Below, piece after piece: positions 1 to 64,000 of a stretch of 64,000 nucleotides of DNA. The stretch is from an uncultured delta proteobacterium (GTDB lineage: Bacteria; Desulfobacterota; Binatia; UBA9968). Both the position numbers and the translations under genes were made by a program. The notes below the pieces were generated by a model. It had not been told where the DNA came from, made no database searches, and worked only from the letters and a program-made list of their open reading frames with translations. How positions within the stretch are numbered: position 1 is the stretch's first letter; each line of letters starts with the position of its first letter. The stretch covers positions 192,001-256,000 of the forward strand of contig CAVTUQ010000009.1 in the NCBI GenBank assembly GCA_963737905.1. The letters are read 5' to 3'.

Positions 1-1046
1 ATTTCGCAAGTGGCGCCCGCACGAGCCAGAGCGAGTTCAAAATCGGCATGAATGTCTAGGTTTTCGTCCTCGTATTCGATCTGGTCGCCGCCTTGTTTCG
101 TGCTCTCGTCGACACCGTAAAATTTCCTCATGCCGAGAAATTTCTTGCTCCCGGCCCAGCGCAGGGCAAGGTACCGAGCGGGTTGGGGCCCGCTGTTAAA
201 ATGCTGGTGAAACCAGTTTTCCGGGGGCACGATAATCGTCCCCTCCTGCCAATCGAATTTTCGCGGCGGTTCGCCTGCTTGCCACATGAGCGAGTAGCCG
301 GTGCCGTCTAAAATAATTACGTGATTGCCAGGCCCGTGACGGTGAGCTTTTTTATAGGTTCCAACGGGAAACTCCGATACCAGCGCGGCAAGAATATTTT
401 CGCAAAGGTCGATCAAAACCGTTCTCCGCCCGCTCCGCGCTCTTTCCACTCGTAAGCGCGATGGAACTGACATCTTCGACAAAATTGGTATCCCAAATGC
501 GTCCCCGATAAGCCTGCCCCTTGCCGGAAAAATAATCGTCGGCCTCCGTATAGCGGTCGCGGAACTCGAATGGGTTTTTGAAGATGAAGTTGAGGTTATG
601 AAACAAGTTCATAACGATGGGCGCCGTGGTGACGGCCAGGAATCTGGCGGGCTCCGTACCACTACCGTTGAAATGTTGACGCCAGGTATTCAGCGGCGGC
701 GAAAACAAGCTGCCGGCTTGCCATTCAAAGGTTTGCTTTTTGCCGTCGGCCCAGCCAATGGATGTCGCACCACGGCCGCCTAAGACGTAAATCAACTCTT
801 CAAAGAATGTCGTTCAGGCACCAAGGCTTTGCCCGGCGGAATCTCGCAGATATAAGCGTCATTTACTTCGCCCGTGCCGATCAAATTCAAATAGACTCCG
901 CGTCCGCCTTTTCGCTCCCAGGGATACAGGGTAACCTCGCGGATATCCGGAATATAAAAATCGCGAAGCACGGGCAGGCCTTCGCTTTCGAGCCATTTCT
1001 GGTATGTCGTTCTTCCACGAATCTCAGCGTTTTGGTTTGGGATCAT
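1..1046 (-). CDS. Bicupin-domain protein, frameshifted, runs off the left edge
   Basis: ORFs 792..1046 and 352..795 join and continue below 400 in another frame (EFPVGTYKKAHRHGPG...VPPENWFHQHFN). Two cupin halves. Paralog of the gene starting at 63689. Frameshifts near 800 and 440. Confidence 0.8.
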
Positions 1047-1148
1047 GAGGTTTCCTGGCTAAAGCTCCGGGTCCAAGTCGAATCAAACAACGTGGTTGGT
1101 CGCGACTAGTCTTCTCCTTGTCAATTGAGGAAACGATTGATTTAAGTC

Positions 1149-2120
1149 CTACGACCATGCCGCAAAGCCCATACCGACTCCCGTACCCGCGGCCGATCGA
1201 TAGCAGGGCGCGTAGTCGATGAGCTTCATTTCGAGATGCTCTGTGGCGCCAGCAGTAACAATCCAGTTGCGGATTTCGGAAGTTCCAGACATCAGCCTCT
1301 CGTTTGGTATCGATGTCAGCAGTTTTTCATCCTTGTTATTCATTGCCGAAATAATCGTCTTATCGAACTCTTCGTCCAGTACGAAGTGACTCAAGCCGCC
1401 GGAAGCAATGATGGCGACGCGGGTATCGCTATTCCAAGCTTCCACCGCTTGTCGTAAAGCCTTACCAAGCTCGTAGCAACGCTCCGCCGAGGGCTGATTG
1501 GGCGGATAGTAAGTGTTCAGCATAATCGGCACCGTCGGAACGGGTCGGTTATTCAGAATGCGCCGGTAGACGAAGCTGAACGCATGACCCATGCCTTGGC
1601 CCTGTCTAATAAATTGGGACTGCGCCACGTCGAACCGACGATCCATGAGCAACTCAATCAGGTGCCTGCCCAAGTCCGATGCGACGGGATAATCCTTTTC
1701 TTCCTCGCCATAAGCCCAACGGGCCGAATGCAGGGCTGGAATGAGACTCTCTGGTATGTGTGGGATGGTTCTGCCCCAGTAGATTAGCATCGCTGGGACG
1801 TTGTCGTCTCTAATGACTTCTTGCTGGTCATCTCCGACCATGATGAGCACGTCAGGCATGACGCTCTCGACGATTTCCGCCTCTTTAGCGATCGCGCGCT
1901 GGCAAGCCTCATAGCGGGCTCGCCACTTTTCTGGAGTAAGCTCCGCTTGAATCGAGGGCGGCGCGGTCTTTAAAAGCTGGTTGTAAGTCAAAGGAGTGCC
2001 GTCGTTGGCGAAGAGGTCATCGCCGCGCTTGTCCCGCTCAGCGTGCACGGGCCAAACTTCAGGCGGGGTACTCAATTGCGGACTGTGAGAAGTGCCTAAG
2101 CCGAGCACGATTCTTGCCAT
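1149..2120 (-). CDS. Extradiol ring-cleavage dioxygenase, LigB (protocatechuate 4,5-dioxygenase beta) family
   Basis: N-terminal GTSHSP, GDDQ, GHAFSF, ASGGLSHF and SEIRNW motifs typical of class III extradiol dioxygenases. Confidence 0.85.
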   Translation of the reverse strand: MARIVLGLGTSHSPQLSTPPEVWPVHAERDKRGDDLFANDGTPLTYNQLLKTAPPSIQAELTPEKWRARYEACQRAIAKEAEIVESVMPDVLIMVGDDQQEVIRDDNVPAMLIYWGRTIPHIPESLIPALHSARWAYGEEEKDYPVASDLGRHLIELLMDRRFDVAQSQFIRQGQGMGHAFSFVYRRILNNRPVPTVPIMLNTYYPPNQPSAERCYELGKALRQAVEAWNSDTRVAIIASGGLSHFVLDEEFDKTIISAMNNKDEKLLTSIPNERLMSGTSEIRNWIVTAGATEHLEMKLIDYAPCYRSAAGTGVGMGFAAWS

Positions 2121-2132
2121 TTTGCAGCTCCT

Positions 2133-3144
2133 CTAGCGCGAATCGGTGATATGGCTTTCTCTGGCTGGTTGTGAAACACCCGTGTTAGGCAATCTGGAGA
2201 CGGTTTCTGCCATGGGGAATAAGTTATTGAGACTCGGACGCGATGAGATATATCCCTGCTGCTCGGCATACTCGACGAATTTCTCAAGCACGTTCGCATT
2301 AGGGCTCAAGCCGTGGTTCCACGGGTTCTCGCCGAATCTTCTCTCCTGTTCTTCGCGCAAAAGCACCGCCGTAGGAAATGAAAATCGTTTCGGGTACTGA
2401 TATCGCTCCATGCATAACCTGTCAGCTTCATCGAACGCGGCGAGAAGCCGTCCGGCGAGCCACGGATGTTTATTCAAAAGCGATTCTTTTAAAACCAGGG
2501 TGTGCGTAATCGGAAAAATCTGCGTTCTATCGAAGTAGCGTTGTACCGAAGTTGGGCAATCCTGGAACAGTCTCCGTATCCGAGGATCGCCGGCCCGGTA
2601 TGCACGCGGCACATTTGCCGCAATCACCGCATCCAGCTCCCCGTCGAGAAGCAGTTGTTCCACATCTTTCTCTTGAACAGTTTTCTTTACGTTCTGAGGC
2701 GCCGCGTATCCGGCACCTTTCGGTCGATGAGGTAACCCAATGAACGTCGGAGGGAGAAACGCCGTGATGTTCTTGGAGGATTCCCCGCGCCCACAAGCCG
2801 ACGGTAAACCGGTATTGCTCCATCCCCACCTTTTTGCCTTTCAAGTCTTGAGGCGCGTCGATTCCGGAATTTGGCGAGCAGAAGATATACGGCTGTATGA
2901 ACATGCGGAGCGGAAAAACCGGTAGGGCCACCAAGGGTTCGCCGCGGCAGCGCGCCATGACATACCAAGACAAGGACATTTCTACGACGTCGAACATTTC
3001 ATACACGGGCCTATAGCACGCTGCTCCCTGGGTTGGCGGAGGAAATACTTTTAGGGAAACGCCGTCAACGCGCGCCTCGCCCGTGGCCAGCGCGTTGGTT
3101 CTGTCATAATCCGCAACCATCAAACTGAGCTCAAGATCACCCAT
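2133..3144 (-). CDS. 4,5-dihydroxyphthalate decarboxylase-like protein (Pht5 family, periplasmic-binding fold), frameshifted
   Basis: N-terminal LSLMVADYDRT...DGV, EMSLSWY, ALPVFPLR; C-terminal GELDAVI and IFPITH. ORFs 2527..3144 and 2133..2663 join via a frameshift near 2700. Confidence 0.75.
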
Positions 3145-3205
3145 GTTGGACCCCTTTCACGTAAGCCTGTCTAACCGTCGATCCAATCTATAGACTGCGC
3201 TCTCG

Positions 3206-4198
3206 CTACCTCTTGAGTTGGTCGCCGGCCAACTTATTGACGAAATCTTCGCGGAAAAACTTATCCATATTTCCGTCTATCTTGAGATTTGCTGCGCGCG
3301 CCAAGGCCTCAATATTTCCTTTGTTCATGGATACTGAGAAGCCGTCAATAACGTAATTCAGCGACTTCTCCAAGGTCTCTGTATTGGCACTCAGGTCTAC
3401 TTTGCTCAGAAACAGGATTGTCTTCCGCGTTTCACTGCGGATAAAGGTTATCGAGTTCCGAATGGCTTTTAAAAAGGCAAAGATTTCCGCTGGCTGGGAT
3501 TTTGCCTTTAGATTTGTCGTAACAATGACAACAAAAGGCAGCTCAGGGATCGCCTTGCCGATTTCAAAAAGCGTCGGGAAACCCTTTGCCTCTAACAAAC
3601 CTCTTTCAGTTGCAGAAAACGGAGCAGCTTGAATTATTCCGTTCTCCAAAGCGTTTACCCGCATAGGGCTATTGCTCGTGAACATCACTCGGTAGTCTCT
3701 ATCACGAACCAAACCCTTCCTTCTCAAGGCTTCGACGGTGGCGAACTCAGTCACCCCTCCGGATCCAGTTACACCGATTACCTTTCCTTTGAGATCGCTG
3801 ACCGTTGATATCCCTTTCGCCGCAATGAGGGCTTGATCCAAATGGGCGGTATGTCCGCCTACAATGACAACATCCGCGCCTCTGTTGATGCTGGTGATTG
3901 CTGTAATTCCCCCCATAATCGCAAAGTCGGCTTCGCCACTCAGCAAGGCGGCTATGATAATAGGTCCTCCCCTTACATAAGTAGGCCGTACGTCAAGCCC
4001 TTCAGCAGTGAACATTCCGAACTGTCGCCCTATGCTTACAGGCAAAGATGAGTTCCACGCGGGTGAAGGATATACGACGGTCAGCGTTTTCGCATGAACA
4101 TAGCCGGGGGTGAGCAAGGGCTGGCAAAGGAAAGCCACCACAACCCCTAAAAAAAGGAATTGTTGCAACGTGCTTAGTGAGATTTGAGACCGAGCCAT
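3206..4198 (-). CDS. ABC solute-binding protein, NMT1/THI5/SsuA-like
   Basis: Signal peptide; F..EGLDV, ALLSGEADF and DLKGKVIGV motifs. Confidence 0.85.
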   Translation of the reverse strand: MARSQISLSTLQQFLFLGVVVAFLCQPLLTPGYVHAKTLTVVYPSPAWNSSLPVSIGRQFGMFTAEGLDVRPTYVRGGPIIIAALLSGEADFAIMGGITAITSINRGADVVIVGGHTAHLDQALIAAKGISTVSDLKGKVIGVTGSGGVTEFATVEALRRKGLVRDRDYRVMFTSNSPMRVNALENGIIQAAPFSATERGLLEAKGFPTLFEIGKAIPELPFVVIVTTNLKAKSQPAEIFAFLKAIRNSITFIRSETRKTILFLSKVDLSANTETLEKSLNYVIDGFSVSMNKGNIEALARAANLKIDGNMDKFFREDFVNKLAGDQLKR

Positions 4199-5306
4199 TT
4201 AGTTGTTAGCCGTCGTATGCATGGCGGCCAGGCGCTCTGAACGCTGCCATCGCTTGAGCGGCTTTCCCTCCGCGAGAGCTTGCAGCTCTCGTTCCCAGAT
4301 TTTTCGAATAAGGATTAACGCTCGATCCGACCGGCCCAAGATTTCTTGCTTCCGAAGATCTACCGGTCCCTGGCCAACCTGAGTCGCATAGTCCTGAATC
4401 CAAATGATGTTCGCTCGCTCATCCCCTTCGATGTCTTGTATCCGAACCTCGCCCCGGAGAATAGCCTCTCCCAATCGGCCGCCGGGTGGCCAAGTTGCCG
4501 GTCCGCGCCTTGTGGCGATTCTTATAAGCCTCCCCTTCGGCACCGTTGAGAATGTGGGTGACGTCCAGTTGAAAACTCGCATGTCGCTCATCGTCAATTG
4601 GCACTCGCCACGCGAGATGATCTCGGTCGCGCTCCCGAAAACAGAGAATGTTCGGCAAGCCATGGTGAGTGATGTAAAGCTTTCCGCTCGGGAAGCGCGA
4701 CTGCAGCAGCACACCCCACTCGCTCTCCTCGACCGCGATTTCTGGAATCTCGACGGCTCGACTCATGTACAACTCAGACTCACGGTGAGTAAACGGGATA
4801 TGAATCGGATCATTCTCCAGGTTATTGACGAAATTGCACGGTCGCACGTAAGTCTCGACCCAGAGTCCTGCCTTTTCAAAATCAGGATAGCGAGGCAGCG
4901 GCGGCGGTTCTCCTTCGCCGAAATAGACAAAGATCAATCCCAAATATTCTTTGGCAGGACAACTCCGAATGCGAATCTTTTCCGCGAACGATTCCCTTTC
5001 CGCCGGCTGCTCCACGCACTGCCCCGATCCATCGAACTTCCAACCGTGAAATCGACAGCGAATCGAGTCGTTCTCAATCCAGCCAACCGACAGTTGGGTC
5101 AAACGATGCGGACAGCGAAATGCCACCACATGAGGCTTCCCGCTTTGGCCTCGATAGAGAGTAAAGTCTTCGCCCATGACTCGGATCGGCTTTGCCCAGC
5201 CCGGTTTCAAGTCTTCCGCCCGGAACACCGGATGCCAGAATTTCCTCATATATCGGCCGGCCAGGGTCTCGGGTTCGGTGTAATAATAATCCATGAAATT
5301 GGTCAT
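4199..5306 (-). CDS. Rieske non-heme iron oxygenase alpha subunit (phthalate 4,5-dioxygenase/VanA-like), frameshifted
   Basis: Rieske ligands CPHR...CRFHGW; mononuclear iron segment ENDPIHIPFTH; C-terminal QDYATQVGQG...LGRSD lies in the 4199..4714 frame after a frameshift near 4490. Confidence 0.85.
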
Positions 5307-5358
5307 AGTTTACCTGTGCTGCTGTTACCCGCTATTGCTTTGCTGCCGTATAAAACTT

Positions 5359-6320
5359 CTATTTAAGTCCCAGCTCTCTCATTGCTTCCCGCACGGGACT
5401 CAGCTCGGCCACCGTAGTCGAGGAAACTTCGCCGGTTATTTTAAGATCATTTTTTGCTTGATCGATGACCACCCGAAGGCCATCCTCGGGGATAAAGCCA
5501 TTGGGGCTGAAGCCCTTCCACGTCGAATCAAAAGAGGCAGTGGCACTTGATCGATCGGTTTTGGCCCAGGCCGCTAAAATTTGAATGGCATCATCGCGAT
5601 GTTTGATCATGAATTGATTAGCCCTGATCAACGTCTTGATGACCTTCTTAACCTCCTCGGGTTTTTCCGCCAGTTTTTTTGTGTTAGTTCCCAATCCCAT
5701 GTATGGAAATCGCACAATCTCATTGGCTTTCGTCAGCACGGTGAAACCCATTTTTTTTCCTTCGGAATCGCTTGGCGGAGCAACCACCGCGCCGTCCACG
5801 ACACCCTGACTCATCGCAGCCAAACGTGCACCATCTGAGCCCAAGGCGATAAGTTTGATGTCCTGCTTTGGATCGAGGCCGAAGTGTTTGCTGATCAGCT
5901 GCGCGACGACGTCGGCGGAGCTGCCGAAGGAGCCGAATGCGATGGATCTCCCTTAAATTCCTTGAATGATTGAATACCCGGTCGCGCCAGAATCACATAA
6001 GTCGGGCTGTCGATGAATGTCGCCACGACTTTTACCGGCAACCCTCGCATTGCCGCTCTCACGACCGCACTAAAAACCATCGTGTAGTCGATGGAGCCGC
6101 TCGCCAGCGCCGAAATCGACACGCTTGCCGTAGTTTGAATGATTTCCGGGTCTAGGCCTTCGTCCCTGAAATATCCCTTTTTTGTTGCGACCCCGGCGCT
6201 CAGATAGGTTATGTTGTAGTTTGTTACGGCAATCCTAATTTTGTCGGCGGCTTCGACCGAGCTACCGCAAACGCAAACAAGCAAAAAAGCCGCCGATATT
6301 CTGTTGATGTGATTTCTCAT
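5359..6320 (-). CDS. ABC solute-binding protein, NMT1/SsuA-like, frameshifted
   Basis: ORF 5895..6320 (signal peptide, GYFRDEGLD) joins 5359..5844 via a frameshift near 5950. Confidence 0.8.
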
Positions 6321-6463
6321 GGGTAAATCCGTCCGGGTAAGCGAATTTTGACAGTGTCACGTAACTACGGCATATCCTTGTCGAGACACGATCACACCGT
6401 CCGCTTGACGAAAACTCTCAAAACCGCCGAGGGTTGTCAAGATTAAATCTTTCGACTATTAGA

Positions 6464-6478
6464 TTAAGCAGGGCTTAA
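6464..6478. promoter_or_regulatory. Putative LysR recognition site TTAAGC-AGG-GCTTAA
   Basis: Perfect interrupted palindrome containing T-N11-A, between the lysR start (6486) and the divergent catabolic genes. Confidence 0.65.
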
Positions 6479-6485
6479 CCAGGCG

Positions 6486-7380
6486 ATGGGGATGGATCCG
6501 AGAAAGCTACGCGCTTTTTACTATGTGGGTAAGTACGGGAGTCTGCTCACAGCAGCGAACTATCTCAAAGTGAGCCCTCCCGCGATTTCCGTTCAGCTCA
6601 AAGCATTTGAAAAAGAATTACAGGTCAAGCTGTTTCATCGGTACCCGAATAAATTGATTCTCACAGAGCACGGACGGCTCCTGCTCAATAAAGCTAACCG
6701 TGTCTTTGAAGCGATGACGCAACTCGAGGAAGCCGCCTCGCAAACGCCCCAAACGGATTTGGAATTATTAACGATCGCTTTGGGAAGCGATCTGCCGAAA
6801 TTCCTCGCCCCACAAATTGCCGCTTTTAGTCGGAGTCATCCGCGCCTGAGGGTGACCATTATATCTCGACCCTCTGAAACATTATCGTTGCTCCTGGAAG
6901 GTACGGTGGACGTAGCCATTGGGTGGTTTACAAAAGTACCTCGCGCTCTTCAAAAGCGGACCTTATTCGATAGCAAATTGTACCTGGTCTTCCCTCACAA
7001 CCATCCTCTTTCGCGAAAACAAAACGTATCTCTTGCTGACATTGCCAGCTTCAGGCTGATCCTGCACGCTCGCAGTGCGGCAGCCAGGCGGATTGTTGAT
7101 TCCCGTTTCCATGACAATGGAATTGAAATTGACAATATTCTAGAAGTCGGAACATGCGACGCTATCGCAGAATTTGTGCGGTTAGGCCTTGGGATCGGCT
7201 TTATCCATGACATTTGTTTGCCGAAGGGACGAGACAAGAATATTGAATCGTTGGATATGAGCCCTAAGACTCGGGACTCTAGAGGTATCCTTGGTCTACA
7301 AAAAATCAACTGCCTCGAGCTCGTCCTACAAAGCTCTGATTCAAAGCCTCGCTCCCTCTTGCGAGCCGATTTCCAAATAG
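6486..7380 (+). CDS. LysR-family transcriptional regulator
   Basis: N-terminal HTH (GSLLTAANYLKVSPPAISVQLKAFEKEL) plus substrate-binding domain. Likely frameshift near 7265; the alternative frame LEVSLVYKK ends at TAG 7378-7380, while the raw ORF runs to 7448. Confidence 0.9.
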
Positions 7381-7497
7381 GGCACGTCATTTTGAGGAGC
7401 GCCCACGCCATGGCTTGGGAACGGCGCGACTGCAGGTTTTTCACTTGATGTCTTTCGCTCGCCTGCCCTATCTTACGTTTGCCGGGTCGCGCACATA

Positions 7498-8094
7498 ATG
7501 AAACGTCAAATTACTTTAGTCAGATTTGCTTTGACAGTCTTGTTTTCCGTTGTCCCGGTTTTAGACGCAGGCGCCAAGGATATCAATCTGGGTTGGTCCG
7601 GCCAGGGTAGTTGGTCCACTTTACCTTACATCGTCGCGGGTGAAAGAGGGTTCTTCGAGAGAGAAGGACTAAAGGTCCGGCTCATTACTTTTCGCGGTAC
7701 GAACCTCATGCTAACCGCGCTTCTCGCTGGAGAGCTGGATTACGCGACGATCCTGCCATTTCTCACCGGAGCGTCGGCGCGGGGATTGCCTGTGAAAATC
7801 CTCGGAGCGGTAACCAAGAGCAGCTCTTACGTTATCATCTCGCGGCCGGAGATCGAAAACATCAAAGGTCTGAGAGGCAAAAAAGTCGGTATCAATTCAT
7901 TCGGAAGCTCGGTGGACTATACGGCGTACACGGCTTTGAGTAGAAGCGGGTTGGATCCCAACAACGATGTTACGATTCTCATGTCGGGCGGCGGCAATGT
8001 CGACCGCATCGCTGCGGTCATGAGTGGATCCATCGATGCCACCGTTAAAACTAAGAATCTACGTCAAGATAGGGATCTGTCTCCGCCGGCTTAG
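7498..8094 (+). pseudogene. 3'-truncated NMT1-type solute-binding protein
   Basis: Signal peptide and GFFEREGL, AGELDY, LRGKKVGI motifs. Homology stops at SGSIDATV (about 185 aa versus about 320 aa in paralogs), and the convergent gene leaves no room for the rest. Confidence 0.65.
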
Positions 8095-8107
8095 CACCGC
8101 CGGCGAA

Positions 8108-8497
8108 TCACTGCGTAAACGATAACTCCCAACGGTTGCCATCGGGGTCGAAAACATTGATGGAATAATTCGGACTGTCCCTATGCGGCCGGATTTTTTC
8201 GATGTTGGCGCCGATGTCTTTTAACGCCTTCAAAGCTTTCTCTTGCTCTTGCCAGGGAATAGTCAACGTGTGATGAGGGTCAACCTCTCGCGGCTTTATC
8301 GACGCGTCAAACAGATGAACTTCGAAATTGCCCAGCCGAACATCGACCTCTTTGACCTGGCCGGCTTTTAGCTGTTCTTCAGTCGGCTCCACCCGTCGGG
8401 TGATCTGTCCACCGAGCACATGGGTATAGAACTCCACCGCTTTGTTTAGATCCTTGGCGCTCATGGCAAATGTTCTAAGTCCTTTGATATCAAACAT
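8108..8497 (-). CDS. VOC (glyoxalase/bleomycin resistance) family protein
   Basis: DLNKAVEFYTHVLG and FDPDGNRWEL motifs. Confidence 0.85.
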   Translation of the reverse strand: MFDIKGLRTFAMSAKDLNKAVEFYTHVLGGQITRRVEPTEEQLKAGQVKEVDVRLGNFEVHLFDASIKPREVDPHHTLTIPWQEQEKALKALKDIGANIEKIRPHRDSPNYSINVFDPDGNRWELSFTQ

Positions 8498-8560
8498 GGG
8501 ATCCTCCCTTGATTAAGACTGATTCTCTTGCCGTCAATGGTTTTACGCTGGTTACACTTT

Positions 8561-9586
8561 TCACTGGCTCATGATTATCTTCACCCGTTCGACGACTTCG
8601 GGGGATTGCGTCATGACCTGCTTCGCTAGTGCTTCGAGCTCCTCGCCGGTGCTGGGTGTGATATCGTAATTCTTCTTGTTCGCCTCCGCCAGAAGTTCGG
8701 GGTCGTTCATGGCTTTCATGAACGCCTCGCGGAAAACCTTGGTTTTGTCTGGCGGGAAACCCGGGGGCGCTACGATCGGGCGGCCGAAATCGGTGGCTGC
8801 CATAACCAAGGGCAGCAAGCGCCGCTCCGCTTCGGGGGTCTTGTGCTCGTTCATAAGCTCGTAGATCGTAGGAACGTCAGCTAGTCGCGGATCCCGCGTT
8901 TTGCCGGTCTGCATGAGAATGCGCGCGAAACCGTTTTTACGCCAGGTATGGTAGGGCTCGCGCGAATGATAGGCCTGAATCGTGAGCGCGCGGCACTGCA
9001 GTTCTCCCCGTTCCACTGCCAGGTCGATCTCTCCGCCACCCTGATAGCCGGCAACGACGGTGAATTTTGCGGCGAGAGTTTCTTCCAGCAGCTTGGGCAT
9101 GTAACTGCCTGAGGTGCCGGCTCCGGTAGAGCCGCATTTCGGCGGCTCTTTGGCTCGGCGCACATCCGCCAGGCTCTTGTAAGGTGAATCCGCGCGCATA
9201 TAAAGCAGGTAATCCGACTTATCGGTGCTGCCGATCCAGGTAAATTTCCCCCAATCGTATTTTACCTCCGCCTGTTTTAGGATCTGGTTGAAATAGATCG
9301 ATGGCTGGACCGCCCCGATTGTCAGTCCATCGGGTTTGACGACGTTATAGATATAATTGGCTCCGATGATGGATCCCGCACCAGGCATGTTCTGAACGAT
9401 GAAGCTAGGGTTTCCTGGAATGTGTTTGCCCATGAATTGTGCCGCGAGCCGCGCGTACAAGTCGTAGAGACTTCCGGCACTAGCGGCCGCGACGACTGTA
9501 ACCGTCTTTCCCTGATAAAACGGACCCTGCGCCCGGAGGTCTGAGGTCCAGATCACAAATACCAGGAGCCAGAGTGTTTTCTTCAT
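8561..9586 (-). CDS. Tripartite tricarboxylate transporter substrate-binding protein (TctC/Bug family)
   Basis: FYQGKTV, YDLYAR, HIPGNP.FIVQNMPGAG, GYQGG, AVERGE motifs. Confidence 0.9.
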   Translation of the reverse strand: MKKTLWLLVFVIWTSDLRAQGPFYQGKTVTVVAAASAGSLYDLYARLAAQFMGKHIPGNPSFIVQNMPGAGSIIGANYIYNVVKPDGLTIGAVQPSIYFNQILKQAEVKYDWGKFTWIGSTDKSDYLLYMRADSPYKSLADVRRAKEPPKCGSTGAGTSGSYMPKLLEETLAAKFTVVAGYQGGGEIDLAVERGELQCRALTIQAYHSREPYHTWRKNGFARILMQTGKTRDPRLADVPTIYELMNEHKTPEAERRLLPLVMAATDFGRPIVAPPGFPPDKTKVFREAFMKAMNDPELLAEANKKNYDITPSTGEELEALAKQVMTQSPEVVERVKIIMSQ

Positions 9587-9701
9587 AGGAATTGGCTTAA
9601 CATTGCTGTCTTTCCTATGTCAATGCCGTATCCGAATGGAGCACATCAGCGCTTGCAAGAAGTCGCGCAGCACTAGTAGATGGATAGTGAAGGAGAAAAA
9701 C

Positions 9702-10727
9702 ATGGCAGCAGGGCCTGAGACACAGTCAAGAGCGGCGACCGAGATTCCGCTGGATCCCGATTTGTCTATTTGTGATCCGCACCACCACTTGAGAGAGCGC
9801 CCGAACGACCGCTATTTCCTCGAAGAATTTATTCGGGATACCGCCACCGGGCACAATATCGTGGCCACCGTTTGTGTGGAAAATCGAGCTATGTACCGCA
9901 AGGATGGTCCTGAGACGATGAAGCCCGTAGGCGAGACCGAGTTCTTCGATAGTGTTGCTGCTCAATCGGCTGCGGATCCAAGTAACTCAACCGATGTCGC
10001 GGCAGCCATAGTCGGACACGCGAATCTCGGCCTGGGAGAGGCGGTGGCGCAGGTACTGGAGCTGCATCTCCTGGCGAGTCCCAGTCGGTTTCGCGGTATT
10101 CGCCACTCGACCACGTGGGATCAAAGTGAAGCGATCAGAAGCGACGCCCGGCCAGGATTATTGGCGGATAACACTTTTCGCCGGGGGTTTGCCTGCCTGC
10201 ATCGTTACGGTCTGAGTTTCGACGCATGGCTTTACCATCCGCAGCTTTTAGAGCTCGTGGAGCTTGCGCGCGCCTTTCCAGACGTGACGATTGTTCTCGA
10301 TCACATCGGCGGGCCGCTGGGCGTCGGGCCCTACAAGGGAAAAAGAGACGAGGTCTTTCAAGCATGGCGGGAGGGAATCGCGGACTTATCTACTTGTCCG
10401 AACGTGATGTTGAAACTTGGCGGGTTTGGATCGACTCGTTCCGGCTATGACTGGCACGAGCGCGCCGTGCAACCAGCGTCTGTTGAGCTAGCCAACACGA
10501 TGGCGCCTTATTTCGATTTTTGTATCGAAAAATTCGGCGTCCGCCGCTGCATGTTCGAAAGTAACTTCCCCGTCGACAAAGCGTCTTATTCCTATGTCGC
10601 GATCTGGAACGCCTTCAAACGCATCAGTCAAAACTACTCCGCTTCCGAACGCCAGGCCTTGTTTCATGACACCGCGGTGCGCGTCTATAGAATCGCGATT
10701 ACAAGAGAACACAAACAGGCCGGCTGA
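9702..10727 (+). CDS. Amidohydrolase family protein (Amidohydro_2, lactonase-like)
   Basis: DPHHHL, RFRGIRH, LDHIGGP, MFESNFPVD; Shine-Dalgarno AAGGAG before ATG 9702. Confidence 0.88.
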   Translation: MAAGPETQSRAATEIPLDPDLSICDPHHHLRERPNDRYFLEEFIRDTATGHNIVATVCVENRAMYRKDGPETMKPVGETEFFDSVAAQSAADPSNSTDVAAAIVGHANLGLGEAVAQVLELHLLASPSRFRGIRHSTTWDQSEAIRSDARPGLLADNTFRRGFACLHRYGLSFDAWLYHPQLLELVELARAFPDVTIVLDHIGGPLGVGPYKGKRDEVFQAWREGIADLSTCPNVMLKLGGFGSTRSGYDWHERAVQPASVELANTMAPYFDFCIEKFGVRRCMFESNFPVDKASYSYVAIWNAFKRISQNYSASERQALFHDTAVRVYRIAITREHKQAG

Positions 10728-10999
10728 TTTAATCGGCCGTAAACCTCACGCCAACCTCACAGCAGTGCGACCGAGCAGCGAGCCTCTCCGGTCGCGGGCA
10801 ATGGGCCTGTGCCTTGAGGAGATCCGCAAACTTGAGTTGTGAAGCGTACAGCGAGGAAGAACCGCAAACTCATAGCCAAAACCTCTATGAGTCATTGCAG
10901 CTATACGCTTCTGTGCCCGCTCGCTACGAAGCTCTCTGTTCGGTCTACCGTGTGTCGTGCCTTTTCCTCGATCACAAGTAGTCCGGACTCGGGACGCCG

Positions 11000-11863
11000 C
11001 TACGCCGCCAGACGCCGTGCGCCAAGCTGGCGCGAGATAAAGGCCTTGATTCTTTCGTAAGCGCGGTCAGTTTGTGGGCCCGGGTTAGCGACCCAGCGGT
11101 GCTCGCAATCCTTGAAGATCTCCAATTCGCATTCTCCGCCGCTGGTCCGATAAGTGGCCGCAAATTTCTCCTGCACAGCCGGCAGGACGTTGTCGTCCAA
11201 CTCGCCCTGCAAAATATAAAGCGGTGGCAACGTCACCGGCTCGCGGCGCTCGAGGATGAGCTGCGGATTCCCTTCGTAGATGGTTTCCCAGGGATTAAAA
11301 TAAGTTTTGCTGTTCTGGATCATTTCCGCCCACTGCCTTCGCTCCGCCTGCTGGTAACGAGCGAACGGATCGCTCACCGGCGACCGCGCTACGACGTAAG
11401 GCAAAGTAGCGTCAAGGTTGGAGGCCTCGGGCAAAGGATGGGCGTTATAGCGCGGATCATTCGGGCGCATGGCACAGAGTTCGATTTCGTGACCGCCGCT
11501 GGAACTTCCCAGCGCTCCAACGGTGGCGGGATCACCGTTCCATTCTCGCGCCTTCGCTTTGAGCCAGCGCACACCGTAGTTCGCATCCTGCACCGAGGCA
11601 GGGTAGGGCGCCTCTGGCGCGCGGCGCAGGTCGATGGCTACGACTAGGAGGCCGCTCGCGGCCAGGCTTTCGTCCATCGGCGCATTAGCGGTGCGGTCTT
11701 GGTTGTTCCACGCGCCCCCGTGAAGATCCAGCAGCGCCGGAAAGGGCCCGCTGCCTTGAGGCTGATAAATGCGCGCCATCAAAGTGCGCACGGGATCGCG
11801 GCGAAACTCGACGTCCCAGACTTTGATCTCATAGTGCTTCGAAGGATCGTATAGAGTTGCCAT
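11000..11863 (-). CDS. Alpha/beta hydrolase (HSL-like esterase)
   Basis: LHGGAW oxyanion motif, GSSSGG nucleophile elbow, QGELDD, C-terminal His; AAGGAGG before ATG 11863. Confidence 0.88.
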   Translation of the reverse strand: MATLYDPSKHYEIKVWDVEFRRDPVRTLMARIYQPQGSGPFPALLDLHGGAWNNQDRTANAPMDESLAASGLLVVAIDLRRAPEAPYPASVQDANYGVRWLKAKAREWNGDPATVGALGSSSGGHEIELCAMRPNDPRYNAHPLPEASNLDATLPYVVARSPVSDPFARYQQAERRQWAEMIQNSKTYFNPWETIYEGNPQLILERREPVTLPPLYILQGELDDNVLPAVQEKFAATYRTSGGECELEIFKDCEHRWVANPGPQTDRAYERIKAFISRQLGARRLAA

Positions 11864-12176
11864 GGGTGAGTCCTCCTTACGGATTACGTGCAAGCGTTTT
11901 CAACGGGTCCAAGCCTTTGCGTTGTAGGAATCACTACTCCGTATCCTCTCATATCGAAAAACGTTCCTCTTTGTCAAAACAAAAGCTTGAATCAATCGCG
12001 CAAAAAACATAGACGCGGCAATGGCCGCCGGCTTAGTGGACGCCGCACCATCATGCGTGTTATAGGCGAGTATAACCTCACTCCTCGGCCTAAGGACATA
12101 CACATGAATCATTCCTTTTCGCCGGCTGTGGAGACTTGCTCTGCGTTCACCGTCAATTCATAAAGAAGAGCCTCAA

Positions 12177-13463
12177 GTGCCAACGAGCGAGGCTGCTTTA
12201 CCGGAGGCTTCGCAGCCGTTTCGGGGTCCCCTCGGCATATTGCTCCGGTTCAGGGCCTTTGAGGCATTGCGCCATCGCGAATACCGTTTGATCTGGTACG
12301 GGCAAATCTTCGCGTCCATGGGAACCTGGATGGACCAGGTCACCCGGGGTTGGCTTATCTATGAGCTGACGGACTCCGCGCTCCAGCTCGGCTTGGTGCG
12401 GGGAGTTCAAGCCATACCTTTTCTCTTGTTATCTCCGGTGGCGGGCAGCGTCGCCGACCGCTATTCGCGCAAGATGCAGGTGGTGCTTACGCAGATCGCC
12501 AACGGGTTATTGTTTGGAGCGACGGCGTTGCTGATTCTTACCGGCCAGATCCGGCCGTGGCATGTCTATGTCACCGCGGTCTTAATGGCGATCGTTCAGG
12601 TCTTTCTGCAGCCGGCACGGGCGGCCCTGATTTCCGACGCCGTACCGGCCAACAACCTGACCAACGCCATCGGTCTCAACGCCGTTATTTTTAACGCCGC
12701 GCGCAGTACCGGCCCCGCCCTCGCAGGCGTGCTCATCGCCAAGTTCGGAACCGGCGAGGCATATTCCGTCCAGGCGATTTTTTTCTTTCTCGCAACGATC
12801 TGGACCACCCAGCTTCGTTCCGCAGAGCGTTCCGGCAGCGGCTCCCGCGGTGCCCACGGCGAGTCGTTCGGCCAAAGCATTATCGAAGGATGGAAATTCA
12901 GCTGGAGGAACGAAGTCGTTCGCACCGCTCTTCTCATCGTGATGTTCGTTTCGTTGCTGATTGTGCCGTTTACCACTCTCCTGCCGGTATTTGCGCGCGA
13001 CATTCTGCAAGTCGGCGCCACGGGGCAGGGGCTGCTGCTCATGGCTATGGGCGTGGGCGCGTTGTGCAGCGCCGTTCTCATCGCTTCCGTCGGCGATCGC
13101 TTGCCCCGGGGTATGCTTATGCTGGGCAGCGTGACGCTTTACGGATTTATTATCGTGATGTTTGCAGCATCACATTGGTTTTGGCTTTCAATGATATTGA
13201 TGGTCATCGTGGGCCTGTGCCACGTGCACTCGCACGCTCTTGTTCAAACCATCATTCAATCCTATTCTCCTTCCGAATTCCGCGGGCGGACCATGGCTAT
13301 CTTCCACATGAGCCAGGTGGTGATGACAGCCGGAGCCATGCTCTTCGGTGCGCTGTCATCGATTCTTGGGGCAGAGTGGGCGGTCGCATCGATGGGGGTC
13401 TTTGGCGCGCTGATCATGATCGGGATCTCCCTGGCCCTGCCGGCCGCCCGGTTTATCCGATAG
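12177..13463 (+). CDS. MFS transporter (MFS_3/EntS-like)
   Basis: About 12 hydrophobic segments; GSVADRYSRK motif A. Confidence 0.9.
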   Translation: MPTSEAALPEASQPFRGPLGILLRFRAFEALRHREYRLIWYGQIFASMGTWMDQVTRGWLIYELTDSALQLGLVRGVQAIPFLLLSPVAGSVADRYSRKMQVVLTQIANGLLFGATALLILTGQIRPWHVYVTAVLMAIVQVFLQPARAALISDAVPANNLTNAIGLNAVIFNAARSTGPALAGVLIAKFGTGEAYSVQAIFFFLATIWTTQLRSAERSGSGSRGAHGESFGQSIIEGWKFSWRNEVVRTALLIVMFVSLLIVPFTTLLPVFARDILQVGATGQGLLLMAMGVGALCSAVLIASVGDRLPRGMLMLGSVTLYGFIIVMFAASHWFWLSMILMVIVGLCHVHSHALVQTIIQSYSPSEFRGRTMAIFHMSQVVMTAGAMLFGALSSILGAEWAVASMGVFGALIMIGISLALPAARFIR

Positions 13464-13466
13464 CCA

Positions 13467-14984
13467 TCATGCGGAGAGGGAGCCGCCGTGGATTTCCCGG
13501 TTTCGCATCCGAGCCAACACGCTGTGATATCTGCCGTAACCGAAATAAATGACAATGCCGACCAGCAACCACCCAATCAACCGAAACCAGTTTTCCGCCG
13601 GAAGAGAAAACATCAATAGCAGGCAGAAAGCTATGCCGAGAAGAGGCACGAGGGGCACCCATGGGCAGCGGAAAGGTCGCTTAATCTCCGGATGACGATA
13701 ACGCATGATGAGCACGGCGGTGCAGACGATGATGAATGCTAACAGGGTGCCGATATTCACCAGCTCTGCGAGCATTCTAAGCGGCAAGAGTGCCCCCATA
13801 AGCCCAACCGCTATTCCCGTCGAGATGGTGGATTTCCAGGGGGTGCGGAAGCGCGGGTGAACCGAACCAAAGAACCCGGGCGGCAGTAACCCGTCGCGTG
13901 CCATGGCCAGCATGATGCGCGGTTGGCTGAGCATGAGCACCATCAACACCGACGTAATCCCGGTCAGCGCGCCCAGCGAAATGACAAAATGCGCCCAAGG
14001 AAGCCCGACCCGACTAAACGCCTGAGAAAGGGGCGCATCGATTTCAATCTTATCGTAAGGAACCATGCCGGTCAGGACCGCCGCGACCGCGATGTACAAA
14101 ACCGTGCAGAGTGTGAGTGAGGCGATGATCCCGATGGGCACGTCACGACTCGGGTTGCGCGCCTCCTCGGCGTGGGTCGAGACCGAGTCGAAGCCGATGT
14201 AAGCGTAAAAGACGATTGCCGCTCCCGCTATGACACCGAGAGGCTCACCGCCCGGCCCATGTTGCCCCGCGATCGTATGGCCGAAGAAACTGATCCCGGA
14301 ATAACCATAGGGCGCAAAGGGCTGCCAGTTTTGCGGATCGATGTAGAAGACGCCCACCGCAACGATCAAAGCGATGACCGCTAGTTTGACCGCGACCATG
14401 ATCGTGTTGAAGCTCACGCTCTCACGAATCCCGATGATCAGGACGCCGGTAAGGAAGGCCGAGATCAGCAACGCCGGAAGATCGATAATCGCTCCGGTGG
14501 AAACAAATTTTCCGCTGGCGGGATTGAAGTCGAAGGGTGCATCCGTATAGGCGCGGGGCAGATGGATGTTTATGATAGCGAGGAAGTCCGAAAAGTAGTG
14601 AGACCAGCCGTGGGCCACGCTGGCTGCCCCGACACCATATTCGAGGAGCAAATCCCAGCCGATGATCCAGGCAAAGAGCTCGCCGAGAGTCGCATAGGCG
14701 TAAGTGTAAGCGGAACCGGCTACCGGCACCATGGAGGCGAATTCGGCGTAGCAGAGCGCGGCAAAGGTGCAAGCGAAGCCGGCGAGCACAAACGACAGCA
14801 TGGTCGCTGCCCCGGCTTTATCTTTGGCTACCAAACCGAGGATGATGAAAATACCGGCGCCGATAATCGCGCCGACGCCGAGACTGGTAAGCTGAAGGGG
14901 GCCGAGGACGGGCCGCAAACGGGTCTCGCCCATTTCCTTCAACAACAAGTGAGTCGGTTTTCTCGCGAAGATTGAGCCCGACAT
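13467..14984 (-). CDS. APC-family cationic amino acid permease
   Basis: GAIIGAGIF, CYAEFASMVPVAGSAY, YIGFD, EEARNP, MARDGLLP. Confidence 0.93.
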   Translation of the reverse strand: MSGSIFARKPTHLLLKEMGETRLRPVLGPLQLTSLGVGAIIGAGIFIILGLVAKDKAGAATMLSFVLAGFACTFAALCYAEFASMVPVAGSAYTYAYATLGELFAWIIGWDLLLEYGVGAASVAHGWSHYFSDFLAIINIHLPRAYTDAPFDFNPASGKFVSTGAIIDLPALLISAFLTGVLIIGIRESVSFNTIMVAVKLAVIALIVAVGVFYIDPQNWQPFAPYGYSGISFFGHTIAGQHGPGGEPLGVIAGAAIVFYAYIGFDSVSTHAEEARNPSRDVPIGIIASLTLCTVLYIAVAAVLTGMVPYDKIEIDAPLSQAFSRVGLPWAHFVISLGALTGITSVLMVLMLSQPRIMLAMARDGLLPPGFFGSVHPRFRTPWKSTISTGIAVGLMGALLPLRMLAELVNIGTLLAFIIVCTAVLIMRYRHPEIKRPFRCPWVPLVPLLGIAFCLLLMFSLPAENWFRLIGWLLVGIVIYFGYGRYHSVLARMRNREIHGGSLSA

Positions 14985-15035
14985 ACAATCTTACGATTGG
15001 AAGATCACCCGCAGGCGCACTTTACATGCGCAACC

Positions 15036-16169
15036 CTAGAAGCCGATGATTCTTAATTGGAGCAAGCCGGAGAGATCGTTGTGGGAGTTGCCGGATGAAA
15101 TGAAATCGGGTTGTTGGTTGTAATTAACATTGAAAGATAGTGTATCGTCTTTTCCCAGAAAGTTCCCGATTTTCCAGTCCAGGGCTGTGGTGGTCCCAAA
15201 CGTCCTCACAATATTCAATCCGTCACCGCCATAGCTTCGGGCGAATGACGTCGTGCCGGTGAGCTTCAACACATCGCGGAAGGGAGTGTAGGCAAAGATG
15301 AGCTCCGTCCTCGGAGTTTCGATTCTAGCTCCAGTATTTGCATTCCGCTCTTCTCTGATGCTGAGATTAGGGTTCACAGAAAGGAAATCGAATGGGCGAT
15401 AAGAACCTGTGAGAGTATTCGTAAAAGCCGTCGTTGCTTGGTTTAGCGCTGCCCCTGCATCTATCCATTCGTAACTCGACGCAAACTTTGCTCCCCATTG
15501 TGACCGATTGATGTTGAGCGACGCAGTGGCGTTCTTGGTCACGCGCAGGCTGTTTACATCCAGGAGTTTCTCCCAGGACTCGCCGATGGATCCACGAAGA
15601 CTGAAGGGGCCTAGATTGTGCTCTCCCCAAAGTTGGCCTTCATCGCGGGTTTGGTCGGTTGCAGCCCCTGCGATGGAGACAAAGCCACGATCTGTGGATT
15701 TGTAGTCGGCGCCGTAGCCTAAACTTCCCCAACGGCTCTTAAGTCCAAGCCGGAGCATTTTTGGCCAATCCTGACAAGCACACTGGCCCGCCAAAGAATT
15801 GAGGGAGCTGTAGGACAGCTCGCCTTCGCCAGTTAAGCCGCTGCCGGCAAAGGAAGAGGTCGCCAGTAGATTTAAGTATTTCCGGGAATTGCCATCCTGC
15901 AAACCGCCGTTCGGCTCGCTGGGCGCATCGCGCTTTTCGAGGTACGAAGCCTTCAGTTCCAGGAGTTTTGGGCCGAAGCTTAGGACAAGCGTTTTTCCGG
16001 CAGGAACAGCGGGTCTGGGCATCCCGTCAATCTGAGAGAAAGCTGTCGGATCAGGTGCCAAGATAGGAGATGACGCCGGCTCAGGGAAAATCTGAGAAAG
16101 CTCAGGCTTTGCAGTGGTGCAAGCAGAAGAAAGGAAAATTAAGGCGGCTAGAAGATAAAATTTGCGCAC
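15036..16169 (-). CDS. Hypothetical lipoprotein with outer-membrane beta-barrel-like C-terminal region
   Basis: Lipobox LSSA-C (Cys17), Pro-rich linker, many alternating amphipathic strands, and C-terminal LQLRIIGF ending in Phe. Confidence 0.65.
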   Translation of the reverse strand: MRKFYLLAALIFLSSACTTAKPELSQIFPEPASSPILAPDPTAFSQIDGMPRPAVPAGKTLVLSFGPKLLELKASYLEKRDAPSEPNGGLQDGNSRKYLNLLATSSFAGSGLTGEGELSYSSLNSLAGQCACQDWPKMLRLGLKSRWGSLGYGADYKSTDRGFVSIAGAATDQTRDEGQLWGEHNLGPFSLRGSIGESWEKLLDVNSLRVTKNATASLNINRSQWGAKFASSYEWIDAGAALNQATTAFTNTLTGSYRPFDFLSVNPNLSIREERNANTGARIETPRTELIFAYTPFRDVLKLTGTTSFARSYGGDGLNIVRTFGTTTALDWKIGNFLGKDDTLSFNVNYNQQPDFISSGNSHNDLSGLLQLRIIGF

Positions 16170-16250
16170 GGTAAAAACCTGTAAGATGATATTTTAGTCC
16201 ATCTTCGATTTTTACTAAAGAGGAGCCAAGCGGGGCGGCCGCAAGTCCGT

Positions 16251-17282
16251 CTAGAGGGAAAGCCTCTCCCAATCCGCGTTGGATGCATCGCGTGCAATCG
16301 AAAGCCCCCCATCGGACCCGGCAAAAATGGGATCCTTGACGACGGTCACTCGACCCCCTCCCAGGTCCGAGCAGGCTTTTTCGAGAGCAGTCGGGAGACC
16401 GGAAATGAGCGAGCTTCCGCCCGCTACAATAATATTGTTGCGCACCTGCTCCTGGTACTCGGGCTCCACCCTGGAGAGAAGATCGATCATGGTCTCCGAG
16501 ATGGGGGCCAGAATAGATTCACAGGCGGCGCGCATTTCATCTGTGATATCGAATTCTGTCGCCTTTCCCTTGGCTGGCACCGTGACCGTCACTCGACCCT
16601 TCGGATCACCGACGAAACTCCATTTTTCTTTCCAGTCACGGATCATATGAACCGAAACCTGGGCCTCAGGATGGTGCTCCTGCATCAGTTTTAAGAGGCG
16701 TTCGTCAATGGAATCACCGGCGTTTGGCAGCGTGCGCTGATCTTCCTCGGTAGGATAGCGGCCTTGCATGACACAAAAATCCGCCGTCCCGGCGCCAATA
16801 TCGATGATCATCGCGTGGAGCAATGCTTCCAAGCCGTAGGCCACCGCGAAAGGTTCAGACACCAACATCACGCTATCGGCAATGCCGTCCATGGCGCTCC
16901 GGAGTCTTTGTCTGCTGACTCGAAACGCCTCGGCCGGAACGCCGACAACCGCGCGTACCTTGCCTCGGTTCTTGCTTTTTTGCTTGAGGCCTATCAAGGA
17001 AATCAAATGGCGCAGTAATTCCTGGACCGCCTCCTCGTCCTTCGCCGATCCTTCTTTGATGACTCCGCGTTCGAGCGGCCGGCGGAGATCCAGCATCGAA
17101 CGATTGTCTAGGGCTTCGCGACCGACGAGGACGGTTTTCTTCACTAGTTTGCGGGCTACCATATCCAGGGGCCAGCCCACATAGCTGTCAACCACGTGAC
17201 GTTCGCCATTTGAAGCGGAGATGGAGCTTCGAGAGGTACCCAGATCTATTCCGATGCAGAGAGTTTCGTTGGTTTCTTCCAT
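16251..17282 (-). CDS. MamK-like actin-fold ATPase
   Basis: Actin motifs IDLGTS, VPA, SEPFAVAYG, DIGAGT, AGGSS. The segments PTEEDQRTLPNAGD, KEKWSFVG, PEYQEQVRNNIIVAGG and VKDPIFAG match MamK as I recall it, rather than MreB. Confidence 0.85.
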   Translation of the reverse strand: MEETNETLCIGIDLGTSRSSISASNGERHVVDSYVGWPLDMVARKLVKKTVLVGREALDNRSMLDLRRPLERGVIKEGSAKDEEAVQELLRHLISLIGLKQKSKNRGKVRAVVGVPAEAFRVSRQRLRSAMDGIADSVMLVSEPFAVAYGLEALLHAMIIDIGAGTADFCVMQGRYPTEEDQRTLPNAGDSIDERLLKLMQEHHPEAQVSVHMIRDWKEKWSFVGDPKGRVTVTVPAKGKATEFDITDEMRAACESILAPISETMIDLLSRVEPEYQEQVRNNIIVAGGSSLISGLPTALEKACSDLGGGRVTVVKDPIFAGSDGGLSIARDASNADWERLSL

Positions 17283-18284
17283 AAATCAGCTACCTTTTTT
17301 TCCGAACCATTGAGGTTCTTCGCATAAGAAACAATGCCTCTCAGCAGCGCCTGCGCGATCTTTTCCCGATAATCGGCGTTTGTCAACAATTTAACGTCAT
17401 CTTCGTTCGACAGACAGGAAACCTCGGCCAAGACGGCGGGCATCTGAGTGCCGACGAGGACCGCGAAGGGGGCCATCTTCACGCCGCGATTTTCCAGTTC
17501 GGGGTTGATTTGGCTGAGTGACTGATAGAGTTCGGTGTTGATGGTCTTGGCAAGCGTATAGGATTCATCGCGCCGGGTGTCGAGGTAGATCTTTTCCAGC
17601 AGCCGCCGATAGTCAGCCAAAGAGTAACCGGAATCCCGGTTTTCAATGCCGGCGAGCTTGATCACGGCCGGATCGTTAGAGGCTCCGACATAGTACGTTT
17701 CCAGTGGCCGGATTTCACGGGGTTCCATCCAGTTTACATGGATCGAAACAAAAAGATCGGCGTTGTTGGCGTTGGCGAAAGCCACTCTTTTTTCCAGCGG
17801 TAAGGTTTCATCGGTGTGTCGCGTCATCAGCACTTCGAAAGGGACATCTTCCATGAGTCCGCGCAATCGGAGTGCGATGTCCAACGTGATGTCCTTCTCC
17901 GACACTCCTGATTCCGAGATAGCGCCATGTTGTTTACCGCCATGTCCCGGGTCGATTACGATTCTCTTGACCGAGAGAGGAAGGACCGACCGGTTTATTC
18001 GGGAAGGGGCCGGAAGAGGCGTCGCCGCTTTGAGCAGATGGCTCCCGGCCGCTATGTCCGTGGCGGCCGGGTTGGATGACGAATTCTTTGCCCCTCGAAA
18101 CCACCAGCGCCGGTACCGCCAGATAAACGATACTTGCGATCAGCAAAAACCCCCACAGCCAGACAGGAAATATGGCTTTGGGCTGCTCCTGGGGTTTGGT
18201 TGCGCTAACAACCCGCGTCCCTCCAACATTGCTCTGGATTGCCTCACGAAGGATGCGAAGTTTAGTCTGTTCTACGCTTTCCAT
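17246..18284 (-). CDS. Membrane-anchored N-acetylmuramoyl-L-alanine amidase (Amidase_3), frameshifted
   Basis: ATG 18284 leads to a cytoplasmic segment and one TM helix (WLWGFLLIASIVYLAVPALVV). After a frameshift near 18095 come a linker and RIVIDPGHGG, SEKDITL, FVSIHVN and LAEVSCLSN (Zn ligands and catalytic Glu). Confidence 0.88.
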
Positions 18285-19099
18285 TAGTATTGCCTTATCT
18301 CTTAGTTCGGCAAGATACCGCACGATCAAAAGAGCCAACTGGTTGCTATGTCTATCTTGCCGTAGGGCACGGAATACTCCGGATTTGTGAGACTCTTATG
18401 AGCAAAGGCAGGCGGCCGCTACGATTATCGAAGTTCCTATCTCTCGCAATTCTCTTTGTACCCTGACAACTAGGGCGGTTGTACGGCTGTTAGTTACCAG
18501 TGGATTGGGGCCGACGAACGGGTTGTAATAAATCGATGTTTGAGTCGGCACATACGGGCCTCCTCTACTCAAAATTGATCTGTAAGTCTAATCGAAAGTG
18601 GCGATTTACGCAATGAAAACTACCGATGGAACTGATGGAGCAGGCTCGATCTCTCGGTCTGATCACAGGAAAATCGTGTATAATAAAGACCCTCGTTTTG
18701 GTGTTAGATATACAGAGTTGTCTTTCTCTTCTCATCGTAGGAATCATCTACTGGCATTTGAGGCAACAAATTTCAGTTGCTCCGAGGGCGGCACTCCTCG
18801 CGGTCGTTTTTCCTTGAGCTTGATTCCTTATCTCGCGATTGTTCGTCAGCAAGGGATTCCCAATTTTCAATCTAATGGAGCTCAAGCCTGAGTGGACACG
18901 AGTTTATGAGGATCCTATGAGGAGCTCTTTGTTCGACGAGGTTCGCCGTTGGAAGAGGAGATCCGGCTTACAAAGCACCGGAGGTGTCGTACATGGGTGC
19001 AGGGTCATGCTTTCCGTGACCTGTCGGCGGGTCTCTTGGCCAGGTCCTTCCTTCCGTTCCAAATTTCGCCTATAAGTTGGGTTGAGAAAGGAGATTTCT

Positions 19100-19918
19100 A
19101 TGGCTACACAGCGCATCAGTTACGTTGACCCGGCGACGATTACCGATCCGGCAATGCTCGAAGAGCTCGATCGATGTCGCCGCGAGGGGACACCGCGCCC
19201 GGAAAGTTCCGCAATCCGTGCCCACGTGCCCGCTTGTTTTTGGTCGTTCGCGAATTCTTGGCGTGATATTTTCAAGAACGGCATTTGCGATCATAGCATC
19301 AAAGAACTCTGCCGCGTTTATGTTTCAAGATCGATCAACTGCGAGTACTGCGGCAACCAACGTTCGCTCAAAGCGGCCAAGGCGGGCCTCGAAGAGGCGC
19401 AGTACGACGACCTGTTGAACTTTGAGCAATCGAAGCGCTTTGACGAACGGCAAAAAGCCGCGCTGGCATACGCCGAAGCCATTACCTGGCATCTGGATAC
19501 CGATGACGCGTTCTGGCAGCGACTATATCAACATTTTTCCGAGCCGGAGCTGGTTGAGATCGGCTGTTTTGTCGCATTGACCATGGGCCAGCAGAGCTGG
19601 CTGCGCCTGCTAAACATCGAGCACCATCAAGTGCTGGCAGGGACCTCGGGAGGAATGGCGCCGGGATTCGAAACTTTCGAGGCTCTGGACAAATCGAAGG
19701 CATCCGCCGATTACTGGGCGAAAAAGGCATCCCTCGTTAACTGCGAAGAGTTAGAACGCCGAATTAAACGCATGGATATATCTCTCGTTGAGGTCTTTCA
19801 GAACCAAGAGTTGACCTCAGTATGCTCTTACACTAAAGTAAAGTCCGGCCTTTTTCTCCGTCCATGTCGATCCACGTCGCGCTGCACCACGTCACCCAAT
19901 ACTATTACGATCGCCTGA
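19100..19918 (+). CDS. Carboxymuconolactone decarboxylase/AhpD-like protein
   Basis: IKELCRVYVSRSINCEYC and ERQKAALAYAEAIT; RBS AAAGGAG. The real stop is probably near 19740 (frameshift in an A-run), because the raw tail overlaps the next gene. Confidence 0.8.
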   Translation: MATQRISYVDPATITDPAMLEELDRCRREGTPRPESSAIRAHVPACFWSFANSWRDIFKNGICDHSIKELCRVYVSRSINCEYCGNQRSLKAAKAGLEEAQYDDLLNFEQSKRFDERQKAALAYAEAITWHLDTDDAFWQRLYQHFSEPELVEIGCFVALTMGQQSWLRLLNIEHHQVLAGTSGGMAPGFETFEALDKSKASADYWAKKASLVNCEELERRIKRMDISLVEVFQNQELTSVCSYTKVKSGLFLRPCRSTSRCTTSPNTITIA

Positions 19919-22900
19919 TTAACCTCGGCCCCCAGGTGGTCCGTCTGCGACCCGCGCCGCATTGTCGCACGCGGATTTTGAGCTATTCACTGCGGGTTGA
20001 GCCGGCCAAACACTTTATCAACTGGCAACAAGATCCCCAGGCGAATTATCTCGCTCGCCTGGTATTTCCCGAATCCACCCGCAAATTTCACGTCGAAGTC
20101 GATCTCGTCGCCGAGATGGCGGTCATCAACCCGTTCGATTTTTTCTTGGAACCCCACGCCGAGTATTATCCCTTCGAGTACGAGCCTTGGCAGCGGGTGG
20201 AGCTCGCGCCGTACTTCAGGCAGGAGCCGTTGACGCCGCTCTTCGATTGTTACTTGGCCGCGGTTTCGCGTGAGAAGATGCGCAGCGTCCCGTTTCTAGT
20301 CGAGCTCAACCGCCAGCTCGCCGGCGACATCGAATACCTGATCCGCATGGAGCCCGGCGTGCAGACGCCGGAAGAGACACTCACCAAACGGTCGGGCTCT
20401 TGCCGCGACTCGGGCTGGCTGCTCGTCCAACTGCTGCGCCGTCTTGGGCTCGCTGCGCGATTTGTCTCAGGCTATCTGATCCAACTCACCGCTGACGTCA
20501 AATCCCTTGACGGCCCGTCGGGGCCGGAAAAGGATTTCACTGATTTGCACGCCTGGGCCGAGGTGTATCTGCCGGGAGCCGGCTGGATCGGTCTTGACCC
20601 GACCTCCGGGTTATTCGCGGGCGAAGGTCATCTCCCGCTCTCCTGCACGCCTGAGCCGGCATCCGCCGCTCCGGTGACCGGCGCCATCGACGAGTGCGAG
20701 GTGGAGTTCTCTCACGAAATGACGGTCACGCGCATCTGGGAAGCGCCGCGGGTCACCAAGCCCTACACCGAAGAAGAGTGGCGGGCCATTGAGGAGCTGG
20801 GTCACGATGTCGATGCCGACCTTGCGGCTCGCGACGTGCGCCTGACCATGGGCGGGGAGCCGACGTTTGTTTCCATCGACGACCCCGACGGCGAAGAATG
20901 GAACACCGCGGCGCTGGGAACTGGCAAGCGCAGACTCGGTGCTGATCTCTATCAGCGTTTGCGCAAGCGCTACGGTGCGCAGGGCCTCGTCCATTTTGGC
21001 CAAGGCAAGTGGTATCCGGGCGAGCAACTGCCACGCTGGTCGCTCAACTGCTTTTGGCGTGCCGATGGCGAACCCATCTGGCGCGCCGAATCGCTGATCG
21101 CGGACGAGTCCCGGCCGGGCGACGCGACGGAAGCTACTGCGGCGGAGTTTCTGCGCGGCGTCGCCGAAAGGTTGGGACTCGACGCGCAGCACATATTCCC
21201 GGCCTATGAGGATGCTTATTATTTTCTATGGCGCGAGCGGCGATTGCCGGCCAACGTCGATCCTTTCGATTCCCGGCTCGACGATCCACTCGAACGCGAG
21301 CGCTTGGTGCGCGTATTCTCTCAAGGTCTCAAGCAGGTCGTCGGCTATGCCCTCCCGGTAACGCGGGACCCGGCGAGCGGACGCTGGCGCAGCGGATCTT
21401 GGTTTCTACGTAGCGAGCACTGTTATTTGGTCCCCGGCGACTCGCCTATGGGTTATCGTTTGCCGCTCGACTCTCTGCCGTGGGCTAAAGCCAGCGACTA
21501 TCCATACGTCTACCCGCCGGACCCCACGGTGCCGCTTCCGCCCCTTGTGAGCCATGCCGAATTCCGATTTCAGGTCGCCGCAAGGCGGTCCGCCGATCAG
21601 GCAACTTCAAGCGAGAGCCGTGCCGAGAGCGCCGGCTCGAAGCGGGACGGCTCCTTCGACCTGGCGCCGAGCCTCTTCGAGAGCGCGTCGTGGATCAACC
21701 GTTCGGCCATATGCGCGGAGCCAAGAAACGGAATTCTCTATGTTTTTATGCCGCCGATGGAATCGCTGGAGGATTACCTGGGACTCGTCGCCGCGATGGA
21801 AGCCACGGCGGAGGAGATGCGCCAACCCATTCTCTTTGAAGGCTACGAACCGCCGCGCGACCCGCGGCTAATTAATTTCCGGATCACTCCGGACCCCGGC
21901 GTGATCGAAGTGAACATTCATCCGTCGCGGCGCTGGGACGAGTTGGTGGAGCATACGACTTTCCTGTACGAGGCCGCGCGGGAGTCGCGGTTGGCAACCG
22001 AGAAATTTATGATCGACGGCCGCCACACCGGCACCGGTGGCGGCAATCACTTTGCGCTCGGCGGCGCGACGCCCAACGACTCGCCCTGGCTGCGCCGTCC
22101 GGATCTCTTGCGGAGCCTGGTGAGCTACTGGCACAACCACCCTTCGCTCTCGTATATGTTTTCCGGGCTATTCATCGGCCCCACTTCGCAAGCCCCGCGT
22201 ATCGACGAGGCACGCAACGACTCGGTGAACGAAATCGAAGTCGCGTTCCGCGAGATGAAGCGCCAGACGCAGTCGGACACTGACCCCTGTCCACCTTGGC
22301 TCCTCGATCGACTGATGCGCCATCTGCTTATCGACGTCACCGGTAATACGCACCGTTCCGAGTTTTGCGTCGATAAGCTTTATTCGCCGGACAGTGCCAC
22401 CGGCCGCCTCGGGCTCCTTGAAATGCGTGCTTTCGAGATGCCGCCCCACGCGCGCATGAGCCTGACCCAGCAACTGCTGCTGCGCACTCTCGTCGCGCGT
22501 TTCTGGCGAGCGCCTTATGCGCCGGCGCGGCTGGCGCGCTGGGGCACCGAACTGCACGATCGCTTCCTACTGCCGCACTTTGTCTGGCTTGACTTCAATG
22601 ACGTGATCACTGAATTGAACGAGGCCGGCTACCGGTTCGAGGCGCGGTGGTTTACGCCACACTTCGAGTTTCGTTTTCCGAAATACGGCGACCTCTCGAC
22701 TCGCGGCATCGATCTCGAGTTGCGCGGCGCCCTGGAGCCCTGGCACGTGCTGGGCGAGGAAGGCGCCGTCGGCGGCACGGCGCGTTATGTCGACTCGTCC
22801 CTCGAGCGGCTACAACTTAAGGTGACCGGGCTGCCGCCGGATCGCTACACGATCACTTGCAATAGGGTACCGCTACCCTTACAGACTACGGGAAGCGTGG

Positions 22901-23214
22901 GGGAGTTTGTGGCGGGAGTGCGCTACCGCGCGTGGCAGCCGTCATCCGCTCTTCACCCGACCATCGCTGTGCACGCGCCGCTCACGTTTGACATTGTGGA
23001 CCGTTGGATGCACCGGAGCCTCGGCGGCTGCCAGTATCACGTTATGCACCCCGGTGGGCGCAGCTATGCGACGTTTCCGGTGAACGCCTTCGAGGCCGAA
23101 AGCCGCCGCTTGGCGCGCTTCTTCCGCATCGGCCACACGCCGGGGCAGATGGAGGTCGGCGAGCCCCGCATCGATCCCGAGTTTCCGTTTACCCTCGATC
23201 TGCGCAAGATCTAG
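19864..23214 (+). CDS. Transglutaminase-like domain fused to DUF2126 (putative amidoligase)
   Basis: Triad motifs GSCRDSGW, DLHAWAEVY, LDPTSG; then MGGEPTF, TPDPGVIEVN, GTGGGNH, GPTSQAPR.DE and GNTHRSEFC. Confidence 0.92.
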   Translation: MSIHVALHHVTQYYYDRLINLGPQVVRLRPAPHCRTRILSYSLRVEPAKHFINWQQDPQANYLARLVFPESTRKFHVEVDLVAEMAVINPFDFFLEPHAEYYPFEYEPWQRVELAPYFRQEPLTPLFDCYLAAVSREKMRSVPFLVELNRQLAGDIEYLIRMEPGVQTPEETLTKRSGSCRDSGWLLVQLLRRLGLAARFVSGYLIQLTADVKSLDGPSGPEKDFTDLHAWAEVYLPGAGWIGLDPTSGLFAGEGHLPLSCTPEPASAAPVTGAIDECEVEFSHEMTVTRIWEAPRVTKPYTEEEWRAIEELGHDVDADLAARDVRLTMGGEPTFVSIDDPDGEEWNTAALGTGKRRLGADLYQRLRKRYGAQGLVHFGQGKWYPGEQLPRWSLNCFWRADGEPIWRAESLIADESRPGDATEATAAEFLRGVAERLGLDAQHIFPAYEDAYYFLWRERRLPANVDPFDSRLDDPLERERLVRVFSQGLKQVVGYALPVTRDPASGRWRSGSWFLRSEHCYLVPGDSPMGYRLPLDSLPWAKASDYPYVYPPDPTVPLPPLVSHAEFRFQVAARRSADQATSSESRAESAGSKRDGSFDLAPSLFESASWINRSAICAEPRNGILYVFMPPMESLEDYLGLVAAMEATAEEMRQPILFEGYEPPRDPRLINFRITPDPGVIEVNIHPSRRWDELVEHTTFLYEAARESRLATEKFMIDGRHTGTGGGNHFALGGATPNDSPWLRRPDLLRSLVSYWHNHPSLSYMFSGLFIGPTSQAPRIDEARNDSVNEIEVAFREMKRQTQSDTDPCPPWLLDRLMRHLLIDVTGNTHRSEFCVDKLYSPDSATGRLGLLEMRAFEMPPHARMSLTQQLLLRTLVARFWRAPYAPARLARWGTELHDRFLLPHFVWLDFNDVITELNEAGYRFEARWFTPHFEFRFPKYGDLSTRGIDLELRGALEPWHVLGEEGAVGGTARYVDSSLERLQLKVTGLPPDRYTITCNRVPLPLQTTGSVGEFVAGVRYRAWQPSSALHPTIAVHAPLTFDIVDRWMHRSLGGCQYHVMHPGGRSYATFPVNAFEAESRRLARFFRIGHTPGQMEVGEPRIDPEFPFTLDLRKI

Positions 23215-23290
23215 GCGAAAGCACTATGAGCCAGCAATCACAGTGAACCGAGGAGTTAGCGTCGTTGAACGTTGAATAACCTTGAATTTT

Positions 23291-25825
23291 ATGCCACTGT
23301 CATCCTTCGCGAGTTACCTACCCCAGCCGGAACGTTACGACGAAGTCTTCGGCATGGATGGTCGCCCGCGCCCTCACTGGAAGCGGCTCGCGGAGGCGGC
23401 GGCGCGGGCAAGCCGCGCCGAGTTATCGCGTCGGGCAGGGACCATCCGTCACGCTGTGGATCAGGATGGTGTAACGTACAACATCTATGCCGATCCGAAG
23501 GGGGCCGACCGGCCTTGGGAAGTCGATCTGCTGCCATTGATCATCAGCACCGAGGAGTGGCGCTTTTTGGCGAAGGCGGTACAGCAGCGCGCTCGCCTCC
23601 TGAACGCCGTCCTTGCCGATCTCTATGGAGCGGGCCGCTTGCTTGCCGAAGGTTTGCTTCCACCTGCCATCATCCAAGGTCACCACAATTATCTCTGGCC
23701 TTGCCGCGGGCTGGAGCCACCCGGCGGTACTTTTCTCAATCTTTACGGTTGCGATCTGGCCCGCTCTCCCGACGGCCGCTGGTGGGTCATCGCCGACCGC
23801 ACGCAGGGTCCCTCCGGCGCGGGATACGCGGTGCAAAACCGGCTCATCGTTACGCCTATGTATGGACGGCTGTTCCGATCGCTCGGCGTGCAGCGGCTCG
23901 CCGGTTTTTTCCGCACCTTGCAACAGCGGTTGGCGGCTCTCGCCCCCACCGACGGCGAGGCGCCGCTCATCGCGCTCCTGACACCCGGGCCGTACAACGA
24001 AACATACTTCGAGCAGGTCTTCCTTGCTCGCTATCTGGGCTTTGCCCTCGTGGAAGGGTCGGACCTCACCATACGTGATAATAGAGTCTATTTGAAAACC
24101 CTCGAAGGTCTAAAGCGGGTGCACGTTCTGCTCCGCCGTCTCGACGACGAATACTGCGATCCATTGGCTCTGCGTACCGACTCTGCGCTCGGGGTGCCAG
24201 GGTTGCTTGGTGCCGTGCGTGCCGGAAATGTGGCCATCGCCAATGCTCTTGGCTCGGGGGTGCTGGAGACGCCCGCCTTGCCGGGTTTTCTCCCGGCAAT
24301 TTGCCAAACGCTGCTCGGCGAGCCCCTTGAGCTACCTTCCATTGCGACCTGGTGGTGTGGGGAAGCGCCGGCGCTCGAGCATGCGATCAAGCATCTCCCC
24401 GAGCTGGTCATCAAGCCGGCCTTTCCCTCCATGAAGCTTGAACCGACTTTTGGACATGTACTCGACGGCGCTGGCCGGGAAGCGATGGTTGAGAGAATAC
24501 GCGCGACGCCGCACGCCTTTGTGGCCCAGGAGTGGGTGCGCCTTTCCCAGGCGCCTACTTGGTCCAGCGAGCGCGAGCGATTCGAGCCGCGGGTGGTCGG
24601 ATTGCGGCTCTACGCGGTAGCCACCGCCACCGGCTACGACGTCATGCCCGGTGGACTCGCACGGGTCTCGCCCGAGACCAGCACCGAGGTTATCAGTATG
24701 CAGCGTGGCGGATCGAGCAAAGACACTTGGGTGCTGGACGGTGCCGCGACGGTGTATCAATCGCTACTGCAGCCCCGTCTCACCGCCCGAGACATCGTAC
24801 ACAGCGGTTTTTACTCTCCTTCGCGCGCGGTGGAGAATCTTTTCTGGATGGGACGTTACGCCGAGCGCGTCGAATCGGTTGGCCGTCTGCTGCGCGCCAC
24901 GGCTCTGCGGCTGGTCGAAAGCGACCCGTCAAACTCGGCAGGTGTCGAGGTGCTGACCGCTTTGTGCGAAAGCGCGCGGCTTGGCGAAATGTCGCCCGCG
25001 GCCACGACGCCATCTTCGACGAGGAAAAAAGCAAAAAAAACAGTAAACGGCGGCGACGATTGGTTGCTGGCGGCCGTCGGGGATCCGCGAGTCGCAAACG
25101 GTGTTCCGGCTAACACGGCGCGCCTGCTCTACTGCGCGACCCAACTTCGGGATCGAATTTCGCTCGACAACTGGCATACCGTTCAACGTCTTGCTCATGC
25201 GCACGAGCCCGCGCCAAAGGATATCGAAGCCGCCTTGACGATTATCGATCAAGTATTGCCTGCCTGCACCGCCCTTGCGGGCTACGCATTCGATGATATG
25301 ACGCGAGACGATGCCTGGCGATTCCTGGCGACGGGACGCCGCTTGGAGCGTATGGCCTTCCTGGCATCGGTGGTCGCCCAGGTCTTGGCGCGGCCGGAGG
25401 AGGAACGCGAGGCGGCGCTCGGCGCGCTCCTCGAAATAGGTAACATCATCATCACCTATCGCGCGCGCTACCAGCGGCAGCCTGAACTCCTTCCGGTCGT
25501 CGATCTTCTGGTCAAAGACGAGTCGAATCCTCACGCGGTCTGCTTCCAGCTCGCGCTGCTCAGCCGGGAAGTTCACGAGTTCGAAGCTCGACTGGGTTTC
25601 CGCCCGATCAACAATCCACTTCCATTGCTCCACTCCCTTCGGCTGTTCGACTTGGCCGAGTTCGATAACCATCGTCTGTCCCATGGCGAGCCGGAGCGAT
25701 TCGGCGAGTCCCTCGCCACGATGCTCAGGGCGTGCGAGCGCCTTGCCCACGGGCTTTCCGACGAGTTGTCGCAGCGTTTCTTCGTGCACGCGGGAGAGCG
25801 ACCACAAGCGAGTGTGGCGGCATGA
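23291..25825 (+). CDS. Circularly permuted ATP-grasp type 2 protein fused to an alpha-E (DUF403) domain
   Basis: DRTQGPSGAGY, LTPGPYNETYFE, NALGSGVLE, MPGGLAR, GGSSKDTWV; alpha-E LFWMGRYAERVE and GRRLER. Confidence 0.92.
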   Translation: MPLSSFASYLPQPERYDEVFGMDGRPRPHWKRLAEAAARASRAELSRRAGTIRHAVDQDGVTYNIYADPKGADRPWEVDLLPLIISTEEWRFLAKAVQQRARLLNAVLADLYGAGRLLAEGLLPPAIIQGHHNYLWPCRGLEPPGGTFLNLYGCDLARSPDGRWWVIADRTQGPSGAGYAVQNRLIVTPMYGRLFRSLGVQRLAGFFRTLQQRLAALAPTDGEAPLIALLTPGPYNETYFEQVFLARYLGFALVEGSDLTIRDNRVYLKTLEGLKRVHVLLRRLDDEYCDPLALRTDSALGVPGLLGAVRAGNVAIANALGSGVLETPALPGFLPAICQTLLGEPLELPSIATWWCGEAPALEHAIKHLPELVIKPAFPSMKLEPTFGHVLDGAGREAMVERIRATPHAFVAQEWVRLSQAPTWSSERERFEPRVVGLRLYAVATATGYDVMPGGLARVSPETSTEVISMQRGGSSKDTWVLDGAATVYQSLLQPRLTARDIVHSGFYSPSRAVENLFWMGRYAERVESVGRLLRATALRLVESDPSNSAGVEVLTALCESARLGEMSPAATTPSSTRKKAKKTVNGGDDWLLAAVGDPRVANGVPANTARLLYCATQLRDRISLDNWHTVQRLAHAHEPAPKDIEAALTIIDQVLPACTALAGYAFDDMTRDDAWRFLATGRRLERMAFLASVVAQVLARPEEEREAALGALLEIGNIIITYRARYQRQPELLPVVDLLVKDESNPHAVCFQLALLSREVHEFEARLGFRPINNPLPLLHSLRLFDLAEFDNHRLSHGEPERFGESLATMLRACERLAHGLSDELSQRFFVHAGERPQASVAA

Positions 25826-26728
25826 GCGCGAGCAGTGTGCGTTGTTACCGGGTCGATGCATCGGACCACCTATCGGTATTCAGAGCCGGTGACCCTTTCT
25901 CATCAGCAGCTCCACCTGACCCCGCGCCTGCTCGCTTACCAGCGCACCCGTGTGCACGAGGTGGCCATCACGCCGCCGCCGACCTATCGCCGGGAGCGCA
26001 CAGACGCTTTCGGCAATCCGGTGACCGACATGGCCATTGAGGCGCCCCATACCACGCTTGAGATTGTTGGCCGTTCGGTCATCGAAGTTGGCGGACGAGA
26101 ACCTCCCGAGGCCGATAAAACAGTGGCCTGGGAAACCGTCCGCGAAGCGCTTGCTTATCGCGCCGGCTGGCGCCCGGACCCTGAGGCGCTCGAAGCCACA
26201 CGGTTTCTCTTCGAATCGCCCCATGCGCGCGTAAAAAGGGACCTACGAGCCTACGCGAGCGATTGCTTCAGGCCTGGACGTTCGGTGCTGGAGGCGGCCC
26301 AGGGGCTCATGGACAAAATCCATGGTGAGTTCAAGTTTGATCCTGAGGCAACGACCACCACAACCCCGGTCATGACGTTCTTCGAGCAAAAGCGCGGCGT
26401 GTGTCAGGACTTCACCCACTTTATGATTTCTTGCTTGCGTTCCACCGGGCTCCCCGCTCGTTACCTGAGCGGCTATCTCGTGCCGCGATCAACGTCGGGT
26501 AAACAACGGCCGGTGGGGGCGGAGGCCTCCCATGCGTGGGTGGCCGTGTTCGTTCCCGGCAGCGGCTGGGTCGAGCTCGATCCGACCAATAACGTGCTGC
26601 CGTCCTTGGGGCATATTACGTTGGGATGGGGCCGCGATTTCTCCGATGTGACGCCGTTACGCGGTGTCATCAATGGCGGCGGAGAGCAGAGGCTTACGGT
26701 AAAAGTGACCATCGAGTTGGATGAGTAA
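25822..26728 (+). CDS. Transglutaminase-like protein
   Basis: GVCQDFTH, ARYLSGYL, SHAWVAV, LDPTN, GRDFSDVTP. ATG 25822 overlaps the previous stop (ATGA); frameshift near 25855. Confidence 0.9.
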
Positions 26729-26759
26729 GGAACGGAGTAGCGGAGTACTGGATTATCAA

Positions 26760-27491
26760 TCACTCCTGTGTCAGCGCCATAATAATGTCGGCGTACCAGG
26801 CGCAGTTGAGGTTTAGCCGTTCGTCCTGCTCGATGTCGCGGTTGGTCACGTCCATCCGAGCCGCATGGACGCCCAAAAGCATCCATGGCAAGTCTCCACG
26901 ACCCGACCGTTCCCCGGTCTGACGCGTCACCACCGGCGCGCCGCTGGTGCCGCGGTGCATCCGCGCGTCGGTCAGGAAGTAGCCCTGACCTTGAAAGCGG
27001 AGGCCAAACGCCGAGGCGATGACCGCTTGTCTTACCACCGGCAGATGATGCAGCGTGTCATGAAAGCCCAGCGGGAAACCGACGATGAGCACCCGCGTGC
27101 CGACTTCGATCTCATCCAGCTCCTCTATCAGATGATTGGGCGTAAACGACTGAAGCAGGAGCTTGTCCGGTAGAGCGGTGCGCTCGAGCTCGAGAGCGAC
27201 GACGTCCACCGTGCCGGCTGGGTCGATACCCTCCCGCCACACCGGCTGGGTTCCTCGGTAAAGCGGGATGGCGAATCCGGTCGTTATCGCCACGTTTTCC
27301 GGATCGACATGCAGCTCAATTTCCAGCCGGTCGGGACGATGGTCGCTCGCCTCGTCCAGCACCACGTGTCGATTCGTTACGAGAAACAATCGACCCTCTC
27401 GCTCGAAGAAGAAGCCGGTGGCATTGGTCAGTTGTTGTTGTCCTAAAAAAGTAGAGACCCGGGTTACAGAAAGTAAGAGCGATTCAATCAC
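26760..27491 (-). CDS. Trypsin-like serine protease without signal peptide
   Basis: ATGFF, VTNRHV (His), DVVAL (Asp), GFPLG, GTSGAPV (Ser). Confidence 0.88.
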   Translation of the reverse strand: MIESLLLSVTRVSTFLGQQQLTNATGFFFEREGRLFLVTNRHVVLDEASDHRPDRLEIELHVDPENVAITTGFAIPLYRGTQPVWREGIDPAGTVDVVALELERTALPDKLLLQSFTPNHLIEELDEIEVGTRVLIVGFPLGFHDTLHHLPVVRQAVIASAFGLRFQGQGYFLTDARMHRGTSGAPVVTRQTGERSGRGDLPWMLLGVHAARMDVTNRDIEQDERLNLNCAWYADIIMALTQE

Positions 27492-27709
27492 GATCGATGT
27501 CCTAACATTCCATCATTCCAGACTTCGCTTCTCTGTCAACACTCTGAGGGTTGCCCGCTGGCCCGGACTATTCATGGACCGAGGAGCGGGCGGCTGCGCA
27601 ACATTCTTAGTAATTTCGTCCACATCCCAGAGACTAGAGAATTTTAACGCCCTGGGGCAATGGCTGGTTCGCTCAACAGGGTAACCGAATTTTTCCTGAT
27701 ACTTGTTTT

Positions 27710-28774
27710 TCATTTTCCCTCCGGAACCTCTCCTTTCCAGAGCTCCTTGAGAAAGCCGCTTTTTTCGAGATTCTCGACAAACGTGTTGTCAAAGACTTCG
27801 GCCGGTTTTTTTCTGATGCTCGTGCCTTCCTCGCGCGCAGTCTCGATAGTTTCTGCAACCAACTTCGGCGGAACGATCATACGCCGATTGACGAGTCTCA
27901 CGGCATAGGCGTCATAGGCAGATTGAAGGACCGCCGGGTCCTTTATGCTCAAGGTCTTGCCCACAGCGGCCATCGCCTGCTGCGGGTTTTTCTCCACAAA
28001 GTAAACCGTTTCGGCGAGGCCGGCTACGAACCTTTGCACCAGCAGGGGTTTCTCCTTCAATGTTCTGGAATTTGTGAAAACGGAGCTATAGATGAAGGGA
28101 AACCCAAGGTCGTTGAGGTGGTAGATCACATTGAAGCCATCCTTTCTGCCTTGGACATCCAGAGGCGGTTGGATGAGCGTGGCTTGGACGATGTCCTGCA
28201 ACAGAGCGCTATAGCGCTCTGTTGGCGTACCTCCGAGGGGACGCAACGTTACTTCTGTCTCCGTCAGGTTAGACTTTTTAAGAAACGCCCGCGCGAGCCG
28301 GTGAGGCAGATCTCCCGGACGCGTGACCCCGATACTCTTGCCTTTGAGATCCGCAGGCTTTTTTATGTCCCCTCGAGCCAGAACCACATAAGGCAGACCC
28401 ACAAGAGGCGAAGCGACCAGTTTGCCGTCGGCGCCAGTGGCGATCCGTACGATATTGGTGTCAGCGTTGCAGTAAAGGAACTGGATTTCGTTCGACGTCA
28501 AGGCAGCCATGGCCACGACGCCGCCCCGGAGCACGACATGTTCGACGTTGATGCCGTATTTATCAAACATGCGGTTGTTGAGCGCAGCGTACAGATGGAT
28601 AAAACCACCCGTGACTGCGCAGGTTCCCACGCGCGCCTTCACCACCGGTTCGCCCGGCTTGGCAAGGTAAGGGTTGGCATGCGCAAACTCTCCTTGCGCG
28701 CAGATCAACACAGTGACAAAGGTGAGCGCGATGAAGACATCTTTAGCTGGCCAGATATTTGGTAGTCGTTTCAT
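27710..28774 (-). CDS. ABC solute-binding protein, NMT1/SsuA-like
   Basis: Signal peptide, FDKYGINVE, DLKGKSIGV, C-terminal FDNTFVENLEKSGF. Confidence 0.85.
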   Translation of the reverse strand: MKRLPNIWPAKDVFIALTFVTVLICAQGEFAHANPYLAKPGEPVVKARVGTCAVTGGFIHLYAALNNRMFDKYGINVEHVVLRGGVVAMAALTSNEIQFLYCNADTNIVRIATGADGKLVASPLVGLPYVVLARGDIKKPADLKGKSIGVTRPGDLPHRLARAFLKKSNLTETEVTLRPLGGTPTERYSALLQDIVQATLIQPPLDVQGRKDGFNVIYHLNDLGFPFIYSSVFTNSRTLKEKPLLVQRFVAGLAETVYFVEKNPQQAMAAVGKTLSIKDPAVLQSAYDAYAVRLVNRRMIVPPKLVAETIETAREEGTSIRKKPAEVFDNTFVENLEKSGFLKELWKGEVPEGK

Positions 28775-29111
28775 CTAAAGAGATTTCCTTCTCGGAAAGA
28801 ATCGTCCTAACGATGCAAGTCGTCAATCCACTAGCCAAAGTTAATTCGCGGTGAAACTCGCCACAGCTATTACCATGATCGACTTTATTGCGATCACTAT
28901 CGCTTAGCAACAAAGAACGGATGCTGAATAAATTACGAGCGCGGTGATTGCGAGACTTTGTTTTTCACCTTCTAAATCCAAAATTTAAGAGTATCGAGAA
29001 GGTAGGAAATTACATGCACTGAAGGTTATGACCTTCAGAATTCACAAAACTCTTATCCCAATTTTCGCCCAAAAATTCAGCTCTAACGTAGGAAATCTAA
29101 CATCCAGCTCT

Positions 29112-29128
29112 TAGGCACAAGCTTTGCT
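29112..29128 (+). promoter_or_regulatory. Putative sigma54 (-24/-12) promoter TAGGCAC-AAGCT-TTGCT
   Basis: GGCAC-N5-TTGC with correct GG-N10-GC spacing, in an AT-rich 590-bp intergenic region about 235 bp upstream of the di-heme gene. Confidence 0.55.
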
Positions 29129-29363
29129 GGTTGTGACGAAGAAATCTAAAAAATTACGAACCGGAGTTTTCTCCGGTCGAGAAATTCCTATTTACATCGC
29201 CGGTGCGGCGACACGGTAAACCTTTGTCCTGTGCCTCCACGGTACCGTAAGAGCACGAGGCGCAACGCCCACGATTGCCAGTTTCATGTTTAAGGAACGT
29301 CATCAAGAAATCTTCGATACCTCGAGCCCAAGTCGAGATTTTTTCTAGAAAGGAAACACCATT

Positions 29364-30703
29364 GTGAAAAAAAAATTATTTGTGTCTTTGTTTTCTATCT
29401 TGGCGCTAGCCGGGTTTCTAATTGCAACCGCGTCATCCCAGTCGCGCCGCCAAAGCCACCGAGATAGATTCCGTCATAACGGCGTGATTGAAGACGAAGA
29501 TCGTTCCGCCTTTGGCGGCCGGAGAAGCGACGCTACTGAAGCGCCCACCGGCTTTGACAATATGACCAACGGTTTCGATGAACAGGGGCCGGATTTCGAG
29601 AGCTTGAATGAGGACACCGTCGTAGCGCTGCGCTCATTTAACGATAACCGGTTTATCTTCGAGGAAGTTGAAAAGATTCAAGACGGGCTTGGGCCCACGT
29701 ATAACGGGCAGAGCTGCAGGGAGTGCCATCAGAACGTCGTCACAGGAGGCGCCAGCCAGGTAGCGGAGCTTCGATCAGGACGCACGGAAGACGGCCAGTT
29801 CTTTGAATCTCTGGGCGGCACCCTTATCCATTCGCGGGCGACCTATCCCGACATCGTGGAGCAGATCACCGACGAGGATAACACCAGAACTTTCCGCATA
29901 TCGACAAACACCCTCGGCAGCGGCTTTGTAGAGGCTATCGCCAACAGCACACTGCTTGCGATCCGTGCAAAACAGCCTCAGGCGATGCGCGGCACGGCCG
30001 TTATGGTTCCGGTACTCGAAGCCAATAGCAACGCGCGTATCGGCCGTTTCGGGTGGAAAAGTCAGCATGCGACCCTCGAATCATTTTCCACCGACGCTTA
30101 CCTCAACGAAATGGGCATCACCACTCCGCTGTTAGCCGAAGAAAACACTTCTAATGGAAAATATGTGGGTTACGGTTCCGGTTATGATCCGGTTCCCGAG
30201 CCGGAGGACGACGGTGAAGATGTTGTGGCCTTCGCGAACTTCATGCGCTCGACGAAAGCCCCGGCGCGCGGGACCGACAACCGACGACGTTTTGGCCGGC
30301 GAAGCGTTGTTTAACAAGGTTGGGTGCGATACTTGCCATACGCCATCGATCACCACGGCCCGCGCGGGAGCGAAGATCAATGGCGGTGTCTTTGTTGTTC
30401 CAGAAGCTCTGGGTAACAAGATTATCCATCCTTACAGCGACTTCTTGTTGCACGACATCGGGACGGGCGACGGCATACCCGTTCTGCCGTTGCCGGAATA
30501 TGCAGCAACAGCGAATCAGATGCGGACGGCTCCGTTGTGGGCGCTCAGAACACGAAACCGCCTGATGCACGATGGTCAGTCGATGACCAAACGGGATGCC
30601 ATCCAGCGTCATGCCGGGCAGGCGGCGAACGTGACGCAATACATTCAACGCGCTCTCCGACGCGGAGAAGAACCAATTGGTAGCGTTCCTGAATTCGCTG
30701 TAA
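29364..30703 (+). CDS. Secreted di-heme oxidoreductase family protein (DUF1111/DHOR), frameshifted
   Basis: Signal peptide; DGLGPTYNGQSCRECH; GRFGWKSQ; CDTCH; YSDFLLHDIG; RTAPLW; LMHDG. Frameshifts near 30280 and 30640; ends LVAFLNSL-TAA at 30703. Confidence 0.85.
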
Positions 30704-30786
30704 CGGAGAGTATCGAGAGCGTTTCCTTGACACAGAAAGAACCGTCCGATAATGGCTAGGAAGAAACAAATTTCAGGAGAAATGCC

Positions 30787-31935
30787 ATGCAAGTCATCGA
30801 TTCGGACGGGCATCTGCATGAGCCTTTCGATCTCTTCGAACGCCATATAGAGAAAGAATTCTATTCCATGCGTCCTCGCGTGGTGGAACTGCGCGACGAA
30901 CAAAGAGACGAAGGGCGTTGGTTGGTCGAGGGGCGGCTGGTTCCTCGTCTTCCTTTCACCAAGGGTGTTGGTGGTGGCGGCTTCCGATATCAAACGCCGC
31001 GCCACGCCCAGATGAAAGCCAAAGACAATTCACTGGACGACATCGAAGGCCGGCTCCAGGATCTGGACCACATGGCAATTGATTTTCAGGTGGTCTACCC
31101 GACGGCGCTTGTCTGGGTTTTCGACCTGGAAAACAAGGAATTGGCCGCCGCCGTCTGCCGCGCCTACAATAATTACATCGCCGAACAATGCGCGAACGCG
31201 CCCAAGAGATTAAGTGGTGTTGCTCTGCTGCCGATTCAAGATCCGCCGGCGGCTGTCGAAGAAGCGCGGCGCGCCATCCAAAAGCTCGGTTTGCTCGGCG
31301 TTGTCATTCCCGGGATAGTCGGGAAGAAGCCGCTTCACGCTAAAGAGTTCATTCCATTCTTCGAGACGATGAATGAACTGAACGCGCCCATAGGGTTCCA
31401 CGCCGTCACCGGTATGCACTACACGCCGTGGGCGGACTGCTTCACTGATTTTTTCTCCACCCACGTCACGGCGATGCCCTTCTCGATGATGGTGGCGATG
31501 ATGTCGATGGTTCGCTCAGGACTGTTGAAGACGCTGCCTCGTTTGCGCTGCGCGTTCCTGGAGATCGGCGCGAGCTGGTTCCCTTATTGGAATTGGTGGG
31601 TGGGAAAACATATTGAGCATGTCCTGGAGCCGCGCGCGGGCCGCAAAGAAAGCAGCTGGGGCAGAGAGCCTTACGAGTTGCCGTCCACGGTTCATGAGCC
31701 CATCGAAGATATCCTCGAAGGCAGAATCTTGAGCGGCTTTGAAGCGGATGAAAACCTGCGTTCGATTATCGATCAACTCGGCAGCAAGGGATTCATGTAC
31801 GCCAGCGATTATCCCCATAGCGATATGGAATGGGACCGCGTTCAGTCGATCAAACGATCCGAGGCTCTAACCGCCGCGGAGAAGGCTGACCTGTTGGGTG
31901 AAAATGCCCGGCGCTTCTACAATTTGGAGATTTGA
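30787..31935 (+). CDS. Amidohydrolase family protein (ACMSD-like decarboxylase/hydratase group)
   Basis: IDSDGHLHEP, VVYPT, CRAYNNY, AFLEIG, YASDYPH, LGENARRFY. Confidence 0.88.
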   Translation: MQVIDSDGHLHEPFDLFERHIEKEFYSMRPRVVELRDEQRDEGRWLVEGRLVPRLPFTKGVGGGGFRYQTPRHAQMKAKDNSLDDIEGRLQDLDHMAIDFQVVYPTALVWVFDLENKELAAAVCRAYNNYIAEQCANAPKRLSGVALLPIQDPPAAVEEARRAIQKLGLLGVVIPGIVGKKPLHAKEFIPFFETMNELNAPIGFHAVTGMHYTPWADCFTDFFSTHVTAMPFSMMVAMMSMVRSGLLKTLPRLRCAFLEIGASWFPYWNWWVGKHIEHVLEPRAGRKESSWGREPYELPSTVHEPIEDILEGRILSGFEADENLRSIIDQLGSKGFMYASDYPHSDMEWDRVQSIKRSEALTAAEKADLLGENARRFYNLEI

Positions 31936-32095
31936 AATCTTTATAGGCTCCTTAAAGTAGCCCTCCCGCTGATCGAAGCACGGCTGCTCGAAAAAAAGCG
32001 CAAGCGTCTGCGGGCGATCGCCGTGGAAGGTCCCGCGGTTTGTATGATCGTCTTGAGCTTCAGCCTCTCAAACCTCTCGTTTTCAGGCAACGGCG

Positions 32096-33778
32096 TCATT
32101 TCACCAGCTCAACGTAACCCATGCGGTTTGAAAGATTGCCGGACCACCAGACACGGTTCGGATTGTTTTGGTCGACCTCGATCCTTCTCGCATCCGACTC
32201 CGCGCTAGCTAGGGGAAATTCCACCCACGTTTCGGTTTTGGGATCGAAACGCGCAATCTTGTCCACGTGCTGTAAACTCACCCAGATCAGATTATGCTTT
32301 AGGTCTACGTCCGCCAAATAAAGTCCGGAATCCTCGCTTGGCGGCGTATAGACGGTCATCTTGGTGGTTTTGTAATCGATCTTCATCAGCTTTCCCGCGC
32401 CATGAAGGCCGACCCAGATGTTTCCTTCGGCGTCCGTCCCCATCTTCCGCGGAACGGAGTCTTCCACTGGGATGTCAAACTCATCGATCTTGCCCGTGAC
32501 TGGGTCGATTCGGCCCATCTTGTTCATGGCGTTCTCGGCAAACCAGATCATGCCATCACCCGCTATGGCCATCCCATACGGGTTGGCGGTCCGTCCCGCC
32601 TTGACCCCTGCAGGAACGTCAAAGAAAGTGAACTGCCTGGTTCTCGGATCCAAGCGAATGACCTGGTTGCCGGCGATGGAATTTAACCAAACCGTTCCAT
32701 TAGGATGGACACGCATCGTATTTCCGCTGGCGTTGCCGGTTTTGGTTTTTGGCAGCTCAAAGACACTGAATTCCCTTGCCCTTGTGTCATAGCTCAACCA
32801 TCGGCGGTTGGGTCCACCATCCATCACCCAAAGTTTATTGTTAGGACCGGTCCTGATGCCGTTCAGACGAAGGAATTTCGATGGTGCGGGAGGCGGGGCG
32901 ACATCGGTGTAGATCAAAGTTTTGGGATCCAAGCGGCCCAGGTGCCCGCCTCTTCGTTGGCTGACCCAACCATTTCCGTCGGAGTCCACTGCCACCTCGT
33001 GCGGTTCCGCGTCGCGAATAGGCAGCTCATATTCTACGGCTATATATTTGGTTGCCTCCCCTTGGAGTAGGGTCCTGGGCAAGCGGCTATTAGGATCCGG
33101 CTTCGATCTTGCGGCCCTCTCTCTTGCGCCGAAATTCGTTGCCACATAGTCCAACAGAACTTTAGCTTCTTGATCGGTCAAATCTTTGGCAAGCGTTGAG
33201 CCCCGTGCGTAAAGGCGCATGTTCTGTATAATTTCTTCCCAGCGGCCCCGGTCAGCTCGGGCTCTCACGATCCGTTGGGCGTCATGGCAAGCAACGGCAC
33301 ATTTCGTCTCGACGATCTGCTTGCCCACTCCTTCCGCTAGAGTCGGAGCGCCTCTTGTTGCCGCTTCCGCTTCGCCGCCCCGCTCACCTGGCCTCCTGCC
33401 CGGCCATGCTCCAGGCAGCTGCGGTGTCCGCATCGCCGTCAGAGACAGATCCAGTGTCGCTGGCCGGCCAGCGGCTACGTCTATTGGAGCAGACAGCTCG
33501 CTCTGGTAGTCGCCTGCGATCGCTTGTACGACATATTTTCCGGCAGGAAGATTATTGGCTGTGAAACGGCCTTGCGCTTGGGTGGCGACCATAAACATGA
33601 TTGGCCGCTCCGCATTTTTCAATTTCACAAATGCCCCAGAGACCGGCGCCTCTGACGAATTCTTGACCACGCCCTGTAGCGTGCCTGACCTATCTTGTGC
33701 CTGAGTGAGGTGGGGGTTGAGAATCGTGATGAAAGACAAGGTCAGAATAACTATTTGCGACGAAATTTGCTTGAACAT
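32096..33778 (-). CDS. Secreted protein: carboxypeptidase-regulatory-like domain, cytochrome c-like domain and Vgb-lyase-like beta-propeller
   Basis: Signal peptide; GVVKNSSEAPVSGAFV; CAVACH followed by a later Met; repeated PH/PY...DG.IWF blades. Confidence 0.8.
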   Translation of the reverse strand: MFKQISSQIVILTLSFITILNPHLTQAQDRSGTLQGVVKNSSEAPVSGAFVKLKNAERPIMFMVATQAQGRFTANNLPAGKYVVQAIAGDYQSELSAPIDVAAGRPATLDLSLTAMRTPQLPGAWPGRRPGERGGEAEAATRGAPTLAEGVGKQIVETKCAVACHDAQRIVRARADRGRWEEIIQNMRLYARGSTLAKDLTDQEAKVLLDYVATNFGARERAARSKPDPNSRLPRTLLQGEATKYIAVEYELPIRDAEPHEVAVDSDGNGWVSQRRGGHLGRLDPKTLIYTDVAPPPAPSKFLRLNGIRTGPNNKLWVMDGGPNRRWLSYDTRAREFSVFELPKTKTGNASGNTMRVHPNGTVWLNSIAGNQVIRLDPRTRQFTFFDVPAGVKAGRTANPYGMAIAGDGMIWFAENAMNKMGRIDPVTGKIDEFDIPVEDSVPRKMGTDAEGNIWVGLHGAGKLMKIDYKTTKMTVYTPPSEDSGLYLADVDLKHNLIWVSLQHVDKIARFDPKTETWVEFPLASAESDARRIEVDQNNPNRVWWSGNLSNRMGYVELVK

Positions 33779-34260
33779 TGCCTTCCTCCCGCCCTTAGGG
33801 CATTTAGGTTAAAAACGGCTGTCCAACAAAAACCTCTTCTCTCGCTTCATTCGTCCAATGGCTTGCTTTACTTGCCTTGCGGAATGTCAATCTGCGCCGA
33901 AGCTATCTCAGAGATCTTCTCGACGTCAAGCTCAAAAAGGTTTTGACCGCTGGATGATGCCGTGAGGTGCAACACTGGAGTCTTGGCCCCAAAATCAATT
34001 AATAAATCTAACGCCGTTTCATGAATATTCTCGGGTGACATTACTTATTAAACAGATTTCGTAGACACCACACTAGTCAGCGCTCACAATTGAATTGAGC
34101 TTGTCAAAAAAACGAGCGCATCTTCCGCAAGCTCGAAAGAGAAGGGACGTACCCAAGTAGCTGGACGCTGCACGTTGTGCATGGTATGGCCGATCAGTAT
34201 TCCGACATCTCGGCTTAGAGACATTCAGGCCCGTCCTTTCAGCCAACTCCGGAGGCTAAC

Positions 34261-34824
34261 CTGAGTTCACCAACACCAACCGACAGAGAAGCACCTGAAA
34301 CGCCGAGTGTCGAGGACGCAATTTCCAGGCAAACCTGGCGCTCTCTCCACGCTTTGCGTCGACTGCGGATCTTGGATGCGCTCGGCCATCGCGAGTTCCG
34401 CTTGTTATGGTACGGCCAGATATTCTCGTCCATGGCAACATGGATGGACCACGTTGCCCGTGGGTGGCTTATCTATGAGCTGACGGACTCAGCGTTCCAG
34501 TTGGGATTGGTGCGAGGAATTCAGGCCATCCCGATTCTCTTGCTGTCCCCGCTGGCGGGGAGCACCGCCGACCGCTATTCGCGCAAGATGCAAGTCGTGG
34601 TAGCTCAAGTGGTGGACGGATTGTTGTACGCTGTGATCGCACTGCTGATAGTTACAGGCGAGATCCAGCCGTGGCACGTCTATGTGACCGCCTTTGGCAT
34701 GTCCATCGTCTGGACTTTTCAGCAACCCTCCCGGGCCGCCATGGTCGGGGATGCAGTGCCATTGAATCAACTGACCAACGCCGTCCATCGACTCACCCCG
34801 ACTATCAGAGGGAAGTGGAGTTAA
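34261..34824 (+). pseudogene. 3'-truncated MFS transporter, paralog of 12177..13463
   Basis: Near-identical N-half (YGQIF.SM.TWMD.V.RGWLIYELTDSA.QLGLVRG.QAIP...ADRYSRKMQVV). Homology breaks at LTNA. Possible CTG start at 34261 after GGAGG. Confidence 0.75.
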
Positions 34825-35077
34825 ATGATAACTGGTATAATTGACAGCGAAGCGTCGCTGTTTGGATTAACCCCTGTTCGGGCGAAGGCAACGATCTGTG
34901 TGTTGAGGATGTCTTCAGGCGCCTCGTTTAGAGCAGACATCCGGGAAGGAAGGGAGATCATTGCCGAGCACCAAGAGGCCGATCCAAGCTATGTGCTCGA
35001 GTGCCTTCGCCCTTCAGGGTTCACCCCCTCGGCGCGCGGAGTGTCGTGATTTCTCCGGGTCTGTGCCGCAACGCGGG

Positions 35078-35995
35078 CTAGGAGGCTTCTTCTTGCGCCA
35101 GACCAAGAACTCTTTTCCACATTTTGCCGCCGTTGGTGGAGTGTCGCGTTTTATCTTGCAATTGCGCGATCAGTAGTCGCTTTTCACAAAGTTCCGCGCT
35201 CAGTTTTTCGCATTCAGAAGATAGCCGTTCAATGAACCTGCCAATCTCTGTTTCGCGGAGGGCGGCCGCATCGATGAAGCCTTGTTTTTGTTTAAGTTCC
35301 CTTTCCCGGCTTGCTAATTTCGCCTCGGTCTCTTGGAGTCGAAGTTGGAGATTTTGAATACTGGCTCGCAAATCTCCCTCGTGCCGACCTAAAGCCAATT
35401 CCCGCGCGGCAAGGGACTCCTCACGCTTTCCCAGCTCAAGCTTGAGGTCGGCGAATTCGGCCTCTATGCGTTCCGTTTGTTGATGGGTGCGAGTTTCCGC
35501 TCGTTCAACGGCGAGTTCGGTTTCTTTTAATCGACCGACAAGAAAGTCTCTTTCCGCTGCCAGATGTTGTAATTGAATTTCCCGGTTTTTTACTTGAGTC
35601 TCCTGGTCTTGAATGCGGCTTTCGAATTCCGCGAACTTTGCGTTTGACGCCTCCTCAAGTGTCGCCAGAGCTATGTCTCGTGCCTGGAGAAAATCTTCCT
35701 TCTCTTTGATTTGGCCCTGCAAGGCTTTGATCTCAGCTTCCAGCGTCTCTTCGATGTGGTCGGCTGATTTGGCTTCCCTGAGAGCTGCGTCACAGACCTG
35801 GTCAGCGAAGGATCTCAACTCGTTCAGGAGGCTCAGGAGACGGCTGGCACGGGTATTAATATCAGGAGCCCGTTCGTGAACCGCATCGGTGACGACGTTT
35901 TCGTCAGCCTGGATAGTTTCGTGCGGCCTGCCATCGCCATCGAACTTAGCAGCAACTCCACCGGCATCTGGAAGTTCCACGATCTTCTCGAACAA
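35078..35995 (-). CDS. Long coiled-coil protein with C-terminal amphipathic helix
   Basis: About 240 aa of E/K/R/L/Q heptads lacking Pro; ends MWKRVLGLA; RBS CAGGAGG. Confidence 0.75.
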   Translation of the reverse strand: MFEKIVELPDAGGVAAKFDGDGRPHETIQADENVVTDAVHERAPDINTRASRLLSLLNELRSFADQVCDAALREAKSADHIEETLEAEIKALQGQIKEKEDFLQARDIALATLEEASNAKFAEFESRIQDQETQVKNREIQLQHLAAERDFLVGRLKETELAVERAETRTHQQTERIEAEFADLKLELGKREESLAARELALGRHEGDLRASIQNLQLRLQETEAKLASRERELKQKQGFIDAAALRETEIGRFIERLSSECEKLSAELCEKRLLIAQLQDKTRHSTNGGKMWKRVLGLAQEEAS

Positions 35996-36052
35996 AATGA
36001 CCTCCTGCTAACGAAGTCGAATTTCGCCCCTGAAGGCGTCGGCAAAAAGCCG

Positions 36053-36068
36053 AGCAAGTCTCATACCG
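36053..36068 (-). promoter_or_regulatory. Putative sigma54 promoter CGGTAT-GAGAC-TTGCT for the coiled-coil gene
   Basis: GG-N10-GC spacing on the minus strand about 57 bp upstream of ATG 35995. Confidence 0.45.
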
Positions 36069-36330
36069 CCGGGAGGATTTTTTATCCTTTTCGATAAGCC
36101 ATTGAAAAAACGGGTTTCTTCGCTCAATGGATTAGCACAATACCTGCAAAAGGAAGACATAGATGAACATTACAGGACAGAATTGGCCATTGCCGTCAGT
36201 GGGTAATCATGCGAGAGCGAAAATGCCATCGACAAATATCGAGGGAGCAGAAACGACAGAAACAAATGAAAGTATTTACGGGCTAGACGGGAGTCGAAGG
36301 GCCGTCTTGTCGGTGTTGTGCGAGCTAGAG

Positions 36331-37005
36331 TTACCTATAAGCCGCGGGTGCCGTCGGCTGGTGCATTACCAAGAGGGCGGCCTTGAAGCGGTTGTGGACT
36401 TGCAGCTTGTCGAAGATGTTCGTGAGATGAGTCTTAACGGTTTTCTCGCTGATGAAAATCCTTTTCGCGATTTCGTCGTTCGATAATCCTTCGGCAACCA
36501 AGTGTAGGATCTCCAGCTCTCGCTTGGTCAGGCTCTGGAGTGTCTCATTGGCGGGCGGACCCGCATCGAGTGACTGTCCGCTCGCGATTCGCTGAAAATC
36601 AACGCTCGCCGGGAGTTCACGATCTACCCAAATTTCACCGGCGTGCACTTTCCTTATTGCCTGGAGCAAGGTGGGTGACGAAACACCTTTGAGAATATAG
36701 CCGCGAGCGTGCCCCTTGGCGGTGTCTAATACATTCTCGGTCTCCGAATAAGCAGTGAGAATCATCACCTTCGTTGCTGGACTCTTTGCATTGATTTTGG
36801 CCAACGACTGGAGGCTGTCTCCTTTGGGCATTTTGAGATCCAGAAGCAGGATATCCGGCCGCATGCGCTCGACAACGCTGACCGCTTCATCGCCACTAGA
36901 GGCCTCACCGACTACCAGAATATCTTTCTCCATGGAAAAAATTCGCCTGAGACCCTCACGAAATAAAGCATGGTCATCGGCAATAACTAGTTTAATCGGC
37001 CCCAC
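36331..37005 (-). CDS. NarL/LuxR-family response regulator
   Basis: ADDH, LLLDLKMP phosphoacceptor, GYILK; HTH LTKRELEILHLVAEGLSNDEIA...TVKTHL. Confidence 0.93.
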   Translation of the reverse strand: MGPIKLVIADDHALFREGLRRIFSMEKDILVVGEASSGDEAVSVVERMRPDILLLDLKMPKGDSLQSLAKINAKSPATKVMILTAYSETENVLDTAKGHARGYILKGVSSPTLLQAIRKVHAGEIWVDRELPASVDFQRIASGQSLDAGPPANETLQSLTKRELEILHLVAEGLSNDEIAKRIFISEKTVKTHLTNIFDKLQVHNRFKAALLVMHQPTAPAAYR

Positions 37006-37232
37006 GTTTCGGGTCCCATTCTAATACTACGATAGTTGTACGTAGCTTATCAAAAACCAAAAGAGTTATGGAAGATACTGGGACTTATTGCTTAAAAGTA
37101 GCCGGGTAGCCATCAGCCGGTATCAACGGTGGCCACGCGACCGTCTGTTTGGTTTCGCAAGTCAATCTAAAGTCTCCGAATGTCAAGACGATGACTCTTC
37201 GAAGCATTACCTTTTTCCCTGGGAGGTTCATA

Positions 37233-37619
37233 ATGGATTTACAAATCAAGTTATTCACTGGCCTGGACCGGGGAAATCACGTGATAATAATAACCCGCGG
37301 TGCAATAGACATTGAGGGATTTAGAGAGATATTTCGCAACGTTGTGAATACAACCCATTCCCTCCTTGACTGCAAGGTGCTGATCGATCTCCAAGATGCG
37401 ACGTACAAACTGGAACCGGGAGATATCCGCGCTTTTGCCGACAATCTAAGGCCGGAGTATTGGCCCAATACCAACAGAGTTGCCCTGGTTTCTGAGCCAG
37501 ACCCACAGGACTACCGCCAGCTGTGTGTTCTGAGCACGTTTTTGTCGAATCGGGCTATCAAAAACGCTGTCTTTAAGGACACAAAAACCGCTGTGAATTG
37601 GCTCGCTGAACTAATGTAG
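37233..37619 (+). CDS. Small hypothetical protein, SpoIIAA/STAS-like fold
   Basis: RBS GGGAGG; KVLIDL, RVALV and C-terminal VFKDTKTAVNWL pattern typical of SpoIIAA-like proteins. Confidence 0.6.
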   Translation: MDLQIKLFTGLDRGNHVIIITRGAIDIEGFREIFRNVVNTTHSLLDCKVLIDLQDATYKLEPGDIRAFADNLRPEYWPNTNRVALVSEPDPQDYRQLCVLSTFLSNRAIKNAVFKDTKTAVNWLAELM

Positions 37620-37716
37620 CTCCGATAGCTGGCCGGGCAGCAAACTCAGGCTTGGCCACCTATTTCCTGCGTAGGCGCAGACTGTCTCGTAGCCTTCAAG
37701 ATTCGTAAACCACTGT

Positions 37717-38754
37717 CTATTTTTGAAAGCCAAAGATCTTGCCGTACTCAGAGGTGAGGCGATCCACCATCTCGGCCTGTTCTTGTTTCATGTAGATGAC
37801 CTTTTTCCCCTGCGCGTATTTGTAGGCCGGTGTGCCGGGGACAAAGGCTGAGGTTTGCCCGCCGAACTTGTACAATACTTCCTGAGCTTGCGTAGTCGTG
37901 AGAAAAGCAGAGAACAGATGTCCCGCATTGGGATGCGGGGAACCTTTGAGCACGCCTGCATTGTAAGCCGGAGAAATCACGGGCGTCACCTCTTCGGCAT
38001 GGACGATCGGCGCACCCTTCAGCTTGGCCTGATGTGTGAAGCTATCCGTCATCGTGATCGTGACGAGAATTTCACCCAACTGTAGGCGCGTGTAAAGCGT
38101 GCCGAATTCTCCCAGCATCGGCTCTTGTCGCGCCAGAAGTTTCACGTACTCCGTTGTCTTGCTCTCTCCCCATAGCGTCGCCAGCCGGGCGAGATGGTGC
38201 GTGGCGGTGCTCATGCCCAATTTGCCGCCTTTCCACTTGGGGTCGAGAAGATCCTGCCAGCTCTTGGGGACGTCTTGCGAAGCCACGAGCTTGTTGTTGT
38301 AGGCCGGCATGACAAACTGGTTCGCTAAAATAACCGTGCCGCTGTCAAATTGAATTGCCTGTGGATCGACACCGATTTTCGTGTAATCGAATGTTTTGTG
38401 GAGTTTCTTCAGCCAGAGAGTGGCATGGCCTCCATCATGCACCAGCATGACATCCCATTCTTGCGGCAGGCCGGAGGCTGATATTCCGACAATTTTCCCC
38501 ACGTCTCTGGTCATCGACCCAGAGGGGCTAAAATTCAACTTGAGGTTCAGACCGTAGTGCTTGTTGAATGCTTCGCCCAGTCTCTGGGCTCCTTGAGGAG
38601 TCAAGGTGGACGGTGCATAGAGTTCGATGACGCCCTCCTTTTTCGCGCCGGCGATGAGTTCGTCAATGGGCGCTGCACTTGCTGGCCAAATGGACACGCC
38701 AAAAATGAGCAGCGCTACTAGAAATGAAGCACCATTGAATCTCCATTGCTTCAC
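37717..38754 (-). CDS. ABC extracellular solute-binding protein (iron/thiamine-type)
   Basis: Signal peptide, AKKEGVI, PAYN, PKSWQDLLDPKWKG, SPHPNAGHLF. Confidence 0.85.
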   Translation of the reverse strand: MKQWRFNGASFLVALLIFGVSIWPASAAPIDELIAGAKKEGVIELYAPSTLTPQGAQRLGEAFNKHYGLNLKLNFSPSGSMTRDVGKIVGISASGLPQEWDVMLVHDGGHATLWLKKLHKTFDYTKIGVDPQAIQFDSGTVILANQFVMPAYNNKLVASQDVPKSWQDLLDPKWKGGKLGMSTATHHLARLATLWGESKTTEYVKLLARQEPMLGEFGTLYTRLQLGEILVTITMTDSFTHQAKLKGAPIVHAEEVTPVISPAYNAGVLKGSPHPNAGHLFSAFLTTTQAQEVLYKFGGQTSAFVPGTPAYKYAQGKKVIYMKQEQAEMVDRLTSEYGKIFGFQK

Positions 38755-38929
38755 GGACCACCTCCTGTTATCGACTTGATGGGCACTTTATTGCGGCTGT
38801 GACAGGTTCGCAAGAATAATATTTCTTGACTCCCGTCTCGACGCGCCCTAATCTCTCGCGGAGTCAAAATGAAATAAACCTAACTTAAGAGAAGCGACCC
38901 GGCGGCTCGCATGCTGGAAAGAAGCATCG

Positions 38930-39994
38930 ATGGTAAGGAAAGGAGCTAACATGTTCCCCATTGATCGAATGATTTCGTTAGGAGTAAGAAAGGGATTGCA
39001 AATCCTTCTCGGTGCGACCTTTGGTCTGACCTGTCCGCTTACCGCCGCGGGAGCAGAGCTCGGCGGAAAGCCGGAGAAGGCAGCGGTCTCTATCGCCTAC
39101 GTATCACCTAGCGCTGCCTTCACCCCGCTTTTTGTCGCCGCCGAAGCCGGCCTTTTTTCCAAATACGGACTGAATGTGAAGGCCCAATTGCTTGGCCCTG
39201 CAGTTGCCCAGCAGGGTCTTGTTTCCGAGGAAATTGATATCCTCGTAGACGGGCCTCTTCTAATACCGGCTAGGCTCGGTGCCGCGCGCGTTAGATATTT
39301 TGGGGCATACATGCAGCGCTATGCGTTTCAGATATGGGGCATAGCAGGAATCACGGCCCTCGAACAATTGAAGGGGAAGACAATAGCGGTATCGGTGCCG
39401 CGCGGTGCGATCGACATCTCCACCCGCGAAGCACTCAAAAAGAAAGGAATCACGCCTGACAGCGACGTCAAATTCGTATATAACGCTCAAGTTCCGGCCG
39501 TTCTCACAGCGATTCTAACCGGGACGGTTTCAGCAGGCACCATATCTGCCCCTCTCAACCTCAAAGCAAAAGAGGCCGGCCTCAATTTTTTGCTGGATAT
39601 TGGAGAGCTGAATATCTCCGGATTGCAAGGAGCGTATGGAACAACCGAGCGGTTTCTCGGCAACCATCCGCATACCCTCTATGCGTTCAGTAAAGCGATG
39701 GCTGAAGGCGTTGTTCTTTCCAAAAGAGATAGCGCTCTGGCAAAGAAAGCGATCGGCAAATTTGCCAAGGTCGATGATAGTAAGATACTCGATGCGTCTT
39801 ATGATGCCTACGCCCCTTATATCGAGACCAACCTTGCCGTCCGGGATCAAGTGATCCGAGCGGAGTTGGGGTACCTGGACCCCAAAGAATTTCCCCAGGC
39901 GAAGAATGCGAATCCAAGAGATTTCTTTGATAATTCGTTCGTCGAGAGCTTGGAGAAGTCCGGTTTCTTCGCGACGATCGGCCTGGGCAGATGA
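38930..39994 (+). CDS. ABC solute-binding protein, NMT1/SsuA-like
   Basis: EAGLFSKYGLNV, QLKGKTIAV, FFDNSFVESLEKSGF; start uncertain. Confidence 0.85.
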   Translation: MVRKGANMFPIDRMISLGVRKGLQILLGATFGLTCPLTAAGAELGGKPEKAAVSIAYVSPSAAFTPLFVAAEAGLFSKYGLNVKAQLLGPAVAQQGLVSEEIDILVDGPLLIPARLGAARVRYFGAYMQRYAFQIWGIAGITALEQLKGKTIAVSVPRGAIDISTREALKKKGITPDSDVKFVYNAQVPAVLTAILTGTVSAGTISAPLNLKAKEAGLNFLLDIGELNISGLQGAYGTTERFLGNHPHTLYAFSKAMAEGVVLSKRDSALAKKAIGKFAKVDDSKILDASYDAYAPYIETNLAVRDQVIRAELGYLDPKEFPQAKNANPRDFFDNSFVESLEKSGFFATIGLGR

Positions 39995-40034
39995 AGCGAC
40001 TGCCGCTACACAACTAAGGAGTCAGCAACGCTCG

Positions 40035-40410
40035 TCAGTTGGTGCTAGAGGTGCCTTTCCGATAGCGCGCGGCTCCCATGTGGCCCATCCCGATAACCAG
40101 CAATCCGAGGATCAGGTGAATCATCTGGATTACCCAGTGAAACGAGCCAAGCATGAGTGCCGACTGGTTCATGCCGAGGATTATCATGGTTGCCCCCACT
40201 ACCAGCGCACAGGTCGCGAATGAGCCAGCTACCACTTTTGGAAAATGCCTGCCCGATACCGATGACCCAGAGAGCGCCCACCGCCAAAAGACCCAGCAGC
40301 ATGTGCATTTGAATCAGGTTTGGAGCGCTGTTGGTCCAGATCAGGAGGCCCAGGATCAACGCCAGCAATCCCGCAAAGCTCAAGACAACGGATGCGATAC
40401 GGATGACCAT
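40035..40410 (-). CDS. Small four-TM membrane protein, frameshifted
   Basis: Two halves, each with a HM/LLLGLL..G motif; ORFs 40045..40410 and 40035..40235 join near 40225. Confidence 0.6.
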
Positions 40411-40504
40411 AACGGAGAGATTTTCGATTCCAATCTGCTTTCGAAGTCTCGGATAATTTTTCTATTATGCTGCCGGTGAGATCTTTCTTTCCGGCAGGCC
40501 TTTT

Positions 40505-40834
40505 TCACTCTGTGAATTGCAGCAACAGTACACTTAGGCTTGCAATGGACACGTAGCCATACACGACCGCCGTGACCGTAAACGCCGTGATCGTTAGGGA
40601 TCGTCGTCTGTTCCTGAGGGCAAAGATCAATAAAAGCAAAACACACGCAAATGTTTTCGAATAGAACAAACCCCAGATCCCACACCCCATTCGGATATGG
40701 CGCGACTCGACAAGCGGATTGGCCTCGGGCACGCCCTCAGACAAGACATGGTAGCTCAGCAGCCCATCGAACACCTGAAGCAGTAAGTTAAGGATAAAAG
40801 GGAACCAGACAGCGGGAATCAATGGTGCAGTCAT
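40505..40834 (-). CDS. Small membrane protein, DUF5658-like
   Basis: QVFDGLLSY...G..EANPL motif followed by two TM segments. Confidence 0.6.
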   Translation of the reverse strand: MTAPLIPAVWFPFILNLLLQVFDGLLSYHVLSEGVPEANPLVESRHIRMGCGIWGLFYSKTFACVLLLLIFALRNRRRSLTITAFTVTAVVYGYVSIASLSVLLLQFTE

Positions 40835-41123
40835 AGAATTCGCTTATTTCCGGAGACGCTCATTGTCAAGCCTCGTCGTAGAAAAATTTCCCTGTCCGTA
40901 CGCAATCAACTGAGAGCAAAACTGGCGGGCCTGATGCGCTCCCAATCGCTAAAAGGATGCCGCGGCTGAAAAGCCTGCGTCTTAACGCAGTTCAGAGATA
41001 TTCGTTGTGTGGTAGTGCTAAAAGGAAGGAAGACCGTTGGCAGGGAGGCCAGAGTCAATAACCCAACGTGATTCTTGCCCCCCATCCCTGGTCATTTCGT
41101 ATCTTTCGCAGAACGCCGGCAGC

Positions 41124-41876
41124 TCACGCTGTTTCCCGTTCTAGGCGGAGCATGGCCGCTTTGAGACTGGAGCGCATGCGCTCGAGAGAACGGGCAAGGT
41201 CTCCGATCTCGTCACGCGATTCTACGCATTTCCCACTGACCGACGTTTCCAGGTCACCCTTGGTAACCTTGTCCGCAACTTCCGTTAAGCCTACGATGGG
41301 TCGAACAATCCAATGCGCCAGAATAAACGACAGCAGGGTGCCGACGAAAGGAACGATCGCAATTATTCCGATGAAACGAAAAAGGGTGCTGTGGACTTCT
41401 CTTTCAACGACATCGGCCCAAAACCCCACATGTACACTTCCCACCTGTCCCTCCAGAACGGGGACACTGGTTTCATAGATCGTTTTGTCCCTCAATAAAA
41501 GTTCTTGCTTTCGGGTTTCGCGTTGTCCGGCGGCGGAAAGTCCTTGCCGGAGCTCTGGAGGGAAGGATTCCAAGGTATGGGCGACGATTTCACCTTTATT
41601 ATCTTCGATATAGGCGTAAGCCACGCCATCAAGAAGCGAATACTTTCTCAACAAGGCATGAAGCGCTAGGAGATTTCTTCCGACCAAGTGGCCCGCGGTT
41701 GCATCACTCAAGTTACTGGCTACAGCGAGAGCCCGTCTGTCGAGTTGATCCCGCAACATGTTGTTGGTGAGTTGATACATCGCGGCAATCACAAAAACAC
41801 TCAAAACCAACATGACGACGGCATACGTGCCGCCGATCTTCCATTTGAGGCTAATACGGCGCGATTCTGGGTCCAT
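41124..41876 (-). CDS. HAMP-domain membrane protein without output domain
   Basis: TM, periplasmic domain, TM, HAMP (IVRPIVGLTEVADKVTKGDL...DEIGDLARSLERMR), then stop; RBS AAGGAG. Confidence 0.85.
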   Translation of the reverse strand: MDPESRRISLKWKIGGTYAVVMLVLSVFVIAAMYQLTNNMLRDQLDRRALAVASNLSDATAGHLVGRNLLALHALLRKYSLLDGVAYAYIEDNKGEIVAHTLESFPPELRQGLSAAGQRETRKQELLLRDKTIYETSVPVLEGQVGSVHVGFWADVVEREVHSTLFRFIGIIAIVPFVGTLLSFILAHWIVRPIVGLTEVADKVTKGDLETSVSGKCVESRDEIGDLARSLERMRSSLKAAMLRLERETA

Positions 41877-42036
41877 TTTGTCTCCTTAGTTAGATAGCGT
41901 ACATACTCCCGGCAAAGTTTATCCATTTCGCTTTCCAATATTGGATAGCGATGACGCCCTTTGTTGTCCTACGAGAACAAAACTCCTGACCGAAGATGTA
42001 TGAAAAAAAACTCATAGTCTGGTTCATTTCAATTTG

Positions 42037-42294
42037 TCAAGCGAAATACGCGCAGGCCAGGGAAGGCGGCCCGTTTCTTGGTGAACGGCAAGCCGAAGTG
42101 GATTCCTGCGGCGAACGCGGCGAGTCCCATACCTTCATTATGGTCCATGCCGGGACCTTTATATTCCGTGCCGTAGTAGTCCCGGATTTTCCACGGCGCG
42201 AGCTCGTCACCTTGCCGTCGGTGAGATAAAAATTGGGCTCCTCCAAGGCTTTCTCTTCTTCTTTAAACTCGTAAACGTCTATGTAGAACTGCAC
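42037..42294 (-). CDS. Possible small hypothetical protein or gene remnant
   Basis: Protein-like acidic N-terminus (FYIDVYEFKEEEKALEEPNFYL) in an otherwise empty gap; the downstream frame is ambiguous. Confidence 0.3.
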   Translation of the reverse strand: MQFYIDVYEFKEEEKALEEPNFYLTDGKVTSSRRGKSGTTTARNIKVPAWTIMKVWDSPRSPQESTSACRSPRNGPPSLACAYFA

Positions 42295-42492
42295 CAGAGA
42301 ACATCACTGGCTTATAGTCTGCCGTTTAGGAAACTGTCAATCGAGGTTTAAGCCGAGTGCTTGGGATCACAGGTGATCCGCGCGAAAATACGGTCTGTCT
42401 AGAAAACATTGTCTTGGCGCTAGAGACTGTGTTATGGCGTTAACGCGAATGCTTTCTGATTCGGTCATCGGGGCAAGGTAAGGAGATTTCTT

Positions 42493-44082
42493 ATGCGCAC
42501 GAACGGAACGACGATAGATCGAAGGGAGTTCCTCAGGCGGGGCACTGCGCTAACCGTGGGAACTTTGATGGCACCCGCCTTTCTGGAGAGCGCATGGGCG
42601 GCCTCAAAAGATCGAGTGATCATTTTTCAGGGGGTCGGTTTGGATTCGCTGCATCCCTACGCCTATAGCGGCGGCGGCATCGTTGGCATCTGGCAACACA
42701 TGATAGAGCCGTTGGTCCAGATGGACTACGGGCAAAATGAATACGTCGGGGTTCTGGCCGAGTCTTGGGAATTTCAAGATAGGAGATGGGTATTTAAACT
42801 CAGGAAGGGAGTCCGCTTTCACAACGGATCTCCCTTTATGTCCAAGGACGTGGTGTTTTCTCTCGATAGAATGAAGAGCGACAAGAGAAGTCTGCAGGGA
42901 GGCGACATTGCGGAGCTGGAGGTGGAAGCTCCGGATGATTACACCGTTGTGATGACGACCAAGAATCCGAGTGCCATCCTGCTTGACCGGCTGGACACTC
43001 GTTTCATCATCAGCAAGGCCGCCGCCGACAAATATGGAGAGCAGATGGACAATTACGCGATAGGCACCGGGCCATATAAATTTGTGAGCTGGCAACGAGG
43101 CGGCAGTTTGGCGTTGAAGCGGAATGACGACTACTGGGGACCCAAGCCCGAAATCAAGGAAGTGATCTTAAAAGGCGTGAAGGAAGAAGCAGCACGCGTC
43201 GCGGGTTTGCTGGCAGGCCAGGCGGATATCATCAGCAATCTTTCGATTGAAGAGATACCGCGTGTCGAAAAACATCCGCGGACGCGCGTCGAAAAGGTGC
43301 CGGGATTTCGGATGTATTTTTTGGCGATGAATGTGACTCATAAACCTTTCGACAACAAGCTCGTGCGCAGGGCCGTCAATCATGCCGTAGATCCACAGGT
43401 GATTATGAAACACATCTTCGACGGCAATGGCGATGTGCTTAACGGTCCTTTGAACTCGAATATGGTTGGCTACGATCCGAATGTGAAGCGCTATCCGTAT
43501 GATCCGAAAAGGGCGCGTGAGCTGCTCACTCAGGCCGGCTATCCCAACGGATTTGAGGTCAAGCTGCATTTTTCGCCCGACCGCCATCTCAAGGGCAAGG
43601 AAGTTTGCGAGGTAATCGCGAGTCAGCTAGCCAAAGCCGGTGTGAAGGTTGAGCTCATCGGCCAGGAGTATGCGGTTTACTGGGGCAAAGATGGCGTCAA
43701 CGGCGGCAAGCTGCCGTTTTATTACGCCGGTAGAACGGCGAGTGATGGCGATACACTCTATGATCAGTACTTTCACACCGGCGTCACCAAGCGAATCGGT
43801 TACAGCAACCCTGAGTTCGACAAGCTCATTCAAGAGGAGCAGAAGACCGGCGATCAGAAAAAGCGCGTGGCGTTTCTGCAGCAAGCAGGGCGGATTCTTA
43901 TGGAGGATGCTCCCTTCGTCCCGCTCTACACTCTGGCTGAGATTTACGGCCTTGCGAGAAATATTTTCTGGAAAGGCAATCCGGACAACCGAATCCTTGC
44001 GGCTGAAATGAAGATTAAGCTTCTAGCGAGAACTCACCGCGAGGATATACGCTATTCATCAAAATTTGTGATGCTCGCCTAA
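42493..44082 (+). CDS. ABC peptide/nickel solute-binding protein (family 5) with Tat signal
   Basis: DRREFL twin-arginine motif; LAESWE, LRKGVRFHNG, GTGPYKF, VRRAVNHAVD. Confidence 0.92.
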   Translation: MRTNGTTIDRREFLRRGTALTVGTLMAPAFLESAWAASKDRVIIFQGVGLDSLHPYAYSGGGIVGIWQHMIEPLVQMDYGQNEYVGVLAESWEFQDRRWVFKLRKGVRFHNGSPFMSKDVVFSLDRMKSDKRSLQGGDIAELEVEAPDDYTVVMTTKNPSAILLDRLDTRFIISKAAADKYGEQMDNYAIGTGPYKFVSWQRGGSLALKRNDDYWGPKPEIKEVILKGVKEEAARVAGLLAGQADIISNLSIEEIPRVEKHPRTRVEKVPGFRMYFLAMNVTHKPFDNKLVRRAVNHAVDPQVIMKHIFDGNGDVLNGPLNSNMVGYDPNVKRYPYDPKRARELLTQAGYPNGFEVKLHFSPDRHLKGKEVCEVIASQLAKAGVKVELIGQEYAVYWGKDGVNGGKLPFYYAGRTASDGDTLYDQYFHTGVTKRIGYSNPEFDKLIQEEQKTGDQKKRVAFLQQAGRILMEDAPFVPLYTLAEIYGLARNIFWKGNPDNRILAAEMKIKLLARTHREDIRYSSKFVMLA

Positions 44083-44112
44083 CCAATCGGAGCGGCCTAA
44101 AGGCCCTTCGCA

Positions 44113-45612
44113 CTAGCGACCGTTCACAAACTCGTCGAGCGCTTGACCGAAGGCTGCGCCGTGAATTCCATAGGAGCTGAAATCCCCCGCAAACGCGCTT
44201 AAGGCCCAGAGCGCCGCATCGCGGTATCGGGACTCTCCTGTCGCCCCTGCGAGCCCAAGGAAGAACGATGCCGCCGCGCCGTTTTGCTCGATCAATGTCA
44301 GGCGAAAGCTGAGGTAAGCGTATCCCGGAATGGCGAGGTCGTAGTAGCCTCCGTCGGGATTTTTGAGCCGCGACAGAATAAACTCAGCCAGGTCTTTGGC
44401 CCGCTCGAGATATCCGGCATCGCCCGTAGCCCTGTGAGCCTTGAGCAGCGCCGCTCCCAAGCGCGCTTGATCATTCAGTAGTCCCGGGACATGGGCTGCG
44501 CCATCGAAGTAATGAAACATTCCTCCATCGGGGCAGCGGCAATGCTCCCAAAGAAAATCCAGTGCCTTCAGCCCGCGCTCTTTGCAACCCGGGTTTGCCA
44601 AAATCGAGGCGGCCTCGAGATAGGCGGTAATCGCTTGCGCGTTCGCATCAGTGTAAACACAGTTATCTATAATCGTAAAAAATTCTTCGCGTGATGAAGA
44701 TGGCGCCGTTTCGCTGCGCAGGAAATCCTCGCAGCCGTAAAAACTCTGGTTTGCGGAATGAGAAAGTTTGCGGTCGATATAGTCGATGATGTCTTCGGCC
44801 ATATGGCCATATTCCGAGTACTCTGTGATTCGAAAAGTCCGTAGGCAGTTTGTCAACAGCCCAGCTTGTTCCGCCAGCAGCTTTTCACGATGAGGACGAC
44901 TCCAGTCCGCATTGGAGCACGTGCGAAAATAACCACCCTCTTCGCGATCGTGCATCTCACCTTCTCTCATCCGGTCCAGGGTGAGGCGGACGTGATCGAG
45001 GTAGCTCGCGTCTTTCGTCGCCTCATAGCGGGAAAGCAAGAAATCGTTCGCTTCCGGATGGATGAATTTCTGGCCCCGGCCATAGCCGCCGTGAACGCGG
45101 TCCGCAATCTCCATGATGACCGCGGTGACTTCCGTTAAGGTGGAGCCCGTCGGGTGGCTGCGCGTTCCTGCGGCCGCTGCGTCGGAAGGAGTCTCGGCCG
45201 AATTGTTTCGCGCTGACCGGATTTCTTCCTTCTTTTCCTGATAACCCGTGTAAATGCTAGCCAGCAGATTTCCGAACTCCTCGCTGGGGAGATAATTCGT
45301 AACGCCGAGAAGTTCTCCTGCGGGAGCCATGAAAGCGATGGTCGGCCAGCCGTTTAGATTGTAACGCGTGTTGATATCGGGGCGTTGGGTGTCCTCGACG
45401 CGAACGGCGACAAAGTAAGCGTTGAGTAGCGCGATGTTTTCGTCGTCCGAGAAAGCGCCTTCGTCCATGCGCTGGCAGAACCTGCACCAAAATGCCGTCA
45501 GAAAAAGCATCACCGGTTTGTCTTCGGCTTGGGCTTTGGTAAACGCATCATCGCTCCATTCATGCCAACGAATGAGATTAGCCCGGTTAGGATTTGGCGA
45601 GAAGCGAATCAT
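44113..45612 (-). CDS. DUF255/YyaL-like thioredoxin-domain and alpha6-barrel protein
   Basis: IRWHEWSDDAF, WCRFCQRMD, RPDINTRY, GWPT, HREKLL, LNDQA. Confidence 0.85.
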   Translation of the reverse strand: MIRFSPNPNRANLIRWHEWSDDAFTKAQAEDKPVMLFLTAFWCRFCQRMDEGAFSDDENIALLNAYFVAVRVEDTQRPDINTRYNLNGWPTIAFMAPAGELLGVTNYLPSEEFGNLLASIYTGYQEKKEEIRSARNNSAETPSDAAAAGTRSHPTGSTLTEVTAVIMEIADRVHGGYGRGQKFIHPEANDFLLSRYEATKDASYLDHVRLTLDRMREGEMHDREEGGYFRTCSNADWSRPHREKLLAEQAGLLTNCLRTFRITEYSEYGHMAEDIIDYIDRKLSHSANQSFYGCEDFLRSETAPSSSREEFFTIIDNCVYTDANAQAITAYLEAASILANPGCKERGLKALDFLWEHCRCPDGGMFHYFDGAAHVPGLLNDQARLGAALLKAHRATGDAGYLERAKDLAEFILSRLKNPDGGYYDLAIPGYAYLSFRLTLIEQNGAAASFFLGLAGATGESRYRDAALWALSAFAGDFSSYGIHGAAFGQALDEFVNGR

Positions 45613-45746
45613 GAGCAAAGATAAATCAGACCGTAACCCTTTTCTAGCATCATTTAAGTTGCAGAAGAAGCGACGAACCACGGTCCAGTTTTGGAGGCTC
45701 GCTGAGGAAGTTGGCGCGCCGTCCACCGTCATGGGCGCCGGTCTTT

Positions 45747-45772
45747 GTAGGGACAGGTTTCAAACCTGCCCT
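45747..45772. repeat. GTAG-type REP-like palindrome
   Basis: GTAG-GGACAGGT-TTCAA-ACCTGCCC-T: a GTAG tetranucleotide followed by an imperfect hairpin. Confidence 0.6.
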
Positions 45773-45847
45773 CTTTTGTTTGCCGCGCGTTGACAAAGCT
45801 AGCCGGTCCGCCTTAAGAATGCTTTTAGGCTCCGAGAGGAGAGCGCA

Positions 45848-47128
45848 ATGCAATTAACACTCGCATATCATCCGGTCGGGGAAATTCTTTTTGGAACGCA
45901 GACGCGCCTTAACGGGACAACGCTGGTTGTCGATCCGGAGGAGCTGCGCCGAGTGGTCCTGGAAGACGAAGCTATCGAAAGCATGGAGTTCGAAATTGTC
46001 CGGCCCGGGGAAAGCTGCCGCGCCGGGCCGATCTTCGACATTGTCCAACCACGAGCGAAGGAGCCTGGATCAAGTCCTGATTTCCCCGGCATTTTGGGAC
46101 CGCCGATGCCTGCCGGCGTCGGGATCACGCATGTATTGGAGGGAGCCGCAGTTTCAGTTTTGGCGGAAAGATCGCCGGGAGAGTCGAGAAGCGTGACGGG
46201 CCGGGTGTTGGAGATGAGCGGAGTTGCTGCCGAAGCAACGGTATACTCTTCGATGCAACATTTAGTGGTCATCCCGCACACGCGAGCCGGATTGCCGATT
46301 CACGCTATAGACAAGGCCTACCGCAAGGCGGGCCTGAAGGTTGCCGTTTACCTTAGCCGCGCCGCGCTGAATCATACTCCGGAATCTACACAGACCTTTG
46401 ACCCGGTTGGTCCAGGGGAGGGAGGACGCGAGGGATTGCCACGGTTCGCTTACGTCGGCCAAATTTTTTCCCGCCAGCGGAAACCCGCCGTGGACGAGCC
46501 GATTCTCTACGGTGCCAACACAGAGGGGATGCTGCCGGTCGTACTCCATCCCGACGAATGGTTGGATGGAGCGATCGTGCCGTCGCTCCAGTCCTGGTTC
46601 GGCGGCACCGAGACCTATTTCTACCAGAATCACCCTGTGATCCTGGAGCTCTACCGGCGCCATCAGGCACGGGAGATCGATTTCGTCGGGACCATCGCCA
46701 CGATTGCCGGGTCCGATAACTTCGACCGGGATCGCCATTGCCGGGTGGCTGCAAATCTAGTGAAGTGGAACTTGAAGGCCGATGCTGTGGCGCTCACAAA
46801 ATGGGGTGGTGGATTACCCCACGCCGACTTGGCGGAGACCGCGCGACTGCTGGAAGGCATGGGTATACGTACCACCGTGATGGTTTCCGACATGTCCAAA
46901 GACCGCCGCGTAGAGTCGGCGCTCCTCTTCAATTTTCCGGAAGTGAACGCCATCGTCTACAATGGGGGTAACGGCACTCAGTGGGAGATACCCCGTGTGC
47001 AGCGAATTATCACCGCAACGCCGGAGCTGGCGGAGCTACTGGGCGGACCGATGATGATCGGGGCTTGGAACGTCGTCGGCGTTACGAATCAGCAGGGCGC
47101 GTCGCGAATGCGAGCACTGGTTTATTAA
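45848..47128 (+). CDS. Glycine/sarcosine/betaine reductase component B alpha/beta-like subunit (GrdE/GrdI-like)
   Basis: IVRPGESCR.GPIFDIVQPRAK, FPGILG, G.THVL.G, LYG, P.EWLDGAIV, TY.YQNHPVI.ELY, G.PHADL. Confidence 0.85.
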   Translation: MQLTLAYHPVGEILFGTQTRLNGTTLVVDPEELRRVVLEDEAIESMEFEIVRPGESCRAGPIFDIVQPRAKEPGSSPDFPGILGPPMPAGVGITHVLEGAAVSVLAERSPGESRSVTGRVLEMSGVAAEATVYSSMQHLVVIPHTRAGLPIHAIDKAYRKAGLKVAVYLSRAALNHTPESTQTFDPVGPGEGGREGLPRFAYVGQIFSRQRKPAVDEPILYGANTEGMLPVVLHPDEWLDGAIVPSLQSWFGGTETYFYQNHPVILELYRRHQAREIDFVGTIATIAGSDNFDRDRHCRVAANLVKWNLKADAVALTKWGGGLPHADLAETARLLEGMGIRTTVMVSDMSKDRRVESALLFNFPEVNAIVYNGGNGTQWEIPRVQRIITATPELAELLGGPMMIGAWNVVGVTNQQGASRMRALVY

Positions 47129-47177
47129 TGTATTCGGCACCAGGCAAAAGAAAAAGGGGAGACATCGAGGACAGAAC

Positions 47178-47240
47178 AACCGCAGAGAACGCAAAGGTCA
47201 CAAAGTATAACGCTATGTGTTCTATGCGTTCTTTGCGGTT
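47178..47240. repeat. Imperfect inverted repeat of 9-nt units (CGCA(G/A)AG..)
   Basis: Left arm AACCGCAGAGAACGCAAAGGTCACAAAG; right arm reverse complement AACCGCAAAGAACGCATAGAACACATAG. Confidence 0.75.
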
Positions 47241-47275
47241 AAGTGTTTTTTCCTCTTATGGTGGAGGTTTCTGAA

Positions 47276-48556
47276 ATGCGAGTTGTACATTATCTGAATC
47301 AATTCTTCGGCGGTATCGGCGCGGAAGAGCAAGCGGGGATGGGCCTCGAAGCGCGCACCGGCGCAGTGGGCCCCGCCAAGCTCTTGGAGCAATTGTTGGG
47401 CGAAGGCGCTCAGGTCGTGATGACCCTCGTTTGCGGCGATAACTATGCCGTCGAACATGAGGAAGAGTTGGTTGCCTCCGTTCTGGAAAAGGTCCGCGGC
47501 GCAGGTGCGGATCTATTCGTCGCGGGACCGTGCTTCGAAGCGGGCCGCTATGGGATGGCGGCCGGCGCCCTCTGTGTTGCCGTCCAATCGCAGGTCGGTA
47601 TTCCCGTCATCACCGGAATGAGCGAGGAAAACCCCGGCGTCGATCTGTATCGCGATGCACTTTATATTACCGACTCGGGCACCAACGCTGCCCGGATGCG
47701 CGACGTGTTACTTAAGATGGCAAAACTCGGGAGAAAGCTGGTTAACAAGAACGCCATCGGTTTACCTGCAGAGGAAGACTACCTGCGCCGCGGGCTATTG
47801 CGCGACCAGGTGGTCGACCAGACGGCGGCGAGGCGACTCATCGACATGCTAGTGGCGAAAGTCAAAGGCGAGCCGTTCGAGTCAGAGATGTTGCCCACAT
47901 CATTCGAGCCGGTGCCGATGCCCTCCGGCGTTAAAGATCTTTCCAAAGCCAAGGTGATGCTCATCACGGACGGCGGGCTTGTTCCGAAAGGCAATCCGGA
48001 CAAGATCCACGGAACTGCGGCGACGCGGTGGGGCGCCTATAGCATCGAAGGTCGTGACGTTCTCAGCGGCAAAGATTACGAGATCTCCCACGGTGGTTAT
48101 GATGCGCGATTTGTCCAAGAAGATCCGGATCGTCTCGTACCCCTCGACGCGATGCGCGAGATGGAAAGGAGCGGCGTCATCGGCAAGCTCCACGACGAAT
48201 TCATTTCGACTTCGGGCCGGGCGAACCCGCTTTCTAACACGCGCCGTCTCGGCCGGGAGATGGCGGAAAAGGCAAAGCAGGAGGGGGTCGATGCCGTCAT
48301 CCTCACCTCCACCTGAGGCACGAGCACTCGCAGCGGCGCTGCGATCACAACTGAGCTGGAAAAAGCCGGAATTCCGGTGGTGCAGATTACCTCCGCCATG
48401 TCGATTGCGAAGATGGTCGGATCCAACCGCGTCGTTCTAGGGCATGGCATCGTTCATGTCACCGGCGATGCCAAACTGGCGCCCGAAGAAGAAAAAGACT
48501 TGCGCCGCAAGCTCGTGCAAAAGGCGCTCAGCGCACTGCAATCGAGCGAGAAGTAG
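47276..48556 (+). CDS. grdB: Glycine/betaine/sarcosine reductase selenoprotein B-like protein, Sec at TGA 48314-48316
   Basis: MRVVHYLNQFFGGIG, CGDNY, AGPCFEAGRYG, TDGGLVPKGNPD, HGGYD, DPDRLVPLD, VILTST-TGA-GTSTRSGA...ELEKAGIPVVQ...VGSNR. The frame stays open 79 codons to TAG 48554-48556. Confidence 0.9.
48328..48344 (+). promoter_or_regulatory. Putative bacterial SECIS hairpin TCGCAGC-GGC-GCTGCGA
   Basis: Perfect 7-bp stem with a G-first loop, starting 11 nt after the in-frame TGA. Confidence 0.7.
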
Positions 48557-48601
48557 AAGCTGCGTTGATTACGCGTTACGCCAGCGTACGCAACAGTGGG
48601 C

Positions 48602-49645
48602 TCAGTTGCCCAACACCTTCTTCAAACGATCGATGATCTCCGGCGGCTGGCTCGTCACTTCTTTGGCCAACTTCTCAAGCTCCTCGCCGCCTACAGGATC
48701 GAATTCGTAATTCCTCTTTTTCACTTCCTCTTGCAACTGGGGGTCGTTCATCGTCTTCGTATAAGCCTCGCGCAGGGTCTTTAACCGATCGGCCGGAACA
48801 CCGGGAGGGCCGAGCATGGGCCGCCCCATGGAATCGGCCGTAACCAGCACCGCGGCGAGGCGCCGTCCGGCTTCAGTCGTCTTGTATTGATCCATGAGTT
48901 CAAAGATGGTGGGAGTGTCCGGCAGTCTTCGGTCCCGCTTCTTCCCCGTCTGAAAAAGGTTGCGCACGAAGCCGTTCTTGCGCCACGTATGATAGGGCTC
49001 ACGGCCAAAGAAAGCCTCTATGGTAAAAGCGCGGCATTGAATTTCGCCGCGCTCGACACCTAGATCAATGTCGGTTCCGCCGGGATAGCCGGTAACGATG
49101 TTGAACTTCGCGCCCACGGTTTCCTGCAACAACTTGGGCAGATAGGAATCAGGTCCGGTGACTCCCGTCGCGCCACATTTGGGCGGCTCTTTGGCGGTGC
49201 GGACATCCTCAATAGTTTTGTAAGGAGAGTCAGCACGCATGTACATCTGCGATTCGCCGCGGGCCGGAGCGCCGATCCAGGTAAACTTAGCCCAGTCGAA
49301 CTGGATTTCCGATCTCCCAATGAGCTGATTCAGGTAGAGAGAAGGAATGATGGAGCCAATCAGTGTTAAACCATCGGGTTTGACCATCGTATAAAGATGA
49401 TTGGCCGCGACCACGTGGCCCGCGCCGGGCATATTCTGAACGATGAACTCGGGGTTCCCTGGAATGTGCTTCCCCATATGGGCGACGATGAGACGGGCCC
49501 ACAGGTCGTAAAGGTTGCCCGGTGGAGTGCCCACGATAACCCTCACGGTCTTTCCCTGATAGAAGGGCGATTGGGCTTGAGCAGGGGTGATGCCCCAGAG
49601 GAGGAAGCACAGAAGAGGAGAGATGATTCTTTTCATATATCGCAC
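48602..49645 (-). CDS. TctC/Bug-family substrate-binding protein
   Basis: FYQGKTV, YDLWAR, HIPGNPEFIVQNMPGAG; close paralog of 8561..9586. Confidence 0.9.
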   Translation of the reverse strand: MRYMKRIISPLLCFLLWGITPAQAQSPFYQGKTVRVIVGTPPGNLYDLWARLIVAHMGKHIPGNPEFIVQNMPGAGHVVAANHLYTMVKPDGLTLIGSIIPSLYLNQLIGRSEIQFDWAKFTWIGAPARGESQMYMRADSPYKTIEDVRTAKEPPKCGATGVTGPDSYLPKLLQETVGAKFNIVTGYPGGTDIDLGVERGEIQCRAFTIEAFFGREPYHTWRKNGFVRNLFQTGKKRDRRLPDTPTIFELMDQYKTTEAGRRLAAVLVTADSMGRPMLGPPGVPADRLKTLREAYTKTMNDPQLQEEVKKRNYEFDPVGGEELEKLAKEVTSQPPEIIDRLKKVLGN

Positions 49646-49790
49646 CTCCGCTAGATCGTCTCGCGCTCACAGTTATCTCAGCTGGACTGACCAAGTCAAA
49701 CGTGGAATCTCTCAGAGAACACTGGCCTACGTCGGCGGGCCAGCGGTAAATCTGGTTTGGATCTGGAGATGTGATAGGATCGTGGAAACT

Positions 49791-50789
49791 ATGAAGGTCG
49801 TTCTTAAAGCGACGGCAAACGTCCTCTTTATCTGCTTGCTTGTCGTCGAAGCCCACGCCGCTGATCGCCTGCGCCTCGGCTATTCCTCGATTACGGCGAA
49901 TCGACTGCCACTTTGGCTGGCACAGGAAGCGGGAATTTTTGCGCGCCACGGAATCGACGCCGAGTTGCTTCTGATACCGAGTGGGACCACCGGCGTGCAG
50001 GCTCTCGTGGCGGGCGAAGTGCAGATCTTGTCCGCCACCGGCGCGACCGCCGTTGCCGCCGCGCTCCGCGGCGCGGATGTGGTAATCATCGGTAGCCTGG
50101 GAGTCATTGAATACAAGCTTGCGGCGCTGCCGCAGATTCGGAATACGGAGGCGCTTAAGGGAAAGAGGGTGGGAATCAGCCGCTTCGGATCGTTCACCGA
50201 TTTTGCATCGCGGCGAGTGCTTCGCCACGTAGGGCTCAATCCAGAAAAAGATGTGGTGCTGTTACAAACCGGCATTGCCGGCGCTACACAGAGGCTGATG
50301 GCTATGTTCAATGGAACGATGGATGCCACCCTCACGCAGGTGGATACCATCTTGTTGGCCCAGATCAAACTGGGAAAGGAGGTCTCGGTGCTCGGGGGCC
50401 TGCTGGAGACGGGCTATCGCGCCACGGGGGCGGATATCATGACATCGCGACGCTTTCTCAAAGAGAAGCCCGAAGTCGCCAGACGCTTCATGATGGCGAT
50501 CGTTGAAGGCATTCATATGGCGCGCACACAGAAGGCTGCGGCGCTGCGCATGATCAGCAAGCAGCTAAAGGAAAACGACCCGCGGATTCTCGAAGCGCAA
50601 TATCGGACCTTCGTGATCGATACTTTTCCCACAAAGCCCTATCCCGATGAGGTCACGGTCCGCTTTTCTCTCGAGGAGTTGGACAGAGAGTTTTCCGGAG
50701 CCAAAGACAAAAACGTAAGTCAATTCATCGACGCGAGTCTTCTCGGGGCCATCGACCAGAGCGGTTTCATCGATAAACTGTATAAGTGA
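49791..50789 (+). CDS. ABC solute-binding protein, NMT1/SsuA-like
   Basis: Signal peptide from ATG 49791; EAGIFARHGID, ALVAGEV, LKGKRVGISRFGS. Confidence 0.85.
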   Translation: MKVVLKATANVLFICLLVVEAHAADRLRLGYSSITANRLPLWLAQEAGIFARHGIDAELLLIPSGTTGVQALVAGEVQILSATGATAVAAALRGADVVIIGSLGVIEYKLAALPQIRNTEALKGKRVGISRFGSFTDFASRRVLRHVGLNPEKDVVLLQTGIAGATQRLMAMFNGTMDATLTQVDTILLAQIKLGKEVSVLGGLLETGYRATGADIMTSRRFLKEKPEVARRFMMAIVEGIHMARTQKAAALRMISKQLKENDPRILEAQYRTFVIDTFPTKPYPDEVTVRFSLEELDREFSGAKDKNVSQFIDASLLGAIDQSGFIDKLYK

Positions 50790-50824
50790 TTTCGTGATGG
50801 AGCGCTGCGTTCGATGGCGACCGC

Positions 50825-51805
50825 TTATTTCCCGCTGAGCTCGCGACGAACCTCTCTCAGCAGGCTGAAATCGACGACTTTGTCTACCGGGATCTCACCG
50901 ATATTTTTGTCTGACTTGCGAATGATGTCAAAATGTACCTTTAATTGCTTCTCGCCGATGATGCCGTCTTCATTGAGAGCTTTGACGATTGCCGCGTAAG
51001 ATTCTTTCGCCACGTCCGGCTCGACTTTCCATTCTTTCTGAATCACTCCGATCGTCCCTTCAGGATTTTCCTTGGCAAAACGCAAGCCGCGATACAACGC
51101 TCGCACGACTTTTTTCACTTCTTGCGGATGCTCTTTAATGCGCTGCTCCGTAGTGGAGTAGCCGTTGCTGGCAAACTGCACCACATCGCCGACAAAAGAA
51201 ATTTCGTTGAAGCCGTCCCGCTTCAACAACACGACGGCGGGAACGGGAACGATGATCGCCGCGACCGAGCCCACGCGCAGCGCCGCAACGCGGGTCCCTT
51301 CGCTGCCTATTTGGATAATCAGGGCGTCACGTTCAGGCTCGACGCCGAAGTGTTTGAGGACGAGACGGGCGGAAAGATCGGAGGTGCCCCCAAATTGGCT
51401 GACGCCGACTCGCTTGCCCTTTAGTTCCGCCACCGACCCGATCTCCTTTTGCGCCACCAGGTAGTACATGGGACGATCGGCGCCGTAGAAAATTGCCCTG
51501 ATGGGCGCGCCCCGCGCCGCGAGGCGTAGCCCGGAATCGGCGAGCCCATGATACTGCACGTCCCCCGACAGCAAAGCATTTTGAGCCATGGCGGGAATCA
51601 ACCTGGGCAACTCGATATCGATGCCTTCATCTTTGAAAAAGCCCCGATGAACCGCTACGAAAAGCGGAAGGTAGCCCATGGAATTGCCGGGCAGCGCGAA
51701 CTTGATTTTGTCGGCGGCCAGGACGGGAGCGGACAGATTCGAGACGGCCATGGCCACGATAAGCGCAAAGGCTATCATCCATTTCTGAAAACTTTGATAA
51801 TGCAC
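50825..51805 (-). CDS. ABC solute-binding protein, NMT1/SsuA-like
   Basis: Signal peptide; RGFFKDEGID, ELKGKRVGVS, VDFSLLREV. Confidence 0.85.
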   Translation of the reverse strand: MHYQSFQKWMIAFALIVAMAVSNLSAPVLAADKIKFALPGNSMGYLPLFVAVHRGFFKDEGIDIELPRLIPAMAQNALLSGDVQYHGLADSGLRLAARGAPIRAIFYGADRPMYYLVAQKEIGSVAELKGKRVGVSQFGGTSDLSARLVLKHFGVEPERDALIIQIGSEGTRVAALRVGSVAAIIVPVPAVVLLKRDGFNEISFVGDVVQFASNGYSTTEQRIKEHPQEVKKVVRALYRGLRFAKENPEGTIGVIQKEWKVEPDVAKESYAAIVKALNEDGIIGEKQLKVHFDIIRKSDKNIGEIPVDKVVDFSLLREVRRELSGK

Positions 51806-52008
51806 ACCTTCCTCCTTTTAGCTATTCTGGGATGTCGATCTTGCAAATTTCGCGTAACATACGCGGTTTCTTACGTCAATCAACAGGAGCGGGCTCAAGG
51901 ACGGACACCCGTGAGATAGAGCTGGTATTTAAGCCTGCATCTCTTTACGACCCTGCGGAGATCATGTTACGCTCCGAACTCAACAACAACAACGCGAGGA
52001 AAATATTT

Positions 52009-52752
52009 ATGAAAATCATCGAGCGGTCATATAGCACGAAAGACGACGGGATAGCAGGGTTTATGGCTTATCCCGAGAGAAAGGAGCCAGGGCCGGCGCT
52101 GTTTCTTATCCATCCCAAGGGGGGACTCGGCGAGTACATCAAAATCGAGACGCGCAAGTTTGCAAAGCTCGGCTATAGCACGTTTGCAATTAACGTTTTC
52201 GAGCAGCTCGGCTATCCGGCCGCGACGCACATCGAAACGGGGTCGCAGATACAGGCCAAGACTCCGGATCCTGAGTTTACACGTGTGCTAACCCAAGGCT
52301 GGCGTCATCTGCTCGCCCAGCCTCACGTGAACAAGAACAGAGTTGCCGTTTGTGGCTATTGCATGGGCGGACGCATCGCGATTCACCTCGTCGCCGCGAC
52401 TCCCGATGTGCGGGCCTTTGTCGGCTACTATCCGACCGTGCGCGACGAACCGCAAACCGAATTGCGGCCAGTTCACCCATCGGTCGCGGCAAGAAAAATT
52501 CGCTGCCCGTCTATCATCCTGTATGGCGCCGACGACATAACCACGGTTATCCCGGTCCAAGACAAGATGATGTATGCCTTCAGAGAAAATGGCCAACCCC
52601 TGGAGTGGCATTTCTTCCCATTCGGCGGTCATGGCTACGTGGATCCCGGCGCGCCTGGTTATCATGCACACACGGCTGATCTCTCGTGGCCATTGGTCAC
52701 GGATTTCATGGAGCGCCATCTCAAGTGGGACTCGCCCTCTTTTCTCGAATAG
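52009..52752 (+). CDS. Dienelactone hydrolase family protein
   Basis: GYCMGG nucleophile, YGADD, GHGY. Confidence 0.88.
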   Translation: MKIIERSYSTKDDGIAGFMAYPERKEPGPALFLIHPKGGLGEYIKIETRKFAKLGYSTFAINVFEQLGYPAATHIETGSQIQAKTPDPEFTRVLTQGWRHLLAQPHVNKNRVAVCGYCMGGRIAIHLVAATPDVRAFVGYYPTVRDEPQTELRPVHPSVAARKIRCPSIILYGADDITTVIPVQDKMMYAFRENGQPLEWHFFPFGGHGYVDPGAPGYHAHTADLSWPLVTDFMERHLKWDSPSFLE

Positions 52753-52778
52753 TCGCCAGTTAGCTGTTTTATGAGACC

Positions 52779-52811
52779 GGTTCCAGCGCGTCACGGCGGC
52801 GCGTTGGAACC
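52779..52811. terminator. Hairpin between convergent genes
   Basis: GGTTCCAGCGCG...CGCGTTGGAACC, a 12-bp stem with one G-U pair. Confidence 0.5.
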
Positions 52812-52840
52812 GTTGTAAGCGAGGTTAAAGAAAGCGGCGA

Positions 52841-53098
52841 TTAGCCGGCTCCCCTCAGCGTGCTCTTAAAACCTTCGATCGTAAGCTTCCCGTTCACCAT
52901 TCTTTCCAGGTCCGAAGCGCTGACGGGGTGATGTAGATCGCCGACTTTAAGATCCCAGTGAAAAATCTCGCCGAGTGCCGGCAAGCCGCCGGGTAGCCGC
53001 TCGTCGGTGTGAGCAATCGAAATATCTTTGCCGCGGTAAACGCCGCGAACGTCGGCGCCGTTGGCGCGGCACCACGCGAGGACCTGCTCGAATGTCAT
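52841..53098 (-). CDS. Small hypothetical protein (85 aa)
   Basis: Co-oriented directly after the cupin gene, RBS GAGG, globular composition. Confidence 0.65.
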   Translation of the reverse strand: MTFEQVLAWCRANGADVRGVYRGKDISIAHTDERLPGGLPALGEIFHWDLKVGDLHHPVSASDLERMVNGKLTIEGFKSTLRGAG

Positions 53099-53111
53099 AG
53101 CCGCCTCGCAA

Positions 53112-53531
53112 TCAATCGACAGGATTCAATAGATGTTCTTTAAGGCCGGTGTGAACGCCGTAAATAACCTTACCAATTTTCGGTTTGGGTTTCGGTTCCG
53201 TGCTGACCTGATAAAGGATCAGACGGCCCGTGCCGGTGTTGTTCAGTTGATAGAAAAAACCTGCGGGAACGTGCACTGCCTGGTGTTTGGTTAACTTGAA
53301 CTCTTCGTCATCCTTGAGGCCTTTCATGGTGCATTCGCCCTCGACCACAAAGAAGGTGTGATCTGAACCGGGATGACAGTGCAACTCGTCATTGACTCCC
53401 GGCTCATAACAGTTGAGCGCAATATGGGCGCGATCGGTTTGAGTTGGGCGAACGTAGTTTCGTCCCGTCGGTTTGCCCCATTGGGCCTGCTTTTCCGTAT
53501 CAACTACGGTTATTTTCTCTATGTTGTCCAT
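53112..53531 (-). CDS. Cupin_2 domain protein
   Basis: LHCHPGSDHTFFVVEG and VHVPAG..YQL.N; RBS GGAGG before ATG 53531. Confidence 0.8.
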   Translation of the reverse strand: MDNIEKITVVDTEKQAQWGKPTGRNYVRPTQTDRAHIALNCYEPGVNDELHCHPGSDHTFFVVEGECTMKGLKDDEEFKLTKHQAVHVPAGFFYQLNNTGTGRLILYQVSTEPKPKPKIGKVIYGVHTGLKEHLLNPVD

Positions 53532-54218
53532 TTCGCACCTCCGGATGAATTTCTTATGATTTGATACCAATTTCCAATTTTTGCAAGTGTACAGGACGTG
53601 ATCGGGACAAGACAAGCCCAGCCAGCATTCTTTTTATTGGTACGTTGACAAGAAAGAACATCCGGCCATAGTCGGTTCGGGTTTTCTGTTCAAGTGCGTC
53701 GCCGCGGAGTTCCCTTCCCCTTGGTAGGCGCCCCTTCTTCGTCTTAACGACATCATTTCTCTCGCTGAACTGCCGACCTAAGGCAAGAACGGGCCGGACC
53801 AGTGGTTGAAGCTGCTACGTGAGATCACGCGCGAATGATATTTCGTGCCTTAAGCTTTCTGACAAATCTCTTTAGTTATAGAAGCATTGCATCATTTTTC
53901 TCACCCTCTTTTGATATTGCCACCTGCGCACCGTGATCCGTTGGTTAAGGATCAGAAGGTAAGTCATTAAATAAAAAGAGAAATACTGATTGGTTCTTGG
54001 GGCTACAGTCGTGGTGGACTGGACGCGCTGCTAGCGAGTGGTATGAGTATAGGCAGTAAAGAAGGGAGGAAGAATATGGCAGCCAGGATCGACAGCACGG
54101 TATGCCGCAAGCGGCCCAAGAAACGGCAAGGCGCCAAGCAATAACTTTGAATACGAAGAAAAACGAGTCTTTTGACAAAGGCTCTTAATTGCTTTTTCAA
54201 GCAATAGACTAAAACCAC

Positions 54219-54251
54219 GAAAGGCCTGCGTTCGACTAACGCAGGCCTTTC
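54219..54251. terminator. Intrinsic terminator-like hairpin
   Basis: Perfect 14-bp stem GAAAGGCCTGCGTT / AACGCAGGCCTTTC, 30 nt after the stop of the CmcJ-like gene. Confidence 0.7.
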
Positions 54252-54280
54252 TCGTTGGTGTGGATGGTTGCGCGTGGTGA

Positions 54281-55118
54281 TTAGAAAAACGCCAGGGTGC
54301 GCATCTCGATGCTTTCCCGGGGCGGAGCGTCCGGCGGGCTTGTGGGGTCGTCGAACGCACAATGGGCGGTCCATCGGGCGCGGCCGTCTCTTGCCGACTC
54401 GAAGGTTTTGAACACGATCGCTTCATTGCGCTTCATGTTGGGGAAATAGTACCAGACATGGTCGGGGTTGAAAGTCATGTGACACGTTTCGCCGACCCGA
54501 TCCGGGTAAATCCGCGCGCTGGCGACGAGTTCCTTCGTTCCGATGCTGCGCGCGTCGGCAATCGCCAGCGGCTCCCGCTGCACGGGGTTGTTGATCGGCC
54601 GCCAGGTCTGGACGATGGCAAAGCGGCGTTTGAGAAGCTCTTCGGCTTCGTCGGGGAGTAGGTCGCGCACGCGCTGCGGCCCGGACCAATCGGTATAGTC
54701 ATTATGAGCATTGCGCACGGGGCCACTGATCTGTTTCGCTTCACGAGTCGCCTGGTCGGCGGAGCGCAAGGTGTGATCGAAGACAACGACCCGCTTGGCG
54801 CCGGAGGTCCTCTTGACCAATTCTTCGGTCTCCTTGTAGTACAGGCGATCGAATTTCGTCCTCGTCATAGAAATTTTTCATCTTGGTCTCGTGATTGACG
54901 AAGATGAATCCTTCGCGCTCCAGGGACAGTTGATCGGCGATCGCGCGGGCGTTGTAGATCGTCATCTTGTGCGGTTGGTATTGGCCTTTGCGCTGTTCAT
55001 CGGCCACCGATTGTCTCACGCCGCCGTAGCTGGCCGGTTTTTCGCTGGCCTCTTCAAGGTAGTGGATCAATGCTTCGATCGATTCTGACGATTGGCCAAT
55101 TCTTTCGGGTCGTGCCAT
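54281..55118 (-). CDS. CmcJ/NvfI/AsaB-family oxidoreductase, frameshifted
   Basis: LSLEREGF, VFDHTLR, AHNDYT, QTWRPI, PLAIADA, TAHCAF, PRESIEMR. ORFs join near 54850. Confidence 0.85.
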
Positions 55119-55134
55119 AGTTATCTCCTTCTTA

Positions 55135-55320
55135 AAATCCGAAATCCGAATATCGAAATCCGAAACAAACCTAAAGACTTAAACCCCAATTACGAAATCC
55201 GAAACGGGCTGGTTTGGAACTTTCTAATTTTTTGATCATTTGAAATTGTTTCGAATTTCGGATTTCGAGTTTTGAATTTGTAATTTTTTATACTTGGCGC
55301 CCTTTGCGTCTTTGCGCGAG
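55135..55320. repeat. Heptamer-based (AAATCCG) imperfect inverted repeat plus a CTTTGCG-type half repeat
   Basis: Left arm 55135-55168 and right arm 55246-55279 are imperfect reverse complements with 7-nt period; CTTGGCGCCCTTTGCGTCTTTGCGCGAG at 55293-55320. Confidence 0.8.
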
Positions 55321-55348
55321 ACACGCTTTCCCGTTTCTCTTTTTCATC

Positions 55349-55984
55349 TTAAAATTTGGGCAGCATCTCGCAGCGGGTCTGTCTCGGTCCCAGGCTTTCA
55401 TAGTAACGATTTTCTTCCGGGACATAGCGTCCCTGATTGAACTCGCCGCCTTTTTGGCTGCGAATAATCACGGCAACCGTGCGTTCGCCGACGGTGATCT
55501 CGGTGTGAATCTCATAGGGCTTGACGAGGTCGATCTCCCCAGGGCCGACGAGCACGTCGCTCGACTCCCGGATTTCGGCGTAGTCAGGCTTCGACCGATC
55601 ATCGAGCCGGTCGTAACGGACGACCTTCTCGTGCCCGTCGAGCACGCCGTAGAGTGTGTAAATATGGGCGTGGTCGTGGATGCGCGCGCGCTGGCCCTGG
55701 CGTGCTTCGCCTTTGGTCAATCCGTTGATGGCGAAGCCGTAATCCGGATCCTCGTAAAAAAGCAGATTTTCGGCCCGCCCGTTCGCCGGCACGCAATCCG
55801 GCCACTGCTTCGATGCGGCGATGACGTCAGGATCGGCCAGAAGCTCGGCGAGAATCGGCCGCAAGGTGTTCCAACGCTTGTCGAGGTCGGGTTCTTGAGC
55901 GAAGAGCGCACGGGTTTTGCGCACGAAACGCTCCATGGCATTTTCACTTTGTGTCTGCGACTGAGTTGCGGTTTGGGTTTCCAT
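55349..55984 (-). CDS. Cysteine dioxygenase-like cupin
   Basis: LFYEDPDYGF, RIHDHAH...YGVLDGHE..RY, PYEIH. Confidence 0.7.
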   Translation of the reverse strand: METQTATQSQTQSENAMERFVRKTRALFAQEPDLDKRWNTLRPILAELLADPDVIAASKQWPDCVPANGRAENLLFYEDPDYGFAINGLTKGEARQGQRARIHDHAHIYTLYGVLDGHEKVVRYDRLDDRSKPDYAEIRESSDVLVGPGEIDLVKPYEIHTEITVGERTVAVIIRSQKGGEFNQGRYVPEENRYYESLGPRQTRCEMLPKF

Positions 55985-55995
55985 TTTTCTCCTCC

Positions 55996-57165
55996 TTATT
56001 GTTGGATAGGTTGATTGTTCTCTTGGGATGGCTGGGAGGCCGCTCCGTGCAGCCGTGCATAGAAGCGCGCGCAGTTATCCCAAAGAATCTTGCGCTTGTC
56101 GTCGTCGGGTAATTTGAGCTCGAGAAAGCTTTCGACAGCATGCGGGTATTTGGAGTCGCCGTGGGGATAGTCGGTGGAGAAGACGAGATGGTCGCAGCCG
56201 ACCTCTTCTATCGTGTAGCGCGCCGGCGCTTCGTCCGGTTCGACGGAAATCCAGCATTGTCGTTTGAAATAGTCGCTGGGTTTCATAGCGAGATTCGGCA
56301 TGAAGATATCGCCCTCGCGCTCGTAGCCTTCGTCAAGGCGCCACAGGAGCCATGGCAGCCACGAACAATTGGCTTCGAGAAAGGCAACTTTCATCTTTGG
56401 GTGGTGTTCGAGAATACCGCCGCCCAGAAAAGCACCTAGGCCCATCATTTGCTCGAAGGGTTGCGCGTAGACGCGCCGGAGACCGAAGTTAGGTTCGAAA
56501 TGTTCGGCGGCTTGACGCGACCGTGAAGCAGAAGCTTCATGAAAACCGAGCGGGAGGTTTAACTCTTCGAGCGTATTCCACAGCGGCTCGTAGTAGGGGT
56601 CATACCAGTTCTTACCATTGACCAAATTCGAGCGGAGAAACACGGAGCGAAAGCCATATTCTTCTACGACCCGGTGAGTTTCTTCGACGGCGTCGTGAAT
56701 GTCGTAAATTGAAATCATCCCCGCGCCAAGGAGGCGGGAGGGGTCGCTTCGGCAAAAGTCATGAAGCCAGTCGTTGTACGCGCGCGCCAGAGCCGCGGCG
56801 AAGCGCGGATCGTGGTCGGGATAGGTAAGGACGCCCAGTCCCCGCGTGGGAAACAGCACCGCAACGTCAATGCCCTCCGTGTCCATCGCCTCGAGTTGGA
56901 CTTCGCCGGTCCAGCCGCGCGCTGCGTGATCGCGGTAGATGTCTTGGTTCTTTTCGTAGTTGTGACCTTTGTGCGGGGTGCCGCGAGTGCGGAGGGCTGC
57001 CGGGTAGGCATTCGGAAAGATCAAGCCAAGGTCGCGGACATTCTCGGAGGTTCTGCCGCGTGGAGCATTGGGGCGAAACTCCGGCGCGATATAGCGCTCC
57101 CACAGATCGGGTGGCTCCATGATATGCATGTCGCTGTCAAAGACCTTGAATCCGTTTTTTGCCAT
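55996..57165 (-). CDS. Amidohydrolase family protein
   Basis: FDSDMHIMEP, AMDTEGIDVAVLFPT, ARAYNDW, FLEAN, FSTDYPHGD. Confidence 0.9.
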   Translation of the reverse strand: MAKNGFKVFDSDMHIMEPPDLWERYIAPEFRPNAPRGRTSENVRDLGLIFPNAYPAALRTRGTPHKGHNYEKNQDIYRDHAARGWTGEVQLEAMDTEGIDVAVLFPTRGLGVLTYPDHDPRFAAALARAYNDWLHDFCRSDPSRLLGAGMISIYDIHDAVEETHRVVEEYGFRSVFLRSNLVNGKNWYDPYYEPLWNTLEELNLPLGFHEASASRSRQAAEHFEPNFGLRRVYAQPFEQMMGLGAFLGGGILEHHPKMKVAFLEANCSWLPWLLWRLDEGYEREGDIFMPNLAMKPSDYFKRQCWISVEPDEAPARYTIEEVGCDHLVFSTDYPHGDSKYPHAVESFLELKLPDDDKRKILWDNCARFYARLHGAASQPSQENNQPIQQ

Positions 57166-57265
57166 GGTCTTCTCCGTTTCCAGCCGGACGGTTCTTCTAA
57201 GCTTGAGCGTAATGCGGTCAACCACTGCGTGTCAAGCTTTCAATCCAGCCGACTGTTGATGTCGG

Positions 57266-58423
57266 CTACGATGATGACAGCAACCGGATGCCGTAGAGCT
57301 TTTCAGGGGCCACTGCAAGTTGCCGCCAGCTCTCGCCGGCATCGTGGCTCGCGTATACCGAACCGTCCGTATAGGCAACACAAATGGTATTAGCATCCTC
57401 CGGGTGTATGGCAAAGCCGCAGGTCATGTGAGGATAGCCCGCGGGCAAACTGCCATTGAGCCGCCGCCAGCTCTTGCCGCCATCGTCGCTGCGCAAAATT
57501 TGTGTGTGCGCTCCGCCTGTTTCTTGTGAAGTATCGCGGCTGAAACGAATGGTGTTGTAGGGTCCGGCGCGAACGGTGCGGTAGCCTTTCCAAGACGTAG
57601 GCCCATTCTCGGCCGCGCCGAGAAAGATTCGGTTTGGCGCGCCAGGATGGATCACAGTCGGAATAGCATAGGCTCGCCCCATTCCGTACTCCGCCTTGGA
57701 CCAATATCTACCGTTATCATTCGTTATATAGGTGCCGATGCCGGTAGTAGCGTACAGTGTGTCGAGTTGGGTAGGATGACGGATGACCAAATGAACGTCG
57801 CGGTAAACCCGCCCGTCTTCGTGTTTGCCCATCTGGTAAGGAAGAATGCCGGCAGGGTCGTTATACTCCGGATAGGCCGTGGCGCTGGATGGGCCGCTGA
57901 TATCTTCCCAGCTTTCTCCTCGATCTCGGCTGCGCGCCACGCCGCCCTCTTCGATGCCCACAAGGATTTCGTCCGGAACCCGGGCATCGAGTGTGATGCA
58001 GCGAATGTGAGCGGTGTGCGGCGGCGGCGGAAACGTCCACTTGTTATATTCCGGCAGCTGGCGGAATGCCGACAGCTCGCGAAACGAGCGACCGCCGTTT
58101 TCGCTCACATAGACGGCGGCGGGTAGCGTACCCACGTAAATTTCGTTGGGACGAGTCGGGTGCGCCGCCATGGCCCAGATATCGCGAAAGTCGACGCCGC
58201 CGGCAGGCAGCCATTTCCAGTTTTCGCCGCCATCTTCGCTAACGTGAATCTCGGTTAAGGTAGCCGCGTAGAGGCGCTGGGGATTAGCTGGGTCCTGTGC
58301 GACTTCGCGGAGGGTTTCGCCCTCAAGAGCGGTGTTCACAAGCTCCGGGCCCTCGGAGCGACCATCCCAGCGGCAGCGAATGAGCTTGTCAGCGGCGAGA
58401 AGAAACATCTGCAAAGGTTTCAT
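57266..58423 (-). CDS. BNR/Asp-box repeat beta-propeller protein (WD40/YVTN-like)
   Basis: Repeated S.DGG.SW boxes (SEDGGENW, SENGGRSF, SRDRGESW, SDDGGKSW, SHDAGESW); no signal peptide. Confidence 0.85.
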   Translation of the reverse strand: MKPLQMFLLAADKLIRCRWDGRSEGPELVNTALEGETLREVAQDPANPQRLYAATLTEIHVSEDGGENWKWLPAGGVDFRDIWAMAAHPTRPNEIYVGTLPAAVYVSENGGRSFRELSAFRQLPEYNKWTFPPPPHTAHIRCITLDARVPDEILVGIEEGGVARSRDRGESWEDISGPSSATAYPEYNDPAGILPYQMGKHEDGRVYRDVHLVIRHPTQLDTLYATTGIGTYITNDNGRYWSKAEYGMGRAYAIPTVIHPGAPNRIFLGAAENGPTSWKGYRTVRAGPYNTIRFSRDTSQETGGAHTQILRSDDGGKSWRRLNGSLPAGYPHMTCGFAIHPEDANTICVAYTDGSVYASHDAGESWRQLAVAPEKLYGIRLLSSS

Positions 58424-58596
58424 GACTATCCTCCTGTGAACGCTTCACTGAACTGAATTCTAGAAGCGCCCGACTTGTAACCGGTTCTGCGAAATCAAGA
58501 AGTATCGGCCAACTATCCGGCATTCAGAAAAATACGGCAAATCGAGAACGGTCGTCAAGCACGAGTGCGTGCCATTTCCAAGTCCCGCTAACTTTC

Positions 58597-60285
58597 TTAC
58601 TGAAGCTCTCTTGCTATCCAACCGTCCATCTTTGCTTCCAGCAAGTCCAGCGGCAGCGCGCCGTCTCTGAGCAGCTCATCGTGGAACCTGCGAATGTCGA
58701 ACTTGTTTCCGAGCGTGTTCTCGGCCTTGGAGCGAATCGCAGAAATCTTGAGCTGGCCGATCTTGTAGGCCAGCGCCTGACCGGGCATGGCGATGTAACG
58801 ATCAACCTCGTTGACAATGTCCAGTTCCTGTCTGGCTGTGTTTGCCCGAAAAAAGTCAATCGCCTTCTGACGATCCCAACGCATGTAATGGAGACCCGTA
58901 TCCACCACCAGACGCACCGCGCGCCACATTTCATAAGTTAGCCGCCCGAATTTCGAATAGGGATCGTCGTCGAGTCCCATCTCTTCGCCGAGCGACTCGG
59001 CGTACAGTCCCCATCCTTCGACAAAGGCCGTGGTGCCGCCGTGGCGTCTGAAATTTGGCAGCTCTTCCTGTTCCATAGCCAGAGCAATCTGCAAGTGATG
59101 TCCCGGCACTGCCTCGTGAAGTGACAGCACCATCATTTCATACTTGGGTCTCGTCTCCGGTTTGTAAAGGTTCACGAAGTAAGTCCCGGCGCGAGAACCA
59201 TCGGCGGCGGGCGAGCGATAGTAGGCCGTCGTACTATCCGGCGCGATATTTTCCGGAATCGGTTCTATCCCGTAAGGCATGCGAGGCAGAGTTTGGAAAA
59301 TTTTTACCAGCAGAGGATCGATGCGCTTGCTCAACGCTCTATAGGCCTGGAGCAATTCTTCCGGTGTCTTGTAGTAAAATTGCGAATCCCTGCGCAAAAA
59401 CTCGGCGAATTCTTCCATCGATTCATATCCCAGGGTGTGGATAATCGACTGCAACTCGCCCTGGATGCGCGCCACTTCCCGGAGGCCGATCTCGTGGATC
59501 TCCTCAGGCGTCAGGTTCGTCGTCGTGTGCAAGCGGACAGCGAAGCGGTACATCTCTTCTCCCTGAGGAAGCTGCCAGAAACCGACCTGATCGGGAGACG
59601 CCGGGAGATAATCCTCGACAAAAAATTCTTTGAACCGGCGAAAACCGGGAACGACATCCGATTGGATGGCGTTCTCCGCGGCGGAAGCCAGCCGCGACCG
59701 ATCCGTTGCTCCAATTGAGCTGGCAAAATGGCTAAAGGGTTTGTAGAACGGGCTTTCTTTGGGGTCATTCACGATCTGATGATCGATCTGGGTTGGGATT
59801 CGTTCCAAAACAATCTTCGGGAGCATGATCTGTTGCTTGATACCCTCGCGCATGAGTGCGATTGTCTGCTCGATGTACGCGGGGAGCGCGCGCAGCCGCG
59901 CCAGCCAAGCGTCGTAGTCCTTGAGGGTCTCGAAGCGCAGCGCATCAGCCAGCTCATCGGCGGTCTGGACTCCGCCGAGTTGATTGAGGGGTAACAGGTG
60001 CCACCGATATCGGTGTTCTTCGACTTCGTTCTGGTAATCTTTCTGGAAAAGATCGTAATTTATGCGGTCGGAAGGCGAAAGGTCCTCGCGGTTAATGGAC
60101 TGAAGCCTGGTCAAAACTTCGATATAATGTCTGTGATGTTTTTCGATGGCATCAAAACTTCGATCTTCCCAGCGGTCGTTCCAGCGACGATCTCCTAGTC
60201 TGGATGCCCAGGTCGGGTATTGCTCCAGCTGGTAGTCCCATTCCGACACGAATAAATCATGCAGCGCTTTCGCAGCTTCGTTCAA
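58597..60285 (-). CDS. DUF885 family zinc metallopeptidase-like protein, no signal peptide
   Basis: HEAVPGHHLQ, EGWGLYAE, RAVRLVVDTGLH, EVDRY..MPGQALAYKIG. Confidence 0.9.
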   Translation of the reverse strand: MNEAAKALHDLFVSEWDYQLEQYPTWASRLGDRRWNDRWEDRSFDAIEKHHRHYIEVLTRLQSINREDLSPSDRINYDLFQKDYQNEVEEHRYRWHLLPLNQLGGVQTADELADALRFETLKDYDAWLARLRALPAYIEQTIALMREGIKQQIMLPKIVLERIPTQIDHQIVNDPKESPFYKPFSHFASSIGATDRSRLASAAENAIQSDVVPGFRRFKEFFVEDYLPASPDQVGFWQLPQGEEMYRFAVRLHTTTNLTPEEIHEIGLREVARIQGELQSIIHTLGYESMEEFAEFLRRDSQFYYKTPEELLQAYRALSKRIDPLLVKIFQTLPRMPYGIEPIPENIAPDSTTAYYRSPAADGSRAGTYFVNLYKPETRPKYEMMVLSLHEAVPGHHLQIALAMEQEELPNFRRHGGTTAFVEGWGLYAESLGEEMGLDDDPYSKFGRLTYEMWRAVRLVVDTGLHYMRWDRQKAIDFFRANTARQELDIVNEVDRYIAMPGQALAYKIGQLKISAIRSKAENTLGNKFDIRRFHDELLRDGALPLDLLEAKMDGWIARELQ

Positions 60286-60325
60286 AGGACCCTCCTCAGT
60301 TCGGTGATCTTTGGCCGCTCGGAGA

Positions 60326-62122
60326 TCAGCGTTGTTGACTCTCTATCCATACATCCATTTTGGTTTCCAGCAGATCGAGCTGCATCGCGCCGTCTTTCAG
60401 AATCTCGTCATGGAAGGCGCGGAGGTCGAACTTGGCGCCCAATGTCTTTTCTGCTTTCGATCGAATGGCAGAAATTTTTAGTTGTCCGATTTTGTAGGAG
60501 AGAGCTTGGGCCGGCCACGCGATGTAACGATCGATCTCCAAACTTGCGCCCGCTTCGCTGGCTCCTGTGGTCTCTCTCATAAACTTCAGCGCCTGGTCTC
60601 TCGACCAATGTTTGCGGTGCAGCCCCACATCCACCACCAAGCGCACGGCGCGGAATAATTCGGAATTCAAGCGGCTGAAATACTGATAAGGCTCATTGTA
60701 AAGTCCAAGCTCCTCGCCAAGGCTCTCGGCGTAAAGCGCCCAACCTTCTATAAAAGCGTTGTAGTTGACGAAACGCCTGAAACGAGGCAGCCGTTCTTCC
60801 TCTCGCTGTATTGATATTTGAAAGTGGTGACCGGGGACACTTTCGTGGAGAAACAACGACTCTGAAGGTCGCCTTGGGTTCATCTCGATGCCGGACGCGT
60901 TAACGTAAAAAATTCCCGGACGGGATCCATCGGGACTTGCGGGTTGATACTGTGACGGTGACGATTTTTCGCGGAACTGTTCCACCGTGCGGATTTCAAA
61001 CGGCGCTTTCGGGAGGCGGCCAAAGAGTTTTGTCAGTCGCGGCGTCACTTTTTGTTGGATGGCTTCGTATCCCTTGATGAGTTCGTCCCGGCTTGTGACG
61101 CCGGGAGGCGCATTCTTGGCGAGATAGCGGGAGAACTCTTGCAGGCTGCCCTGAAAGCCGCTTGCGACGCGCATCCTCTCCATCTCTTTCTTGATTCTTT
61201 GGATCTCGTCCATTCCCATTTGGTAGATTTCTTCCGGAGTCAAGTCAGTGGTGGTCCGAGCCTTGACCAGTTGCCCGTACCAGGCGTTCCCATTCGGTAG
61301 ACTGGAGAGGCCGAACGTTACTCGGGTTTTCGGAAGATACTCGTCTTGGACAAAGCCGCTCAGCTTTCGGTACGTCGGCACGATCCGTTGCTCGATGGCT
61401 TCCCTATAGGCGCGCGTAAGCCGTGCCTTCTCGGATTCGCTGAAGTCCTGCGGCATCTGCAGGATCGGTCGAAAAAACAGGCTCTGCTCGGGCTCGCGGA
61501 CGATCATCGCGTTCAGTTGGGGTAAAGTTCTTTCTACGACGACCTTGGGTTGCACTATGCCGAGCTCCACACCCTTCCGCATGTTTGTGATCGCCGTGTC
61601 CACCCAAACCTGAAATGCGTCGATGCGTTTTAGAAAATTATCGTAATCCGTGACGCTCTTGAATGGATGGACCCCGTTGCCTGAACCCATGACCGGAAAA
61701 TCGACCGGCATGCTGTTCAACTGGCGCACCGGCTGGAGATGCTGGTTAAACTGCAATACTTCGAGGTTCATCGTCAACGTGCGCTCGAAAACAGCCAAGA
61801 TGAGCTGGTCGTCTGCTTTGAGCCGGTCTCTTGGGATTGCGGTTATTTTCTTCTGGTAGTGGCGGTAAAGGGTCCGCCGTCGCTCGCGCTGCTCTTCACT
61901 GATGATGATCCCAAGCTGATCGTTGTAACGGTTGTCGCCGATGGAGGTAGCAAACAAGGGTGCCAGCTTCAGGAATTCTTCGAAGTAGTCGTCTAAGATC
62001 TGTCGCAGCTGTTGGGATTCGGTAGAAAGTTGGCTGCCGCGTTGCGGTGTAGTGAACCGCGCATCGGCCGTGCAGCCGAGCAGGGCTAAAGACAGGAGCA
62101 GAAGCCGTAGTTGAGGTTTCAT
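60326..62122 (-). CDS. DUF885 family protein, lipoprotein
   Basis: Lipobox LLG-C; HESVPGHHFQ, EGWALYAE, EIDRYIAWPAQALSYKIG. Confidence 0.9.
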   Translation of the reverse strand: MKPQLRLLLLSLALLGCTADARFTTPQRGSQLSTESQQLRQILDDYFEEFLKLAPLFATSIGDNRYNDQLGIIISEEQRERRRTLYRHYQKKITAIPRDRLKADDQLILAVFERTLTMNLEVLQFNQHLQPVRQLNSMPVDFPVMGSGNGVHPFKSVTDYDNFLKRIDAFQVWVDTAITNMRKGVELGIVQPKVVVERTLPQLNAMIVREPEQSLFFRPILQMPQDFSESEKARLTRAYREAIEQRIVPTYRKLSGFVQDEYLPKTRVTFGLSSLPNGNAWYGQLVKARTTTDLTPEEIYQMGMDEIQRIKKEMERMRVASGFQGSLQEFSRYLAKNAPPGVTSRDELIKGYEAIQQKVTPRLTKLFGRLPKAPFEIRTVEQFREKSSPSQYQPASPDGSRPGIFYVNASGIEMNPRRPSESLFLHESVPGHHFQISIQREEERLPRFRRFVNYNAFIEGWALYAESLGEELGLYNEPYQYFSRLNSELFRAVRLVVDVGLHRKHWSRDQALKFMRETTGASEAGASLEIDRYIAWPAQALSYKIGQLKISAIRSKAEKTLGAKFDLRAFHDEILKDGAMQLDLLETKMDVWIESQQR

Positions 62123-62179
62123 AGTTGGCTGTGGTTGATCCACGTTGGGTGATTTAAGCTTGATCTCGTTGCCCTCTCC

Positions 62180-63496
62180 CTAGCGAACACTCAGAACTGC
62201 TTCGCCGCGCAGCACAACCATTCTTTGGGTCCATGGTTTAATCAGAAGAATATTCAAGAACGTCGCTACTGAAAGAACCGCAAATAGTCCCCAGAGCACA
62301 AATGCGTAGCTTTCCGTCCGATCGTAGACTGCGCCGGCAAAGACGGGGCCGGCGAAGCTGCCCCACATGTAAAAGAAGCTCATCATTCCGCGAATCGTCG
62401 CGAAATAGCGCCGGCCGTAGAAGTCGCCTACCGTTGCCCAGACAACCGGAAACGATGCGTCAAGAAAGGTAAAGACGGTGGTGAATAACCAGAGTTGCCA
62501 TACCGCCGCGCTGCTGCCAATGAGAGGGAGCACGGCGACGGCGCACAGGACGTGGCACGCGGACATGAGGCCGGGCTTGTTCACTCTGTCGGCGATCCAG
62601 CCGATAATAAAATGGGCGACCATGTTGATAAAAGCGAAGGCGCCCAACAAGAAGGCGGATTCCTCTTCGCTTAGGCCTTTCCAAACCATGAGCGGGACGA
62701 AGTGCACGGTCACGGTGCTGTAAGCGGCAACCCGTGTCATCATGGAAATCACGAGCACCCAGAAAACAATGGTTCTCATGGCCTGGCCTGCGGTGAAATC
62801 TCTGTCACTGGGGTTATTGGCGAAGTTCATATTCTTGGACGCATCATCCCCGGAAGCATCGCATGGCAGATCGCCGTCAGGCAGAAGGCCCATGCTTTCC
62901 GGAGAACGACGCACGCGCAGACTCAAGGGTACACAGACCAGGAGAAACGTGCAGCCGGAAAAAAACGCCGCCCAACGCCACCCCATGGAACTTATCCCGA
63001 AGGCGAGCACCGGCGAGATCAAAGCGCCTCCTACGGGCACGGCGGCGCTGACCACCGTCATGGCGCGCGCCCGCTGGCGGATGAACCAGCTATTGGCCAC
63101 GACCATCGGCGAGTGGACGAAGCCGGCGACGAAGGCGAGGGAGATAACGCCGAGGTAAACGATCAGGAAGCTCGCGTAACTATTGACCCATGAAAGAAGA
63201 ATGTAGCCGATGCCAGCCAGCAAGGCGGCTGCGACGATGACCGGCCGGGGCCCGAAGCGGTCGACGAGGTAACCGACCAGCGGCGCCTCGATGGCTCCCT
63301 GGGCTCTGGAGAGGGAAAAGGCGAGGGAGGTGGCCGCCCGGCTCAAACCTAGATCCTGGCTGATAGGAAGAAAAAAAACTGTAAAGCCGTATTGATGCAG
63401 GCCGCCGCCCACGACACGAATAGCGGAAACCAAACTCACCATGCGCCAGCCGTAGAAGATGCGCGAGAGAAAGAGAGTGATGAAAGGCCAACTCAT
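62180..63496 (-). CDS. MFS transporter (OFA/MCT-like)
   Basis: FYGW, GYLVDRFGPR, WFIRQRARA, PESMGLLPDG, about 12 TM segments. Confidence 0.9.
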   Translation of the reverse strand: MSWPFITLFLSRIFYGWRMVSLVSAIRVVGGGLHQYGFTVFFLPISQDLGLSRAATSLAFSLSRAQGAIEAPLVGYLVDRFGPRPVIVAAALLAGIGYILLSWVNSYASFLIVYLGVISLAFVAGFVHSPMVVANSWFIRQRARAMTVVSAAVPVGGALISPVLAFGISSMGWRWAAFFSGCTFLLVCVPLSLRVRRSPESMGLLPDGDLPCDASGDDASKNMNFANNPSDRDFTAGQAMRTIVFWVLVISMMTRVAAYSTVTVHFVPLMVWKGLSEEESAFLLGAFAFINMVAHFIIGWIADRVNKPGLMSACHVLCAVAVLPLIGSSAAVWQLWLFTTVFTFLDASFPVVWATVGDFYGRRYFATIRGMMSFFYMWGSFAGPVFAGAVYDRTESYAFVLWGLFAVLSVATFLNILLIKPWTQRMVVLRGEAVLSVR

Positions 63497-63688
63497 GAGA
63501 GCAGAAGCCGGTGATCGCGCCGACGTTACGTGAAACAGGAGGGGGCGTCAAGCACTGCGGACGAACTCCTGTCGCACAAAACCGTCATTCAGTCTTGACC
63601 GTTGCGAGCGCTGTATAATACAAAACGAAGGAGGCTCAGGTGTGCCATCACGCATGAAGCAAAGCTTTTTACGGAGGAACTCAATATC

Positions 63689-64000
63689 ATGATCGCACCG
63701 AATTTGAAGAAGGCGCAGAACGAGTTGGGCGCGGAGACGACCTACCAATTATTTTTGGAACGGGAGGGAGTGCCGGCAATCCGGGCGTTCCATATCGAGG
63801 ATATCCGCCAAGTAGAGCTTCATCCGTGGCCGCGCATGGGAGGACGAGGTGTTTATCTCAACTTGGAAGGCACGGAAGGCGTCAACGATTGCTATATCTG
63901 CGAGATACCACCGGGAAAATCCCTTGAAGCACAGAAGCACCTGTTCGAGGAGATGATTTTTGTCATCGGCGGCCGCGGCGCGACAACCGTCTGGCACGAC
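63689..64000 (+). CDS. Bicupin-domain protein, N-terminal part (runs off the right edge)
   Basis: GGAGG then ATG 63689: ...TTYQLFLEREGVP...PWPRMGGRGVYLNL...YICEIPPGKSL...HLFEEMIFVIGGRGATTVW. Paralog of 1..1046; absent from the ORF track. Confidence 0.85.
   Translation, partial: MIAPNLKKAQNELGAETTYQLFLEREGVPAIRAFHIEDIRQVELHPWPRMGGRGVYLNLEGTEGVNDCYICEIPPGKSLEAQKHLFEEMIFVIGGRGATTVWHD

Follow-up and report, generated by a model that had tools for sequence, protein, structure and literature searches.

Three co-oriented genes, all on the minus strand, make up the locus described here: those of a membrane-anchored amidase, an actin-like ATPase and a candidate barrel lipoprotein, taken from the open reading frames of the window, by which we mean the whole 64,000-nucleotide stretch of DNA that was analysed. 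Their features are as follows.

18085..18284, minus strand: N-terminal part of the amidase (cytoplasmic tail and transmembrane (TM) helix), in a frame that differs from that of the catalytic domain in the assembly
18225..18275, minus strand: cytoplasmic helix motif of the amidase tail, residues 4-20 (VEQTKLRILREAIQSNV), the predicted actin-docking peptide (25 tails and complex model)
18099..18170, minus strand: single TM helix of the amidase, about residues 39-62 (hydrophobic stretch FPVWLWGFLLIASIVYLAVPALVV)
18084..18085, minus strand: position of the single additional base by which the amidase frame is split (aligned with the DNA of L029 and L030)
17246..18079, minus strand: Amidase_3 catalytic domain frame (linker and domain) of the bitopic amidase (Pfam; alignment to AmiA, AmiB and AmiC)
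17282..16251, minus strand: actin-like ATPase of 343 aa, assigned to the MamK family (NCBIfam and PDB scores, tree)
16170..16250, minus strand: actin-barrel spacer of 81 bp, with a weak terminator-like hairpin at 16240-16224
16169..15036, minus strand: candidate outer-membrane beta-barrel lipoprotein, 377 aa (AF2 model, Foldseek)

This layout agrees with an earlier note on the same DNA, which had described three co-oriented genes with 81 bp between actin and barrel and an amidase overlapping or abutting the actin start. The amidase frame ends at 17246 and the actin starts at 17282, an overlap of 37 nt. The remaining flanking genes in the window encode, according to Pfam, an amino-acid permease, an MFS transporter, a CMD protein and a DUF2126 protein. 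Consensus scans returned weak matches only: promoter-like sites numbered 3 where 2.7 were expected, and terminator-like sites 11 where 4.7 were expected; the spacer hairpin, a 5-pair stem, is likewise a consensus match and is thus no evidence of function. A plasmid origin of the locus was rejected, tblastn having given no match at E <= 1e-20 among 72,556 plasmid records. A reading of the locus as a defence system was rejected, as PADLOC gave a 19.6-bit match for the actin only and nothing for the amidase or the barrel.

In the window the amidase is not one continuous open reading frame but two frames. The tail and TM helix lie in a frame running from an ATG at 18284 to a stop at about 17934, and the Amidase_3 frame is open from 18079, with its first possible start, a GTG at 17905, downstream of the DPGHGG motif. 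The earlier note had reported an amidase with a short cytoplasmic N-terminus, one TM helix and a complete Amidase_3 site; the parts are all there, but the single gene is not, the two frames having been joined silently. The break comes down to a single surplus base in AAAGAATTC at 18084/18085, as seen against the two same-genus relatives (L029 and L030), whose orthologues hold the tail and catalytic parts in a single frame. Base 18084 is also absent from the sole covering contigs of the public runs X1 (depth 2.8 of 2.8) and X4 (8.34 of 8.34), the former with 2 other letter differences in 155 letters; run X5 has no cover at the frameshift site or at 17850-18077, and run X18 none outside the actin. 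Absence of the base from the two relatives and from the contigs of X1 and X4 makes an assembly error the probable cause.

The frameshift could instead be real in the strain, in which case the module would be dead in the source genome, with the amidase a true pseudogene and the actin a leftover. Such a reading takes the window sequence at its word, including a catalytic frame that lacks a start codon before DPGHGG, and draws on X1 being possibly the source sample, on the depth of 2.8 of the X1 contig and on the lack of X5 cover at the site. It has to contend with an actin and two amidase parts that otherwise contain no stop codon and show high conservation (92-93% identity between the actin and its same-genus copies), as well as with the X1 and X4 contigs. 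Furthermore, the source assembly comprises few and long contigs (46 for 6.7 Mb), which from general experience would fit a long-read assembly; single-base indels are a common error of such assemblies. We consider decay of the module unlikely, if by some way the most serious of the alternatives weighed here.

The catalytic domain matches Pfam Amidase_3 with 169.2 bits, 210 residues aligning across 172 profile positions, and carries the active-site motifs DxGHGG, EK and SxHxN together with the catalytic glutamate. The key residues have their counterparts in an alignment with AmiA, namely the His of DPGHGG and of SIHVN and the Glu of EK and of AEVS; none of the four varies among 24 orthologues, and the zinc-binding residues are among them. 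The alignment runs unbroken to AmiA (8c2o), AmiB (3ne8) and AmiC (4bin) through the regulatory insert (query residues 131-175), while that to CwlV, CwlD and LytH stops at about residue 134. The insert contains an EN invariant in the 24 orthologues, and in the model of an orthologue it forms helices at 209-219 and 226-233. The protein thus shares with the Escherichia coli enzymes the catalytic domain and the insert, which in those enzymes makes up a self-blocking regulatory helix, but it falls below the cut-offs of the corresponding NCBIfam equivalogs (AmiA 114.7 of 400 bits, AmiC 104.6 of 700 and AmiB 81.4 of 532), has no Pfam match to the AMIN domain, and bears a TM anchor and a conserved cytoplasmic tail where those enzymes are soluble periplasmic proteins. 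About 38 cytoplasmic residues precede the single hydrophobic stretch; in the orthologue model, a tail helix (2-23) is followed by the TM helix (41-56) and a disordered linker. A pattern search recovers a tail motif resembling TKxRLLRxAVQxNxD in 31 of 36 amidases, the remaining 5 showing it on visual inspection, and across 25 aligned tails R13 and N19 are invariant and K8 is kept in at least 90%.

MamK-type actins are known for lining up magnetosomes. The actin at this locus has the phosphate-1 (DLGTS), connect-1 (SEPF), phosphate-2 (DIGAGT) and adenosine (GGSS) motifs, in which D13-G15-T16, E143-P144, D161-G163-G165-T166 and G288-G289 align to MamK and are invariant in 25 orthologues, bearing out the earlier observation that all ATPase motifs are present. 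Its best PDB match is MamK (5ljw, 250 bits), ahead of BeeR (8r2n, 146 bits) and MreB (about 53 bits), and it aligns to MamK across residues 6-341. Among the NCBIfam models it reaches 373.8 bits with MamK (NF040964), below the cut-off of 400, and 216.7 bits with BeeR (NF053558; cut-off 530). In a quick tree, whose deep branches are poorly supported and whose single outgroup is long-branched, the amidase-linked actins form a clade of 19 rows (SH-aLRT 99), apart from BeeR and from a 14-row clade (98) holding P0267, a protein that scores 508 bits with the MamK model and 463 bits with 5jyg. The amidase-linked clade straddles the MamK cut-off, with P0241 at 392.7 bits and P0245 at 425.2 bits. Scores and tree together place the actin as a MamK-family member in its own clade, distinct from the solved MamK and from BeeR.

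The first reading of the gene as MamK-like and not MreB is thus upheld by phylogeny and family scores alike, which already refute the notion of an ordinary MreB paralogue adjoining an amidase by chance. That notion can appeal to an 85-bit match to Pfam MreB_Mbl and to public annotations that name relatives 'rod shape-determining protein MreB'. Yet the NCBIfam MreB models give only 73.5 of 293 and 62.2 of 366 bits (about 62-74 overall), far under their cut-offs, and a canonical mreB (501 bits) lies with mreC and mreD on another contig of the same genome, C37. The gene order described below is moreover kept across loci titled with several phyla, and an extra amidase comes and goes with the actin. 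We give this explanation practically no weight.

A true magnetosome MamK, with its gene cluster elsewhere in the genome or in a cryptically magnetotactic organism, would account for MamK being the best family match and for the 250 bits to a solved MamK. The protein also has the family membership and length of the Magnetospirillum MamK structures (5ljw, 5jyg and 5ljv), with E143 and D161 at the same numbering. On the other hand, it scores under the curated cut-off, and its well-supported clade is separate from that of P0267. No magnetosome gene was found by Pfam among the window's flanking genes. In the source genome, which is 87% complete and was searched without a magnetotactic positive control, there was no match to MamI or to the magnetochrome domain, and the best matches to MamP (35 bits against a cut-off of 300) and MamQ (80 against 250) fell well short. 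The locus has neither a magnetosome nor an mreCD context, as first noted, and the genome-wide search that the earlier note had proposed points the same way; a magnetosome role is highly improbable.

The amidase and the actin are consistently found together. The gene immediately upstream of the actin encodes an Amidase_3 protein in 14 of 15 loci of the family set and in 38 of 41 loci of a wider set, the titles of which name several phyla and all designate metagenome-assembled genomes; at least 8 contigs belong to both sets. Of the three wider-set exceptions, L056 is a second actin copy, L065 sits at a contig edge and L069 is a Rhodopirellula protein that is 38% identical to the actin and belongs to another clade. 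An upstream frame was recovered at 36 loci. In 28 of them the amidase stop comes 1-7 nt ahead of the actin match; 5 show an overlap, and in the remaining 3 the distance is 12-88 nt. Conservation of synteny, posed by the earlier note for the three genes together, accordingly holds for the amidase-actin order and not for the three-gene order, which is confined to the genus.

Co-occurrence follows the same pattern. All 15 actin-bearing family genomes, the source included, have at least two Amidase_3 matches, while the 10 family genomes without the actin have none or one, and 16 genomes of two sister families have apparently one each (two fragments in G040); the extra Amidase_3 is thus present in 15/15 actin-bearing genomes against 0/26 others. 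Across the family genomes the actin is 75-93% identical, and the amidase domain in the same loci 54-87%. This strict co-occurrence, the synteny in 38 of 41 loci and the predicted interface described next support a functional tie between the actin and the membrane-anchored amidase.

Modelling the actin with the N-terminal tail of the amidase, as the earlier note had suggested, gave a predicted interface, with a model confidence (ipSAE) of 0.75, 0.76 and 0.75 in three runs against 0.02 for the best of three controls, none of which was an amphipathic helix. Amphipathic helices are easily placed in an actin groove. The partner pLDDT was at least 58 (about 59), and at least 92% of contacts were common to the runs. 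Among solved complexes 58 of 80 attain the ipSAE mark, as do 2 of 110 mismatched pairs, counts that are only rough because our own alignments were used for the complex model. A similar complex from the actin family, that of ParM with the ParR peptide, has a solved structure, and likeness to it may account for part of the model's success. On the tail side the contacts (residues 4, 7-12, 14-16 and 18-20) fall on the conserved motif, and on the actin side they involve residues 138-155, 174-176 and 329-341, so that the tail is predicted to bind the groove between subdomains IA and IIA. This groove is largely common to core MamK (F145, Y149, L154 and G174). Four interface positions are conserved to at least 90% within the amidase-linked clade, and core MamK has the identical residue at all four, so that the interface is not clearly clade-specific; A333, D337, Y176 and L155 are suggestive of specificity to the amidase-linked clade. 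In actin-like filaments the groove also takes part in longitudinal contacts (PMC11929497), and the tail might consequently bind only monomers or filament ends.

The third gene has candidates for the lipobox and terminal-Phe beta signal first ascribed to it: the signal helix ends in LSSAC, with the Cys at least 90% conserved in 42 homologues, and the C-terminus is LRIIGF, with the terminal GF invariant. It has no Pfam or NCBIfam match. Its AF2 model is all-beta, with 17 long strands over residues 57-373 (mean pLDDT 71.8), and Foldseek matched the model only to outer-membrane barrels, with low TM-scores (TMq 0.29-0.45). The product is thus a credible outer-membrane barrel candidate.

The earlier note had gone further and proposed that actin, amidase and barrel lipoprotein cooperate in a device reaching through all envelope layers. 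The co-orientation and short gap of the genes, the credible outer-membrane nature of the barrel and the same gene order in two further genomes of the source genus (G002 and G001, the latter with only the first 108 barrel residues before the contig end) are consistent with such a device, as is the co-occurrence of barrel and actin in 10 of 14 actin-bearing family genomes besides the source. Where whole, the barrel shows 31-66% identity. Adjacency was searched by tblastn in the 15 and 41 loci, by phmmer against downstream open reading frames and over 41 genomes; only the source genus, with its three genomes, has the barrel next to the actin, with a homologue beside the actin in none of the 39 wider-set loci outside it. 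Its distribution weakens the case further: it lies on a different contig from the actin in eight further actin-bearing family genomes (G004, G012, G014, G017, G021, G022, G023 and G024), occurs in three where the actin was not found (G016, G018 and G019) and was not found in four that bear the actin (G006, G008, G013 and G015). In addition, an RNA-library contig from a near relative diverges from the window right after the actin stop, and the weak hairpin sits in the spacer. Since the barrel adjoins the actin only within the genus, the all-envelope-spanning system is unsupported and we judge it improbable; as a conserved partner the barrel was rejected on the same ground, and by its distribution it is a lineage-specific neighbour and not part of a conserved module. 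The surroundings of the barrel (nine loci and the window) share no neighbour in three or more loci except an MFS transporter in three.

What remains at the core is a conserved two-gene module of amidase and actin, observed in gene order, co-occurrence, family placement and motif conservation; the reading that follows, mechanism included, we favour with somewhat more confidence than doubt. The first gene encodes a bitopic wall amidase, in which a cytoplasmic helix some 20 residues long and a basic stretch lead into the single TM helix, and a disordered Pro/Ala/Ser linker, about 50 residues in length, connects this to the periplasmic Amidase_3 domain with its insert; the second, within a few bases of the first or overlapping it, encodes the MamK-family actin-like ATPase. 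The actin may polymerise in the cytoplasm, and the amidase tail is predicted to occupy the hydrophobic groove that separates the actin's subdomains IA and IIA. Such a filament would then hold or position the extra amidase in the membrane, or the amidase would tether the filament to it, and where peptidoglycan is cleaved could be decided on the cytoplasmic side. A periplasmic activator is probably still required by the amidase, since it retains the insert that in AmiA, AmiB and AmiC closes off the active site. Being present on top of MreBCD and a housekeeping amidase, the module is accessory. In our literature search we found no paper describing the amidase-actin pair.

Several known systems resemble parts of this arrangement. 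In MreB-RodZ and FtsA-FtsN, a bitopic protein places its cytoplasmic N-terminus on an actin-like filament and handles peptidoglycan with its periplasmic part. The architecture here is alike, and the MreB-RodZ entry 2wus is among the PDB matches of the actin, but the periplasmic domain is a hydrolase and the actin belongs to the MamK family. The predicted dock is the IA/IIA groove; RodZ contacts MreB at another site, and in FtsA the contact is made by the 1C domain. Staphylococcus LytH is membrane-anchored, and its partner, the activator ActH, is a polytopic membrane protein, not an actin. LytH (7tj4, with ActH) is also an Amidase_3 protein, with 55.8 bits to the amidase, but it lacks the AmiA/B/C insert, the alignment covering query residues 36-130 only. 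LytE and CwlO are endopeptidases that are not known to bear a fused actin-binding tail or to be encoded beside the actin that governs them. They offer a parallel in Bacillus subtilis, where actin isoforms control autolysins (MreBH with LytE, Mbl with CwlO; PMC3817527) and an actin-like protein thus governs the site of a wall hydrolase.

Among MamK relatives, BeeR of Verrucomicrobiota (8r2n) is likewise a MamK-related actin of non-magnetotactic bacteria, with a disordered N-terminal extension of 30-50 residues as its hallmark (PMC11929497). The present actin has no such extension, starting 12 residues before DLGTS, and lies in a different clade. The passages cited here give no function for BeeR, and the main text of the paper does not contain the words amidase, operon or gene cluster (PMC11929497). 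Mad28 is characterized by Ser in place of Asp in phosphate-2, xExx in place of xEPx and 15-17% identity to MamK (PMC10653835), whereas the actin here keeps D161 and E143-P144 and scores 250 bits to MamK. MamK itself works with the adaptor MamJ (PMC10653835); the partner here would be an amidase.

The MamK family thereby gains a relative with a clear genetic partner and a candidate contact, a tail of about 20 residues with two invariant positions. If real, the contact would provide a direct physical path from a cytoplasmic filament to a wall hydrolase and would bear on how bacteria spatially confine dangerous autolysins. For annotation of the window, the amidase frameshift is to be treated as a probable assembly error and the barrel gene is not to be counted in the system. 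More tentatively, and with doubt slightly outweighing belief, the pair might represent another actin-based wall machine of bacteria, the third after the MreB elongasome and the FtsA divisome, in which a MamK-family filament grips an amidase tail and determines from within where peptidoglycan is split. Such a module would spread among soil phyla by horizontal transfer and gain lineage-specific envelope-binding accessories, for example an SH3-like secreted protein in some Binatia and maybe the barrel lipoprotein in the source genus. Relatives of the actin number 6140 matches at E <= 0.001, the best 120 of these 6140 being 81-90% identical, and are common in public soil and sediment metagenomes; two RNA-library contigs from a near relative extend over the actin.

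Within 15036-18284 on the minus strand of the window, the amidase and the actin form a real, conserved module belonging to the MamK family, and the contact predicted between them is specific and testable. The earlier note had proposed a three-part cytoskeleton-envelope system, adding an outer-membrane barrel lipoprotein to the MamK-like actin and the anchored amidase. The three co-oriented reading frames are as follows, in window positions:

16169..15036, minus strand: reading frame of a 377-aa protein, the barrel-lipoprotein candidate
17282..16251, minus strand: reading frame of the actin-like protein, 343 aa (Pfam MreB_Mbl, only 85 bits)
end at 17246, minus strand: Amidase_3 frame (Pfam Amidase_3, 169 bits)

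The amidase frame overlaps the actin start by 37 nt and the gap from actin to barrel gene measures 81 bp, in agreement with the spacing described before. Neither the 377-aa protein nor the N-terminal piece of the amidase has a Pfam match.

Profile and structure comparisons place the actin closest to MamK. It scores 373.8 bits on the NCBIfam MamK model (cut-off 400), 216.7 bits on BeeR (cut-off 530) and 62-74 bits on the MreB models (cut-offs 293-366); against PDB entries it reaches 250 bits for MamK (5ljw), 146 bits for BeeR (8r2n) and about 53 bits for MreB. The real mreB of the genome (MreB_Mbl 501 bits) lies on another contig, next to mreC and mreD. When 1.84 billion representatives were scanned in full with HMMER, 184 proteins were recovered at E <= 1e-30. 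A quick tree of 84 rows, calculated with IQ-TREE, comprised the window actin, 16 loci whose context is known, 48 full-length representatives and 18 C-terminal domains of long fusions, with the genome's own MreB as outgroup; ten partial representatives of 320-470 aa, all those shorter than 320 aa and P0263 (522 aa, only a partial query match) were left out. All amidase-linked actins group together in a 19-row clade (SH-aLRT 99) with a nested clade of 16 rows (100); the grouping with ordinary MreB against which the earlier note had cautioned does not appear. With clades labelled through NCBIfam scores and PDB matches, a separate 14-row clade (98) contains P0267 (508 bits with the MamK model, 463 bits against 5jyg), and a further clade (99) contains the BeeR-like P0357 (506 bits; 403 bits against 8r2n). 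Owing to weak support for the deep branches and a long outgroup branch, the tree gives no order among these clades. A Mad28 identity is ruled out on motif grounds.

A well-supported clade (P0257-P0287; SH-aLRT 99, 14 rows) consists of long proteins (523-1232 aa) that all carry a MamK-like actin domain at the C terminus; these are fused MamK-like actins. Pfam found nothing in the N-terminal 550-870 residues of the two that were scanned, P0261 and P0257.

The possibility of a magnetosome cluster elsewhere in the genome, also raised before, was addressed by model searches in which nothing exceeded the cut-offs. MamI and the magnetochrome domain had no match, MamP gave PDZ-type matches (at most 35 bits; cut-off 300) and MamQ a single LemA-type match of 80 bits (cut-off 250). 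These genes are reported as not found, not as absent, since the genome is 87% complete and no magnetotactic genome served as a positive control.

The association of amidase and actin extends far beyond the window. Among 40 relatives, the actin was found in 14 of 24 same-family genomes, whereas the two sister families, with 16 genomes, yielded none. An amidase domain lies directly upstream of the actin in 14 of 15 loci from family genomes and in 38 of 41 loci from GTDB species genomes, two sets with at least eight contigs in common. All 41 GTDB loci are titled as metagenome-assembled genomes, with titles that name Binatia, Methylomirabilota/Rokubacteria, Acidobacteriota (Thermoanaerobaculia and others), Rhodothermales, Eisenbacteria and one Udaeobacter, some of them possibly mis-binned. 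Three loci lack an upstream amidase: L056 holds a second actin copy, L065 ends at a contig edge, and L069 encodes a Rhodopirellula protein of another clade that is 38% identical. In 28 of 36 loci, 1-7 nt separate the amidase stop from the actin start; the separation is 12-88 nt in three, and the frames overlap in five. Gene content follows the same pattern: all 15 actin-bearing family genomes carry at least two Amidase_3 copies, all ten actin-less family genomes carry none or one, and the 16 sister-family genomes appear to carry one each (G040 with two fragments). The extra amidase is thus present or absent together with the actin. These are given as counts with no statistical test, since related genomes are not independent. 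Two genomes flagged as unpublished, G006 and G012, are counted in the actin, amidase-locus, barrel and Amidase_3-copy surveys.

The second actin copy (L024/L056, contig C807 of G004, actin at 2343-3371) is a recent duplicate of an amidase-linked actin. On its 3' side lies a gene for a 1374-aa, highly repetitive Glu/Leu/Lys-rich protein, coiled-coil-like in appearance.

Among known enzymes, AmiA, AmiB and AmiC give the best and a continuous alignment with the window amidase, running through the insert that they use as a regulatory helix; across 24 orthologues neither the catalytic residues nor an EN pair within this insert vary. The model of an intact same-genus orthologue has an N-terminal helix (residues 2-23), a transmembrane helix (41-56), a disordered linker (60-110) and a confident domain (111-333; pLDDT mostly above 90). 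In the amidase of the same-genus locus L030 (G001), about 35 additional residues interrupt the transmembrane region at about residues 60-95; either a misassembly or a genuine variant of different topology could account for them.

The N-terminal tail carries a motif resembling TKxRLLRxAVQxNxD, matched as a pattern in 31 of 36 amidases and recognizable by eye in the other five, with R13 and N19 invariant in 25 aligned tails from several phyla. Modelling the actin with the 42-residue tail (25-row alignments for both) gave ipSAE values of 0.75, 0.76 and 0.75, against 0.02 for the best of three controls. Partner pLDDT was at least 58 and at least 92% of contacts were common to the runs. Of 80 solved complexes, 58 reached the mark for such scores, as did 2 of 110 mismatched pairs, a rough guide only because our own alignments were used. 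Tail residues 4, 7-12, 14-16 and 18-20 are predicted to contact actin residues 138-141, 145, 149, 152, 154-155, 174-176, 329, 332-333, 337 and 340-341, which in the model line the groove between subdomains IA and IIA. The complex model supports the predicted binding of the amidase tail to the actin. The predicted docking groove is mostly common to core MamK and the window actin. ParR binds ParM at the same groove, so likeness to a solved complex may add to the score.

The earlier note had treated the amidase as one gene. Its tail, transmembrane and Amidase_3 parts are all present, but they lie in two frames, separated by an extra base that had gone unreported. The tail and transmembrane part (MESVEQTKLRILREAIQSNV..., then FPVWLWGFLLIASIVYLAVPALVV) occupy one frame from the ATG at 18284 to a stop near 17934; the catalytic domain lies in a different frame, open from 18079, with no start codon ahead of the DPGHGG motif. 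Alignment with two same-genus relatives, both of which have a single unbroken amidase frame from the first start codon (345 and 384 aa), places one extra base in the window within AAAGAATTC at 18084/18085. We aligned Logan contigs of four public sequencing runs to the stretch. The sole covering contigs in X1 (depth 2.8 of 2.8; two other differences in 155 letters) and X4 (8.34 of 8.34) lack base 18084, and the site is outside the cover of X5; near-identical DNA therefore has the intact amidase form. A real, strain-specific amidase pseudogene is possible, and here it matters that X1 may be the source sample and that its depth is low. Together with the unbroken frames of the relatives, the contigs indicate that the break is probably an assembly indel. 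Small length differences from the public contigs also occur at 16054-16057, where the barrel gene encodes its N-terminal linker (three extra bases in X4 and X5, one in X1), and at 18314-18343, upstream of the amidase start; strain variation or additional assembly indels could explain them.

The 377-aa protein has several features expected of an outer-membrane barrel lipoprotein and is a candidate for one: a signal helix ending in LSSAC, a C-terminal GF invariant in 42 homologues, and an all-beta model of 17 long strands (mean pLDDT 71.8) for which Foldseek returned outer-membrane barrels only (TMq 0.29-0.45). Its family is small, with 131 matches at E <= 0.001, none bearing a Pfam domain. Of the proposed three-gene synteny, the amidase-actin part is retained in most of the loci surveyed, but the barrel gene lies beside the actin only within the genus (G000, G001 and G002) and on other contigs elsewhere. 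Three genomes in which no actin was found have the barrel, four actin-bearing genomes yielded no barrel, and no conserved neighbours of the barrel gene were detected. Membership of the barrel lipoprotein in the amidase-actin module is not shown.

No description of a MamK-type actin-amidase pair was found in the literature searched, which excluded subscription journals and supplements; among the papers listed on actin-like proteins with amidases or hydrolases, no title or abstract opening describes such a pair, and the main text of the BeeR paper (PMC11929497) makes no mention of an amidase.

In other Binatia the gene 3' of the actin varies. Five genomes (G004, G008, G013, G014 and G023) encode, from adjacent to about 2 kb downstream, a secreted protein with an SH3-like domain (about 230 aa; SH3_3 25.4 bits, just below the cut-off of 27), which was not found in the window and may be a lineage-specific wall-binding accessory. 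Its positions in the actin loci are:

L019, 7309-7977, actin-forward orientation: SH3-like protein
L021, 3372-4157, actin-forward orientation: SH3-like protein
L022, 7203-7910, actin-forward orientation: SH3-like protein
L025, 7734-8489, actin-forward orientation: SH3-like protein
L034, 9097-9768: SH3-like protein

Upstream of the module in the window, a divergent gene at 19864-23214 encodes a 1116-aa protein with a transglutaminase-like domain and DUF2126, and 26387-26674 gives another, weak match of transglutaminase type; G+C at 20-26 kb is 0.62, above the rest of the window (about 0.53-0.58). Farther along, a plus-strand fragment at 34303-34824 matches only residues 2-165 of the MFS transporter at 12177-13463 (66% identity). 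No frame yielded a continuation. The fragment probably represents a truncated paralogue.

Follow-up and report, generated by a model that had tools for sequence, protein, structure and literature searches.

An actin-like gene and an amidase gene lie side by side on the reverse strand of contig 9 of a soil bacterium. The assembly is 6.7 Mb in 46 contigs, with 87.5% completeness and 6.7% contamination, and the window, meaning the whole stretch of 64,000 nucleotides that was analysed, covers positions 192001-256000 of that contig. In window coordinates, the features are as follows.

16251..17282, minus strand: gene for an actin-like ATPase of the MamK/BeeR superfamily, as assigned from HMM scores and a structural model; ORF of 343 aa with an ATG start
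17246..18139, minus strand: amidase frame B, encoding a periplasmic linker and a complete AmiA/B/C-type Amidase_3 domain (Pfam, 135 bits)
17295..17301, minus strand: run of seven A (A7) at the 3' end of the amidase; A8 in a same-genus relative
17936-17964, minus strand: zinc-site motif IVIDPGHGG, within amidase frame B
18084..18084, no strand: extra base that splits the amidase into two frames; public contigs lack it
18085..18284, minus strand: amidase frame A, with an ATG at 18284 that is the likely true start, encoding a 40-aa tail and a transmembrane helix (ORF, and N-terminal alignment of relatives)
18099-18164, minus strand: predicted transmembrane helix, within amidase frame A
18165-18284, minus strand: predicted cytoplasmic tail with the motif TK.RL.REA.Q.N, within amidase frame A
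15036..16169, minus strand: downstream neighbour outside the conserved core, a predicted lipoprotein of 377 aa, possibly a beta-barrel

The surroundings are unremarkable. Within 15 kb of the actin gene there are permeases, an MFS transporter, hydrolases, and a DUF2126/ATP-grasp/transglutaminase cluster. The 377-aa downstream ORF has no Pfam or NCBIfam match, and a homolog is present at only 1 of 14 related loci, the same-genus locus L023. As it matches no known family and its conservation stops at the genus, it is left out of the module. A scan for promoters and terminators between 14900 and 18800 gave counts at chance level (3 versus 2.5 and 8 versus 4.6), and in RNA runs X19 and X20 only 5-6% of the sampled words are present.

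The 343-residue actin contains each of the segments that the first-pass annotation had quoted as typical of MamK: SEPFAVAYGL, PTEEDQRTLPNAG, KEKWSFVG, PEYQEQVRNNIIVAGG, VKDPIFAG, and a C-terminal WERLSL, together with the motif DIGAGT. In the solved MamK structures (5ljw and 5jyg), the matching segments read SEPFMVGYGL, PGPEDQVTLTKAG, KEQFSFVG, PEYQ(A/D)TVLQNIVFAGG, VKDPTFDG, and WRQL, an agreement that is far above chance. The two proteins align over 336 residues (6-341) with a single short indel. The ATPase motifs are intact (D13-L-G-T-S, E143, D161-I-G-A-G-T, and G288-G289), and in an alignment of 38 homologs D13, G15, E143, D161, G163, G165, T166, G288, and G289 are invariant. MamK, known from Magnetospirillum and other magnetotactic bacteria, shares these nucleotide-binding motifs, with E143 and D161 at identical numbering; we take these to be the residues changed in the published MamK ATPase mutants E143A and D161A.

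Scores against family models separate the candidates clearly. With the NCBIfam models, the protein scores 373.8 bits for MamK (NF040964; E 6.7e-112, and 374.1 bits in a whole-genome scan), 216.7 for BeeR, 73.5 and 62.2 for the MreB models PRK13927 and TIGR00904, and 18.9 for FtsA. MamK is the top-scoring actin family, far above MreB and FtsA, although the score lies below the curated cut-off of 400 bits, so that the subfamily model does not itself assign the protein to MamK. A search of the PDB gives the same order: 250 bits for MamK (5ljw, 5jyg, and 5ljv; E 2e-73), 146 bits for BeeR (8r2n; E 1.5e-41), and 53 bits for MreB (E about 1e-13). The earlier reading, that the protein is of MamK type rather than MreB type, is thus borne out by the very comparison that had been proposed to decide it, in which MreB falls clearly short of MamK.

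Public annotation would nevertheless make the protein an MreB/Mbl-type rod-shape determinant. Its named close homologs are called "rod shape-determining protein MreB" in MAGs of Candidatus Binatia or "Deltaproteobacteria", and Pfam names the window actin MreB_Mbl at 85 bits. Pfam, however, holds no MamK model, which accounts for the public names. The MreB models themselves give only 62 to 73 bits against cut-offs of 293 and 365.75, and identity to the MreB of the same genome is 27%. That canonical mreB lies on contig 37, scores 543.5 bits against the cut-off of 365.75, and is followed by mreC and mreD in an mreBCD operon; neither mreC nor mreD is found beside the window actin. An MreB identity for the window actin is refuted by the HMM scores, and a rod-shape role of this type is very improbable.

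The predicted fold agrees with the family scores. An AlphaFold2 model built on 38 homologs has a pLDDT of 89.6, and its best match is the MamK filament protomer 5ljv_A (TM 0.90/0.95, rmsd 1.8 A), ahead of BeeR (TM 0.85/0.83) and of MreB structures (TM 0.76-0.82). One position of MamK, A278, is mutated in a non-polymerizing form according to the title of entry 5ljw; the corresponding residue is Glu in the window actin and E, A, S, R, N, M, or D among 13 MamKs linked to magnetosome clusters. This column is uninformative, since it varies among the cluster-linked MamKs themselves.

The best family score and the best fold match raise the question of whether the gene is a true magnetosome mamK of a cryptic magnetotactic bacterium. 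All ORFs of four magnetotactic loci (Magnetospirillum sp. UT-4, a Magnetococcales MAG, Desulfamplus, and Ca. Magnetominusculus) were searched against the whole genome at E<=1e-5. Only their MamKs match the window actin gene, at 40-44% identity. Whatever else matched is generic and lies at scattered places: paralogs in the form of an HtrA-like protease (contigs 27 and 9) and one ORF on contig 27, which we take to be LemA-like. Genes resembling MamB/M, MamA, MamI, or MamL were not found in the 87%-complete genome at this threshold, and no matches are clustered or lie near the actin. There is no magnetosome gene within 15 kb of it and no MamJ-like adaptor gene near it; its partner gene, described below, encodes a peptidoglycan amidase instead. 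Given the completeness and contamination of the assembly, these genes are best described as not found rather than absent. Together with the score below the curated cut-off and a position in the tree outside both clades of cluster-linked MamKs (see below), these results leave the magnetosome reading close to refuted, and we give it hardly any credence. By score, neighbourhood, and tree position, the window actin is not a magnetosome MamK.

Relatives of the protein are abundant. Public metagenomes contain hundreds of proteins that are 80-90% identical to it and, judged by this level of identity among so many homologs, the actin is under strong purifying selection. In the same family, 14 of 24 other genomes carry a copy (75-93% identity), one of them two copies, and 10 do not, at completeness values of 71-100%. 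In two sister families, no copy is found in 16 genomes. In an even sample of 150 genomes from the rest of the phylum, screened at E<=1e-60, 8 have a MamK-family match. Identity is 52% for the best of these and 39-43% for the remainder, short in every case of the 75% or more that marks the close type of the window actin. After clustering at 50% identity, 184 representatives match at E<=1e-30, the nearest being an Acidobacteriota MAG protein (65%) and, at 50%, a cluster with a member named "MamK family actin-like protein [Nitrospira sp.]"; all names returned for homologs of this Nitrospira-type protein are of MAGs. One relative, P0001 (455 aa), has an apparent partial internal duplication, and relatives of 520-1232 aa carry N-terminal extensions with no Pfam match. 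Two unpublished genomes are among those used here: G006 and G012 account for 2 of the 14 carriers, for 2 of the 13 syntenic loci and 2 of the 13 amidase-HMM sequences described below, and for one tree row.

The placement of the protein within the superfamily was examined with two quick IQ-TREE trees of 74 and 59 rows (LG+C20, with SH-aLRT support only), rooted on the MreB of the same genome, which forms a long branch. MamKs with magnetosome-type neighbours fall into at least two separate clades, a proteobacterial type (SH-aLRT 99) and a Desulfobacterota/Nitrospirota type (SH-aLRT 100), both interleaved with Planctomycetota and other clades that lack magnetosome neighbours. The window actin belongs to a different clade of 19 rows (SH-aLRT 97). 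This clade comprises a Binatia/Acidobacteriota group, a Nitrospira-type group, a Schekmanbacteria-Gemmatimonadota group, and, on a long branch, BeeR. Identity of the window actin is 38-45% to the 13 cluster-linked MamKs and 32-33% to BeeR. Only two residues, W37 and R281, show conservation of 95% or more among the amidase-type actins yet are rare in cluster-linked MamKs, which is too few for mapping a binding site.

These trees bear on two further statements of the first-pass annotation. It had proposed the gene as an outgroup that bears on how the magnetosome cytoskeleton arose, and this holds only loosely: the protein does sit in a non-magnetosome clade, but many such clades occur in the broad MamK/BeeR superfamily, the cluster-linked MamKs themselves occupy at least two clades with good support among which non-magnetosome clades are interspersed, and these trees give no firm order for the deep branches. 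Its warning against using mamK alone as a marker of magnetotaxis stands on firmer ground. The gene occurs in a genome (an 87%-complete assembly) in which no magnetosome cluster was detected, and many MamK-family genes of Planctomycetota, Gemmatimonadota, Nitrospirota, and other groups lack magnetosome neighbours as well. The existence of such relatives is not itself new. The name "MamK family actin-like protein", which NCBI gives to MAG proteins, implies non-magnetotactic relatives of MamK, and the BeeR report (PMC11929497) already describes MamK relatives in non-magnetotactic bacteria.

BeeR (PDB 8r2n, NF053558), a three-stranded tubular actin of Verrucomicrobiota, is likewise a member of the MamK superfamily outside magnetosomes, and it shares the SH-aLRT 97 clade with the window actin. 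In an AU test, monophyly of the amidase-type actins without BeeR is not rejected (p-AU 0.7), and the tree constrained in this way exceeds that of the free quick search by 9.4 log-likelihood units. BeeR is therefore probably a sister lineage of the amidase-type actins and, as judged from sequence, it is the nearest described family to the window's subfamily. The two differ in several respects. The window actin's 216.7 bits lie well short of the BeeR cut-off of 530, so the BeeR model does not claim it. Its first strand begins at residue 8, and it lacks the disordered N-terminal extension of 30-50 aa that the BeeR paper presents as a hallmark (PMC11929497). An amidase neighbour is found at none of 80 BeeR loci, indicating that an actin of this kind can work without an amidase; 55 of the 80 have a conserved upstream ORF of their own. 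BeeR is said to polymerize with ATP and its function is given as unassigned (PMC11929497). By family scores, tree position, and gene neighbourhood, the window actin is a member of a distinct, strongly conserved MamK/BeeR subfamily that would not serve magnetosomes.

The most informative feature of the locus, absent from the first-pass annotation, is a conserved amidase partner. At 13 of 14 related loci, representing 13 genomes, an Amidase_3 gene encoding 333-430 aa lies directly upstream of the actin on the same strand; the exception is L027, the second actin copy of genome G004, which has no amidase. Genes beyond the pair vary from locus to locus (UbiD, ArgJ, ThiI, MFS, or SPOR-secretin). An HMM made from the 13 related amidase sequences was searched against 79 MamK-family loci of named genomes. 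It matches at 4 of these (a Nitrospirae MAG, a Schekmanbacteria MAG, and two Gemmatimonadota MAGs), in each case immediately upstream of the actin. The actins of these four loci are the closest to the window actin (335-346 bits, versus 310 or less for the others) and group with it at SH-aLRT 97. The pair looks obligate, and across phyla. Its junctions at 8 loci have either gaps of 2-10 nt between the amidase stop and the actin ATG or an overlap, preceded by a purine-rich stretch of the GGAAAGG type, which suggests that translation of the two genes is coupled.

The amidases have an architecture in common: a predicted cytoplasmic N-terminal helix, a basic stretch, one transmembrane helix, a variable linker, and a periplasmic catalytic domain. 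The tail motif TK.RL.REA.Q.N is shared across three phyla, with N19 present in 15 of 15 tails and K8 in at least 90% of them, unlike the linker, which is not conserved. The catalytic and zinc motifs DPGHGG, EK, SIHxN, and LxE are kept in all 13 relatives, and an intact homolog (L023) scores 171 bits with Pfam Amidase_3. In the PDB, only AmiB (3ne8), AmiA (8c2o), and AmiC (4bin) align across the regulatory insert (residues 215-260); amidases of the CwlV/CwlD/LytH type, from sporulation or of phage type, match the first half only. The protein thus has the Amidase_3 domain, the zinc and catalytic motifs, and the regulatory insert. Because only AmiA/B/C structures align through the insert, the partner is read as a regulated amidase of the cell-separation AmiA/B/C type, in which a membrane anchor would replace the signal peptide and AMIN domain; neither of these was found in the partner, which has the cytoplasmic tail and single transmembrane helix instead. 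It is not a standard member of those families, since the NCBIfam AmiA, AmiC, and AmiB models give it 92-109 bits, far below their cut-offs of 400-700. The genome has a separate AMIN-type, AmiC-like amidase on contig 7.

The window's own copy of the amidase is split. Frame B matches the whole Amidase_3 profile (1-172) and is free of stops, and it has no in-frame start ahead of a GTG at 17905. The tail and transmembrane helix are encoded in frame A. In four of four public soil-metagenome runs, contigs are one base shorter exactly at 18084, and in the relatives the amidase is one continuous ORF. A second discrepancy is found at the 3' end: with the A8 of the same-genus relative, the amidase ends in ...KKGS-stop 2 nt ahead of the actin ATG, whereas with the window's A7 the frame overlaps the actin gene by 37 nt. 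A split is likewise apparent in several NMT1-like ORFs in other parts of the window. Given the contigs without the extra base, the A8 of the relative, and these other split ORFs, small indel errors in the assembly are the simplest explanation, and the split is probably an assembly error, the alternative being a change private to the strain.

What the pair might do can be outlined from these features. The cytoplasmic actin would polymerize with ATP beneath the inner membrane, as MamK and BeeR do. The filament would grip the N-terminal tail helix of the amidase as a handle, and the filament bound to the tail would then either fix the site of periplasmic peptidoglycan cutting or switch the amidase on. 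In this way the two genes would form a minimal unit for control of wall hydrolysis from the inside to the outside of the cell, alongside the ordinary MreB and AMIN-AmiC systems. The parts of this proposal differ in strength. A functional link between actin and amidase is likely. That the actin forms an ATP-dependent filament that binds the tail, and so places or switches the amidase, is on balance probable when taken as one statement. Direct binding of the tail to the actin, considered by itself, has a little under an even chance; the tail helix may instead lie on the membrane surface. The most far-reaching version is tentative and, all told, somewhat doubtful: the grip of the filament on the tail would decide where or whether the wall is cut, the pair would work as a two-protein device complete in itself and present in four or more phyla, whose members are mostly uncultured, and the BeeR tube would be an offshoot with a small soluble adaptor swapped for the amidase. 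Counting against the mechanism are the frameshifted amidase of the window as assembled, the L027 actin without an amidase, the BeeR loci without one, and the 10 of 24 family genomes in which the module was not found, from which it follows that the module is dispensable.

The features that support a functional link could also arise if actin and amidase were co-regulated, e.g., in division or differentiation, and never made contact. In that case, the filament would have some other cargo or scaffold role and the tail would serve for membrane insertion or bind another partner. The amidase-free loci of BeeR relatives and of the L027 paralog count in favour of this account. However, the pair is the sole conserved element amid varying flanking genes, at least four phyla retain it, its junctions being nearly or actually overlapping, and it is the tail motif, rather than the linker, that is conserved across phyla. 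Co-regulation without contact is accordingly unlikely.

A different arrangement would reverse the roles of the two proteins. The amidase could be mainly an anchor, its tail tethering the filament and its periplasmic domain holding peptidoglycan, so that the whole would be a structural rivet rather than a targeted hydrolase. The actin is presumed to lack a membrane-binding element of the MreB type, and the amidase is the only membrane protein that is always encoded with it, both of which fit an anchor. Yet all 13 relatives keep the zinc ligands and the catalytic Glu motifs, which speaks for an enzyme that is still active. An amidase that serves mainly as an anchor is improbable. The reading preferred here remains that of a filament that binds the tail and places or switches an active amidase.

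Known systems offer partial parallels. In E. coli, the septal amidases are controlled through FtsEX-EnvC-AmiA/B and FtsA-FtsN. The principle is alike, in that a cytoplasmic ATPase or actin-like protein governs a periplasmic amidase with an autoinhibitory insert through a link that spans the membrane. In the pair described here, however, it is the amidase that crosses the membrane; it would touch the actin without an intermediary, and it has no AMIN domain or signal peptide. Unlike FtsEX-EnvC, the pair has no LytM activator encoded beside it, and the AMIN-AmiC-like amidase of the genome is kept separately. A second parallel is offered by MreB-RodZ and ParM-ParR, in which the actin binds its partner at a short helix. 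By analogy with these, a short helical peptide of the partner would serve as the handle of the filament. The partner here is a hydrolase rather than a synthase scaffold or a DNA-binding adaptor, and its binding to the filament is, in this case, a proposal.

Bacterial actins are known to act in wall synthesis (MreB), DNA segregation (ParM), and the formation of organelle chains (MamK). We know of none that is dedicated to a wall hydrolase, and a full-text search, which leaves most subscription journals outside its reach, found no paper on the pairing of an actin with an amidase or on MamK relatives in Binatia. For annotation, homologs of this actin are mislabelled "MreB", or "MamK family" where they score above the cut-off, and neither cell shape nor magnetotaxis can be inferred from the gene alone. 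For the MamK/BeeR superfamily, the pairing provides a functional lead beyond magnetotaxis. A conserved actin-amidase unit would give the bacterial cytoskeleton a new job and would offer a simple model for how a periplasmic enzyme is controlled from across the membrane.

Two single-base length differences lie in the amidase gene directly upstream of the window actin:

18084, relative to public contigs
17295-17301, relative to a same-genus relative

Taken together with other split-looking ORFs, these differences point to indel errors in the assembly of the window. Elsewhere in the window, Pfam matches identify genes for NMT1/THI5-like substrate-binding proteins in these stretches:

2133-3144
5359-6320
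7498-8094

The genes there look broken into neighbouring pieces, with matches to complementary parts of the Pfam profile; frameshifts or mis-assembly of the copies are the probable explanation. A separate group of genes has a raised G+C content:

19864-26728 (+), gene cluster, G+C 0.62 versus about 0.54

The products of this recurrent gene set are a DUF2126 amidoligase-like protein carrying a transglutaminase N-domain, a circularly permuted ATP-grasp/Alpha-E protein, and a transglutaminase-like protein.

Two further loci come from related genomes of the family:

L020:8296-11061 (-), secretin gene 5' of the amidase-actin pair in genome G021
L027:2343-3374 (+), second actin copy in genome G004

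The secretin is of the GspD type and carries a SPOR peptidoglycan-binding domain at its C-terminus; a gene of this kind 5' of the pair is a single case. The second actin copy, which is 77% identical to the window actin, is present without an amidase and lies between an MFS transporter and an ORF of 1374 aa that has only a weak Pfam match.

Among the MamK-family loci from named genomes (L029-L107), genes that lack magnetosome-type neighbours occur commonly in Planctomycetota, among them Brocadiaceae/Kuenenia, Phycisphaerae, and Gemmataceae. Within the set of representative homologous proteins, a well-supported clade (SH-aLRT 99, 14 rows) in the range P0137-P0167 consists of proteins of 520 to 1232 aa, in which the MamK-like domain is C-terminal and scores 374 to 421 bits on the MamK model. 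The actin domain is preceded by N-terminal extensions of about 190 to 900 aa, which gave no Pfam match in the six proteins scanned.

The genes for BeeR, the tubular actin of Verrucomicrobiota, have a neighbour of their own. An ORF of about 150 to 210 aa lies directly 5' of the BeeR gene and on the same strand at 55 of the 80 metagenome loci (L108-L187), many of the remaining loci being incomplete at their ends. One example is:

L109:5394-5861 (+), conserved ORF directly before BeeR

A Pfam search returned no family match for this ORF, and it goes unmentioned in the main text of the paper on BeeR (PMC11929497). Its product has a conserved N-terminal helix, L.RL.R.ICLLREQG, and, behind a Pro/Ala-rich linker, a conserved C-terminal helix, P.IADLLDAMLA.E. 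The ORF is a conserved partner of the BeeR genes themselves, and its product could serve the BeeR tube as an adaptor.
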